NCBI GenBank assembly: GCA_045805065.1
Contig: JBJMMA010000234.1
Coordinates: 1-45,951 of the forward strand
Reading direction: 5' to 3'
Source: Bdellovibrionia bacterium
GTDB lineage: Bacteria > Bdellovibrionota > UBA1018
Length of the DNA stretch: 45,951 bases
In this document: one piece after another, positions 1 to 45,951 of the stretch
Position numbering within the stretch: position 1 is the stretch's first letter
How the letters are laid out: every line of letters starts with the position of its first letter
The notes under the pieces: generated by a model
The model's database searches: none
Told to the model about the DNA's origin: nothing
What the model saw: only the letters and a program-made list of their open reading frames with translations
Made by a program: the position numbers and the translations under genes

Positions 1-923
1 ATACGGGTGTTCATTTCCATGAAGTAGAAGTCCTTGGTCTCGAAATCGACCAGGAACTCCACCGTCCCAACGTTCTCGTAATTGACGGAGTCGCAAAGAC
101 GAAGGGCTGCCTCTCCCATTTTCTGGCGAAGGTTCTCGTCCAGGATCGGGCTTGGAGCTTCTTCAACGAGCTTTTGGTGGCGACGCTGAATCGTGCAATC
201 GCGCTCACCCAAAAAGATGCGGTTTCCGTACTTGTCGCAAAGCACTTGGATTTCCACGTGACGTGGATGCTCGCAGTACTTCTCGACGTACATCGCTGGA
301 TTTCCGAAAGCAGCACCTGCTTCAGCGCTTGCGCGATCAAACGAGGATTGAAGCTGTTGAGCGTTGTAGACGACGTGAATTCCGCGTCCCCCACCGCCTG
401 CAGCAGCCTTCAAGATGACTGGATAGCCGATCTTTTGAGCTTCCTCGAGTGCCGCTTCCACACCTGGAACTGCCGAAACCGTTCCCGGAAGAAGCGGTAC
501 TTTCGCTTCCTTTGCGAGCTTACGTGCGCGGGTCTTCTCACCCATGTCGATGAGATTTTGAGTCGTTGGACCAATGAAAGTGATCTTGCACTCACCGCAA
601 AGGCGGGCAAACTCCGGGTTCTCGGACAAAAAGCCGTAGCCTGGATGGATCGCGTCAGCTCCCGTGATGTCAGCCGCAGTCAGGATATTTGCGATATTGA
701 GATAGCTGAGCTTGGACTGAGGAGGACCAATACAAACAGCCTCGTCAGCCAGTTTAACGTGAAGCGAGTGTTCATCGGCCGTGGAATAAACAGCGACCGT
801 CGCGATGCCCAACTCACGACAGGCACGAATCACGCGAAGAGCGATCTCTCCGCGATTGGCGATCAGAACCTTGCGGAAAAGAGCAGGTTCCGAATTCACG
901 TTTTTCTTCCCTGAATTGCTCAT
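1..923 (-). CDS. accC: Acetyl-CoA carboxylase biotin carboxylase subunit (partial, runs off left edge)
   Basis: Missing from the ORF track. Manual minus-strand translation from ATG at 923 gives MSNSGKKNVNSEPALFRKVLIANRGEIA, and DFYFMEMNTR lies in the same frame near position 1. GAGGT RBS; follows accB. Confidence 0.96.
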   Translation of the reverse strand, partial: MSNSGKKNVNSEPALFRKVLIANRGEIALRVIRACRELGIATVAVYSTADEHSLHVKLADEAVCIGPPQSKLSYLNIANILTAADITGADAIHPGYGFLSENPEFARLCGECKITFIGPTTQNLIDMGEKTRARKLAKEAKVPLLPGTVSAVPGVEAALEEAQKIGYPVILKAAAGGGGRGIHVVYNAQQLQSSFDRASAEAGAAFGNPAMYVEKYCEHPRHVEIQVLCDKYGNRIFLGERDCTIQRRHQKLVEEAPSPILDENLRQKMGEAALRLCDSVNYENVGTVEFLVDFETKDFYFMEMNTR

Positions 924-997
924 ACTTACCTCTGAACCGTTCTCGCGGGACCGGCTTTCGCGCGATGCGATTTCGCCTCTCATATTATCGAGTTCTC

Positions 998-1570
998 TCA
1001 GGTCTCGATGACAAAAAGAGGCTCGCCAAATTCGACTGGCTGGCCGTTTTCGACCAGGATCGATACGATCTTACCAGCAAACTCAGCTTCGATTTCATTC
1101 ATGAGCTTCATGGCTTCAACGATGCAAAGGACGTCTCCACGTTTCACCATCTGGCCTTCGCGCGAATAGGGCTCAGCCGTTGGAGATGGTGAACGATAGA
1201 ACGTTCCGACGAAAGGAGAAGTCACTTGCTTGTGATTTGCAGGAGCTGCAGCAGCTCCACCCGTTGATGCCGCTTGAGCAGCAGCTGCAGGAGCAGGAGC
1301 CGAAGCTGCCGCTGCTGGAGCAGGTGCGTGAGCATGTGCCGTAGTATGAACAGGCAAAGATGCCATCGGCATGACTGTCGCCGAAGCCATCACTGCCGCC
1401 TGAGTGCGAAGATGCAGGCGCTCATCGCCGTTTTCCCACTCAAGGTCCGCCACCTGATGGCGGTCCATCATTTCCATAATACGTTCAAGACGCTCAAGCC
1501 CAGACGCGTCCTTAGAACCAACGTTTGCAGAACCCTTTATAGGGTTGGACTTCGATTTGATTTTAGCCAC
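998..1570 (-). CDS. accB: Biotin carboxyl carrier protein
   Basis: SPFVGTFY and EAMKLMNEI biotinyl-lysine motif, Ala/Pro linker. Start set at GTG 1570 just after the efp stop (ORF track extends to 1591); start uncertain. Confidence 0.95.
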
Positions 1571-1571
1571 G

Positions 1572-2132
1572 TTATTTGTTCGCCTTTTCAACGTAGGAGT
1601 AGTCGCGGGTATCGACCTTAATCATATCCCCTTCCTTCAAGTGGAAAGGAACTTGGATAACAGCGCCGGTTTCAACGGTAGCTGGCTTGGTGCCGCCAAC
1701 CGTGTCGCCCTTGAAGGCGCCAGTCGTTTCAGTGATCTTAAGAACAACGAAGGTCGGCAGTTCGATGCCGATTGGGCGTTCGTTGTAGTACATGACTTGG
1801 ATCACGAGGTTTTCCTGGAGGAAATCCTTCGCGCTTCCAATCGTCTCGTCCTGGAGAGCGACCTGCTCGTAGTTCTCCTGGTTCATGAAGTTGTATCCGG
1901 CAGCATCTTTATAGAGGAATTGCATTTCCTTCTGCTCGGTATTGGCCTTATCAACCTTGTCGCCCGAGGTGATCGTTTTTTCGGTCACGTTGCCGTTGAG
2001 CATGTTCTTCAGCTTCGTGCGCGTGAAAGCGCGACCCTTACCTGGGCTGACATGTTGGAAGTCCACGATTTCGTATGGAATTCCGTCGATTTCAACTTTC
2101 AAGCCTTTGCGAAACTGGTTTGTTGCGTACAT
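1572..2132 (-). CDS. efp: Elongation factor P (Lys-type PGKG loop)
   Basis: [31 protein letters not shown] motifs; 186 aa; efp-accB-accC order. Confidence 0.97.
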
Positions 2133-2280
2133 AAATTTTTACCTAGGATTCACCCGAATAAGCCCCCGTGTTCTAAAGCGGGGGACTAAAAGATTATTAA
2201 TCCAATCAAAATGGATCAGAATGGCTTAACCGACAGAAACGCGAGTGTCAATTATCAAGCCAGTTGAGAGAGCGTCTGCG

Positions 2281-2892
2281 TTATAACTGGCCTGTACGGG
2301 CGCGGTATCTTTCGACTCTTTGAAGGACGGTCTGAAGTCGCTCTACCTTGGCGATCCAACGGGCTTTTTCGAGCGCCGGATCACTTTCAATCGCCTCATG
2401 AGCTGACTTTTCGGCAAATTCAGGAATTTCAGGCTGCTTAGGATCGGTCCTTAATACCAGGACCCCCTTCTCATAGGCCTGAGCCTCAAGCTCCTGGACC
2501 ATTTTGGCCGTCTCTTCATCCGAAGGCGAGAAATAGAGCAGCATTTTATAGGCGCTCAGAGCCTCCGAGACGCGGCCGGACATCAGGTAACTTTCCGCAA
2601 TCAGGCGCTGCGCAACCAGATTATCCGGAACATCCTCGACGACCTTGCCCAGCTCGTCGATCACTTCACTGTATTGCTTCTTGTCGAAAAGCGCGCGCGC
2701 AAGCGCCACTCTTCCCCCGATGAAGTTCGGGTGAATCCTCAAGCCCTCGCGAGCAATATCGATTGCCTCGTCCACCAGGCCGGCCTTGCGGTAAGATTCC
2801 GCCAAGGGCGCAAAGACGCGGGAGGTTGGATCCTCCTGGTAGCGCTTGAGGTATTCGTAAATCTGCGGATGACCCGCGAGCTTTTGCCTCAT
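2281..2892 (-). CDS. Tetratricopeptide-repeat protein, coupled to pilQ
   Basis: About three TPR-like helical repeats (LAESYRKAGLVDEAI, LARALFDKKQYSEVI, IAESYLMSGRVSEAL); ATGA overlap with pilQ stop; no signal peptide. Confidence 0.85.
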   Translation of the reverse strand: MRQKLAGHPQIYEYLKRYQEDPTSRVFAPLAESYRKAGLVDEAIDIAREGLRIHPNFIGGRVALARALFDKKQYSEVIDELGKVVEDVPDNLVAQRLIAESYLMSGRVSEALSAYKMLLYFSPSDEETAKMVQELEAQAYEKGVLVLRTDPKQPEIPEFAEKSAHEAIESDPALEKARWIAKVERLQTVLQRVERYRARTGQL

Positions 2893-4763
2893 GTTGCTCC
2901 GACCAATCCTGCCTTCTTAGGATTGATGATTTGAGGAGTGATGAAGAACATCAGCTCCGAGCGCGACTCCGTATGACTCTTGTTTCCGAAGAGCCAGCCG
3001 ATGATTGGGATTTTTCTGAGGAATGGAATCCCCTGCTCCGTATCGGCCTGTTCGTTGTTATAAAATCCACCCATCACCAGGGTCGTGCCGCTTTCGACAA
3101 GAACATTGGTTGTGATGTTACGTTGAGCAACGGTAGGCGCGTCCGGATTAGGATTCACAACGTCTCTTTGTAAGGAGAGTTGCATTAGCACGCTTCCATC
3201 GCTGGTCACCGTTGGCGTGACACTCAAGCTCAACTGACCTGACATTTGCGTCGGAGTGACAGTTGTAGACGTGGCAGTGGTGACCGTCTGCTTGATCGAG
3301 ACCGGAAAGCTTTGAGTCAGAGAAACTGATTTATTATTCAAGACTACCGCACGGGGTGAGGACACCACTTTGACCTTACCTTCGGCTTCGCTCAAAGTGA
3401 GGGTTGCGTTGATTCGATTGCCGCCAATCAGCTTGGTGTAGCCAAACGAAGCGCCACCGTTTTTCGAGCTATCGGCTAGATCAAAATTGGGGCCTTTCAC
3501 ACCGCCTGAACCAAAAAGGTTGGCGTAGGGGTTTCCGGCGTTGAATGACATTCCATATCCACTTCCTGATTCGGACTCGATAATGCCAAGATTACCACCG
3601 ATTGCTCGCGAGAAGTTTTCTGTGGCTTCGATCACTTTTCCTTCGATCAAAACTTGTGGGGTCTGAGTGTCGAGAATCTCAATGAGCTTTCCCGCGCGAT
3701 CGACGTACTCAGGCAATCCACGAATGATCATACTGTTGGTTCGCTCATCGCTTTCAACGATCAAGGGAGCTTGAGAGGCACTACCACCCCGGCTCTGCTG
3801 TTCTGCGGTAGCAAGATCCAGAATCGTTGTCTTCAACGTACTAAGACTGGCGTAACTGATTGGGAAAATGCGTGTGATTCTTGGCGTCACTGCATCTTGC
3901 GCAGTCTTGGCCGCAAGCTCAAGCTGCTTTTCCTGAGTCAAAGCCGCAAGCGAATCGATTCTCAAGACGTTCCCGCGACGATCTGCTCCGAGATGCAATG
4001 TCTGCATCACGATGCTCAAAGCCTGATCCCATGGCACGTCCACGAGTGAAAGGGTGAGCTTCCCTTTCACGCTATCCGACAGGATGATATTGAAACCGCT
4101 GGTTTCCGCGATCAGTCCAAAAATATCCTGAACATCGACGTCGCGAACTTGAAGAGTGATCGGCTTTCCGTTGAACTTTTTTGTCTTCTCAGACTTCAGA
4201 AGCTGGTCCATGTCGTCGACTTCTTCACCCTTCTTGTCGACGATCACCTTGGATGACGAAGCGGAGCTCTCCTCGCCGGTTGTCACGGACTCAGTGCTTT
4301 CGCCCTCATCCGAAGACTGGCTTGCTGAAGCCAGCGCGCGGCGTGGAATCGTGATCAAAGCGCCGTTGCCTTGGCTTGCGATATTGATGTTGGAATTGGA
4401 GCGAAGCTGAACAACGATTCGAACGGAAGGATTTGCTCCTCCGGTCTGATAAGGGCTGATGAGCGCTACCTGACTGTCGAAGGATGAGGTATCAATGCTG
4501 CGCTTGATCCCTGCGTCCAAGGTCGCGCCTTCGATGCTGAGAATAAGCTGTTTATCCTTTTTATTAATCGTTTTCTGGATTGTCACAGGCTTATCGGCCT
4601 GAATTTCAAGTTCGCTTGGATCGCTCAGGCCCTTGAAATTGATTGCCGTGATCTTTACACTGCTTCCTGTTTCTTCGGCATTGAGTTGCTTTTCAGCTCC
4701 TCCTAAAAGTCCGACCAAAACCAGAGCCGCTAATAGCACTCTCAAAGAGGCAGTCCTTGCCAT
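2889..4763 (-). CDS. pilQ: Type IV pilus secretin PilQ
   Basis: Signal peptide, AMIN-like N-domain, VPWDQAL, DERTNS, QVLIEGKVIE, GIPFLRKIPIIGWLF, ELMFFITPQII. Start at ATG 4763 after a GAGGGAG RBS (ORF track 4790). Confidence 0.96.
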   Translation of the reverse strand: MARTASLRVLLAALVLVGLLGGAEKQLNAEETGSSVKITAINFKGLSDPSELEIQADKPVTIQKTINKKDKQLILSIEGATLDAGIKRSIDTSSFDSQVALISPYQTGGANPSVRIVVQLRSNSNINIASQGNGALITIPRRALASASQSSDEGESTESVTTGEESSASSSKVIVDKKGEEVDDMDQLLKSEKTKKFNGKPITLQVRDVDVQDIFGLIAETSGFNIILSDSVKGKLTLSLVDVPWDQALSIVMQTLHLGADRRGNVLRIDSLAALTQEKQLELAAKTAQDAVTPRITRIFPISYASLSTLKTTILDLATAEQQSRGGSASQAPLIVESDERTNSMIIRGLPEYVDRAGKLIEILDTQTPQVLIEGKVIEATENFSRAIGGNLGIIESESGSGYGMSFNAGNPYANLFGSGGVKGPNFDLADSSKNGGASFGYTKLIGGNRINATLTLSEAEGKVKVVSSPRAVVLNNKSVSLTQSFPVSIKQTVTTATSTTVTPTQMSGQLSLSVTPTVTSDGSVLMQLSLQRDVVNPNPDAPTVAQRNITTNVLVESGTTLVMGGFYNNEQADTEQGIPFLRKIPIIGWLFGNKSHTESRSELMFFITPQIINPKKAGLVGAT

Positions 4764-4786
4764 ATGATTTCTCCCTCGGCATACGC

Positions 4787-5557
4787 TCATTTTGAGCCCG
4801 CCGTTTTTTGAATACCATTCGCTTGCGGCAACGCCATAGGCGCTGGAACCGCTAGATTATAACTGCTTCCGGTTGTTGCCGCAGGAGCCGCTGTTGTAGC
4901 TGCAGGAGTGGCCGCGGCTGCGGGCGAGCTGCCCTTGATTTCCACCGCCTTGCTCGAAGCATCTGAATTCGATCCGTCTTTGGCGCCATCCTTGGACTGC
5001 GCCTCGCTCCCCTCAGCTTTTTTCGGTGATGCGGAGCTTGTGAGGACCGACTGAACGCTTGAAACGCCCTTTTCAACTCCCTTGGAAGTGAGCTTGAGCT
5101 CGCTAGTCACAAGCTCTCTTTCGCCCAGAACGTCTTGCAAGACTTCGTTGACGATAATGCGGTCTTGAAGCACTTTTCTGACGTAACCGTTCTGCGAGCC
5201 GATTCGCGTCCCATCTGAAACCGTATAGACATTTCCAGCAGGTGAGCGAACCAATGCCCTTGTTTTATAGGGTCCGGTCAGAACTCCAACCATTTTGAAT
5301 TCCGAAACAGGAAGCGACTCGAGCTCTGATTTGGCTTTGTCTTCATGCGCATCCGGAAGATCCATGCCTAAGCGTTTGAACGGATCACGCATGGTTCTGA
5401 GAGTCTGAACAGATATGCGTTCGACAGGTCTATCTGAGCCTGAAGGCCGTACTGGCGCCACGGAAATATCCTCAGCCCAGGCAGAAAGAGAGCCCACGGA
5501 GCTAAAGACAAGCCCGCTCACAAACAAAGATTTCATGAGATAAAACTTCGCTCTCAT
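4787..5557 (-). CDS. pilP: Pilus assembly protein PilP
   Basis: RDPF motif, LES..VSEFKMVGVL, G.RIG..NG.V; lies between pilO and pilQ; low-complexity Ala/Thr C-terminal tail. Confidence 0.88.
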   Translation of the reverse strand: MRAKFYLMKSLFVSGLVFSSVGSLSAWAEDISVAPVRPSGSDRPVERISVQTLRTMRDPFKRLGMDLPDAHEDKAKSELESLPVSEFKMVGVLTGPYKTRALVRSPAGNVYTVSDGTRIGSQNGYVRKVLQDRIIVNEVLQDVLGERELVTSELKLTSKGVEKGVSSVQSVLTSSASPKKAEGSEAQSKDGAKDGSNSDASSKAVEIKGSSPAAAATPAATTAAPAATTGSSYNLAVPAPMALPQANGIQKTAGSK

Positions 5558-6243
5558 GTCCCCTTCCCTGAAGCAGGAGCTGAAGCACTGCTTGCTGTTG
5601 GCGGTACGGATGCGGGCCTAGGAGCAGCCGAAGGGTCCTTGCCCAGCTCGTCCTCTTTTGAGGCAACATAACGGTACGCCCTGAAATCAATCGAAGACTT
5701 CAATTGGATGTATTTGGACCCGGTGGAACTGACAGGACTGAACTCAAGATTGTCCACCGTGATGATTTTTTGAAGATTCGCCACGCGATCCAGGAACGCA
5801 ACATACTGAAAATAGATTCCAGTTGAAGCAAACTGAAAGGATTGCTCAGCGTAGTAATCCCCGCTCTTTGTTTCGCCTGGCCTTAAACTTGTCACGGTCA
5901 GACCTGCGCGCTTCGCCTCGGTCACCATCGTTTTCATCAGATCCGGGATGTCGAGCGTCTCAGGAAGGCTTCCCTTGCTCGTCTCAAGTTCCATAGCGAG
6001 GTTTCTCAGCTCAAGCTTCTTCAGGCTCAAAACCTTCGCAAAGTCGTTCACCTTTTTGATCTTCGCGTTGAGCGCGTCGATCTCTGCTTGTGCACCGACC
6101 GTCTGCTGCTTGACCTGATTCAACATCGAGTTTGGATCGGTCAGGAATTGATAGTAGTCGTACCCAAGATAACCCATGTAAGCCAGGCTCAAGGGGATCA
6201 GCGGAATTTTTGTGAATAACTCGCGAAGGCTGGAAAGATTCAC
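5554..6243 (-). CDS. pilO: Pilus assembly protein PilO
   Basis: N-terminal TM, coiled coil, LP...DIPDL, G.Y.Q...FLDRVANL.KI; operon position. Confidence 0.92.
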   Translation of the reverse strand: MNLSSLRELFTKIPLIPLSLAYMGYLGYDYYQFLTDPNSMLNQVKQQTVGAQAEIDALNAKIKKVNDFAKVLSLKKLELRNLAMELETSKGSLPETLDIPDLMKTMVTEAKRAGLTVTSLRPGETKSGDYYAEQSFQFASTGIYFQYVAFLDRVANLQKIITVDNLEFSPVSSTGSKYIQLKSSIDFRAYRYVASKEDELGKDPSAAPRPASVPPTASSASAPASGKGT

Positions 6244-6249
6244 AATCGC

Positions 6250-6873
6250 CTACCTTTTCTTCGCCGTTACGCTAAAATTAGCGATTTGCCGCTTTTGTTC
6301 GTCGAATGCCATCTGAGTGTCTTTGAGCGTCATGTTACTGAACATCGCGCTACTCTGAATGTTTCGAGTAAAATCCGAAATATTACCGAAATCCTGAGAC
6401 AAGCCTTTGAATGCAAGGTCACTGCCCTTCATGCTGAACTCGCTGAGCCAAACGTTGGTTGGAGTGATCTTCGCAAGCTCTTCAAGAACTGATGCAGCAG
6501 CGGAGCGCCCACCGATGAGTCTCTTGATCGTGTCCAGTTTCGTACGGATTCTTCTCTCGTCCGACGCCATGGATTCCTGCAGCTCCTGAAGCCCTTTCAT
6601 TCGACTGGACTCAGCTTCAAGCCTTGGCTTTTGAGAAATGATTTTATCATACTCAGCTTGCTGAGCTTTAATCTGATCTTCCTTGTAGCCATCGACAAGA
6701 ATGGTGGCCCCGATCGTGATCACGCCTGCCAAAGCCATCTTCTTGAGCGGTAATTCCTTGAGCTCCGACACAAGACCTGAGAGCGACGAGGAATCCATCT
6801 TAAAATTCGGAAGGATCCGCCCAGTAGCTGCGTTCAGTGCTCGTTTTTTGGTGGCGAGATTGATTTTAATCAT
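6250..6873 (-). CDS. pilN: Pilus assembly protein PilN
   Basis: N-terminal MIKINL motif, TM, coiled coil, P.NVWL. Confidence 0.94.
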   Translation of the reverse strand: MIKINLATKKRALNAATGRILPNFKMDSSSLSGLVSELKELPLKKMALAGVITIGATILVDGYKEDQIKAQQAEYDKIISQKPRLEAESSRMKGLQELQESMASDERRIRTKLDTIKRLIGGRSAAASVLEELAKITPTNVWLSEFSMKGSDLAFKGLSQDFGNISDFTRNIQSSAMFSNMTLKDTQMAFDEQKRQIANFSVTAKKR

Positions 6874-8003
6874 TTCGCTGCCGCCCTGAGTGCCAATCCA
6901 ATTGGGATGACCGCAATCGGTGCAATCGCGTTCAGATAATCCTGCGTAAAGATCGTTGGATCACACGTGATCGCATTGAACGGATTGAAGTTCTGAGTTG
7001 GAAGAAGAGTTGCATCCTCAATCGCCTTGGAGAGATTGGGGATCTTGGCCGATCCGCCTGCCAAAAGAATGAATTCAATCGGTGCGCCGACGGATGACGC
7101 GTTGTAAAAATCGATCGCCTTTTTTGCCTCGAGCGCCAGGTTGTCAGCCATGACTTGCATCAAGTCACTGACTTCCTGAGGCATGGTGCTACCCTGTCCG
7201 CTCACCTTCAAGGTCTCAGCATCTAAATAAGAGAGATCAAGATTTCTCTGAATCTCGGTCGTCAGTGACCTGCCTCCGATGGCAACGTCTTTCTGAAAGA
7301 CAGGAACGCCATCATGGACGACCACGAACTTGAACGAACTTGCTCCAATATCGATCAATGCGACGGATTTGGACGGGTTCGGTGGATAGTTCAGCTCGAA
7401 AACATTTTGAAGCGCGAAGAAATCTGTGTCGACAATCTTAGGCTTCAGGCCCATGTCGCTGACACAGCTCATGTAACTATCCAGATATGCGTTTTTCACG
7501 GCAACGAAAAGCACGTCTGTCGTATTCTCCACACGCGAAAGCATGTGATAATCCATGACAACGTCGCCAACATCAAAAGGAAGATACTGCTCTGCTTCCC
7601 AGAAGACTTGCTCCTGAAGCTCCTTGAGATTCGGCACTTCGAGCTGCATGCGCTTGATGATCAAGGCATTGCCTGAGAGCGAGATGCAGACGTTTTTATT
7701 TTTCAGTCGGATCTGCGAGACCAGTGTCCTGAGGCTCTCGGTCACCGCGACCTGATTGACAATCTCGCGGTTCACGATCGCATCTTCAGGGAGTTGAAAT
7801 ACTCCGAAATGAAGAAGCTTCCAGGTTTTTCCTTTTTTCTGAAGCTCTGCGATCTTGATGGAGGATGAGCCAATGCTGAGTCCGACAGCGGTCGTAGATC
7901 CGCCAAAAGCTAGTCCCTGAGACAGCCCTTGCGACAACCCTGAAAATAATTGGCCTATCTTGGCCAGCGGCGTATCTCCCTTCGCCTTTGGCAACTCTTC
8001 CAT
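6870..8003 (-). CDS. pilM: Pilus assembly protein PilM (actin-like)
   Basis: GLSIGSSSIK, EAEQYLPF, IDIGAS, LAGGSAKIPNL, IGLALR. Start at ATG 8003 with GGAG RBS (ORF track 8030). Confidence 0.96.
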   Translation of the reverse strand: MEELPKAKGDTPLAKIGQLFSGLSQGLSQGLAFGGSTTAVGLSIGSSSIKIAELQKKGKTWKLLHFGVFQLPEDAIVNREIVNQVAVTESLRTLVSQIRLKNKNVCISLSGNALIIKRMQLEVPNLKELQEQVFWEAEQYLPFDVGDVVMDYHMLSRVENTTDVLFVAVKNAYLDSYMSCVSDMGLKPKIVDTDFFALQNVFELNYPPNPSKSVALIDIGASSFKFVVVHDGVPVFQKDVAIGGRSLTTEIQRNLDLSYLDAETLKVSGQGSTMPQEVSDLMQVMADNLALEAKKAIDFYNASSVGAPIEFILLAGGSAKIPNLSKAIEDATLLPTQNFNPFNAITCDPTIFTQDYLNAIAPIAVIPIGLALRAAAK

Positions 8004-8030
8004 GAGTAAACGGCTCCATCCGTTTTTCAA

Positions 8031-8049
8031 TGATCAGCTCAGCTGATCA
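8031..8049. promoter_or_regulatory. Perfect inverted repeat upstream of pilM (candidate operator)
   Basis: TGATCAGCT-C-AGCTGATCA: 9-bp arms, 1-nt spacer. Confidence 0.45.
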
Positions 8050-8073
8050 ATAAATTCCTGAAACTCTAATATT

Positions 8074-8101
8074 ATTCTACATCTCAGGGAAAAGAGATCA
8101 A
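8074..8101 (-). promoter_or_regulatory. Putative sigma70 promoter for pilMNOPQ
   Basis: Minus strand TTGATC-N16-TAGAAT in the intergenic gap. Confidence 0.45.
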
Positions 8102-8102
8102 C

Positions 8103-8720
8103 TTATTCGAAAGAAAGTTCGGCGGAAGGTCCGGTCAAAAGCAAAACTGCGATTCGGTCGGCGCGATGATCCGCCAAATCCTTGACAGGCATCACGGCAA
8201 ATCCGGAAACGTTTTCGCCACGAGCCGCGGGATCACTGCCGCGAAGTGGATCGTAGCAATACTCTTCCAGCAGGCCCGGAATGGACAAAGACTCACCCAT
8301 TTGACGGGAGAGAAGCATGTACTGAGTCACCTGGCTTGCCGAGACCAATGCTCCCGTGCGAACGATCGTGCCCTGGGGCGAGCTGCATTGATCGACCTTC
8401 TCGACCTGATACGAGACCCCGCTCACATCAGACTTCAGAAAGCGGATGCGATACGGCACATGCGCCATCGCGGCCTCGCGCTTCATATGATCGACTTCCT
8501 GACCTAGCCTGCGAGTTGCCGCAAGGGCTGTCCAGTGCGGATACTGATCCATGACGATCGGAACCGACGAAAGCAGGAGGAACACAAATACTGTCGCAGC
8601 GATCCAAAGACGGTTGTACCGCCGGATACGCTGTTCTACTTTCTCCCAAAGCTCATAATGGTTCCATTCAGTCTTGGACCATCGTTCTTCGGCTACATCG
8701 GATTCGTAAATTGGAACCAT
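8103..8720 (-). CDS. Membrane-anchored protein resembling a FimT/GspH-type minor pilin but lacking a class III cleavage motif
   Basis: Single TM ending in Pro, then an amphipathic helix (ATRRLGQEVDHMKREAA), a Cys pair and beta-rich C-terminus; overlaps the pilD 3' end. Confidence 0.6.
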   Translation of the reverse strand: MVPIYESDVAEERWSKTEWNHYELWEKVEQRIRRYNRLWIAATVFVFLLLSSVPIVMDQYPHWTALAATRRLGQEVDHMKREAAMAHVPYRIRFLKSDVSGVSYQVEKVDQCSSPQGTIVRTGALVSASQVTQYMLLSRQMGESLSIPGLLEEYCYDPLRGSDPAARGENVSGFAVMPVKDLADHRADRIAVLLLTGPSAELSFE

Positions 8721-9517
8721 ATTAGATCACTTAAAAAGTAATGATATAATCCACCGACGACCAAAAAAGGTCCATAGGGAATTGAAACCAGCATCACGGA
8801 CTCTCCCCCGCGTCTTCTTTGAAAGAGCGCCCAGGAGATCCCGATAAGACTGCCAAAAACCGAGCTGACTAAAATGGTATCCAGTACTCCACCAATTCCG
8901 AGATAAGCTCCGAGCATGGCGAGCAGCTTGATATCGCCACCTCCAAGTCCTGAGCGACCGGTGAAGCGATAATAGATCCAGGCCAGGCCATAAAAGAGAC
9001 CAAAGCCCACTGCAGCACCCGCAAAAGCTCCGCCCCAACCGATTGCTGCTCCCGATCCCAGGCCAGGAATAAAGCTAAAGGCCAGCGCAGTCACCAATCC
9101 CCAGACAAGTCCGCCCAGGCTCAAAGGATCGGGAATGATCCTCAGATCAAGATCAATGAAGGTCACTGCAACCAAAATGGCGATGAATGGGAAATCTCGG
9201 AGCAGGAGCTCGAGCGACCAGCCAAAGCGGATCTTCGCGGCAAGAAACAAAAGCCCCGTCAGGAGCTCAACCACAGGATAACGGATTGAGATGGGCTCTT
9301 TGCAAGATCGGCAGCGCCCCCGCAGAACAAGATAGCTCAAGACCGGAACGTTTTCGTACCACCGAAGCTCATGCTTGCAATGGGGGCAGCGACTTGCTGG
9401 TCGAACAACACTCTCGCCATGAGGCAAGCGACCGATCACGACATTGAGAAAGCTTCCGATCACGAGTCCAAAGACTGCGGCAAGAGCGTTGCCTCCCAAC
9501 GTGCTGATCTCAGTCAT
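8693..9517 (-). CDS. pilD: Prepilin peptidase / N-methyltransferase
   Basis: GSFLNVVI.RLP, CPHC and CRSC zinc motifs, FIDLD, GGGDIKL, IPYGPFL. Confidence 0.98.
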   Translation of the reverse strand: MTEISTLGGNALAAVFGLVIGSFLNVVIGRLPHGESVVRPASRCPHCKHELRWYENVPVLSYLVLRGRCRSCKEPISIRYPVVELLTGLLFLAAKIRFGWSLELLLRDFPFIAILVAVTFIDLDLRIIPDPLSLGGLVWGLVTALAFSFIPGLGSGAAIGWGGAFAGAAVGFGLFYGLAWIYYRFTGRSGLGGGDIKLLAMLGAYLGIGGVLDTILVSSVFGSLIGISWALFQRRRGGESVMLVSIPYGPFLVVGGLYHYFLSDLIWFQFTNPM

Positions 9518-9521
9518 CGAA

Positions 9522-10328
9522 TCACACTTCCCGACGGTTGATTAAAAAGCCTGCAGCAATCAGGAAAACCGTGATCACAAGTGATGCATAGAGGACACTC
9601 TCGATCATGAGTCCAAATCCCACCGGAAGAGCATAGGTCAAGCGATTGCCGATGTTGAAGTATTCCAGATTCGGAGGCAGCGAAACGACAACATGCAGGA
9701 TCGATTTGAGCCCTGGCGCCTCAATCTGATTTACCACCGAGCGAAGCTCCGAAATGTTCTGACCAATCAGGTAAACACCAATCGCCATGACTACAGAAAG
9801 CGAGGTCGTCGTAAAGGTGGACAGGAAAACTGTCACACCCGCCATCACAATGCTTTGAATCAATGCCAAGATCAGCGCAGGAAACAAGGCCGCATTTCCA
9901 AAAGTCTCGCCAAATCCTTGCATCAGAACCAGGATCGCGCAGTAAGCTACGGACAAAAGAAGCCAGTTCACGAACAAAACACCGGCAAGCCCCAGGAACT
10001 TTCCGCAGACAAACTGCGGGCGCGTAATCGGATGCGAAAGTGCAACATGAACCGTACGGCGCTCGAACTCGCGCCCAACCAGTCCCGCTCCCATGAAAAC
10101 CGCGATCATCGCGCAAGAGATGCTGACGGCGGACAGACCGAAATCAAGAACCACCCGCTCTGGGCGAATGAACGTCAGGCGCGAGGCCAGAAGTCCAAGC
10201 CCGAAAAGCATGAAAGCGCAAAACAAGACGTTATAAAGGATCTTGTCTCTCAGAATTTCGGAGAAGGTCACTTTGGCGATTGCGGGAGCGACATCTTTCC
10301 ATGCTGGAACATGCGAGGTTGTGTTCAT
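9522..10328 (-). CDS. pilI: ABC transporter permease, PilI-like
   Basis: About six TMs, REFERRT..ALS.PI.R..F..GKFLG; lies between pilH and pilD as in myxobacterial pil clusters. Confidence 0.85.
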   Translation of the reverse strand: MNTTSHVPAWKDVAPAIAKVTFSEILRDKILYNVLFCAFMLFGLGLLASRLTFIRPERVVLDFGLSAVSISCAMIAVFMGAGLVGREFERRTVHVALSHPITRPQFVCGKFLGLAGVLFVNWLLLSVAYCAILVLMQGFGETFGNAALFPALILALIQSIVMAGVTVFLSTFTTTSLSVVMAIGVYLIGQNISELRSVVNQIEAPGLKSILHVVVSLPPNLEYFNIGNRLTYALPVGFGLMIESVLYASLVITVFLIAAGFLINRREV

Positions 10329-10355
10329 TTTAAATTCCTCTTCAATTCTTCTGGC

Positions 10356-11330
10356 TCAATTTCTTTGATCCAACGGAGCGGTGCCTGCCTCGTGGGACAT
10401 TTTCCCTGCCATGGCTTCAGCACTCGGCTCAAAGAAGGTTTCAAGGGATGGGCGAATTGGGTTCACCCAGAGAATCTTTGCATCCAGCTGCATGAGTTTC
10501 TTGAGCGCATCGGTGACTGCGTCCTGCCCGGAAACTGTGGCTCGAATGCCATCCGAAATCTCACGAAGCTGTGAGAAATAGGCAATCGACCTTGCGCGCT
10601 CGGCGGTGATCCCGCTGAACGCGATTTCCGTTGAAAGCGGGCCTTGAGCAAGAAATTTTCCAATAGGTCCACAACCGATCAGCTGCCCTTTTTGAATGAG
10701 AGCCACCTGATCGCAAATTGCCTCAACATCAGGAATGACGTGCGAGCTGAAGAAAACAGTCCGCCCTTCAGATGCCAAGCTGACAATCAGCTCGCGCATT
10801 TCCTTGCGACCCACAGGATCAAGTCCGCTCATGGGCTCGTCGAGCACCAGGAACTCAGGATCATGCAGAATCGCCTGCGCGATCCCGATTCTTTGAAGCA
10901 TGCCCTTGGAATAGCGCCTGAGCTCCAGGTTGCGAGCATGGCTCATATTGACCGCAGCAAGCACTTGAGGAATGCGATCCATGACATGCGATGAAGGCAT
11001 GCCCGAGAGCGCGCCAAAATATTTCAAGACGCCCTCACCTGTGAGGTGCTCATGAAAATAAGGCCGCTCAGGAAGGTATCCGATGCGAGCGCGAGCCGCG
11101 GCTTCATAAGTAGGAATTCCCCGCAGTTTTACGCTTCCAGCGGTCGGCTTACGAAGCCCCACGAGCAAATGAATAAGAGTTGTCTTTCCCGCGCCGTTAG
11201 CACCTAAAAACCCAAATACGGATTTCTCAGGGACGTTCAAGCTCACGTCTTTGAGGACATGCGCCTGGGTCATCCAAAAACCTGATCTGAACTTCTGATG
11301 GACGTTCGCTACTTCGAGTATCGTTTCCAT
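10356..11330 (-). CDS. pilH: ABC transporter ATPase, PilH-like
   Basis: GANGAGKTT, YSKGMLQR, LDEPMSGLDP, SSH; position in pilGHI. Confidence 0.9.
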   Translation of the reverse strand: METILEVANVHQKFRSGFWMTQAHVLKDVSLNVPEKSVFGFLGANGAGKTTLIHLLVGLRKPTAGSVKLRGIPTYEAAARARIGYLPERPYFHEHLTGEGVLKYFGALSGMPSSHVMDRIPQVLAAVNMSHARNLELRRYSKGMLQRIGIAQAILHDPEFLVLDEPMSGLDPVGRKEMRELIVSLASEGRTVFFSSHVIPDVEAICDQVALIQKGQLIGCGPIGKFLAQGPLSTEIAFSGITAERARSIAYFSQLREISDGIRATVSGQDAVTDALKKLMQLDAKILWVNPIRPSLETFFEPSAEAMAGKMSHEAGTAPLDQRN

Positions 11331-11364
11331 AATGATTTACCTAACGTTAGAAGAATCCCAGACA

Positions 11365-12324
11365 TCAGTCCAGACCGAAGACCTTATTATGAGGAGTAGA
11401 GGTCACGATCTTCCCCTCCTGGCTGACTGAGAGCACTCCGCCCCATGGGTCGCGAGAAGGGGTGCTCGTGTTTTTCAAATACGACTCAAATTTCGACTGA
11501 AGCGATCCAGGCATGCGAGAGCGAGTTTGCAGAAAGTTCTGGAAAGAGTGATTGATCTCAAAAAGGAACTGCCCCACGACCAATGAATTTCTTTTCTTGA
11601 TCAGCTCATCTTTTGCATCTTCATTTTTTTCGCCCTGGATCATGTGATTCAAAAGGCGAAGACCCACCTCATACTCACCACCTGGGCTTTGAAGTCTTTT
11701 TTGCATACTGAGGAGAAAGTCTGGCGCTCCTGGGATCGCAGCGGCCTCCTGAATAGCCACGGCCGCATGTGGAATATCCTGTAGCTCAAACATATAAACG
11801 TATACCAAAAGGTAAGGAATTCCCCAGGAGTAGCCCCAATAGTCTTCGCGCAGCTTCGCGGGATAGCTTGATAGCTTCTCTTTTCGGAACTTCTCACCCT
11901 TCTCAAGAATATCCCTTGCTCCAGCGCCATCGTCTCGAACAACAGCAAGGAGATTAGCTCCCGCCTTATATGCGCTGAAGTTGATGGGATCGAGATCCGT
12001 GATTAGATCGAGTGTGTAGTAGATCGCCGGGTGAGTCCCCTTAGCTACATGGCTGATATTGGGATCAAGCAGAACCTGGATCCACATCCAATCAATGGCA
12101 GCAGGAAGATGCCCAAAACTGATCATCTTAAAGAGCCGCGGATCCCAGCGGTGGGCGTTCTCGGACTGCGCAGGAACCGCTACTTTATTAATCTGATTAA
12201 TGTATAGATTTAAGGAAACTTGCAAGGCCAAGCAAAGCAATGAAGCCGCAATCGGCAGAACCACTGCCCCCAGCCCCGCAAAGCCACGCCGATTCGATTG
12301 CGATTCTGAAGTCATTGCAGACAC
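11365..12324 (-). CDS. pilG: PilG-like (myxobacterial type) membrane-anchored protein
   Basis: N-terminal TM, D..WIQ, ITDLDP, C-terminal DPWGG motif; lies between pilA and pilH. Start may be ATG 12315. Confidence 0.7.
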   Translation of the reverse strand: MSAMTSESQSNRRGFAGLGAVVLPIAASLLCLALQVSLNLYINQINKVAVPAQSENAHRWDPRLFKMISFGHLPAAIDWMWIQVLLDPNISHVAKGTHPAIYYTLDLITDLDPINFSAYKAGANLLAVVRDDGAGARDILEKGEKFRKEKLSSYPAKLREDYWGYSWGIPYLLVYVYMFELQDIPHAAVAIQEAAAIPGAPDFLLSMQKRLQSPGGEYEVGLRLLNHMIQGEKNEDAKDELIKKRNSLVVGQFLFEINHSFQNFLQTRSRMPGSLQSKFESYLKNTSTPSRDPWGGVLSVSQEGKIVTSTPHNKVFGLD

Positions 12325-12425
12325 CCCTGTTCGTCCTAAACTTTATAGCAATTATGTGTAGGCAATAAAATTACACCACTGCCATTACATAAATCAATCG
12401 CTTGAAGATCCACAACTTGCGCAAT

Positions 12426-12439
12426 GTCAATCTTTTGAC
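12426..12439. promoter_or_regulatory. Inverted repeat in the pilG/pilA divergent intergenic region
   Basis: GTCAA-TCTT-TTGAC; a further TGTCAA half-site at 12448-12453. Confidence 0.4.
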
Positions 12440-12463
12440 GATGAATGTGTCAATAGATACCCA

Positions 12464-12491
12464 TTGTTCTTCGCTTCATCTTTGTTAGAAT
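12464..12491 (+). promoter_or_regulatory. Putative sigma70 extended -10 promoter for pilA
   Basis: TTGTTC-N16-TAGAAT with TG at 12483-12484 (TGn-TAGAAT). Confidence 0.5.
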
Positions 12492-12564
12492 TTTTATTGC
12501 ACATCCTCAAAATGAAATTTGAGTGTAACCCTCGGAACGTCGTCGGTACGTAAGGAGCAATCTA

Positions 12565-13158
12565 ATGAAAAAGAGAAGTATGTCTTTATTGGGCAACTCT
12601 TCTGGCTTTACGCTGGTTGAGCTCATGGTCGTCGTCGCAATCATCGGCATCTTGGCCGCAGTCGCGATTCCTAACTATCAAAAATATCAAGCGAAGGCTC
12701 GCCAAAGCGAAGCCAAGATCGCATTGGCTGGTATTTTCACCGCTGAGAAGTCTTTCAACTCTGAGAAGGGCTCCTACACCGGATGCTTGCGCCAAGCTGG
12801 ATTTGTTCCTGAAGGTGCAAATCGTTACTACACCGTTGGCTTCTTGAAAGCCACGGCGGATGGCGCAGGCTGCGGTCCAGCGGCTGGCCATAACTGCAAC
12901 GTGTTTGATTACAATGGTAGCGCGACCTGCGATACTACCACTCCATCCTCAGCAGCCACCTCGCTGCAATACGACGCAACCTATGGCGCTACCGCCAAAG
13001 TTGGAGCTAGTGCGGTCAGCTACACTCTTCCAGCCGGTGCACTCAGCCAAAACGCGTTCACCGCAAGCGCTTCTGGTAACGTTGCCAACGTGACGACCAT
13101 GGACCTTTGGTCGATGAATGACAACAAGGTCCTCGCTAACACCACTTCGGGCATCTAA
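12565..13158 (+). CDS. pilA: Type IVa major pilin
   Basis: 14-aa leader, G|FTLVELMVVVAIIGILAAVAIP with E5, KARQSEAK; strong TAAGGAG RBS; own terminator. Confidence 0.97.
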   Translation: MKKRSMSLLGNSSGFTLVELMVVVAIIGILAAVAIPNYQKYQAKARQSEAKIALAGIFTAEKSFNSEKGSYTGCLRQAGFVPEGANRYYTVGFLKATADGAGCGPAAGHNCNVFDYNGSATCDTTTPSSAATSLQYDATYGATAKVGASAVSYTLPAGALSQNAFTASASGNVANVTTMDLWSMNDNKVLANTTSGI

Positions 13159-13187
13159 GCTTAATTGCTTATTTGAGCGAAAGATCG

Positions 13188-13221
13188 ACCGGGGAAACAG
13201 AACTGTTTCCCCGGTTTTTTT
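13188..13221 (+). terminator. Intrinsic terminator of pilA
   Basis: ACCGGGGAAACA-GAAC-TGTTTCCCCGGT followed by a T run. Confidence 0.9.
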
Positions 13222-13272
13222 ATTGGCCAATTCCAAATTTGAACTTCTAACTGAATAAAGTAACGTGTTGAA

Positions 13273-15123
13273 ATGGACTGCTTTTGCGATTTCGCACGTC
13301 AGACTAACTTAGCAAAACGGACTTGGCTTTTTCGATTCATCCTGATGTCCCTTGCCTCTCCATGGACACTCGAAGTCACGAGAACAAGGCCAAGCCTATT
13401 AAATTTCCTAGGCTACCTTTCAGTACTTGCTGCTACCTTGGCAAGCATCAACACACTTTTACTTTGCATGGCTTATGGGATGCAGCGATGTCGCATTCCC
13501 TCAAAGCTTACCCAGAAAATCGTTCTCACGATCGAGTCGATCATAAGTCTTGGCTTTGTTCTGGATACGGCTTTATACATCAAAATGGGACTGCATCTCG
13601 ATGATCCAGTCGTAAGCAACGCTTTCCGGGTTAAATTTTCAAACCTGGGATTTAAAGTCGATGCCTGGTCCATTTCCTCAATAGGATTGATATTCATTGC
13701 CCTTTTAGGAATCCACTACTGGCTGCGAAACAAGTCGCTATTTAGTTCAAAGCCCTTACCGAAATCATCAATGGATCTCAGGGAAGCTTTGGCAATAGCT
13801 ATCCTCAGCGCCATGGGCTGCTGCATTCTTTTTATTCCCAGTATCAACTCCACCGTTAAGAGAATGACTCCATTGGAGGCAATCCCCTTTCAATCCGCCG
13901 CCTACAGCATCACGGAAGGATTTCCTCACCCTCGCGCAAATCATCTCAAATCGGAAACTCTTTCCTATCAATGGAAGATGGGGCGCAAGCCCGACATTGT
14001 CTTCATTTTCTCAGATGGATTACGCTACGATGTCCTGGAATCAGATGCGGCCGCCACTCTTAGAGCCCTCTCACACGACAAAAGCTGCGTGAGCCCTGAG
14101 CGCCACTATGCCGGAAGTCACATGACGCACGTCGGAGTGTTTGCAGCTCTCTTTGGAATGGACCCGTACTACTATTCGTCGTTTGTGGAGAGCCACGTTC
14201 GACCGCTCCCCCTTCGCATCTTGAAAGACAACGGATATGAAAGGGCGATTTTCGATAGTTCTGGAATCGCTTCCTATGTTCCGCCCATTGTTGAAAAATC
14301 TGACTTCGATTTATACCGCGACTACTCGGACTCTGACGACCGCGCGACGAGTGACGAGCAAGCGGTAACTGATTTTTTGCGTGAATTGAATCGCAAAGAC
14401 CGAGACAAACCGCTCTTCTCGTTCCTGTTCCTGTATTCCACGCACGATCCTTATTACTCGAAAGAAAGCCAAAACCGCCTGTTAAGTCATGACTCGACAT
14501 CAGGACCAAGCGCTAAATTTCGATACCTTCAAAGCGTTAAACACGTGGATCAACTGGTGCACAAGCTTACTGATTCGCTTGAGTCCAGGATCCAAGAAGG
14601 CAAATTGATCCTTGCCATCAGTGGCGATCACGGAGAGGGCTTCGGAGAAGCTGGAGTAGGTGGTCATGCGACCCTTCATCCGAGTGACACTTTAATCAGG
14701 GTTCCCATGATTCTTTGTGGCGTTCCAGGCGCCCGAAAAAACACCAAGCTTGCGACGCATGCGGATCTATGGCCCAGCATTTTTGAGTTACTGGCAGACA
14801 AGGACAAATCTGCTTCCACGCCCAAAAGCCCCACTTGGTTAAGTGGCCACCCTGTTTTTGCAAACGAGGAGCGAAATCTCGCAATTGTCTCAGCCGGATG
14901 GTTTCCTACCGCCAGCCGAGAGATCCTGGTCATTTCGGGGCAACGGAAATATAAACTCGAGCTATCAGCGCCCAACGTAAAGGAGCTGCGGCTGGTTTCG
15001 GTTTTTGATTCAGAGGGAAATCCATTGCCCCTGAACGAAAACGAGGCAAAAACCTATCGCCAAATCGAGCCTCATTTTCAAACAGAGTTTGGTAAATATT
15101 TCGACTCCGAAGACAGGCGCTAA
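13273..15123 (+). CDS. Membrane-anchored alkaline-phosphatase/sulfatase-superfamily protein (YejM/LtaS-like)
   Basis: N-terminal TMs; PDIVFIFSDGLRYD, HYAGSHMT (Thr at the expected nucleophile position), STHDPY, SGDHGE, THADLWP. Start uncertain. Confidence 0.85.
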   Translation: MDCFCDFARQTNLAKRTWLFRFILMSLASPWTLEVTRTRPSLLNFLGYLSVLAATLASINTLLLCMAYGMQRCRIPSKLTQKIVLTIESIISLGFVLDTALYIKMGLHLDDPVVSNAFRVKFSNLGFKVDAWSISSIGLIFIALLGIHYWLRNKSLFSSKPLPKSSMDLREALAIAILSAMGCCILFIPSINSTVKRMTPLEAIPFQSAAYSITEGFPHPRANHLKSETLSYQWKMGRKPDIVFIFSDGLRYDVLESDAAATLRALSHDKSCVSPERHYAGSHMTHVGVFAALFGMDPYYYSSFVESHVRPLPLRILKDNGYERAIFDSSGIASYVPPIVEKSDFDLYRDYSDSDDRATSDEQAVTDFLRELNRKDRDKPLFSFLFLYSTHDPYYSKESQNRLLSHDSTSGPSAKFRYLQSVKHVDQLVHKLTDSLESRIQEGKLILAISGDHGEGFGEAGVGGHATLHPSDTLIRVPMILCGVPGARKNTKLATHADLWPSIFELLADKDKSASTPKSPTWLSGHPVFANEERNLAIVSAGWFPTASREILVISGQRKYKLELSAPNVKELRLVSVFDSEGNPLPLNENEAKTYRQIEPHFQTEFGKYFDSEDRR

Positions 15124-15226
15124 CACATTTAGTATAAGCAGTTTTGCATTTGCAGCTCGCCTGTCGCGCCTACTCTTTGCACACCTCGCTCAGAAACTAA
15201 CTTTTGCAATCAAGCGAGGAACTGCA

Positions 15227-16390
15227 ATGGCAATCAATCTATTCAAGGACAAAGGCGCTCCTCTTCAAAACCAGAAGTTCACATGGAAAGAATTAGTGCA
15301 GCCGCCTGTCAGTAAACTGGACGATGACGCATTCACAAAGGTCCGCGTTATCTTATTGAACGGCATTGAGCTTGAAGCGCTCCGCTTTAGTCACGTCTTT
15401 TCTCGCACGCATCGAGACCTGCAATTACCTTTGGCAAGGCTCCGTCGTGTTGAGCAACATCAGGCTACAATGGTCAATTGGCTCCTCGGCGCTGATATGT
15501 CTCCTTTGGAAACAACTATTGCCTATGAGCAAGTGGCCATTGAAGTGACTGCTTCAATCGCTCGCAAAGAGCCCAATGCATATCTCGCTCAGGTTTATCG
15601 ATACGGGCTGCTCGAAGACTTCGATCATATGTATCGTTACTCCGCTTTGATGGATCGGGTTGAAGGCAAAGACGCCAACAACATCCTTCAAAGCTATACC
15701 GATATCATTCCGGGCCGTCCAACCGTCGAAGAGCATCGCGATCCAGAGGACGAGATCAGAAATTACTACGATAAAACGAAAGCCGATCCGATCACCAAGC
15801 TTCATGCAATGACACTTGTCGCTGGCGAGTATCAAACCCATGACTATTACATGAACATCGGCCCGACTTTTACGGATCCAACGGCGCGCCAGCTCTACGG
15901 CGAGATTGCATCGATCGAAGAGCAGCACGTCACACAATATGAGTCCATCATCGATCCGACCGAATCATGGATGGAAAAATGGCTCCTTCATGAAGCCAAC
16001 GAAGTCTATAACTATTATAGCTGCGTTGAGTCCGAAACCAACCCACGCATCAAAGCAATCTGGGAGCGATTCCTGGACTATGAGCTTGGCCACTTCCAAA
16101 TGGCCTGCGAGTACTTCAAGAAATACGAAAACCGTGACCCAGCCGAAATCATCTCTGGAACACTGCCGAGTCCGATCGAGTACGTCAGCAACCGCGAGTT
16201 TGTTCGCGCCACGCTCGAAAAAGAAGTCGATCTCCGAGCCAAGGGACCCAACTTCGTCCCACGCGATCAAGACAGCGAAGCATCGATTGCATACCGCAAG
16301 CAACTCAACTCCGAGGGCTCGCCTAGCGAAACCGTGGCCGCAGGATACATCTGGACTCCAGGCACTGAGCTCGCCAAAAAGGCTGCATAA
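15227..16390 (+). CDS. Ferritin-like superfamily protein with repeated carboxylate/His motifs
   Basis: ATG 15227 after GAGGA RBS; helical acidic protein with EDFDH, EEQH, ELGH motifs. Confidence 0.7.
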   Translation: MAINLFKDKGAPLQNQKFTWKELVQPPVSKLDDDAFTKVRVILLNGIELEALRFSHVFSRTHRDLQLPLARLRRVEQHQATMVNWLLGADMSPLETTIAYEQVAIEVTASIARKEPNAYLAQVYRYGLLEDFDHMYRYSALMDRVEGKDANNILQSYTDIIPGRPTVEEHRDPEDEIRNYYDKTKADPITKLHAMTLVAGEYQTHDYYMNIGPTFTDPTARQLYGEIASIEEQHVTQYESIIDPTESWMEKWLLHEANEVYNYYSCVESETNPRIKAIWERFLDYELGHFQMACEYFKKYENRDPAEIISGTLPSPIEYVSNREFVRATLEKEVDLRAKGPNFVPRDQDSEASIAYRKQLNSEGSPSETVAAGYIWTPGTELAKKAA

Positions 16391-16408
16391 ACATCGAGGG
16401 AACCACAT

Positions 16409-17161
16409 ATGGAACAAACAAAAAAACTGGGAATGAACAAAACCGGGATTGATATGGCTCCCATCGAATCAAAAAAGATGATTCAGGGAACAGAGGAACT
16501 GAGCCGCCCACGCGTGCCTCAGGGCGATCAAACCGCCGTGTCACAGAATCGCATCCGCATGATCAAAGAATCAGAATATCCGGTTGGAAGCGTACCTATG
16601 CCAGGCACCATGAAGGGCGCGCTGAAGACTGGAATGCAGATGCTCCAGGGAAACGATGCGAAGATCCTCATCGATAAACTGGGAGAGCGACTCGCATTTG
16701 AACGGGCAGGCGTCCGTCTTTACGATGCATTGATCAGTAAACATCTGGCATCTGAAGATCAGGCTGCGCTTCCTCCCATTGACCGTATTCAGGAAATCCG
16801 AAACGAAGAACTTCGCCACTTCCATTTGGTTGCGGACGTGATGCGCCAGCTGGGTGCGGATCCTACAGCACAGACCCCGTCAGCAGACGTGATCGGGGTT
16901 GCATCGATGGGCATTCAAAAAGTGGCGACCGAAGCTCGCATGGGCTTTTCGGACACGCTTTGCGCCATTCTCACCGCTGAGCTGACGGACAATGCCGGTT
17001 GGACTCTTTTGATTCAGCTGGCTCAGGAAGCTGGATTAAAAGATGCCGTCACGTCGTTCCAGGAAGCTCTTGCTCGCGAGCAGGAACACTTGGAAAGCGT
17101 TCAGAGTTGGGTGCAAGAGATCACTCTCAGCCAAATGCGCATGAAGAAGCAGGCTGCATAG
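16409..17161 (+). CDS. Ferritin-like di-iron domain protein
   Basis: AFERAGVRLY...EELRH and AELTDNAGW...EQEH helix pairs; GAGGG RBS. Confidence 0.85.
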   Translation: MEQTKKLGMNKTGIDMAPIESKKMIQGTEELSRPRVPQGDQTAVSQNRIRMIKESEYPVGSVPMPGTMKGALKTGMQMLQGNDAKILIDKLGERLAFERAGVRLYDALISKHLASEDQAALPPIDRIQEIRNEELRHFHLVADVMRQLGADPTAQTPSADVIGVASMGIQKVATEARMGFSDTLCAILTAELTDNAGWTLLIQLAQEAGLKDAVTSFQEALAREQEHLESVQSWVQEITLSQMRMKKQAA

Positions 17162-17207
17162 TTAATTCCTCATTGCGACTCCATCTAAAGCCTTTGATAA
17201 TAGCTGG

Positions 17208-19082
17208 ATGGAGTCGCAAAAGAGGTTTTCCCTCAATCATCAGACAACGAGCACTGCAGTAGCGTGCTTTATTGTCCTGACTATCATCTATCTTCCCTGC
17301 CTCTCAGGCAGTGAATTTACAATTGATGATGAAACGTTGATTGATCTTCCCCAGCTCAAAGCTTCCTTCAGCCCTACCCTCCTCAGAACCTTATTCACGC
17401 CTGGACTACACATCGACTTCTACCCAGTACGAGACATTGTGTACTGGTTTCAAATTCATGCTCTTCAGGCCGACCCGCTTTGCCTGAACATGACTGTCTA
17501 TCGACTCTTCAGTCTGGGATTATTCTCAGGAATTCTGCTCTTTGCCGGGAGAATCCTGAAGCGACAAACCACTCATCCTTGGCTTGCGTCGCTCTACCTC
17601 GGTGCCTTTGCGCTTCTCCCCTACCATTCCGAAATGCTCATGTGGGCGAGCGCTCAAAAAGATCTGCTTGCGCTCTTATTCGGCCTCATGGCGATGGATC
17701 AAATCGATCTCTGGGTTCGCTCCGGCAATGGAAAAGGCTCGTTGCGATGGATCGCTGCGATCTTGCTTTTTGTCATGAGCTTCATGAGTAAGGCAAGCCT
17801 GGTGCTCTTACCGCCAGTTCTTTTCCTCACTTTTTGGACCAACCCTTTCAAACTGAGCCGAGAGAAAAGAAGAGCCGCGATCACTTATTCACTCGCCCTG
17901 TCGATCATTTCATGCACGTGGGCTTTATTTCAGTCCCGAGTGTACGAAAACATCAATGACATGCGTTTTTTCTATCCGCTAACTTATCGAGTCAGTGCCT
18001 CGGCAGCCGCTTTGGGTCGAGAGATTTTCGGTTTGCTATACCCAAAGCTGAATAGTGTTGATGTCGAAAACTGGGGTTCCTGGCTTCAATACAATTCGCA
18101 CTTTGTACCCGTTGGATTCATGGCTTATGCGGCTTACCTCATCATCCTTGCAATCACCTTTCGCAGGTCGAATCGTGTACTGACCCTCAGCTTACTTGCA
18201 TTAGGCGCTCTCTATCTTCCGACTTCCGGGTTGATCTTTCAGCATCGGAATTTTTACTCCACCCGATACTTCGAACCTACGCTGGTGTTCACGTTTCTTG
18301 CGACAGGATTTTTTTGGTCGCGCGTGTCGACTGAACGAATCGTAAAGTCCATAGCTTCACTATTAGTAGTCTCTACTGCGTACTCTTTTTTCTTTTCCTT
18401 TCAAGAGTCAGAAGCATGGTCTAGTCCCCGCTCTGTGATTGAGAAAAGCCTATCCAGGCACCCAGATCGGCTTTCCCTTAAGGCGTATCTGGTGACCGCG
18501 CTTAACCAGGAAAATCAGTGGGGACGATTGTCGCAGCAAGAAGTAGCGCATCTCAATCGCTTGAAAATGGAAATCCAAAATCAGTGTGGCCTTGCAGAAG
18601 GTTCAACGCCACCCATTTTGTCTGACCAAAGAGATGATTGCATCTGGTCCTGGATGGAAACGCTGCTTAATCCCAAGAATCGCGGCACTCCTGCCTTTCA
18701 GAAGGCCTCAAGCTATCTACAAGAGGTGCGAGCCCGCCTCCTTCCTGAACGCATGAAACAACTTGAACTACGCACAGAGATCCTGGAAGCATCCTATGGG
18801 ATGCGTCAAAATCTCACCGTTGAGCCATCCGCCTTGATTAGTAACTCTGGTTACGAGGCAACCCCACAAGGTAGAGCGCGCTTGATTGCAGCACTCTGCT
18901 TAACTGGCCATCCTGAAGAAGCAAAGAGTCTTGATTTGAAGTACTCGGCAATGTCTTTAATTGATACGAGCGACATCAACGAGGTCATGAGCAGCGCAGG
19001 CGAAAGATCAAAAATGCGCAGCCAACAGGATCTTGAAAAATTTCGGGCGCTTCAAAACTGCTTTCATCTCTCACACCCTTGA
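17208..19082 (+). CDS. Polytopic GT-C glycosyltransferase, TMTC/protein O-mannosyltransferase-like
   Basis: TM1 followed by F..DD, then YPVRD, P.HSE...W, SKA...LP and STRYF.P, in the order seen in TMTC-like proteins; many TMs and a helical C-terminal domain. Confidence 0.7.
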   Translation: MESQKRFSLNHQTTSTAVACFIVLTIIYLPCLSGSEFTIDDETLIDLPQLKASFSPTLLRTLFTPGLHIDFYPVRDIVYWFQIHALQADPLCLNMTVYRLFSLGLFSGILLFAGRILKRQTTHPWLASLYLGAFALLPYHSEMLMWASAQKDLLALLFGLMAMDQIDLWVRSGNGKGSLRWIAAILLFVMSFMSKASLVLLPPVLFLTFWTNPFKLSREKRRAAITYSLALSIISCTWALFQSRVYENINDMRFFYPLTYRVSASAAALGREIFGLLYPKLNSVDVENWGSWLQYNSHFVPVGFMAYAAYLIILAITFRRSNRVLTLSLLALGALYLPTSGLIFQHRNFYSTRYFEPTLVFTFLATGFFWSRVSTERIVKSIASLLVVSTAYSFFFSFQESEAWSSPRSVIEKSLSRHPDRLSLKAYLVTALNQENQWGRLSQQEVAHLNRLKMEIQNQCGLAEGSTPPILSDQRDDCIWSWMETLLNPKNRGTPAFQKASSYLQEVRARLLPERMKQLELRTEILEASYGMRQNLTVEPSALISNSGYEATPQGRARLIAALCLTGHPEEAKSLDLKYSAMSLIDTSDINEVMSSAGERSKMRSQQDLEKFRALQNCFHLSHP

Positions 19083-20374
19083 CTGGCCTGGGTAAAGGCA
19101 TACAGTTAAAGCACATGGGTCTCAAGGATATCCAAACAAAACGAAAGCTGGATTCCTACATCGGGATCCCGGCAATGATTTGCCTTCAGATCCTCGCTCG
19201 TGGATTGGGCTACATCCTGAGACGCAATCATCGTAATGAGCCTGTTCAAACGGCAGTTGTGATCAAGTTTCAAGGAATGGGCTCACTGGCCATTGCAAAA
19301 CCAGCACTCGCTGAATTCAAATCCAGGCATCCAAATTGCCGCGTTGTTTTTTGGGGAAGCGCCGGTACCTGCGCATTAGCTCGCCTTATGCCCGAGTTTG
19401 ATGAGGTCATTGAGTTGAATGACCGCAGCATCATCCGTGCTTTCCCATCCCTCCTAAAATCGCTGATATGCATCTGGCGGCAGCACCCGGATTGGGTTTT
19501 TGATCTTGAGGTATATTCAAAACTGTCTTCGATCTTCGCCTTGCTGACCCTGGGAAGAAATCGTGCAGGCTTTGCACTTGAAACGGTAAGCCTCAGACGC
19601 AACCTTCATACTCATCTTGTATTCTTTAACCGCCACTATTATTTGGGCCGTGCCTATCTGACTTTGCTCGAGCTTCCATCAAACTCCTCGAAAACGGAAA
19701 GCCCCGCAACGTTCGCAAAAGAAACTCTTTGGAAATTTGATTTCAAACCTCTCGAGCAGCTCAATGGAAAGCCCTATATTGTCATCAATCCCCACGCAGG
19801 AGGTCTCTCGCTCGAGCGCCGTTGGCCGATCGAATCTTTCAACTCCCTGATTCAGGTCCTGCTTAAGAAATATCCTTCACATCAGCTTGTCTTAATTGGC
19901 CATGGGCAGGATGAGGTCGAACATCAGAAGTCCCTGCTCAAACACGAGCGCGTGATCAACCTCACTCATCAACTCACACTCAAAGAGCTCATTCAATGTA
20001 TCTCGTTTGCAGATGTCTTAATCTCCAATGATACAGGGCCGCTTCATTTAGGAGTGCTATGCAAGACTCCCGCAGTTGCTCTTTTCGGACCGACATCGTC
20101 AAATACCTACTTGCCGGAACGTCCGACAATCAAGGCTCTCACCAAAAACCTTTATTGCTCTCCCTGCGTTCATTACTGGTGGCCCTCTCCCTGCAATTCG
20201 GACAATCAATGCATGAAGCGAATCAAGGTTGACGAAGTTGTTCGAGCCGTTGAAGAACTGATGGAAACATCGGCCACCCTTTCAATGCCCGTCAACGAGC
20301 CTTTTGAGACTGAGAAGTCCGCTTATCGCCCGGGTCTGGTCTATACAGCCATGACGGAAGAACAAGCCGACTAG
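19079..20374 (+). CDS. Glycosyltransferase family 9 (heptosyltransferase-like)
   Basis: INPHAG....RRWP, ISNDTGPLHL, ALFGPT, CSPC..C...CM. Start is TTG 19079 (overlapping the upstream stop) or ATG 19115. Confidence 0.92.
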   Translation: MTGLGKGIQLKHMGLKDIQTKRKLDSYIGIPAMICLQILARGLGYILRRNHRNEPVQTAVVIKFQGMGSLAIAKPALAEFKSRHPNCRVVFWGSAGTCALARLMPEFDEVIELNDRSIIRAFPSLLKSLICIWRQHPDWVFDLEVYSKLSSIFALLTLGRNRAGFALETVSLRRNLHTHLVFFNRHYYLGRAYLTLLELPSNSSKTESPATFAKETLWKFDFKPLEQLNGKPYIVINPHAGGLSLERRWPIESFNSLIQVLLKKYPSHQLVLIGHGQDEVEHQKSLLKHERVINLTHQLTLKELIQCISFADVLISNDTGPLHLGVLCKTPAVALFGPTSSNTYLPERPTIKALTKNLYCSPCVHYWWPSPCNSDNQCMKRIKVDEVVRAVEELMETSATLSMPVNEPFETEKSAYRPGLVYTAMTEEQAD

Positions 20375-20378
20375 AGTA

Positions 20379-22271
20379 CTAGTCAATTTTGACCACGTAA
20401 TAGCGACCTTTCGCCACTACAAGGTCGTGAGCTTTCTTCCAATCCAGGTACTCAAAGAATTCAAGATGATGCGGATACCAGTATTTATGGAAATCCTTAA
20501 CGCCAGGTACCGACTTGTAGCTGTTCCAGAAATGACGGCTGTACTGACAAGAACTCTGATCGGGATCCTCAAAAACCAGATATTGAATCCCTTGCATGCG
20601 AAAATAGTCATCAATTTTCTTGGGTGTCAGGCTTGTCTTAAAACCATGTCCAGGGCTGGCGCAACCTGGAACATCCAGCAAAGTAAATTGAGTCTTCGCG
20701 AAATCGAACAGAAATGGATGCTCGACGGCAAGGGCGACTCTTCCATCCTGAGGTATTGCAGATTGAAGATCAGCGTATCTTCCGCGAAGTTCTTTGAAAG
20801 GGTCAGTCACGCCTTGATGGATGGTTTGTAAAATAGTTTCACTGTCGATCAGGAAGAACTGATGTATCGAAAATCTTATATCGACGACAAGCACCAAGAG
20901 CATCACAAAACTCAGACCAGCGGAAACACGATAAGCCCACTCCTTTGCTTTCTTGGGCCAGGACCAATCCAGATCTGACGCCATTAGCTCCGCGAATATA
21001 AAGAAAGCCGTTCCCGAGAACAGGGGATACGCATAGCGGTAGACACTCTGGTGGTCGTAAGTTGCACGAAGGTTAAAGGCGAGCGCCCCGAGTATCGAGA
21101 ACGCTGTGATCAATCCAGAGAACAACCACAGTCGATTCCTCAGATGGAAGAACGCGGCGCAAGCCAGCACCAACATCATGTTCAGTTGAGCTGCTTCAGC
21201 TGTGAGCTTGAGATAGCGAAAGATCTCAATGTTGTCTGGCGTGTCAAAAGTGCCATAGCTTGGATCATAGTTCCCTTGGATGATAGGAAAGAAAGGCGTC
21301 CCTGATGAGTGGTAAAGCATCCAGGCCCCAGGCAAAACTCCAGCGACCAAGGTGAGGATCGCATACCCCAGGGAGGCATCCCTCTTGAGAAAGATCTTGT
21401 AGATGAACGGAATTGATAAAAAGAGCAACGCAGCGGCAAAATCGCTGGCGCGGCATTGCGACAACGCACAAGCGAGCACGCCCAGCAAGATGGCATAGCG
21501 GGACTTTAGACTTGAGTCGCAAGCTTCATAGAGCTTTGCAGTAGCCAAAATGCCAAAGACCAGAACAGTTCCTGAAAGCTCGGATGCAATATTGATATAG
21601 GGATGCTCGGCCCACAAAAAGATCGTGCAAAGAAGGCAAGCCGCGATAATCCGAGCTGACTTTTGCCTGATCCACTCAAAGATAAAGGCCGTTCCTAATA
21701 AAAGCATGAACGCCCTTTCAAAGCCCCATAAGTAGTACTCTTTCAAAGGCAAGACGAAGAAGGACTGCAATATTGACTGTCCACCGTAAGCTGCAAGCCT
21801 TCTTAAGCTAAAAGGGCTCGAGAAATTGCCACGATCCAGGATCATCCGAACTTCCGGGACATATGCCAGAAAGTCATCGTAACAATTAAAGGAACGCACC
21901 GCCATGGACTTCAGGCACATCAGTGCCGCAGAAGCGAACATGATGAGAATAAACGTGATTTGAAAGGCTCTGAAAAAAGGATTCAGTTTCTCACAATCAG
22001 AGTAATCTGGATTTTTGCGAACCCGAAGATATGAAACAGCACAATTCGCAGTTCCTGCGAATAGCCAAATCCACCACGCCATTCGGGGTGAGCCAGGAAC
22101 AATTGCCAAGTAAAAGCTTCCAAAGCAGCAAGTCAGGGCAAGGCCCCAGATCACTTGAAGAGGCCAGATGACCTTCTGCTCGCGCTCCTTTACGAAATGC
22201 TCTGCGATACATCGCCCCCACCCAATCATCGATAGGAGCAGGAAAGTCCAAAATAGGAGAGGCATCAGCAT
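20379..22271 (-). CDS. Polytopic membrane protein, possible GT-C fold glycosyltransferase
   Basis: More than 12 hydrophobic segments, YDDF.AY acidic loop, G.PFFP and YRY..P motifs, soluble C-terminal domain. Confidence 0.55.
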   Translation of the reverse strand: MLMPLLFWTFLLLSMIGWGRCIAEHFVKEREQKVIWPLQVIWGLALTCCFGSFYLAIVPGSPRMAWWIWLFAGTANCAVSYLRVRKNPDYSDCEKLNPFFRAFQITFILIMFASAALMCLKSMAVRSFNCYDDFLAYVPEVRMILDRGNFSSPFSLRRLAAYGGQSILQSFFVLPLKEYYLWGFERAFMLLLGTAFIFEWIRQKSARIIAACLLCTIFLWAEHPYINIASELSGTVLVFGILATAKLYEACDSSLKSRYAILLGVLACALSQCRASDFAAALLFLSIPFIYKIFLKRDASLGYAILTLVAGVLPGAWMLYHSSGTPFFPIIQGNYDPSYGTFDTPDNIEIFRYLKLTAEAAQLNMMLVLACAAFFHLRNRLWLFSGLITAFSILGALAFNLRATYDHQSVYRYAYPLFSGTAFFIFAELMASDLDWSWPKKAKEWAYRVSAGLSFVMLLVLVVDIRFSIHQFFLIDSETILQTIHQGVTDPFKELRGRYADLQSAIPQDGRVALAVEHPFLFDFAKTQFTLLDVPGCASPGHGFKTSLTPKKIDDYFRMQGIQYLVFEDPDQSSCQYSRHFWNSYKSVPGVKDFHKYWYPHHLEFFEYLDWKKAHDLVVAKGRYYVVKID

Positions 22272-22273
22272 TC

Positions 22274-23155
22274 TTAAGACCTCCGGGTCTTTTCTGCGAC
22301 CCAGAGATACTCGCCAAACCCAGCTGTCACTTGGATTTGTCCAATGAAGGCCGGAATCCTATCTCTCGCCCATGCTGATACTTTTCTGAAAGGGATAGGT
22401 CCAAATCCGCTGGCTACCGCTAGCAAATAGTCGATAGAGAGAGTCTTGTTGAGATATTGCAAACGGATCGTCTGCAGGCCAGCAGCCTGCGCGAGTCGCT
22501 CAATTGAGCCACTGCTGAAATAGTATAGATGCTCCAACTTATACTGTGGCCAAATTCTTCCCAGGATTCGGCGGGAGAGAGAATCTGCCGCCGGGAAAGT
22601 AGCAACTATCATTCCCTGGTCCTCCAAGTGACCGCATATCCCTTTTACAGTCTCGATGGGTTTCCGAAGATGCTCGATGAGATCAAAACAAAGGATGGCT
22701 TCGTACTTCTCGCCTGGCGAATTCTGGGTTTGATCAAGCCAGTGCTCGATACTAAGGTTGATGAAACGACATTTCAAATCGCGGTAATGATGCGAGCACC
22801 CATCCCCTGCTTCCAACGCCGTAATATCTGCAGTCGGCGCAAGCGCAGTCAGAGCGACAACACAATCACCTTCCGCGGAACCTACTTCAAGCACGCGTTT
22901 TGATGCAAAAGATACCGGCAGTGACCTGAGTAACCTTGAAAAGAACTCCAATTTCGGTCGGGTTCCAGACTCACGTCGCTTGTAATATGAAGCATACTGC
23001 TCGCTCAGCCACAGATGAGATGGCTGGGGATTCAAATACTCAAGGCCACACCGTTTGCACGCAAGGAGATAGACCTCTTCCTTTTCCTTCTGTGCGAAGA
23101 GCCTGACAGCGTGGGCTGAACCTATACAAAATGGGCACGCCTCTGTCGGTGACAT
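22274..23155 (-). CDS. Class I SAM-dependent methyltransferase with N-terminal zinc ribbon
   Basis: CPFC and CKRC, VLEVGSAEG, FDLIEHL..P, EHLYYFS; type common in glycan clusters. Confidence 0.9.
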   Translation of the reverse strand: MSPTEACPFCIGSAHAVRLFAQKEKEEVYLLACKRCGLEYLNPQPSHLWLSEQYASYYKRRESGTRPKLEFFSRLLRSLPVSFASKRVLEVGSAEGDCVVALTALAPTADITALEAGDGCSHHYRDLKCRFINLSIEHWLDQTQNSPGEKYEAILCFDLIEHLRKPIETVKGICGHLEDQGMIVATFPAADSLSRRILGRIWPQYKLEHLYYFSSGSIERLAQAAGLQTIRLQYLNKTLSIDYLLAVASGFGPIPFRKVSAWARDRIPAFIGQIQVTAGFGEYLWVAEKTRRS

Positions 23156-23160
23156 GAGTA

Positions 23161-24174
23161 TCAGCCTTTGTCGTTCACAATCTGACTTAACTGCTTTTGG
23201 GTAACGCCCAGAAGTGCGGCGGCCTCTTTCTTTTTCCCGCCTGTCTTTTCCAGTGCAGCACGTGCATAGGCTTGCTCAACCGGAGCAATGATGTCCTTTA
23301 GGCTAACTTTTCCTTTTGAAAAATCTGGTGCAGGAACTTCAAGTACTTGAGCAACCTGAGAGCCAGGCGATGTGGCCTGGTCATCGTTGCGAGACGGTCG
23401 AGATAAAGAAGCATTTGAACGAACGGCACTTGGAAGAGACTCAAAACCGATCTGCTCGCCATTCTCCAGTGTGACGGAGCGCTCAAGCACGTTCTCAAGC
23501 TCGCGCACGTTGCCCGGCCAACTATAGCTCTCAAGAGCAAGCATCGCTTGTTCAGAGATACCCTTTACGTCCTTTTTTTGCTTGGCAGCAAACTTTTCCG
23601 CGAATTTCTGCGCAAGAAGGCGAACGTCACCTGGCCGCTCACGAAGCGGTGGTGTCTTGATCAGAAGAACGTTCAGGCGATAGTAGAGGTCTTCACGAAA
23701 GGTGCCTTTAGCTACAGCAGCTTCCAGGTCACGGTTCGTCGCGGCGATAATTCGGACATCCACTCGGATGTCCTCTGTTCCGCCCACTTTCCGAAATACG
23801 CGTTCTTGAATGGCACGAAGAAGTTTCACCTGCATGGAAAGCGGCAACTCGCCCACCTCGTCCAAGAAAAGGGTTCCGCCGTGAGCTGCTTCGAAAAGAC
23901 CGGCTTTCTCGGCAACCGCTCCGGTGAAGCTTCCTCTGCGATGACCGAACATTTCGCTCTCAATCAGCGTTTCAGGAATCGCACCGCAGTTGACCGGAAT
24001 AAAAGGCTTTCCCTTGAGAGGACCGTAGTCGTGAATCATTCTCGCGACGAGTTCTTTGCCGGTTCCGCTCTCACCAATGATCAGGACGTTAGTCTTGGAT
24101 GGAGACACACGCTTGATCATATCCAGCATCTGCTTGACGGGAAGCGATGATCCTAAAATTTCACGGGTGCTCAT
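23161..24174 (-). CDS. Sigma54 enhancer-binding protein, PilR-like, lacking the receiver domain
   Basis: GESGTGKE, ESEMFGH..GSFTGA, LFLDEVGE, FREDLYYRLNV, WPGNVRELEN, Fis-type HTH; AAA+ domain starts at about residue 5; TAATG overlap with pilC. Confidence 0.92.
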   Translation of the reverse strand: MSTREILGSSLPVKQMLDMIKRVSPSKTNVLIIGESGTGKELVARMIHDYGPLKGKPFIPVNCGAIPETLIESEMFGHRRGSFTGAVAEKAGLFEAAHGGTLFLDEVGELPLSMQVKLLRAIQERVFRKVGGTEDIRVDVRIIAATNRDLEAAVAKGTFREDLYYRLNVLLIKTPPLRERPGDVRLLAQKFAEKFAAKQKKDVKGISEQAMLALESYSWPGNVRELENVLERSVTLENGEQIGFESLPSAVRSNASLSRPSRNDDQATSPGSQVAQVLEVPAPDFSKGKVSLKDIIAPVEQAYARAALEKTGGKKKEAAALLGVTQKQLSQIVNDKG

Positions 24175-25409
24175 TAAGCTGCGCCTCCTGCCATCGTGAA
24201 GATCGGCATGTACATTGCGATCATCAGGCCGCCGACCATACCGCCCAGCACAACGAGAACAATCGGTTCAATCAATTTGGTCATCCCACCGACAAAGACT
24301 TCAACGTCAGACTCATAGAAGTCTGCGATCTTATCCAAGCTCTTATCGAGATTACCGGTGGACTCACCCACCATGACCATCTGTGCGGCCATTTTCGGAA
24401 ATACGTCCATTTTCAGAAGAACTGCTCCCAGCGTCTTACCGCCTTCGACCTCGGCACGGATTCTGCCGATCGCGTCCTCGAGAATCGCGTTGTCAGCGGC
24501 GTTTCTGCAGATATCGATTGCATCAACCAGGTTCACGCCAGAAGACAGAAGCGTCTGCAGCGTACGACAAAAACGAGCAACACCGGATTTTTGAGCCAGT
24601 ACGCCGAAAATAGGCGAATTAAAGACGATTCGATCCTTAACGGTGCGCCCCTCTTTCGTCGCGACATAAGCTTTGTAGGCGTAAATCAATCCCGCAACTC
24701 CGCCCGCAAGAAACAGGAAGTTATGCTGCACAAAGTGAGACATGTCGATCACGAACTGCGTGACTACAGGAAGCTGCTGTCCACTTTGTTTAAGCATTTC
24801 CTCGAATTTTGGAATAACGAAAACCAGCATCACCACCATGACGCCGATACCAATACATGTAACGATGATCGGGTACATCATCGCGCCCTTGATCATTCTT
24901 TTCAGCCGATCCTCGTCCTCAAGATACTTACTGAGGCGCTTGAGCATCTGATCCATCGAACCTGAGGCCTCACCTGCGCGAATCAGCGAAACATAGAGAT
25001 TTGAGAACGCTTTAGGATAAGCACCCATGGTTTCCCAAAGATAAGAGCCTTGGGAAACTTTTTCTCTCAATTGAGAAAGCACATCCCGCATCCCCGGATG
25101 ATTCGACTGCTCAATCAGGATTTCAAGCCCTTGAACAAGCGGAATACCTGAGCTGATCAAAAGCTGGAGCTGACGCGTAAAAAGAACAACAATAGGTACA
25201 GGGATCCTGACACGATTTAAGTCGCCACCTCGTGCGGTCTTAATGCCGAATTTCGCAGCCGCGCCACCGCCACGAGCCAATGAGATCGACTTTGGACGCA
25301 CACCTTGAGCGTGCAAAGCCATACGAAACTCACCCTCGTTGGTAGCTTCGAGCTCTCCTTTGACCTGTTTTCCTTGGCGATCAACGCCGGTGTAAACGAA
25401 TATTGGCAT
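24174..25409 (-). CDS. pilC: Type IV pilus platform protein PilC
   Basis: FTRQL..LISSGIPL, AGEASG, GAMMYP, VGESTGNL, IEP...AMYMPIF. Confidence 0.97.
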   Translation of the reverse strand: MPIFVYTGVDRQGKQVKGELEATNEGEFRMALHAQGVRPKSISLARGGGAAAKFGIKTARGGDLNRVRIPVPIVVLFTRQLQLLISSGIPLVQGLEILIEQSNHPGMRDVLSQLREKVSQGSYLWETMGAYPKAFSNLYVSLIRAGEASGSMDQMLKRLSKYLEDEDRLKRMIKGAMMYPIIVTCIGIGVMVVMLVFVIPKFEEMLKQSGQQLPVVTQFVIDMSHFVQHNFLFLAGGVAGLIYAYKAYVATKEGRTVKDRIVFNSPIFGVLAQKSGVARFCRTLQTLLSSGVNLVDAIDICRNAADNAILEDAIGRIRAEVEGGKTLGAVLLKMDVFPKMAAQMVMVGESTGNLDKSLDKIADFYESDVEVFVGGMTKLIEPIVLVVLGGMVGGLMIAMYMPIFTMAGGAA

Positions 25410-25415
25410 AAGTTA

Positions 25416-26498
25416 TTAAGTCCTAACCTGGCCCCCCAGCATCTTGAGAAGCTCTTCGGGCACAAAGCTGTATTCAAGAGCATCCTGCTGAGAGAGAACT
25501 CTTTCTCGAACTAGGCGATAGAGCGATTGATTCATGGTCTGCATGCCGGTGTCGTCCTGCCCTGCCTGCATGGAAGAATAAATCTGATGAATCTTGTCTT
25601 CGCGGATCAGTGACCGAATCGCCATGGTGGGTATCATGATTTCCATGGCCATCGTGCGACCATTGCCAAAGCTTCTTGGAATGAGCTGCTGGGACACCAC
25701 GGCTTGAAGCGTGAAAGACAAAAGCTGCCGGATTTGTGATTGCTGGTGGGGTGGAAAAACGTTCACCATACGATTGATGGACTGAACGGCGTTATTGGTG
25801 TGAAGCGTGGCAAAAACAAGATGTCCCGTCTCGGCCATGGTCAACGCCATTTCAATGGTCTCGGCATCACGCAACTCCCCGACCAGGACAAAGTCAGGGT
25901 CCTGACGAAGAATACGCTTCAGCGCGGATGAAAAGCTTTTGGTATCGACGCCCACTTCGCGTTGATTGACGACGCAATTCTTGTGAGGATGCACGAATTC
26001 GATCGGATCCTCGACCGTGATCAAATGGCCGTATTCTTCCCGGTTCAGAATATCGAGCAAAGCGGCAAGCGTCGTCGACTTACCACTTCCTGTAGGACCT
26101 GTGACCAGCACCAATCCGTTGGGTCTCCGAATCACCTGTTTCAGGACCTGGGGAAGCTTGAGAGCATCAAAGTCCGGGATGTGCAGCGGAATTCGGCGAA
26201 ACACACCGGCCACTGCCCCACGCTGAAAAAACACGTTGGCACGAAAGCGTGCCAGATCCTTGATCCCGAACGAGAAGTCGATTTCGAGATTTCTCTCAAA
26301 CTCGAGCTTTTGCGAATCATTCATCACCGAGTAGCACAAATCCTTGCTCTCTTGATGAGTCAGCGACTCGCCTTTGACTTTTACCATCTTGCCCTGAATG
26401 CGGAACTCGGGAGGAACTCCTACCGTGACGTGGAGATCTGACGCATCCTGATCCACCATCGTTTTTAAGAGAGAAGGCAGATTAATCCGGCGCCCCAT
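25416..26498 (-). CDS. pilT: Retraction ATPase PilT
   Basis: ASDLH, GPTGSGKSTT, EDPIEF, RQDPD, ETGHLVFATLHT, AIRSLIRE, GMQTM. Confidence 0.97.
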   Translation of the reverse strand: MGRRINLPSLLKTMVDQDASDLHVTVGVPPEFRIQGKMVKVKGESLTHQESKDLCYSVMNDSQKLEFERNLEIDFSFGIKDLARFRANVFFQRGAVAGVFRRIPLHIPDFDALKLPQVLKQVIRRPNGLVLVTGPTGSGKSTTLAALLDILNREEYGHLITVEDPIEFVHPHKNCVVNQREVGVDTKSFSSALKRILRQDPDFVLVGELRDAETIEMALTMAETGHLVFATLHTNNAVQSINRMVNVFPPHQQSQIRQLLSFTLQAVVSQQLIPRSFGNGRTMAMEIMIPTMAIRSLIREDKIHQIYSSMQAGQDDTGMQTMNQSLYRLVRERVLSQQDALEYSFVPEELLKMLGGQVRT

Positions 26499-26502
26499 GA
26501 TG

Positions 26503-28221
26503 CTAGTTCTCCATTGTGAGTGACAGCGCTTCTTCTAACGTCGTTCTTCCTTCGGCGGCCTTTGCAATCGCGGACTGACGAAGCGTGCGCATGCCCTCTT
26601 TAATGGCCTGGCGCCTGATTTCAATGATGCTCTCGCCCTTCAGAACCATCTCTTTCAGAGTCTGACTGTAATCCAGAACTTCATAGATGGCGACACGGCC
26701 CTTGTAGCCGGTCTTGCCGCAGACTTCACAACCTGCTCCACGAGTAAATCTGGCTCCATCCAAGCTTGTGCCTTCAAGACCCGCATTATCGCAGATTTCC
26801 TTGATCTTGCTTTTGGGGATCGGCTGATCCGTTTTGCACTTAGCGCAAACGGTTCTGAGAAGACGTTGAGCAACGATGGTGTTGACGGACGCGACCACGA
26901 GGAATGGCTCCACGCCCATGTTCATCAGACGAGTGATCGTGCTCGGAGCATCGTTCGTGTGCAAGGTTGATAACACCAAGTGACCCGTGAGGGCGGCTTG
27001 AATCGACACTTCCGCCGTTTCATAGTCACGAATCTCACCCACGAGAACCGTATCCGGGTCCTGACGCAAAAGAGCGCGAAGCACGTTCGCAAAGGTCAGC
27101 CCGACTTCCTTGTTGATCTGAACCTGATTGATGCCTTCGAGGTTATATTCAACCGGGTCTTCGGCGGTGGAAATGTTGTCGGTGATCTTATTGAGCTCCG
27201 AGAGAGCAGAATAAAGAGTCGTCGTCTTACCGCTACCTGTAGGACCGGTAACCAAGACCATTCCGTTTGGAGCATAAATCCCCTTCTGGAACGTCTCCAG
27301 CTGCTGAGGCTCAAACCCGAGCTTCAAAAGATCGAGCTGCAGATTGCCGGTGCTCAACATACGAAGAACGATCTTCTCGCCGAAGAGCGTAGGCATCGTG
27401 TTGACACGAAAATCGATCACCTTTCCGCCGGTCTTGAGCTTGATACGACCGTCTTGAGGGACGCGCGTCTCAGCGATATCCATGCGGGACATGATCTTAA
27501 AACGCGCGACAACCGCGCGCTTGAGCTCAAGCGGAATACGTGTGACTTCGATCAGGACGCCGTCACAACGAAGACGAACGCGGAATTGCTTTTCATAAGG
27601 CTCAACGTGAATATCGCTGGCGCCACGGCGAATGCCTTCACCCAGGATACCGTTGACCAGACTGATGACGGGCGCATCTTCGGATCCGACGACCACATCG
27701 ATGTCGTGAACCTGGAACTGCTCCATTGCGACTGAAGTCTTGTCTTCAGTGGATTGGGAGCTTTTCTGGTACTTGTCGATCGCGGCAACCGAGTGCGCGA
27801 TACCTGCATAGTACTTGCCGAGCGCCGCATCAAACGCAGACACCGAAGTCAGCACGGACTCGATGTTCATTTTCACCGAGAGCTTGAGCGCTTCAAGGCC
27901 GGAGACGTTTGTCGGATCGCATACTGCGACGACAAGCGTGCCCTTGTTCTGCTGAATCGGAATCGCCTGCGCGCGCTTTGCCAGTTCTGGCGTAAAAAGG
28001 CGCAGGACATCCGAACTGATCTCAAACTTCGCGAGGTTAATGCTTGGAAGGCCGAATTTCTGGCTGAGATAATAGAGAAGCTTCGTCTCGGCGACATACT
28101 TCTTCTCGATCAGAAAGCGGATGTAGTCCTTCCCTTGCTTCGCACCTTCGGCGGCTTCATTGAACTGAGCTTGAGTGATGATGCGGTCCTTTAAAAGGAG
28201 CTCGGACAACTGTTTTGACAT
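26503..28221 (-). CDS. pilB: Extension ATPase PilB
   Basis: ASDIHVEP, PQDGRI, GPTGSGKTTT, EDPVEY, RQDPD, CAKC/CEVC zinc motif, GYKGR. Confidence 0.97.
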   Translation of the reverse strand: MSKQLSELLLKDRIITQAQFNEAAEGAKQGKDYIRFLIEKKYVAETKLLYYLSQKFGLPSINLAKFEISSDVLRLFTPELAKRAQAIPIQQNKGTLVVAVCDPTNVSGLEALKLSVKMNIESVLTSVSAFDAALGKYYAGIAHSVAAIDKYQKSSQSTEDKTSVAMEQFQVHDIDVVVGSEDAPVISLVNGILGEGIRRGASDIHVEPYEKQFRVRLRCDGVLIEVTRIPLELKRAVVARFKIMSRMDIAETRVPQDGRIKLKTGGKVIDFRVNTMPTLFGEKIVLRMLSTGNLQLDLLKLGFEPQQLETFQKGIYAPNGMVLVTGPTGSGKTTTLYSALSELNKITDNISTAEDPVEYNLEGINQVQINKEVGLTFANVLRALLRQDPDTVLVGEIRDYETAEVSIQAALTGHLVLSTLHTNDAPSTITRLMNMGVEPFLVVASVNTIVAQRLLRTVCAKCKTDQPIPKSKIKEICDNAGLEGTSLDGARFTRGAGCEVCGKTGYKGRVAIYEVLDYSQTLKEMVLKGESIIEIRRQAIKEGMRTLRQSAIAKAAEGRTTLEEALSLTMEN

Positions 28222-28231
28222 ATGGAATTTT

Positions 28232-28270
28232 TCTTATTTAAATTGTGAGTAAATAAGACCCTGATGTCAA
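28232..28270 (-). promoter_or_regulatory. Putative sigma70 promoter of pilB with overlapping inverted repeat
   Basis: Minus strand TTGACA(28270-28265)-N17-CACAAT(28247-28242). The repeat TCTTATTTA-N9-TAAATAAGA (28232-28258) brackets the -10. Confidence 0.55.
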
Positions 28271-28337
28271 GGCAGCTGGAGCGTTCGTTTTCACGCCTTT
28301 TTTACGTCATTTTAATGACAAGACAGAATTGAAACGA

Positions 28338-29279
28338 TTAACCTTTAAGAATCGTTTTTGCCGACTCGGAATCGGCAGAGATCTGTGCCTTGAGCGCATC
28401 GATTCCGGGAAACTTTCTCTCCTCGCGAAGACGCTTCACGAAGCGAACCTCGAATACGTTCCCATAGAGATCCACGGTACGATCAAAGAGATGAGTCTCG
28501 ACCAGGGCCGGAAGCTCTTTACCTTCAAAGGTCGGGCGAACACCGACATTGGTGACGCTTGGAAGAAGCTGGCCTGGAAAGAGCGCCTCGCAGCGGGCCC
28601 AGGTGGCGTAAACACCGTAGGGAAGCGTCAATTTATTCTCAATCTTCAAATTGGCAGTTGGAAAGCCAAGCTTTCGCCCGCGCCCCTCGCCTTTGACGAC
28701 AATCCCTCGGTAAAAAAACTCGCGTCCCAGCAAGCGGCTGGCTGAATCAACTTCCCCTGCAAGAAGGTATTGTCGGATTTTGGAACTTGAGGCGATCTCG
28801 CCTTCGATACGCTGAGGCGAGACAACCGTGAGCTCAACCCCCGCTCCTTTGCAAAGCTCCTCCAGAGCCTGAAGGCTGCCCTGGCGCTCTTTTCCAAACG
28901 CAAAGTCATATCCCACGACGATGGCGCGAGCACCCAAGCGCTTCAAGAGCATTTCCGTAAAGAAGTCTTTCGGGCTGACCGTGGAGAACTCACGGCTGAA
29001 GGGCTCTTCAATCGTGACATCGATTCCCGTTTGAGCCAAAAGCTCAAGCTTCTCATCATAAGTCGTCAGAAGCTGGATCTGCGTCCCCGGGCGGAGCGCC
29101 TGCTGGGGATGCGGACGAAAAGTGTAAGCAATCGCGGTCCCGCCGCTCGCGCGAGCCTTCTCCACCGCCAGGCGAATGATCTGCTGGTGCCCAAGATGGA
29201 CGCCATCAAAGTTTCCAATGGTGATTACTGGATTGGAAAAAGAGCGAGAGACGGTCTGGATGCCACGAAATGTTTCCAT
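28338..29279 (-). CDS. ribF: Bifunctional riboflavin kinase / FAD synthetase
   Basis: IGNFDGVHLGH, VVGYDFAFG, SSSKIR, GRKLGFPTAN, NVGVRPT, ETHLFD. Confidence 0.98.
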   Translation of the reverse strand: METFRGIQTVSRSFSNPVITIGNFDGVHLGHQQIIRLAVEKARASGGTAIAYTFRPHPQQALRPGTQIQLLTTYDEKLELLAQTGIDVTIEEPFSREFSTVSPKDFFTEMLLKRLGARAIVVGYDFAFGKERQGSLQALEELCKGAGVELTVVSPQRIEGEIASSSKIRQYLLAGEVDSASRLLGREFFYRGIVVKGEGRGRKLGFPTANLKIENKLTLPYGVYATWARCEALFPGQLLPSVTNVGVRPTFEGKELPALVETHLFDRTVDLYGNVFEVRFVKRLREERKFPGIDALKAQISADSESAKTILKG

Positions 29280-29288
29280 GAGTAAAAC

Positions 29289-29612
29289 TCAGTCAAACCG
29301 GAAGCCGCATTGATCAATTTCAGCGTCAAGCTTATCAAAAGGATAATTGCGGCAGTTGGCAGGGCGTAAGTCGCCATAGATGCGGCAATAAGACTGATTC
29401 TGGCCGTCTTTACCCAGGAACGGGCACTTGTAGATCAATTCACAGCAGAGACCACAACGGTGGCACTCGCCCTTACGGGTATCGGCAATTGCCTTCTCCA
29501 CGTACTCAGGACGGAAGGTGCCCAAATAAAAGCGGCGCAACTTTCTGAGAATCTGACTCAGAAGTCCGCGACCTGCCAGGCGTTGTTCGTACCAAACAGC
29601 TATGCTGCCCAT
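29289..29612 (-). CDS. Small Cys-cluster (CxxCxxCC, YkgJ-like) Fe-S/Zn protein
   Basis: CHRCGLCC, CPFL, CRIY..RP.NCRNYPF. Confidence 0.8.
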   Translation of the reverse strand: MGSIAVWYEQRLAGRGLLSQILRKLRRFYLGTFRPEYVEKAIADTRKGECHRCGLCCELIYKCPFLGKDGQNQSYCRIYGDLRPANCRNYPFDKLDAEIDQCGFRFD

Positions 29613-29658
29613 ACCTCATACTTCACATATTTAGACGGCTATGAAAAGTCCTTTAAGA

Positions 29659-29687
29659 TTGACCCTCCCCAGAAACAGAGGAATAAT
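29659..29687 (+). promoter_or_regulatory. Putative sigma70 promoter for parA-like gene
   Basis: TTGACC-N17-AATAAT, followed by GGAGGG RBS and ATG 29710. Confidence 0.5.
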
Positions 29688-29709
29688 CCTGGCCTAAGCG
29701 GAGGGATTT

Positions 29710-30621
29710 ATGAAAGAAGCTCCAAATATGTCCCTAAATCGAGCCGTCGTTATAACCGTCGCCAACCAAAAAGGCGGAGTCGGAAAGACCACCACGACCA
29801 TGAACCTGGGCGTTGCGCTGGCCCGAGCCGGCAAACGCGTCCTTCTGATCGACAGCGATCCCCAGGCCAATTTGACAAGCTATCTCGGGGTCACTCCTGG
29901 CGAAGACGCCTTCACCGACCTTCTGACCCTGGACCAAGTTTACCTTTCAAAGCGGCCAGTTGATGCGGAGGCCCGAAAGCTTTACATCACCTCCACCGGT
30001 AGCGGTGTTGATCTGATTGCCTCGGACAAAGCGCTCTCGGGCGTTGAGTATTATCTCTTCTCCCGCGCTGATCGGGAGCTGGTGCTCTCTCACTTTTTGA
30101 ACGGCGTCAGCCCTCACTACGACTTTATCCTGATCGACACGCCGCCAAGTCTCAACCTGCTGACATTGAACGCGCTCTGTACCAGCGATCACGTCCTGAT
30201 TCCTGTCCAGCCGGAGTTTTTCAGCCTCGAAGGAATTGTTAAAATCCGCGAGTCGATTGAGAACATCCGCGATCGCTGGAACGAGAAACTCACCATCCTG
30301 GGAGTCCTGTTTACTCAAGTCTCACAGCGTCGCAAGCTGACCCAAGAAGTGATTGATATGTTGCGCACAGAAATGGGCGAACTGGTGCTTGAGACGATGA
30401 TCCATGAAAATGCCGCCGTCACCGAAAGCTCAGGCCATGCCCGGTCTGTCATCGAGTATGATCGCGCGTCCCGCGGAGCAAAAGACTACTTGGCAGCCGC
30501 GAAGGAAGTTTTGGCTCGCCTGAGCGAACGTTTAAGTGCCACAAAAACAGACTCCCAAAAGGACGCAATCGCCGCTTCTCAGGCAAGCTCAAAAGTGAGC
30601 TCCTCGGAGGCTAACGTATGA
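29710..30621 (+). CDS. Orphan ParA/Soj-family ATPase
   Basis: ANQKGGVGKTTT deviant Walker A, DSDPQANLT, IDTPPSL, IPVQPEFF; no parB adjacent. Confidence 0.93.
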   Translation: MKEAPNMSLNRAVVITVANQKGGVGKTTTTMNLGVALARAGKRVLLIDSDPQANLTSYLGVTPGEDAFTDLLTLDQVYLSKRPVDAEARKLYITSTGSGVDLIASDKALSGVEYYLFSRADRELVLSHFLNGVSPHYDFILIDTPPSLNLLTLNALCTSDHVLIPVQPEFFSLEGIVKIRESIENIRDRWNEKLTILGVLFTQVSQRRKLTQEVIDMLRTEMGELVLETMIHENAAVTESSGHARSVIEYDRASRGAKDYLAAAKEVLARLSERLSATKTDSQKDAIAASQASSKVSSSEANV

Positions 30622-30998
30622 GCACGAATAACCGGATTGGCCGCAATCCGTTTGATAAGAAGCCGAAGGCATCTATTCCGGCTGCCCAAAGCCCTGCATC
30701 CACTCAGACCGTAAAAACCGGCCAGCCCCAGAAAACTGCCAAGAGTAAAAAGTCGGTCAAGACCTCCGAGACAGTTCAGCCCGAATTCGTCTTGAAAGTT
30801 TCAGACAAAAAAACTGAAACAGCCAAAAAGATTGAGTCGTTTCAAAACCTAGAAACCTCCGATCAACTTTCTGCTAAAACCGCAGAGTCTGAAGCTCAAA
30901 TCATTGGCGAGTTGATCGATCTCCCGGAAGAGAGCTGGCAGCCTCTGACAGCAGTGCCATCTCAATTCATCAAGCAGCTCCTCTCACGCTGGATCTAA
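30618..30998 (+). CDS. Small hypothetical protein coupled to ParA
   Basis: ATGA overlap, GGAGG RBS; basic N-terminus RIGRNPFDKK, low-complexity middle. Confidence 0.7.
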   Translation: MSTNNRIGRNPFDKKPKASIPAAQSPASTQTVKTGQPQKTAKSKKSVKTSETVQPEFVLKVSDKKTETAKKIESFQNLETSDQLSAKTAESEAQIIGELIDLPEESWQPLTAVPSQFIKQLLSRWI

Positions 30999-32007
30999 CT
31001 TTCATTGGAGCTTTGGACCCGGACCCTGACGATCTAGCTCTCCACCTCGCGCGACTTGCTAGTAGCTGCGGCCGAAAAAGTCCCATTTGCTCGGCAACGT
31101 ATCTATTATGAGCGCCACACCTGAGCGTCAGGTTTTGGGCCGAGTTTTGTCCACCTAAGCTAAACGGTACGATATGGTCAAACTGCAGGCCATGGTGGCT
31201 ACCGCAGACCCGTCCAGTCTTTGGATCTTTGTAAGTACAGCCATCTTTGTCTCTAAAGGCGACCTTCCGTCTCTGTGCAACCGAGATATAGCGCGAGCGC
31301 TTAATCATCCCCGGCGCCGGGGATTTCAGCTTTTGCTGAGGCAGGTCTTGAGACTCTTCTCCTCGCTTTGGCTCCTTTGGACGCAACTTAGCCAAAGCCA
31401 TATCAGCCATCTGCTCGACTAAAACATCCATGCGACCTTCAAAGTTTTTGTGAGCCAATAAATGCTTAAGCTCTTCCAACTTTTCCATAAGCTCAGCCGA
31501 GGCAACAAACTGCACTAGTGTCTTTTGCTCTGGAAGCGCTCGAGTCTTTTCCGTAGGCATCACGACATCCGGTGACCGTTCCATCAGAACACGCTGACCT
31601 GCACGAGTTGATTTGCCCAAAAGACTACCCACAACTTCACGCTTCTCATCCAAAGATAGCTTTTGCTCTCCCTGCTCTTTACGGCGCAAGTCTTCCTTCC
31701 TGAAAAAGCTTTGGGCCTGACTTGCGTTCTCAAGTGCAAGCTCACCACTCTCCAGTCGAGGAGCGACTTCTGGCACAGACTGAAGAAGTCTCATGGCACT
31801 GATGCGACGATAAGCCGCACCGGAACTGTAACCCAGCTCCTTCATGGCAAAGGTATAGAGATCTGGATAACCCATTTCCAGATGAAGCTTTCTCACTTCG
31901 ACTTCTTGCAAGGCGTACAAGATCTCCATGAGAAGCTTGCGTTCATTTTCTACTTTTACTTTGAGCTCGAGAACCAATTGAGAATTGGAAAGAGACTTTA
32001 AACTCAT
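30970..32007 (-). CDS. HNH endonuclease with long helical N-terminal domain (DUF222-like architecture)
   Basis: GYPDLYTF...LGYS..AAYRRI in the N-domain; C-terminal RSRYI...D..C...C....LQFDHIVP..LGG....NL...C.AHN. Start at ATG 32007 with GAGGT RBS (ORF track 32052). Confidence 0.9.
   Translation of the reverse strand: MSLKSLSNSQLVLELKVKVENERKLLMEILYALQEVEVRKLHLEMGYPDLYTFAMKELGYSSGAAYRRISAMRLLQSVPEVAPRLESGELALENASQAQSFFRKEDLRRKEQGEQKLSLDEKREVVGSLLGKSTRAGQRVLMERSPDVVMPTEKTRALPEQKTLVQFVASAELMEKLEELKHLLAHKNFEGRMDVLVEQMADMALAKLRPKEPKRGEESQDLPQQKLKSPAPGMIKRSRYISVAQRRKVAFRDKDGCTYKDPKTGRVCGSHHGLQFDHIVPFSLGGQNSAQNLTLRCGAHNRYVAEQMGLFRPQLLASRARWRARSSGSGSKAPMKVRSSVRGAA
31307..31324. repeat. 18-bp perfect GC-rich palindrome inside HNH gene (copy 1)
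   Basis: ATCCCCGGCGCCGGGGAT; lies in the KSPAPGM segment of the interdomain linker. Confidence 0.9.
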
Positions 32008-32270
32008 ACAACACCTCATCTTTTCGAGAGGCACTCTAACATGAGTTTTCAAAATGAATTTTAGGCCATTAGCTGGCCTGCCATCACACGCAGTAGGCGC
32101 AACTCAAGAAGCTCCGAACTTATCTATAGAAAATTCAACAGAGAGCAAACTAAGGCTTATTACGAGTGCTTTAAAATCGGCTTATAAATTTCATCACCAT
32201 ATCCATTTTTGCTTTTCAATTAGGTCAAGATAAAAAACAAAACTTTCAAATCCCGCTCTCGCTACACTTC

Positions 32271-32289
32271 TCCCCGGCGCCGGGGATGA
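32271..32289. repeat. Second copy of the palindrome, upstream of the HNH gene
   Basis: TCCCCGGCGCCGGGGATGA is the exact reverse complement of 31305-31323. Confidence 0.9.
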
Positions 32290-32335
32290 CCGCACATAGC
32301 TCCGCCGTCTCTCCTACTTATGATGACCAACCTTT

Positions 32336-32377
32336 AAAAACAAAAACGCCCAAGATGAAAACTCACCTCGGGCGTTT
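32336..32377 (-). terminator. Intrinsic terminator of glnA
   Basis: Minus strand CGCCCGAGGTGA-GTTT-TCATCTTGGGCG then TTTTTGTTTTT; two G-U pairs work only on this strand. Confidence 0.85.
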
Positions 32378-32433
32378 CGTTTTTTAGCAAAGACTGCTTG
32401 TACTAAGCCAGGCGCCTTACGGCGCCTACTTAC

Positions 32434-34662
32434 TTAAGACAAGAAAAGCATCTCGCGGTACTTAGGCAATGGCCAGTAGTCGTCAGCGACCACGGACTCC
32501 ATCTCATCGCAGTCTGTACGAATATCAAACATCAGCGTTGAAACCTCTGTGGCAAGAAGCTGTGCCTTCTCTTCTTCGCTGCCGAGCGTTTCGACTTTGT
32601 GGAATGCTCTTTCGAGCTTTTCACGTTTGGACTGTAGTGCTGCAACCAGTTTGGCCAAGCGCTCCGCCACGGTAGCTTGAGGCGCGCTGATCCCCGCAGC
32701 CTTGGCGCTTGCTACTCCCGCGGTCAAAACCGAGTGATAAGCAAAAGCCGCTGGAAGGATCTGCGTATCGACCATGGAGCGAAGCGTGTCGATCTCGATC
32801 AGAAGATTCTTCACGTAGCGCTCAACGCGGACATGGAAGCGAGAAACAAGCTCTGCTTCGCTGAAGATGCCCATCGAAGACATGAGCTTCTTGGATTGCT
32901 CGGTCACGAGCTGTGCCAAAGCTTCTGGCGTCTTGCGAAGATTTGGAAGTCCGCGCTTTTCAGCTTCCGTCACCCATTCTTCGGAGTAGCCGTTGCCTTC
33001 AAAGCGAATCGATTTCGTTTCCTTGATCGTTTCGCGGATCACTTCGATCACGGTTGCTTCGTTGACTTTGCCCTTACCGCCCTTGGCCTTAAGAGCCTTC
33101 ACAAGATCGGCAAATCCGTCAGCAACAGCTGCGTTCAACAAAGTGACCGGGAACGCGGTCGATGCGCTCGAGCCCACTGCACGGAACTCAAACTTATTAC
33201 CTGTGAAAGCAAATGGCGAAGTACGATTACGGTCAGTATTATCGCGCATGACTTCTGGAAGCTGGCTCACGCCGAGCTGGATGACCGCAGCTTCTGCGCC
33301 CTGGCCTGAGGCTGCGCCTTCTTCGATCTGATTCAAGATGCGAGTGAGAAGATCGCCCATGAAAATCGAGATGATCGCAGGAGGGGCTTCGTTTGCGCCT
33401 AAGCGATGATCGTTTCCAGCCGATGCAATCCCTGCACGCAGAAGACCTGCATGCTTGTAAACACCCTTCATCACGCCAGCGAGCATCAGCAAGAAGCGAA
33501 TGTTTTCGTGCGGAGTCTTGCCTGGATCAAGAAGGTTCTCGCCGTTCAGATCTGGACCGCTTGCAGCGATGCTCATGGACCAGTTGTTGTGCTTACCGCT
33601 TCCGTTGATTCCGGCAAACGGCTTCTCGTGCATGAGCACGGAGAAATTGTGGCGAAGCGCCACTTTACGAAGCACTTCCATCGTCACTTGATTGTGATCG
33701 GCAGCAAGATTTGCTTCTTCAAAGATGGGAGCCGTCTCAAACTGAGATGGAGCCACTTCGTTGTGGCGAGTTTTCACGGGAACGCCAAGCTTATAGAGAT
33801 CATGCTCGACTTCGCTCATAAAAGCGAGAACGCGGGCTGGGATGCTCCCAAAGTAATGGTCTTCAAGCTGCTGACCCTTAGGAGGCTGGCCACCCAGGAG
33901 CGTGCGTCCAGTCATGACGAGATCCGGACGAAGATTAAAGAAGCTGCGATCAATCAGGAAGTATTCCTGTTCAACGCCCAAGCTTGGGACCACGCGCTTC
34001 ACATCGGTGTAGCCAATGAGGCTCAAAAGCTCGCAAGCATTTTTGGACAGAGCTTCGTTGCTTCTGAGGAGCGCCGTTTTTTCATCGAGCGCATCGCCGT
34101 GATAGCTGATGAAAACAGAAGGAATGCAAAGAGTCTTTCCGTTCGTGTGCTCAACGATGAACACAGGGCTGGATGGATCCCAAGCCGTGTAACCGCGGGC
34201 CTCGAACGTCGTACGCATACCGCCCGATGGAAAGCTTGATGCATCTGGCTCAGATTGAATGAGCTGAGAGCCCGAGAATTTTTCGATCGTCTTGCCGTTG
34301 TCATCAAAGGTCAAAAAGGCGTCATGCTTCTCGGCCGTCGTTCCAGTCTGTGGCTGGAACCAGTGGCAGAAATGAGTCACGCCACGGGCCTGCGCCCATT
34401 CCTTGATCGCATGCGCGACGGTGTTGGCGATTTCCGTATCGAGTTTCTTGCCAGTTTCGATGGTCGAGAGAAGTTTGGTGAATACGTCTTTAGGAAGCTT
34501 TTCCTTCATCTTCTGGATGTCAAAAACGTTGACTCCATAATACTCGGAAACGCGCATTCTCTTGCCTGAATCATCCCGCGGGGGATCGAACTTTCTAGGC
34601 GTGCGAGTGTTAACATCACGAACGGCTTCAAACCGAGCCTTAGCTCCAGTTCCCATGCTCAT
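32434..34662 (-). CDS. glnA: Glutamine synthetase type III
   Basis: HWFQP, TAEKHD, EPDASSFPSGG.R.TFEARGYTAWD, LEDHYFG, HNEVAPSQFE, GSGKHNNWS, DRNRTSPFAFTGNKFEFRA, WPLPKY. Start at ATG 34662 with AGGAG RBS. Confidence 0.97.
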   Translation of the reverse strand: MSMGTGAKARFEAVRDVNTRTPRKFDPPRDDSGKRMRVSEYYGVNVFDIQKMKEKLPKDVFTKLLSTIETGKKLDTEIANTVAHAIKEWAQARGVTHFCHWFQPQTGTTAEKHDAFLTFDDNGKTIEKFSGSQLIQSEPDASSFPSGGMRTTFEARGYTAWDPSSPVFIVEHTNGKTLCIPSVFISYHGDALDEKTALLRSNEALSKNACELLSLIGYTDVKRVVPSLGVEQEYFLIDRSFFNLRPDLVMTGRTLLGGQPPKGQQLEDHYFGSIPARVLAFMSEVEHDLYKLGVPVKTRHNEVAPSQFETAPIFEEANLAADHNQVTMEVLRKVALRHNFSVLMHEKPFAGINGSGKHNNWSMSIAASGPDLNGENLLDPGKTPHENIRFLLMLAGVMKGVYKHAGLLRAGIASAGNDHRLGANEAPPAIISIFMGDLLTRILNQIEEGAASGQGAEAAVIQLGVSQLPEVMRDNTDRNRTSPFAFTGNKFEFRAVGSSASTAFPVTLLNAAVADGFADLVKALKAKGGKGKVNEATVIEVIRETIKETKSIRFEGNGYSEEWVTEAEKRGLPNLRKTPEALAQLVTEQSKKLMSSMGIFSEAELVSRFHVRVERYVKNLLIEIDTLRSMVDTQILPAAFAYHSVLTAGVASAKAAGISAPQATVAERLAKLVAALQSKREKLERAFHKVETLGSEEEKAQLLATEVSTLMFDIRTDCDEMESVVADDYWPLPKYREMLFLS

Positions 34663-34753
34663 GTGAGATCTCCTAACGCAGCTCAAATGAAGAGCTGCAC
34701 AACGTATTCAATTTTCAAGTGAGGGACGGACCCAATGCCTATCCCTACTTGCT

Positions 34754-34782
34754 GTTATAGCGATTGCTAGGAGTCTTGTGAA
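34754..34782 (-). promoter_or_regulatory. Putative sigma70 promoter for glnA, overlapping batD stop
   Basis: Minus strand TTCACA-N17-TATAAC. Confidence 0.5.
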
Positions 34783-36701
34783 GAACGTTCTTGCTCGATC
34801 AGCTGCACGGCGGATTTTGCCGAGCTCACCCAGGTTGACAGCTCGCTTCTGGCGCGGGTTTCCAAACCTGCCGAGGCGCTTCCAGCAAAGCGAATCATCT
34901 CGTTGAACTCGAGCAATCGACCGATCGGATCCCAATGAGAGGCGCTTAAGCCCTTCTCGTCGATCAAAATTCTCTTAATTTCGGAGCGAGGAAGAGAGCG
35001 AGCCCCAATCGAATACACCCGGTCAATTGCGTCCAGGACATTTCCACTCAAGAGATCATAGGCTTGTAAGATTTCGCTCCAAGACATGACACCCGCGCGG
35101 CTGGCGTCTGAGGCAAGTCGATCCCAGCTCTTTTGCTTTGCCTTTGCTCGCGCCGCAGCAGATTCGCGTCCTTGAGTGCGGAATTTTTTAAAGAGATCAA
35201 ATCCGACCCAAGCTGCAAAAATTCCAACCGCGCCGACAGCCAGGACATACATCCAGCGCCAAAGCGGGAGTCCTCCCAGGGAAGACTCAGCTGAAACCGG
35301 CGCCTTAAGCTCACGCAGCGACTTTGAAGGAGACGGGGTTTCCGTGTTAGCGGGCGTTCCCGTTGCGCTTGAGCCTGTCGTGGCAGGATTCAGTGGTCTT
35401 GGCGCCTGAGAACCAGGAGCCGCTTCCAGAACATGAATCTGGATCGGATCCGTATTGCGGGTCACGTACTGCTTTTTGGAAGGATCAAAATAGCTGAACT
35501 CCAGCCCAGGCAGAGTCACATCTCCCGGTGCGCGGGGAATCAAAAGAATCTCAAAGTCCTTCTCCCCGACTCCTGCCTTGCTCGTCTTTGCCGATCCTTT
35601 GGAGTCGTAGAGCTCCACGTTTTGTGGCCAATTGGCCTTAGGTTGCCCAATCGCTGCCACATTGCCGCGACCTTCAATCTTGACCGTCAGCGTGACGGCT
35701 TCGTTGGCACGAACTTCGGTCTTATCCACGGCTGAGACAATGGAGAAATCCCCGACCGCGCCAGAGAACGAGGCCGGCTTGCCATCGGCAGGCAGAGGCT
35801 GCACATCGATCATGATCGGTTCGCTTGCCGAAGAACCTTCACGCGGAGTCATTTGTTTGAAGAATTGAAGGAATGGATCTTCGCCATCATCCATTCCGCC
35901 GCCCGCGTAATAGGTATATTTCAGACCCATCGGATCGACCTTGAGCTTTCCTTCCTGAAGCGGGAAGGCAGCATAACGGGCCAAAAGCGAGCGCTGATAA
36001 GGAACGCCATCGAGCACCACGGACTGAACTTCAAGCCGTGGCTGCATCACAGGCATTTCCATCTCTTCGCGAAGGAAGCCATTGAGCATTGGGAATTTAT
36101 CGACTTGTGCGTTCAAAACGCGCACGCGGCGATAAAGGTAGTAGCTCACGACCACTTCCTCGCCTTTATAAACCTTGTCCTTATCTACTTCGGCTCGGAC
36201 AAAAACAGTGTTGGATGCAGGACGCTTAGTTGCGCCTCTTAAGCCAACGCCTCCCCCACCATAATTGCGAGGAGGAGGAGTTCCGGAACCAGACGAGCCG
36301 ACCTGAATCACAATGTCAGGCGCTTTCTTGGTTTTGCCGTTTATGGAGATCTGAATCTGCGAAATGCGCAGATTACCGGTCTTCATCGGCTTCAAGACCT
36401 TGGTGAGAGACTGGTTGTTTCGCATGCTGATGCGACCGGTATTGGAATCGTAATAAGACTCCACAAACGAGCTCTCGTACGAATTAATTTCTTCAAAATC
36501 GGGGGCATTGTAGCCAGGAGGCGTCGTTGAAACGCTTCCATCCGCTTGAACGGAAAACTTCAGGGAGACAGTGTCATCCAAACCCACTTGGGTGCGATCG
36601 ACTTCAGCGGAGAACTTGGCCTCATCGGCAAGTGCCACCTGCGCCAGCCCTATGGTTACTGCTGAAACGATGGAGAGAATTCCTAAATGCTTACTCATCA
36701 T
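34767..36701 (-). CDS. batD: BatD-family protein
   Basis: Signal peptide, three Ig-like beta domains, FSGAVG.F, G.GN, FSYFDP, TM near C-terminus; last gene of the Bat operon. Confidence 0.9.
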   Translation of the reverse strand: MMSKHLGILSIVSAVTIGLAQVALADEAKFSAEVDRTQVGLDDTVSLKFSVQADGSVSTTPPGYNAPDFEEINSYESSFVESYYDSNTGRISMRNNQSLTKVLKPMKTGNLRISQIQISINGKTKKAPDIVIQVGSSGSGTPPPRNYGGGGVGLRGATKRPASNTVFVRAEVDKDKVYKGEEVVVSYYLYRRVRVLNAQVDKFPMLNGFLREEMEMPVMQPRLEVQSVVLDGVPYQRSLLARYAAFPLQEGKLKVDPMGLKYTYYAGGGMDDGEDPFLQFFKQMTPREGSSASEPIMIDVQPLPADGKPASFSGAVGDFSIVSAVDKTEVRANEAVTLTVKIEGRGNVAAIGQPKANWPQNVELYDSKGSAKTSKAGVGEKDFEILLIPRAPGDVTLPGLEFSYFDPSKKQYVTRNTDPIQIHVLEAAPGSQAPRPLNPATTGSSATGTPANTETPSPSKSLRELKAPVSAESSLGGLPLWRWMYVLAVGAVGIFAAWVGFDLFKKFRTQGRESAAARAKAKQKSWDRLASDASRAGVMSWSEILQAYDLLSGNVLDAIDRVYSIGARSLPRSEIKRILIDEKGLSASHWDPIGRLLEFNEMIRFAGSASAGLETRARSELSTWVSSAKSAVQLIEQERSSQDS

Positions 36702-36717
36702 TGCAATTCCTCAGCAA

Positions 36718-38564
<1,847 letters not shown>

Positions 38565-38568
<4 letters not shown>

Positions 38569-39548
38569 GGCAGGATCCTCCACCATCCGCGCTCAAGCAA
38601 AAGACCCAGCGCCAAGATGAAAGCACCGATCTTTAACGGTCTTTCAAAAAGCTCGTTGTACTTCACATTCTCAAGAGTCTTGATCTCCGTTCGCTCCAGG
38701 GAGTCGATCTCACGGAAAACATTCTCAAGCGCGCTTTCGTCAGTCACGCGGTAAAAGCGGCCGCCAGTGTTCTTGGCGATTTGCTGTAAAAGCTCAGGGT
38801 TAAGGGCGTTATCAAACCATTGATAGGTCGTGATCACGTTCCCAAGCGGGGTACGGCTCTTGATCGGCATTTTCACGCGACCTTCTTTTCCGATCGCAAT
38901 CGTATAGACGCGGATGCCGTATCCTTTTGCAAGCTCTCCGGCCGTCGCTGGATCAATCTGACCCAGGTTGTTGTCGCCATCAGTCAGAAGGACAATGACC
39001 CGGCTTTTTGCTTTGGAATTTCTCAAATGACTGACCGCAAGCGCAAGACCATCGCCGATGGCCGTACCATCACGAAGAACGCCAATCTCAAAGTTCTTGA
39101 GCTGCTGGAGAAGAAGGCCGTAATCAAGAGTCGGCGGAGAAAGCGTCATGGCTTCCCCGCTGAACGCGACAAATCCGATTCGATCGTTCTGCCGGCCTTT
39201 GATGAAGTTTTCCATCATCTGCTTGGCAAGCTCCATGCGCGACTGATCTGCCAGGTCTTCGATGTTCATGCTGGCCGAAAAATCGAGCGTCATCAGGATA
39301 TCAATTCCGTTCACGGCACGCTGAGACTGCTTATAACTCGACTGTGGACGGGCCAAGGCGATGATCAAGAGCGCTAGTCCCACGTATTTCATCGCAAGCA
39401 AAATCCGTAGAGGATTGGTCTTGCTGGCAATCGCAGGAATCGGAAGCGAGTACGTCACGCGCGCCGGCCGATTTCGCTTCATCCACCAAGCGTGAAAAAG
39501 TGGAATCAAAAGAAGTAAGAGAAGAAAACCCCAATCAGCGAACCGCAT
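38565..39548 (-). CDS. batA: BatA VWA-domain protein
   Basis: ALARPQ, DFSASM MIDAS, DRIG.VAF, GTAIGDGL, LLTDGDNN.G, YTIAIG, TGGRFYR. Confidence 0.93.
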
Positions 39549-40593
39549 TGGGTCCTCCGCTGTCAGCAGGCGCAGCAGATGTCATGATAGGTTTTCTGCG
39601 AGTTGCGCGAACAAACTCACGAGCAACAGTCACAATGCCCTGGCTCTCAACCTTGGGCGGAACGTAGTCCGTGAACTTGACGCGATCCAGTTGGTCAAAA
39701 AGCTCCGAAAGATTCGCCAGTCGCTTCTCATCCCCACTCAGCTCGCGAGCCCACGCTTGCTTGAGATTTTCCATCATCTCGCGAGTCGTGTTCTCAGGAG
39801 CATCAAAACCGTAGCGACGTCCGATATAAGTTTTCAGAGTCTCAGATACGCCAAAGTAGTATTTCTTGAACTCTCCCCGGTCCAAAGCGCCGGATTTTTC
39901 AAGCTGCGCCAGAGCGGCGAGCGCCACTTCATCTTCGGGCTTTGGAGGCTCTTGTACTTTTGCCGGCAGAGCGCGCTTGCTCTTGCTCCAACGGTAGAGC
40001 GAGTAAACAATAGCACCAACGACCAGGAGCGCGCCTGCGCCCATCAAGGCAATCGCCCACCAGGGAAACGCAAGTTCTGCCGGAGGACGGAGATCGGCAG
40101 GCTCCTGGGGTTTCGGATCGTCAGGACGGATCGCGGATTTTACTTCCACATGGTACGAATTGGTCCTGGCAAATGACTTTCCACTCGCGTCCTGAATCGC
40201 AAGCGATGGCAGAGTCAGCTTTCCTGCCTTCAGGGGAACCGCGATCAGCTTTAAATCCGTTCCTTCAGACTTTGTGAAGATCTCCCAACCCTCGTCATTC
40301 AAGGGTTGCGTTCCGGGAGGGAGATCCATTTTCAAAGGTCCTGCGGTCCCTTGTGGGATTGTAAGCTGCGGGATCCGAAGCACGATCTCATCGCCCACTC
40401 GGTTTTCTGCAGAAGGTGTCGCACCAGGAGCGGGATTGGCGGGCTCAAGCTCGTATGCAGGCAAAAGAAGAAAGCTCATATCGAGCTTCGCGCTCGCACT
40501 CGGCTGAGGCGCAGGATCGGCCAAGGCAGGAAGCGGCATTGAAAACGTAAGCGCTGCCGCCGCGATGAGGATGAGGCTCAGATGTCGCTTCAT
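39535..40593 (-). CDS. Bat-operon membrane protein (DUF4381/BatD-like)
   Basis: Signal peptide, beta domain, TM, KKYY..VS..LK.YI..RYG..A.E.TT.E, D.VKF. Confidence 0.75.
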   Translation of the reverse strand: MKRHLSLILIAAAALTFSMPLPALADPAPQPSASAKLDMSFLLLPAYELEPANPAPGATPSAENRVGDEIVLRIPQLTIPQGTAGPLKMDLPPGTQPLNDEGWEIFTKSEGTDLKLIAVPLKAGKLTLPSLAIQDASGKSFARTNSYHVEVKSAIRPDDPKPQEPADLRPPAELAFPWWAIALMGAGALLVVGAIVYSLYRWSKSKRALPAKVQEPPKPEDEVALAALAQLEKSGALDRGEFKKYYFGVSETLKTYIGRRYGFDAPENTTREMMENLKQAWARELSGDEKRLANLSELFDQLDRVKFTDYVPPKVESQGIVTVAREFVRATRRKPIMTSAAPADSGGPNAVR

Positions 40594-41471
40594 TTCCTCC
40601 CCTTTCTCTTGGCGCGTTTTCTGAAAAAACGCACAACAGCATCCGCGTAATCATCCTGCGTACGGACTTTCAGAAGTTCGACCTGCCCGCCTTTCAGAGC
40701 GTTCTGGGTCTTCTCCTCATGTTTTGCCAGATACTCTTTATGCCACTTCTTGAACTGGTAAGAGGAAGTATCGACAAAGCGCTCCTCACCCGTTTCCGGA
40801 TCCATCAACAAAAGGCTTCCCATCTCAGGAATCTCAAACTCTCTGGCATCTCCCACGGAGATCGCAATCACGTCATGGCGACGCGCAAGCCGTCTCAAAG
40901 TGGTCTCATATCCTTCAGCCAGGAAATCACTGATGATGAAAATGATCCCGCTGTGTTTCATGATGCGGCTCGCGGATTCCAAGGCGCCTTTGAGATCGGT
41001 TCCGCGCGTGCGTGCCTCATGAGTCAGCACGTCACGGATGATTCTCATGCCGTGCTGCTTTCCTTTTTTTGGAGGAACGATGTGCTCGACTTCGCCACCA
41101 AAGAAAAGAGCTCCAACTTTATCTCCCGAGTGCATGGCAGCGTAAGACATCATGCCTGCGATCTCGGCTGCGGCCTCGGACTTGAGTTTAGTTGAGCCAA
41201 ATCCCTTCGATGCTGAGATATCAACGATCAAGAAAACGGTGAGCTCGCGCTCTTCCTCGTATTTCTTGAGCATCGGATCACGCGTGCGAGCGCTCACCTT
41301 CCAGTCGATGTGACGAACGTCGTCGCCATCAACGTAAAGGCGATGCTCAGAGAAAGTCATCCCTTGGCCCTTGAATTGGCTTCGGTACTGACCCGTCATG
41401 ACCTCATCGACCATCTTGCGAGTCGAGATCTCGATCAGATGGACTTTGCGAAGGATCTCATCAGGCAACAT
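40590..41471 (-). CDS. DUF58 (VWA-like) MoxR partner
   Basis: G.Y.S.FKG.G..F.E.R.Y..GDDVR.IDW.V.AR, EEERE, DISAS, ISDF. Confidence 0.93.
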   Translation of the reverse strand: MLPDEILRKVHLIEISTRKMVDEVMTGQYRSQFKGQGMTFSEHRLYVDGDDVRHIDWKVSARTRDPMLKKYEEERELTVFLIVDISASKGFGSTKLKSEAAAEIAGMMSYAAMHSGDKVGALFFGGEVEHIVPPKKGKQHGMRIIRDVLTHEARTRGTDLKGALESASRIMKHSGIIFIISDFLAEGYETTLRRLARRHDVIAISVGDAREFEIPEMGSLLLMDPETGEERFVDTSSYQFKKWHKEYLAKHEEKTQNALKGGQVELLKVRTQDDYADAVVRFFRKRAKRKGRK

Positions 41472-41482
41472 GATGCACTTCT

Positions 41483-42475
41483 CTATGGAACTTCAACGTG
41501 CTCAAGGATCTTTTTGACGATTTGCTCGCTGTCAATTCCATCCGCCTCAGCCTCAAACGAGACTAGGATGCGGTGCCTGAGGATGTCATAGGCAATCGTC
41601 TTGACGTCTTCAGGAGTGACAAATCCGCGATGGTTGATGAAAGCGTGCGCGCGGCTTGCTTTCGCAAGCGCAATCGTCGCGCGAGGCGAAGCACCAACCT
41701 GGATTTGCTGCTTGAGCGCAGGAAGCCCTGCCTTCTCTGGAAAGCGCGAAGCAAAGATGATCCCCAGGATGTAATCCTTGATCTTCTCATCCATGTAGAT
41801 TTGAGAGCAGATCTTGCGGGCTTCCATAATGCTGTCTGGATGGCAGACTTTCGCGGCCTTGGGAGGCGTCACGCCTGACATGCGGTTCAAGATGCTCTTC
41901 TCTTCGGTCAAAGTCGGATAGCCGACCTTCACCTTGAACAAAAAGCGATCCAGCTGCGCTTCAGGAAGCGGATACGTTCCTTCCTGCTCAATCGGATTCT
42001 GCGTCGCAAGAACAATGAACGGATCCTGCAGTGGATACGTCGTTTCACCAATAGTGACTTGATGCTCGCCCATGGCCTCAAGCAGCGCGCTTTGCACTTT
42101 GGCAGGGGCGCGATTGATTTCATCAGCAAGAACAAGATTGGTGAAGATCGGTCCTTTACGCGCGGTGAACTCACCCGTCTTCTGATTGAAGATCATCGTT
42201 CCCACAAGGTCAGCAGGAAGAAGATCCGGCGTGAATTGAATCCGCTGAAAATCCGCCTGAATCACATCAGCCAGAGTTTTGATTGTCAGGGTCTTTGCGA
42301 GGCCAGGCAGGCCCTCAAGCAGAACGTGGCCGTCACAAAGAAGCGCAAGCAAGAGTCTTTCGAGAAGGACTCGCTGCCCTACGACGACTTTGGATGCTTC
42401 ATTGAGGATGGCATCCACGAAAGTGCTACGTTGTTTGATTTCTTCAGTAAGCGACTGAACGTCGAGTGTAGACAT
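41483..42475 (-). CDS. moxR: MoxR-family AAA+ ATPase
   Basis: HVLLEGLPGLAKT, RIQFTPDLLPAD, LADEINRAPAKVQSALLEAM, ATQNPIEQEGTYPLPEAQLDRF, GASPRA. Start probably ATG 42475 (ORF track 42535). Confidence 0.96.
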   Translation of the reverse strand: MSTLDVQSLTEEIKQRSTFVDAILNEASKVVVGQRVLLERLLLALLCDGHVLLEGLPGLAKTLTIKTLADVIQADFQRIQFTPDLLPADLVGTMIFNQKTGEFTARKGPIFTNLVLADEINRAPAKVQSALLEAMGEHQVTIGETTYPLQDPFIVLATQNPIEQEGTYPLPEAQLDRFLFKVKVGYPTLTEEKSILNRMSGVTPPKAAKVCHPDSIMEARKICSQIYMDEKIKDYILGIIFASRFPEKAGLPALKQQIQVGASPRATIALAKASRAHAFINHRGFVTPEDVKTIAYDILRHRILVSFEAEADGIDSEQIVKKILEHVEVP

Positions 42476-42629
42476 ATCAAGGAGTATAGACCTGATCGTG
42501 TACCTGTCGGAAGAGTTTACATGATTAAATTTCATTCATTCTCAGTAGATAACGCGGCGCGCTTCGGCAGAATCTGCCGATGTCACGCTGACCTTCACGA
42601 AATCTTCACCCAGTATCGGGCAAGACACA

Positions 42630-42646
42630 TGTCTAAAGTTTAGACA
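42630..42646. promoter_or_regulatory. Palindromic candidate enhancer (TGT-N11-ACA)
   Basis: TGTCTAAA-G-TTTAGACA, about 50 bp upstream of the sigma54 -24 element. Confidence 0.55.
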
Positions 42647-42696
42647 GCCCGCAGTGCTCCTATTACACTTGAAGAGTAGATAGCGCTTTGGATGCG

Positions 42697-42712
42697 CGGC
42701 ATCGCAATTGCT
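42697..42712 (+). promoter_or_regulatory. Sigma54 -24/-12 promoter for the fimbrial subunit gene
   Basis: CGGCATCGCAATTGCT: GG-N10-GC matching TGGCACN5TTGCW. Confidence 0.7.
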
Positions 42713-42809
42713 CTATCCAAGGAAACAGCTGTTTGGAAGTTCAAGCTGAAGTGGTCAGCGTCGCCAGCAGTACTAAATTTCGCGAACTTGGACCCCGGAG
42801 GAAATAAGT

Positions 42810-43292
42810 ATGAAGAAGTTATCTTTCTTGGCATTGAGTGCTCTGATCGTCACCCCAGCCTTTGCCGCATCAACCGGCACCCTGACTCTTTCAGGTAATG
42901 TGGCTGCAGTGAATGACATCACTGTCACTCCGAATGGCACGAACAACACCTCGCTCAACATCATTTCTGGCGAAACCGGCAAAAATGTCGCGTCCGTGAC
43001 CGAGTCCTCCAACGACAAGGACGGATACAAGATCCAGATCCACTCGGCAAACGGCGGTCAGCTTCAGCTTGCAGGACAGCCATCCAAATACACGACTTAT
43101 CAAATTTCCTACGCCGGCGGCTCCTACACGACTCCGCCATTGGCAGCCTCTCCGGTCACGATCAAGAACGTCAGCTCACTCAGTGCTCTGACCAGCGCCA
43201 CGAGCGCGGTTGCCGTCAACGTCACGGCGTATCCGACCGCCCTTGCCGGTACCTATAGCGATACGGTGACTTTCGCGATCATTGGTAACTGA
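42810..43292 (+). CDS. Chaperone-usher fimbrial major subunit (Csu/spore-coat-U-like)
   Basis: Sec signal (AFA|A), alternating N-terminal extension GTLTLSGNV, C-terminal AGTYSDTVTF; GGAGG RBS; own terminator. Confidence 0.8.
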   Translation: MKKLSFLALSALIVTPAFAASTGTLTLSGNVAAVNDITVTPNGTNNTSLNIISGETGKNVASVTESSNDKDGYKIQIHSANGGQLQLAGQPSKYTTYQISYAGGSYTTPPLAASPVTIKNVSSLSALTSATSAVAVNVTAYPTALAGTYSDTVTFAIIGN

Positions 43293-43323
43293 CCAGTTCG
43301 CAAATCTTCGGATCCAGTTCATG

Positions 43324-43357
43324 CGCCCTGCTCGAGCGATCGAGCAGGGCGTTTTTT
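43324..43357 (+). terminator. Intrinsic terminator between convergent fimbrial genes
   Basis: CGCCCTGCTCGA-GCGA-TCGAGCAGGGCG then TTTTTT. Confidence 0.9.
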
Positions 43358-44267
43358 ATTCGGTCGTCTGAACGGTCACGGTGACCGAATCTTTATAAGT
43401 CCCGGACACGCTGTTTGCGAGTTCCCCAATCGTAACGACGACAGGAACGCGACTCCCGCCGGATGGACTCGCCCCGCTTCCTCTTGCGACAACCGTGCTG
43501 CCTCCCCCAAGCGAGATCGGGGTTGAATTTACAGTCAACGTATAGGGAACCGCGCTACTCGTCAGACTCGCATGTTTCATCTGGCCTGCATTCTGAGAGC
43601 TCATTGAAAGTGAATAGCCAGCATTTGTCACCAGCACGATATCAAACGCCTTGCTCTCCCCGGTATACATCGTTCCAAAGTCCAGACTCATGCTCGTTGC
43701 GCTCGTGCTGAACGCTCCCCCCGTTGGAACCAAGGACAAATCAATCGAGCGTGTTGACGAATACTGCAAGTTAACCGTTGAGGTATCCCTGAGAAAATAG
43801 GAGGACAGCGTGCCCTCGTAGAGACGAACCGTCACTGTGTCAAAATAGAGTCCGACAGGACTGGACGAGACGTTACCCAAGACCGCGCGATAGCTCTCAG
43901 AATTCTGAACGCTGCCAGCGTTGTCTGGAAACGCACTGGCGATGATATCGGAGTTCGTCACCGCATCGGATAGATCCTTCAGGACATCGGCATAAGGAAA
44001 AGTTCGATACAGCTGATAAGGAGCTACATCAGAGCCCTTGAACATCTGCCGATTGTAATTCATCGACATCCCGCGCGAAAAAGTCAGAAAGTAATCGCAG
44101 CCGTGATTGGTGTTATTGCGCCGAACATTGACCGTAATCTGCTGAGCCGATGAAGAATTAAAGTTCACGCTCGATGCCGTCTGCATGTTCAAACCGTTGC
44201 ACCCCACTTCGGCATGGGCGCTTGCGGCAGTCAGCACTGCAGCCATGATTATGAGAATTTTCATCAT
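43356..44267 (-). CDS. Two-domain fimbrial tip adhesin (CsuE/spore-coat-U-like)
   Basis: Signal peptide from MMKILII (ATGA overlap with usher stop, start 44267); two domains ending GLYFDTVTV and GTYKDSVTV; YQLY and LDFG motifs. Confidence 0.8.
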   Translation of the reverse strand: MMKILIIMAAVLTAASAHAEVGCNGLNMQTASSVNFNSSSAQQITVNVRRNNTNHGCDYFLTFSRGMSMNYNRQMFKGSDVAPYQLYRTFPYADVLKDLSDAVTNSDIIASAFPDNAGSVQNSESYRAVLGNVSSSPVGLYFDTVTVRLYEGTLSSYFLRDTSTVNLQYSSTRSIDLSLVPTGGAFSTSATSMSLDFGTMYTGESKAFDIVLVTNAGYSLSMSSQNAGQMKHASLTSSAVPYTLTVNSTPISLGGGSTVVARGSGASPSGGSRVPVVVTIGELANSVSGTYKDSVTVTVQTTE

Positions 44268-45951
44268 TGATTCTCCAAGGTTTTCTCCAAAGTCATTGGA
44301 TCCAGGCGAACCATTCCAACTTGGCCTTTTTTGATCTTGAACTGGATGGGTTTCCATCTGGAGTCATAAAGCCTGAGCTCGTAGCGCCCCGGCTCAAGTC
44401 CTTCGACAAAGTAAGTTCCGCGCTGATTGGTGAAGAAGCTTTCAACAAATGCTCCAGCAACTTGCTTCGGGAACTCTGGATCAGCAACACGAACGACTTC
44501 GCCCGACTGAAGGGATAAAGGCTCGCCTTCTGGCAACAAAAGCCTCCCTGTTGCGACAGCAGCAGAGCGAACATTCAAGGTGATGTCCACGCCGCTTTTA
44601 TAAGTGGGCCTTGCGACCTGGAATTCCCGTCCGAGGCTGTAACCTTCAGGAAGCGACGTCACGCCCAGACTGACGGGTTGCTCGTAATAGGAAATCAATC
44701 CGGGGAGAACGCCTGGACCAAAAGAGTTCACCGTAGCCTCTGAGTAGTTCCCATTATTGTTCACAGCAACTTCAACGCCCGTAGATGCGGGATCATGGAT
44801 GATGACAAAGCTCTCAGTGACAGGTCGGCTGATCGCGATGCTCTGATCGGTCCAGACCAGCGCTGATCCCAAGCTTAAGGAAGATTGATGAACAGGCGAT
44901 CCGTCATGAGGAATTGTAGACTTGTGATCAAGCGACAGCTCGGCTCGTTGGCTGAGGTAATCGGCGCGCGCATTGACTTCGTCCTGATCAAGAGAATGCT
45001 GATATCCACCATTCAGCCTGACGTCGTTGTAAGGCTTCTCCGGCTGGCGGAACCAATCCACACGGCTCGCTGAGCGGGTGCTGTCATAGGTTGTCTGGAA
45101 ATTGTTTCGATGAACCGAATCTGACCAGCTCAGGCTGGCAAAAACGCGATGCTCAGTAACGGCGTCTGACGTTACCGCGTAATTGATCCCTGTCTGGAGG
45201 ACAGGAGACCAATTCTTGGACAAATCCATTTGGGCGACTCGCCGATTCGGGCTTTCGGTCCTTGAAAGATAGTACTGATATCCCGCTCCCGCGCGGAGTT
45301 CCCAAGGGAGCCGCTCTGTGAGATAAGAATCCATTTTCCAGGCATAAAGACTCGTCGGATTGCTCGAGCCTGGGGCACCGAAATTCTGCCCATCGTATTC
45401 CACATTGGCAGTCAGGAGAGTATGCGCCTCTTTTGAGCCCCAACGCTCGAGTGATTGATATCGCAAACGTGCGCCCTTACCATCGATTGCAGCTGAATCT
45501 CGACTGGCAGCCAGATCCGCCGTCAGCATGCCTGCCCAGGTTGCCCAATAGGCTTCAAGCCCCAGGAGTGAGCGAAATCGATCCCGTTGAACGTTTGCGC
45601 CCAACGTGAAGCGGTCTGTTAATCCGATTCGATGAAACGCAGAAGCCAATGCATTGGATGTATCGTACCTGCGATCCGTCTGAGTCGGATTAGACACCAG
45701 CCCCACGTTATAAGAAAATTGCTGCAGCCCTTTTCTCATAAGCTGATTATTAAATAGAACGGATAGATCAATGGTCTCGACTTGACCCAGATCATCTGTC
45801 ACCCGCAGCTGAACATCGTTTCGTCCCACGGTCAGCGGATAGTCCTGAAGATTGAAAGGACCTGCCGAAAGCTGAAGCCTTTGCACAAAAAGCCCATTCA
45901 CATAGATCTCAACCGTGGAGGGTCTTTTCAAAAACACTTCAGTGCGATTGA
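44264..45951 (-). CDS. Fimbrial outer-membrane usher (partial, 5' end outside window)
   Basis: PSTVEIYVNG......L.AGPFNL, G.NDVQL..TD.LG, FSYNVG, HR.GLTD.FTLG, beta-barrel strands, ISRPV..SF, FFTN..G. Confidence 0.93.
   Translation of the reverse strand, partial: NRTEVFLKRPSTVEIYVNGLFVQRLQLSAGPFNLQDYPLTVGRNDVQLRVTDDLGQVETIDLSVLFNNQLMRKGLQQFSYNVGLVSNPTQTDRRYDTSNALASAFHRIGLTDRFTLGANVQRDRFRSLLGLEAYWATWAGMLTADLAASRDSAAIDGKGARLRYQSLERWGSKEAHTLLTANVEYDGQNFGAPGSSNPTSLYAWKMDSYLTERLPWELRAGAGYQYYLSRTESPNRRVAQMDLSKNWSPVLQTGINYAVTSDAVTEHRVFASLSWSDSVHRNNFQTTYDSTRSASRVDWFRQPEKPYNDVRLNGGYQHSLDQDEVNARADYLSQRAELSLDHKSTIPHDGSPVHQSSLSLGSALVWTDQSIAISRPVTESFVIIHDPASTGVEVAVNNNGNYSEATVNSFGPGVLPGLISYYEQPVSLGVTSLPEGYSLGREFQVARPTYKSGVDITLNVRSAAVATGRLLLPEGEPLSLQSGEVVRVADPEFPKQVAGAFVESFFTNQRGTYFVEGLEPGRYELRLYDSRWKPIQFKIKKGQVGMVRLDPMTLEKTLENQ

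Follow-up and report, generated by a model that had tools for sequence, protein, structure and literature searches.

A multicopy HNH nuclease gene of Bdellovibrionota, probably akin to DUF222-HNH genes, with a candidate binding site spelled in its own linker

Known nuclease-palindrome systems and the present locus

The DUF222-HNH genes of actinobacteria (REP13E12, the 13E12 repeat) are stand-alone multicopy genes coding for a helical domain followed by a C-terminal HNH domain; PMC3592412, in its available portion, mentions DUF222 merely as an accessory domain, and the accessible parts of the literature yielded neither a mechanism nor a palindromic site for it. ParB and Noc bind palindromes through a recognition helix, and four residues switch their specificity (available text of PMC7383237), while RAYT pairs a nuclease gene with a specific type of palindrome that also occurs in extragenic copies (available text of PMC3337134). 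In phage T4, an operator copy upstream of the I-TevI gene is bound but poorly cut, an arrangement of autorepression (available text of PMC2988022). Searches of the open-access full-text literature gave no description of a nuclease gene with a linker-encoded site of its own.

The window analyzed here is the whole 45,951-nucleotide stretch of a Bdellovibrionia contig (JBJMMA010000234.1, assembly GCA_045805065.1). It contains an HNH gene between host genes, with the following features (position 1 is the first nucleotide of the window):

29710..30998, plus strand: ParA-family ATPase and short partner ORF, flanking host genes
30970..32007, minus strand: DUF222-like/HNH gene, 345 aa from the ATG at 32007, Pfam HNH above cut-off
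31078..31296, minus strand: HNH nuclease domain with zinc-ribbon cysteines; D277, H278, N292, H300 and N301 intact
31297..31374, minus strand: length-variable, low-confidence linker carrying the site (pLDDT 53-65)
31307..31324: internal 18-bp perfect palindrome ATCCCCGGCGCCGGGGAT (16-bp core, CG centre), by sequence a candidate cognate binding site
31375..31530, minus strand: predicted ribbon-helix-helix dimerisation module, about aa 160-211
31564..31950, minus strand: predicted ParB/KorB/Spo0J-like helix-turn-helix DNA-binding domain, about aa 20-148
32033..32041, minus strand: extended -10-like box (TG-N-TAGAGT), probable promoter, 26-34 bp before the ATG, recurring in subfamily alignments
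32223..32228, minus strand: conserved A/T-tract and TTGAC(C) box, 184 bp upstream of the -10 hexamer, at the left edge of paralogue-shared DNA
32271..32289: upstream palindrome copy, 16-bp perfect core at 32271-32286, 264 bp before the ATG
32335..32386, minus strand: glnA intrinsic terminator, a host feature and left bound of the element
32434..34662, minus strand: type III glutamine synthetase (glnA), flanking host gene

The C-terminal tail of the HNH ORF and the 3' end of the parA-partner ORF overlap, as the earlier note on this DNA had described, over 29 bp; the note's description of the gene as solitary was wrong, since tblastn finds 11 family loci in the source genome (G000; G001, G097, G164 and G180 below are genomes of relatives, and C labels denote G000 contigs). 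The ParA partner is short, poorly conserved and Lys/Pro-rich with a GRNPF motif at its start, and the ParA pair adjoins glnA in many genomes of the family; in several relatives the interval between ParA/partner and glnA has taken up unrelated genes as well. Elsewhere in the window (about 36990-37055), some 30 Gln codons follow in a row in a VWA/TPR gene, which we take to be BatB-like.

The element is probably kin to the DUF222-HNH genes, with which it shares the stand-alone multicopy layout. Of 74 aligned homologues, 15 hit PF02720 at E<=0.05, DUF222 clusters are found among the Atlas neighbours and one Atlas structure row reaches the bar for DUF222, although this protein and its genome stay below the PF02720 cut-off. 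With ParB-parS, Noc-NBS, KorB, VirB and SopB it would share the helix-turn-helix domain, the dimer and the palindromic site (predicted here), whereas no N-terminal CTPase domain was detected, ribbon-helix-helix and HNH parts are added, and the site lies within the coding region of the protein itself. With RAYT/REP/REPIN systems it shares the pairing of nuclease type with palindrome type and, in one related clade, dispersed extragenic copies; there, however, the chemistry is of the HUH/tyrosine kind instead of HNH, and here the gene is multicopy and the site sits inside the ORF. Membership of the RAYT/REPIN group was rejected, as Pfam and NCBIfam give HNH only and the model matches HNH, ParB and ribbon-helix-helix folds, with no HUH/Tyr. 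IscB/HEARO was likewise set aside (IscB model at 23.8 bits against a cut-off of 175, over the HNH part only; no conserved leader RNA).

Palindromes in the window and across the family

The linker palindrome encodes K-S-P-A-P-G-M in the minus-strand HNH ORF, and its upstream copy borders a stretch of 40% GC. The two share an inverted identity of 19 bp (31305-31323 vs. 32271-32289) and a direct identity of 17 bp (31308-31324 vs. 32271-32287). With up to three mismatches allowed, the window contains no further match, and none of 100 shuffles gave any. The 18-bp palindrome, its 19-bp inverted copy and the lack of a third copy in the window all stand as first noticed. Genome-wide, the 16-mer is found three times against 0.0002 copies expected under an order-5 Markov model of the genome.

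In eight of the 11 paralogues, a perfect palindrome in the linker is matched by an identical one about 280-800 bp upstream; three different sequences are involved: TCCCCGGCGCCGGGGA in C234 (the gene of this window) and C47; ACTCCGCCGGCGGAGT in C99, C115, C244 and C6; and CCTGTCCCGGGACAGG in C122 and C235. The three 16-mers occur 3, 11 and 7 times in the genome (<0.001 expected). Among the remaining paralogues, C165 combines an imperfect site with an inverted match of 28 nt upstream, C171 has no linker palindrome and C88 is cut by the contig end. The closest pair of paralogues shows approximately 87% DNA identity, and no near-identical pair was seen. Of 41 relatives, 30 gave matches to the family, with as many as 68 in a single genome, and the family comprises 6,376 clusters at 50% identity (E<=1e-30). 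By their names, the homologues, like the Atlas clusters, indicate Bdellovibrionota; a single-protein query found no relative in plasmid, phage and viral collections. Another repeated palindrome, with core TCTTCGCGCGAAGA, has five copies in G000 (C31:15295-15326, C52, C171:12222, C226), one of them 169 bp upstream of the C171 paralogue.

For the family-wide comparison, 222 loci were reduced to 175 distinct genes, of which 148 (full length, with 800 bp on each side) were kept; related genes in the counts that follow are kin and not independent. Perfect linker palindromes with arms of at least 6 were present in 48 of the 148 genes, as compared with 7 of 148 control coding segments, and absent in the other 100; 45 of the 48 are CG-centred and 47 lie in one codon phase. 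Linker-to-upstream matches scoring at least 14 numbered 32 in inverted and 30 in direct orientation, vs. 4 and 3 downstream and 1 and 0 for a control segment. Of the 49 genes whose motif is strong, 25 carry it again upstream and 3 downstream, while 24 have no upstream copy within 800 bp; in a held-out set (51 genes from 80 further loci), the corresponding counts were 14 upstream, 2 downstream and 2 in the control. Thus, the check suggested in the earlier note, namely whether homologues possess a linker palindrome of their own with a matching flanking copy, came out in its favour.

The pairing of nuclease type with palindrome type is specific, and the site type tracks the gene subfamily. In a cross-matching of gene pairs, a motif of a different type was found upstream in 23 of 2000 comparisons and a motif of the same type in 230 of 352. 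This refutes a chance origin, in which a proline-rich linker would merely happen to spell a GC palindrome: Pro, Ala and Gly codons do favour CCG, GCG and GGG, but a non-coding upstream copy matches the linker, the expected number of genomic copies is minute (see above), and the pairing recurs with different sequences, so that we find such an origin hardly credible.

Within the sites, the half-sites are conserved while the central 4 or 5 bases vary, some clades having a 5-bp instead of a 4-bp spacer, and the orientation of the copies is variable (19 inverted, 10 tied, 18 direct). Variable spacer bases and length, together with free orientation, fit a duplex site read by a dimer. Some sister clades have no detectable site. 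An alternative would have the copies act by base pairing (as an RNA guide, a long-range mRNA stem or a DNA hairpin) or through recombination by which the promoter and N-terminal half would be inverted or deleted. Perfect palindromes could indeed form hairpins, and the inverted match is the longer one here and at some other loci (up to 28 nt, C165); however, the orientation is not fixed, and flank pairing specific to the element was not found between linker and upstream sites (2.74 vs. 2.61 of 6 bases; 10 wins, 8 losses), the linker flank of a gene resembling its upstream flank no more than the linker flanks of its peers do.

Neither does the leader point to RNA. In two subfamilies, with both strands considered, no conserved structure was found (consensus energy 0 to -1.6 kcal/mol, conservation index <=0.04), and Rfam returned no leader family, its one match being a chance hit (E 0.83). 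A structured RNA at 32010-32330, where the earlier note had advised looking for a small RNA, thus finds no support in conservation or in Rfam. A single-sequence leader fold with z -4.4 was discarded, as it spans the glnA terminator and the palindrome and the structure is not conserved across homologues. Of recombination between the copies, earlier thought capable of uncoupling the nuclease domain, no inverted or cleanly deleted product was seen in the loci examined. From four DNA runs, short contigs without joints were obtained (2-4x depth), uninformative as to inversion or circles. Action by base pairing or recombination is thus very unlikely, and the copies behave, as judged from these sequence comparisons, as protein sites and not as pairing partners.

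Further features of the sites were observed in individual lineages. The linkers of P0082 and P0109 contain short units duplicated in tandem, up to four or five copies. Two G001 loci (L047 and L148) have a third site 83-88 bp after the HNH domain, which forms a 33-42-nt inverted repeat with the upstream site, the latter being in turn a direct match to the linker site. In two distant clades (the L352-L380 solo sites; C165, L040, L041 and L043), the dyad is accompanied at a distance of 7-8 bp by a further short motif, which ends in GCGT(C/T)A and could be read by the ribbon-helix-helix module or mark a nick site.

Predicted protein architecture and gene leader

The predicted structure of the HNH protein (pLDDT 88) splits into four parts. 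For the first of these (aa 20-148), VIA-align gave Z 6.6 with ParB-parS 6s6h (rmsd 8.8, 119 aligned), Z 6.3 with KorB 8qa8 (rmsd 3.4, 99 aligned) and Z 5.8, 5.3, 4.9 and 4.6 with other ParB-family chains, the matches including Spo0J, VirB and SopB; as is true of all fold scores in this analysis, these lie below Z 8, where the tool warns of a possibly common arrangement, and each is modest alone. We propose a ParB-like domain because six ParB-family rows fall on one segment. In an hhalign comparison with 29 ParB proteins, residues 54-145 fall on the ParB DNA-binding domain (E 9e-4, score 29.5, probability 23%), whereas the maximum score among 20 shuffles was 20.1. Pfam HTH_ParB gave no hit for the HNH protein, no N-terminal ParB/Srx CTPase domain was detected (no ParBc hit; aa 8-39 form one long helix), and Foldseek against the PDB returned no match at E<=0.001. 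An alignment-free fold of the N-terminal domain, at pLDDT 48, was excluded.

The second part (aa 160-211) resembles NikR (Z 5.2, rmsd 1.7, 46 aligned) and several ribbon-helix-helix antitoxins. A homodimer is predicted for the N-terminal half, with contacts through strands 163-169 and helix 15-36 and a score of 0.75 vs. 0.00 for the best control. This mark, which likeness to solved ribbon-helix-helix dimers may help to reach, is attained by 20 of 30 true pairs but also by 1 of 23 single chains; the runs agree in at least 97% of contacts, at pLDDT 87. A linker that spans 19-173 aa among homologues (anchors included) leads to the HNH part, in which residues 233-310 match HNH nucleases with Z up to 7.5 (phage GVE2 HNH) and the catalytic residues are conserved (H278 in 162 of 164 genes, N292 in 162 of 164). 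A binding domain tethered to the nuclease by a flexible linker is likewise found in I-TevI and free-standing HNH homing endonucleases, according to the available portions of the sources. Taken together, the models predict a dimer built on a ribbon-helix-helix core, with heads of the ParB-like helix-turn-helix type and two flexibly tethered HNH domains.

The site type follows the sequence of helix 61-70 together with residue 93, the counterpart in the alignment of the glycine in the ParB SAGHA motif, presumably G201 of the work on ParB/Noc specificity. Recognition-helix columns covary with site type (mean 0.18 vs. 0.05 overall), a signal confounded by ancestry, from which a recognition code at residue level could not be disentangled either. 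A predicted ParB-like fold, a predicted dimer and site types that track subfamilies support the earlier proposal that the protein recognises its own palindrome, which it very probably does.

Paralogue homology begins near -230, at the A/T-tract and TTGAC box, and stops at the stop codon. The TTGAC box is present at -300..-180 in 58 of 156 genes, compared with about 10% of control windows; the upstream palindrome lies mostly outside it, at a variable distance. A consensus scan of the HNH gene leader found no classical promoter. Measured in 79 pairs, the distance from the TTGAC box to the extended -10 hexamer is concentrated at 164-167 (21), 172-176 (12) and 182-186 bp (31), with 184 bp here, although each peak may represent a single subfamily. 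At 17 bp plus approximately 14, 15 or 16 helical turns, these distances would suit a split promoter that stays in phase. The A-tract periodicity of the leader is weak (peak 0.04 at lag 12 vs. 0.02 in controls), and we make no claim from it.

Insertion, dispersal and proposed mechanism

The gene, which is multicopy, occupies orthologous sites in some genomes and is missing from them in others; its linker bears a 16-17-bp dyad specific to the subfamily and often repeated upstream. G001 has the gene at the same glnA-parA site, while in nine other genomes glnA and parA are adjacent with neither HNH gene nor site; at the L252 locus, 20 fetched intervals, chosen partly for short gaps, comprised 15 empty, 4 filled and 1 unclear. 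The empty sites that the earlier note had advised looking for in relatives therefore exist. No cognate dyad was found in the 9 empty glnA-parA or the 15 empty L252 intervals, all from distant relatives. Homing endonucleases target the allele that lacks them, whereas here an intact site persists in the gene, empty alleles are siteless and many unrelated loci are occupied; a homing endonuclease gene was rejected on the grounds that the filled allele keeps intact sites and these empty intervals lack the dyad.

As to insertion-sequence traits, Pfam and NCBIfam gave no transposase hit, no shared right end was seen among paralogues, and two G001 copies have the 33-42-nt inverted repeat noted above. 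No target-site duplication was seen, the empty alleles being too diverged to reveal one. In two remnants (G000:C259:35933 and L138), the palindrome is fused to the last 15-23 HNH codons and the catalytic His is lost, the site being joined to the HNH tail across a short microhomology.

Some of these observations might suit a domesticated regulator or defence nuclease serving the host, with the dyads as plain operators of a small regulon and the copies as old duplications. The shared insertion site in G000 and G001 implies that the insertion is old, the catalytic residues are conserved, and some solo sites lie at similar coordinates in G097 and G164. On the other side are up to 68 matches per genome with patchy presence, empty orthologous sites, broken copies and remnants, and site sequences that vary between subfamilies inside one genome; we regard host service as quite improbable.

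Dispersal of sites away from the gene differs between lineages. In the subfamily of the present locus it is slight: of four exact 14-mers in G000, three are at family genes and one is away, and in G001 6 of 21 12-mers are away from family genes, most of the six inside long ORFs. In genus g92, by comparison, a 17-bp dyad has 20 copies in G097 and 21 in G164, with only 2 and 1, respectively, at the cognate gene (reversed control, 0). Of 41 solo contexts, 36 are non-coding by an ORF test, and 22 include the linker flank of the resident gene (background 1.3%; the pattern was written after viewing some of them). Of 20 genomes that possess a close gene (E<=1e-69), 15 contain the dyad, vs. 2 of 24 without one, a cut-off that was set post hoc and a count in which the copies of many positives may be those at the gene itself.

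These data bear on an HNH-driven REP-like system, whose main activity would be to copy the site with approximately 15 bp of flank genome-wide, the upstream copy being one such deposit. The abundance of the dyad in G097 and G164, its mostly non-coding contexts with the resident flank and its association with the gene speak for this, as does one orthologous locus at which the upstream site is shifted or missing. Against it, the present subfamily is barely dispersed, G180 has 13 dyad copies with no gene hit, solo sites could be scars of lost elements, and upstream flanks are no closer to a gene's own linker flank than to those of its peers. Moreover, clusters with at least two oriented copies are direct repeats in 8 of 8 cases (10 loci examined, some orthologous), with no inverted doublets like those of REPINs, and copies number tens and not hundreds as in RAYT/REPIN systems. 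A REP-like system of this kind is thus unlikely, and the earlier analogy to RAYT/REP is supported in part only; the genome-wide motif count recommended along with it was likewise borne out in part: G097 and G164 hold about 20 mostly non-coding copies each, but the subfamily of the present locus is sparse.

Long microsatellites with varied units of 2-8 bp were seen bordering family genes, in some cases on both flanks (L252, L253, L255, L261, L048, L148 and others). Simple repeats of at least 24 bp flank 17 of 198 family genes, compared with 0 of 133 far-upstream segments, 0 of 143 far-downstream segments and 0 of 30 ParB loci, controls that are mostly coding and hence unmatched. In five complete genomes, all 11 (AGAT)6+ arrays lie within 1 kb of a family gene, in a set that includes two discovery cases and genomes picked for having such arrays. 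The present locus has no microsatellite, and none of the five simple repeats of G000 is near a family gene. Microsatellites and remnants fit, rather than prove, local nicking and repair.

Overall, the locus is in our view probably a single copy of a selfish one-gene element that occurs in Bdellovibrionota and is related to DUF222-HNH genes, and whose dimer would bind its own parS-like site. The dimer would bind the double-stranded dyad in the way ParB binds parS, and binding of the cognate site is, in our judgement from the models, highly likely. The linker, predicted to be disordered, would be the one coding stretch free enough to spell a site, so that every gene copy would carry its own operator. 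With the internal and upstream sites occupied, perhaps in a loop, the nuclease gene would be held down, and we incline slightly towards such autorepression by site binding, which would resemble the action of I-TevI on its own operator; as the upstream site is 230 bp from the likely promoter, simple occlusion would fail. Tethered nicking near bound sites might then let repair copy the gene or the site elsewhere, leaving microsatellites and deletion scars; this nick-driven copying is more weakly inferred, and we propose it tentatively.

A wider reading, which we hold to be doubtful, is that of a new class of mobile DNA: a one-gene element dispensing with transposase, reverse transcriptase and guide RNA, in which a ParB-derived dimer would nick beside the site written in its linker and host repair would duplicate either the gene or just the site elsewhere, giving rise to REP-like repeats and microsatellites, while promoter boxes 14-16 helical turns too far apart may work only when looped. 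If this were true, thousands of members that spell their own target in coding sequence would constitute a ready-made protein-DNA recognition code. If each protein binds its own linker dyad, the target of every member would be readable from its gene, which would make the role of DUF222-HNH-type repeats directly testable, with many natural nuclease-site pairs of 16-17-bp specificity; it would also provide (i) an origin for dispersed palindromes that is independent of HUH transposases and (ii) a cause for the rare bacterial microsatellites. The family is large and uncharacterised, and named cultured Bdellovibrio strains carry it, so that testing in vivo is possible.
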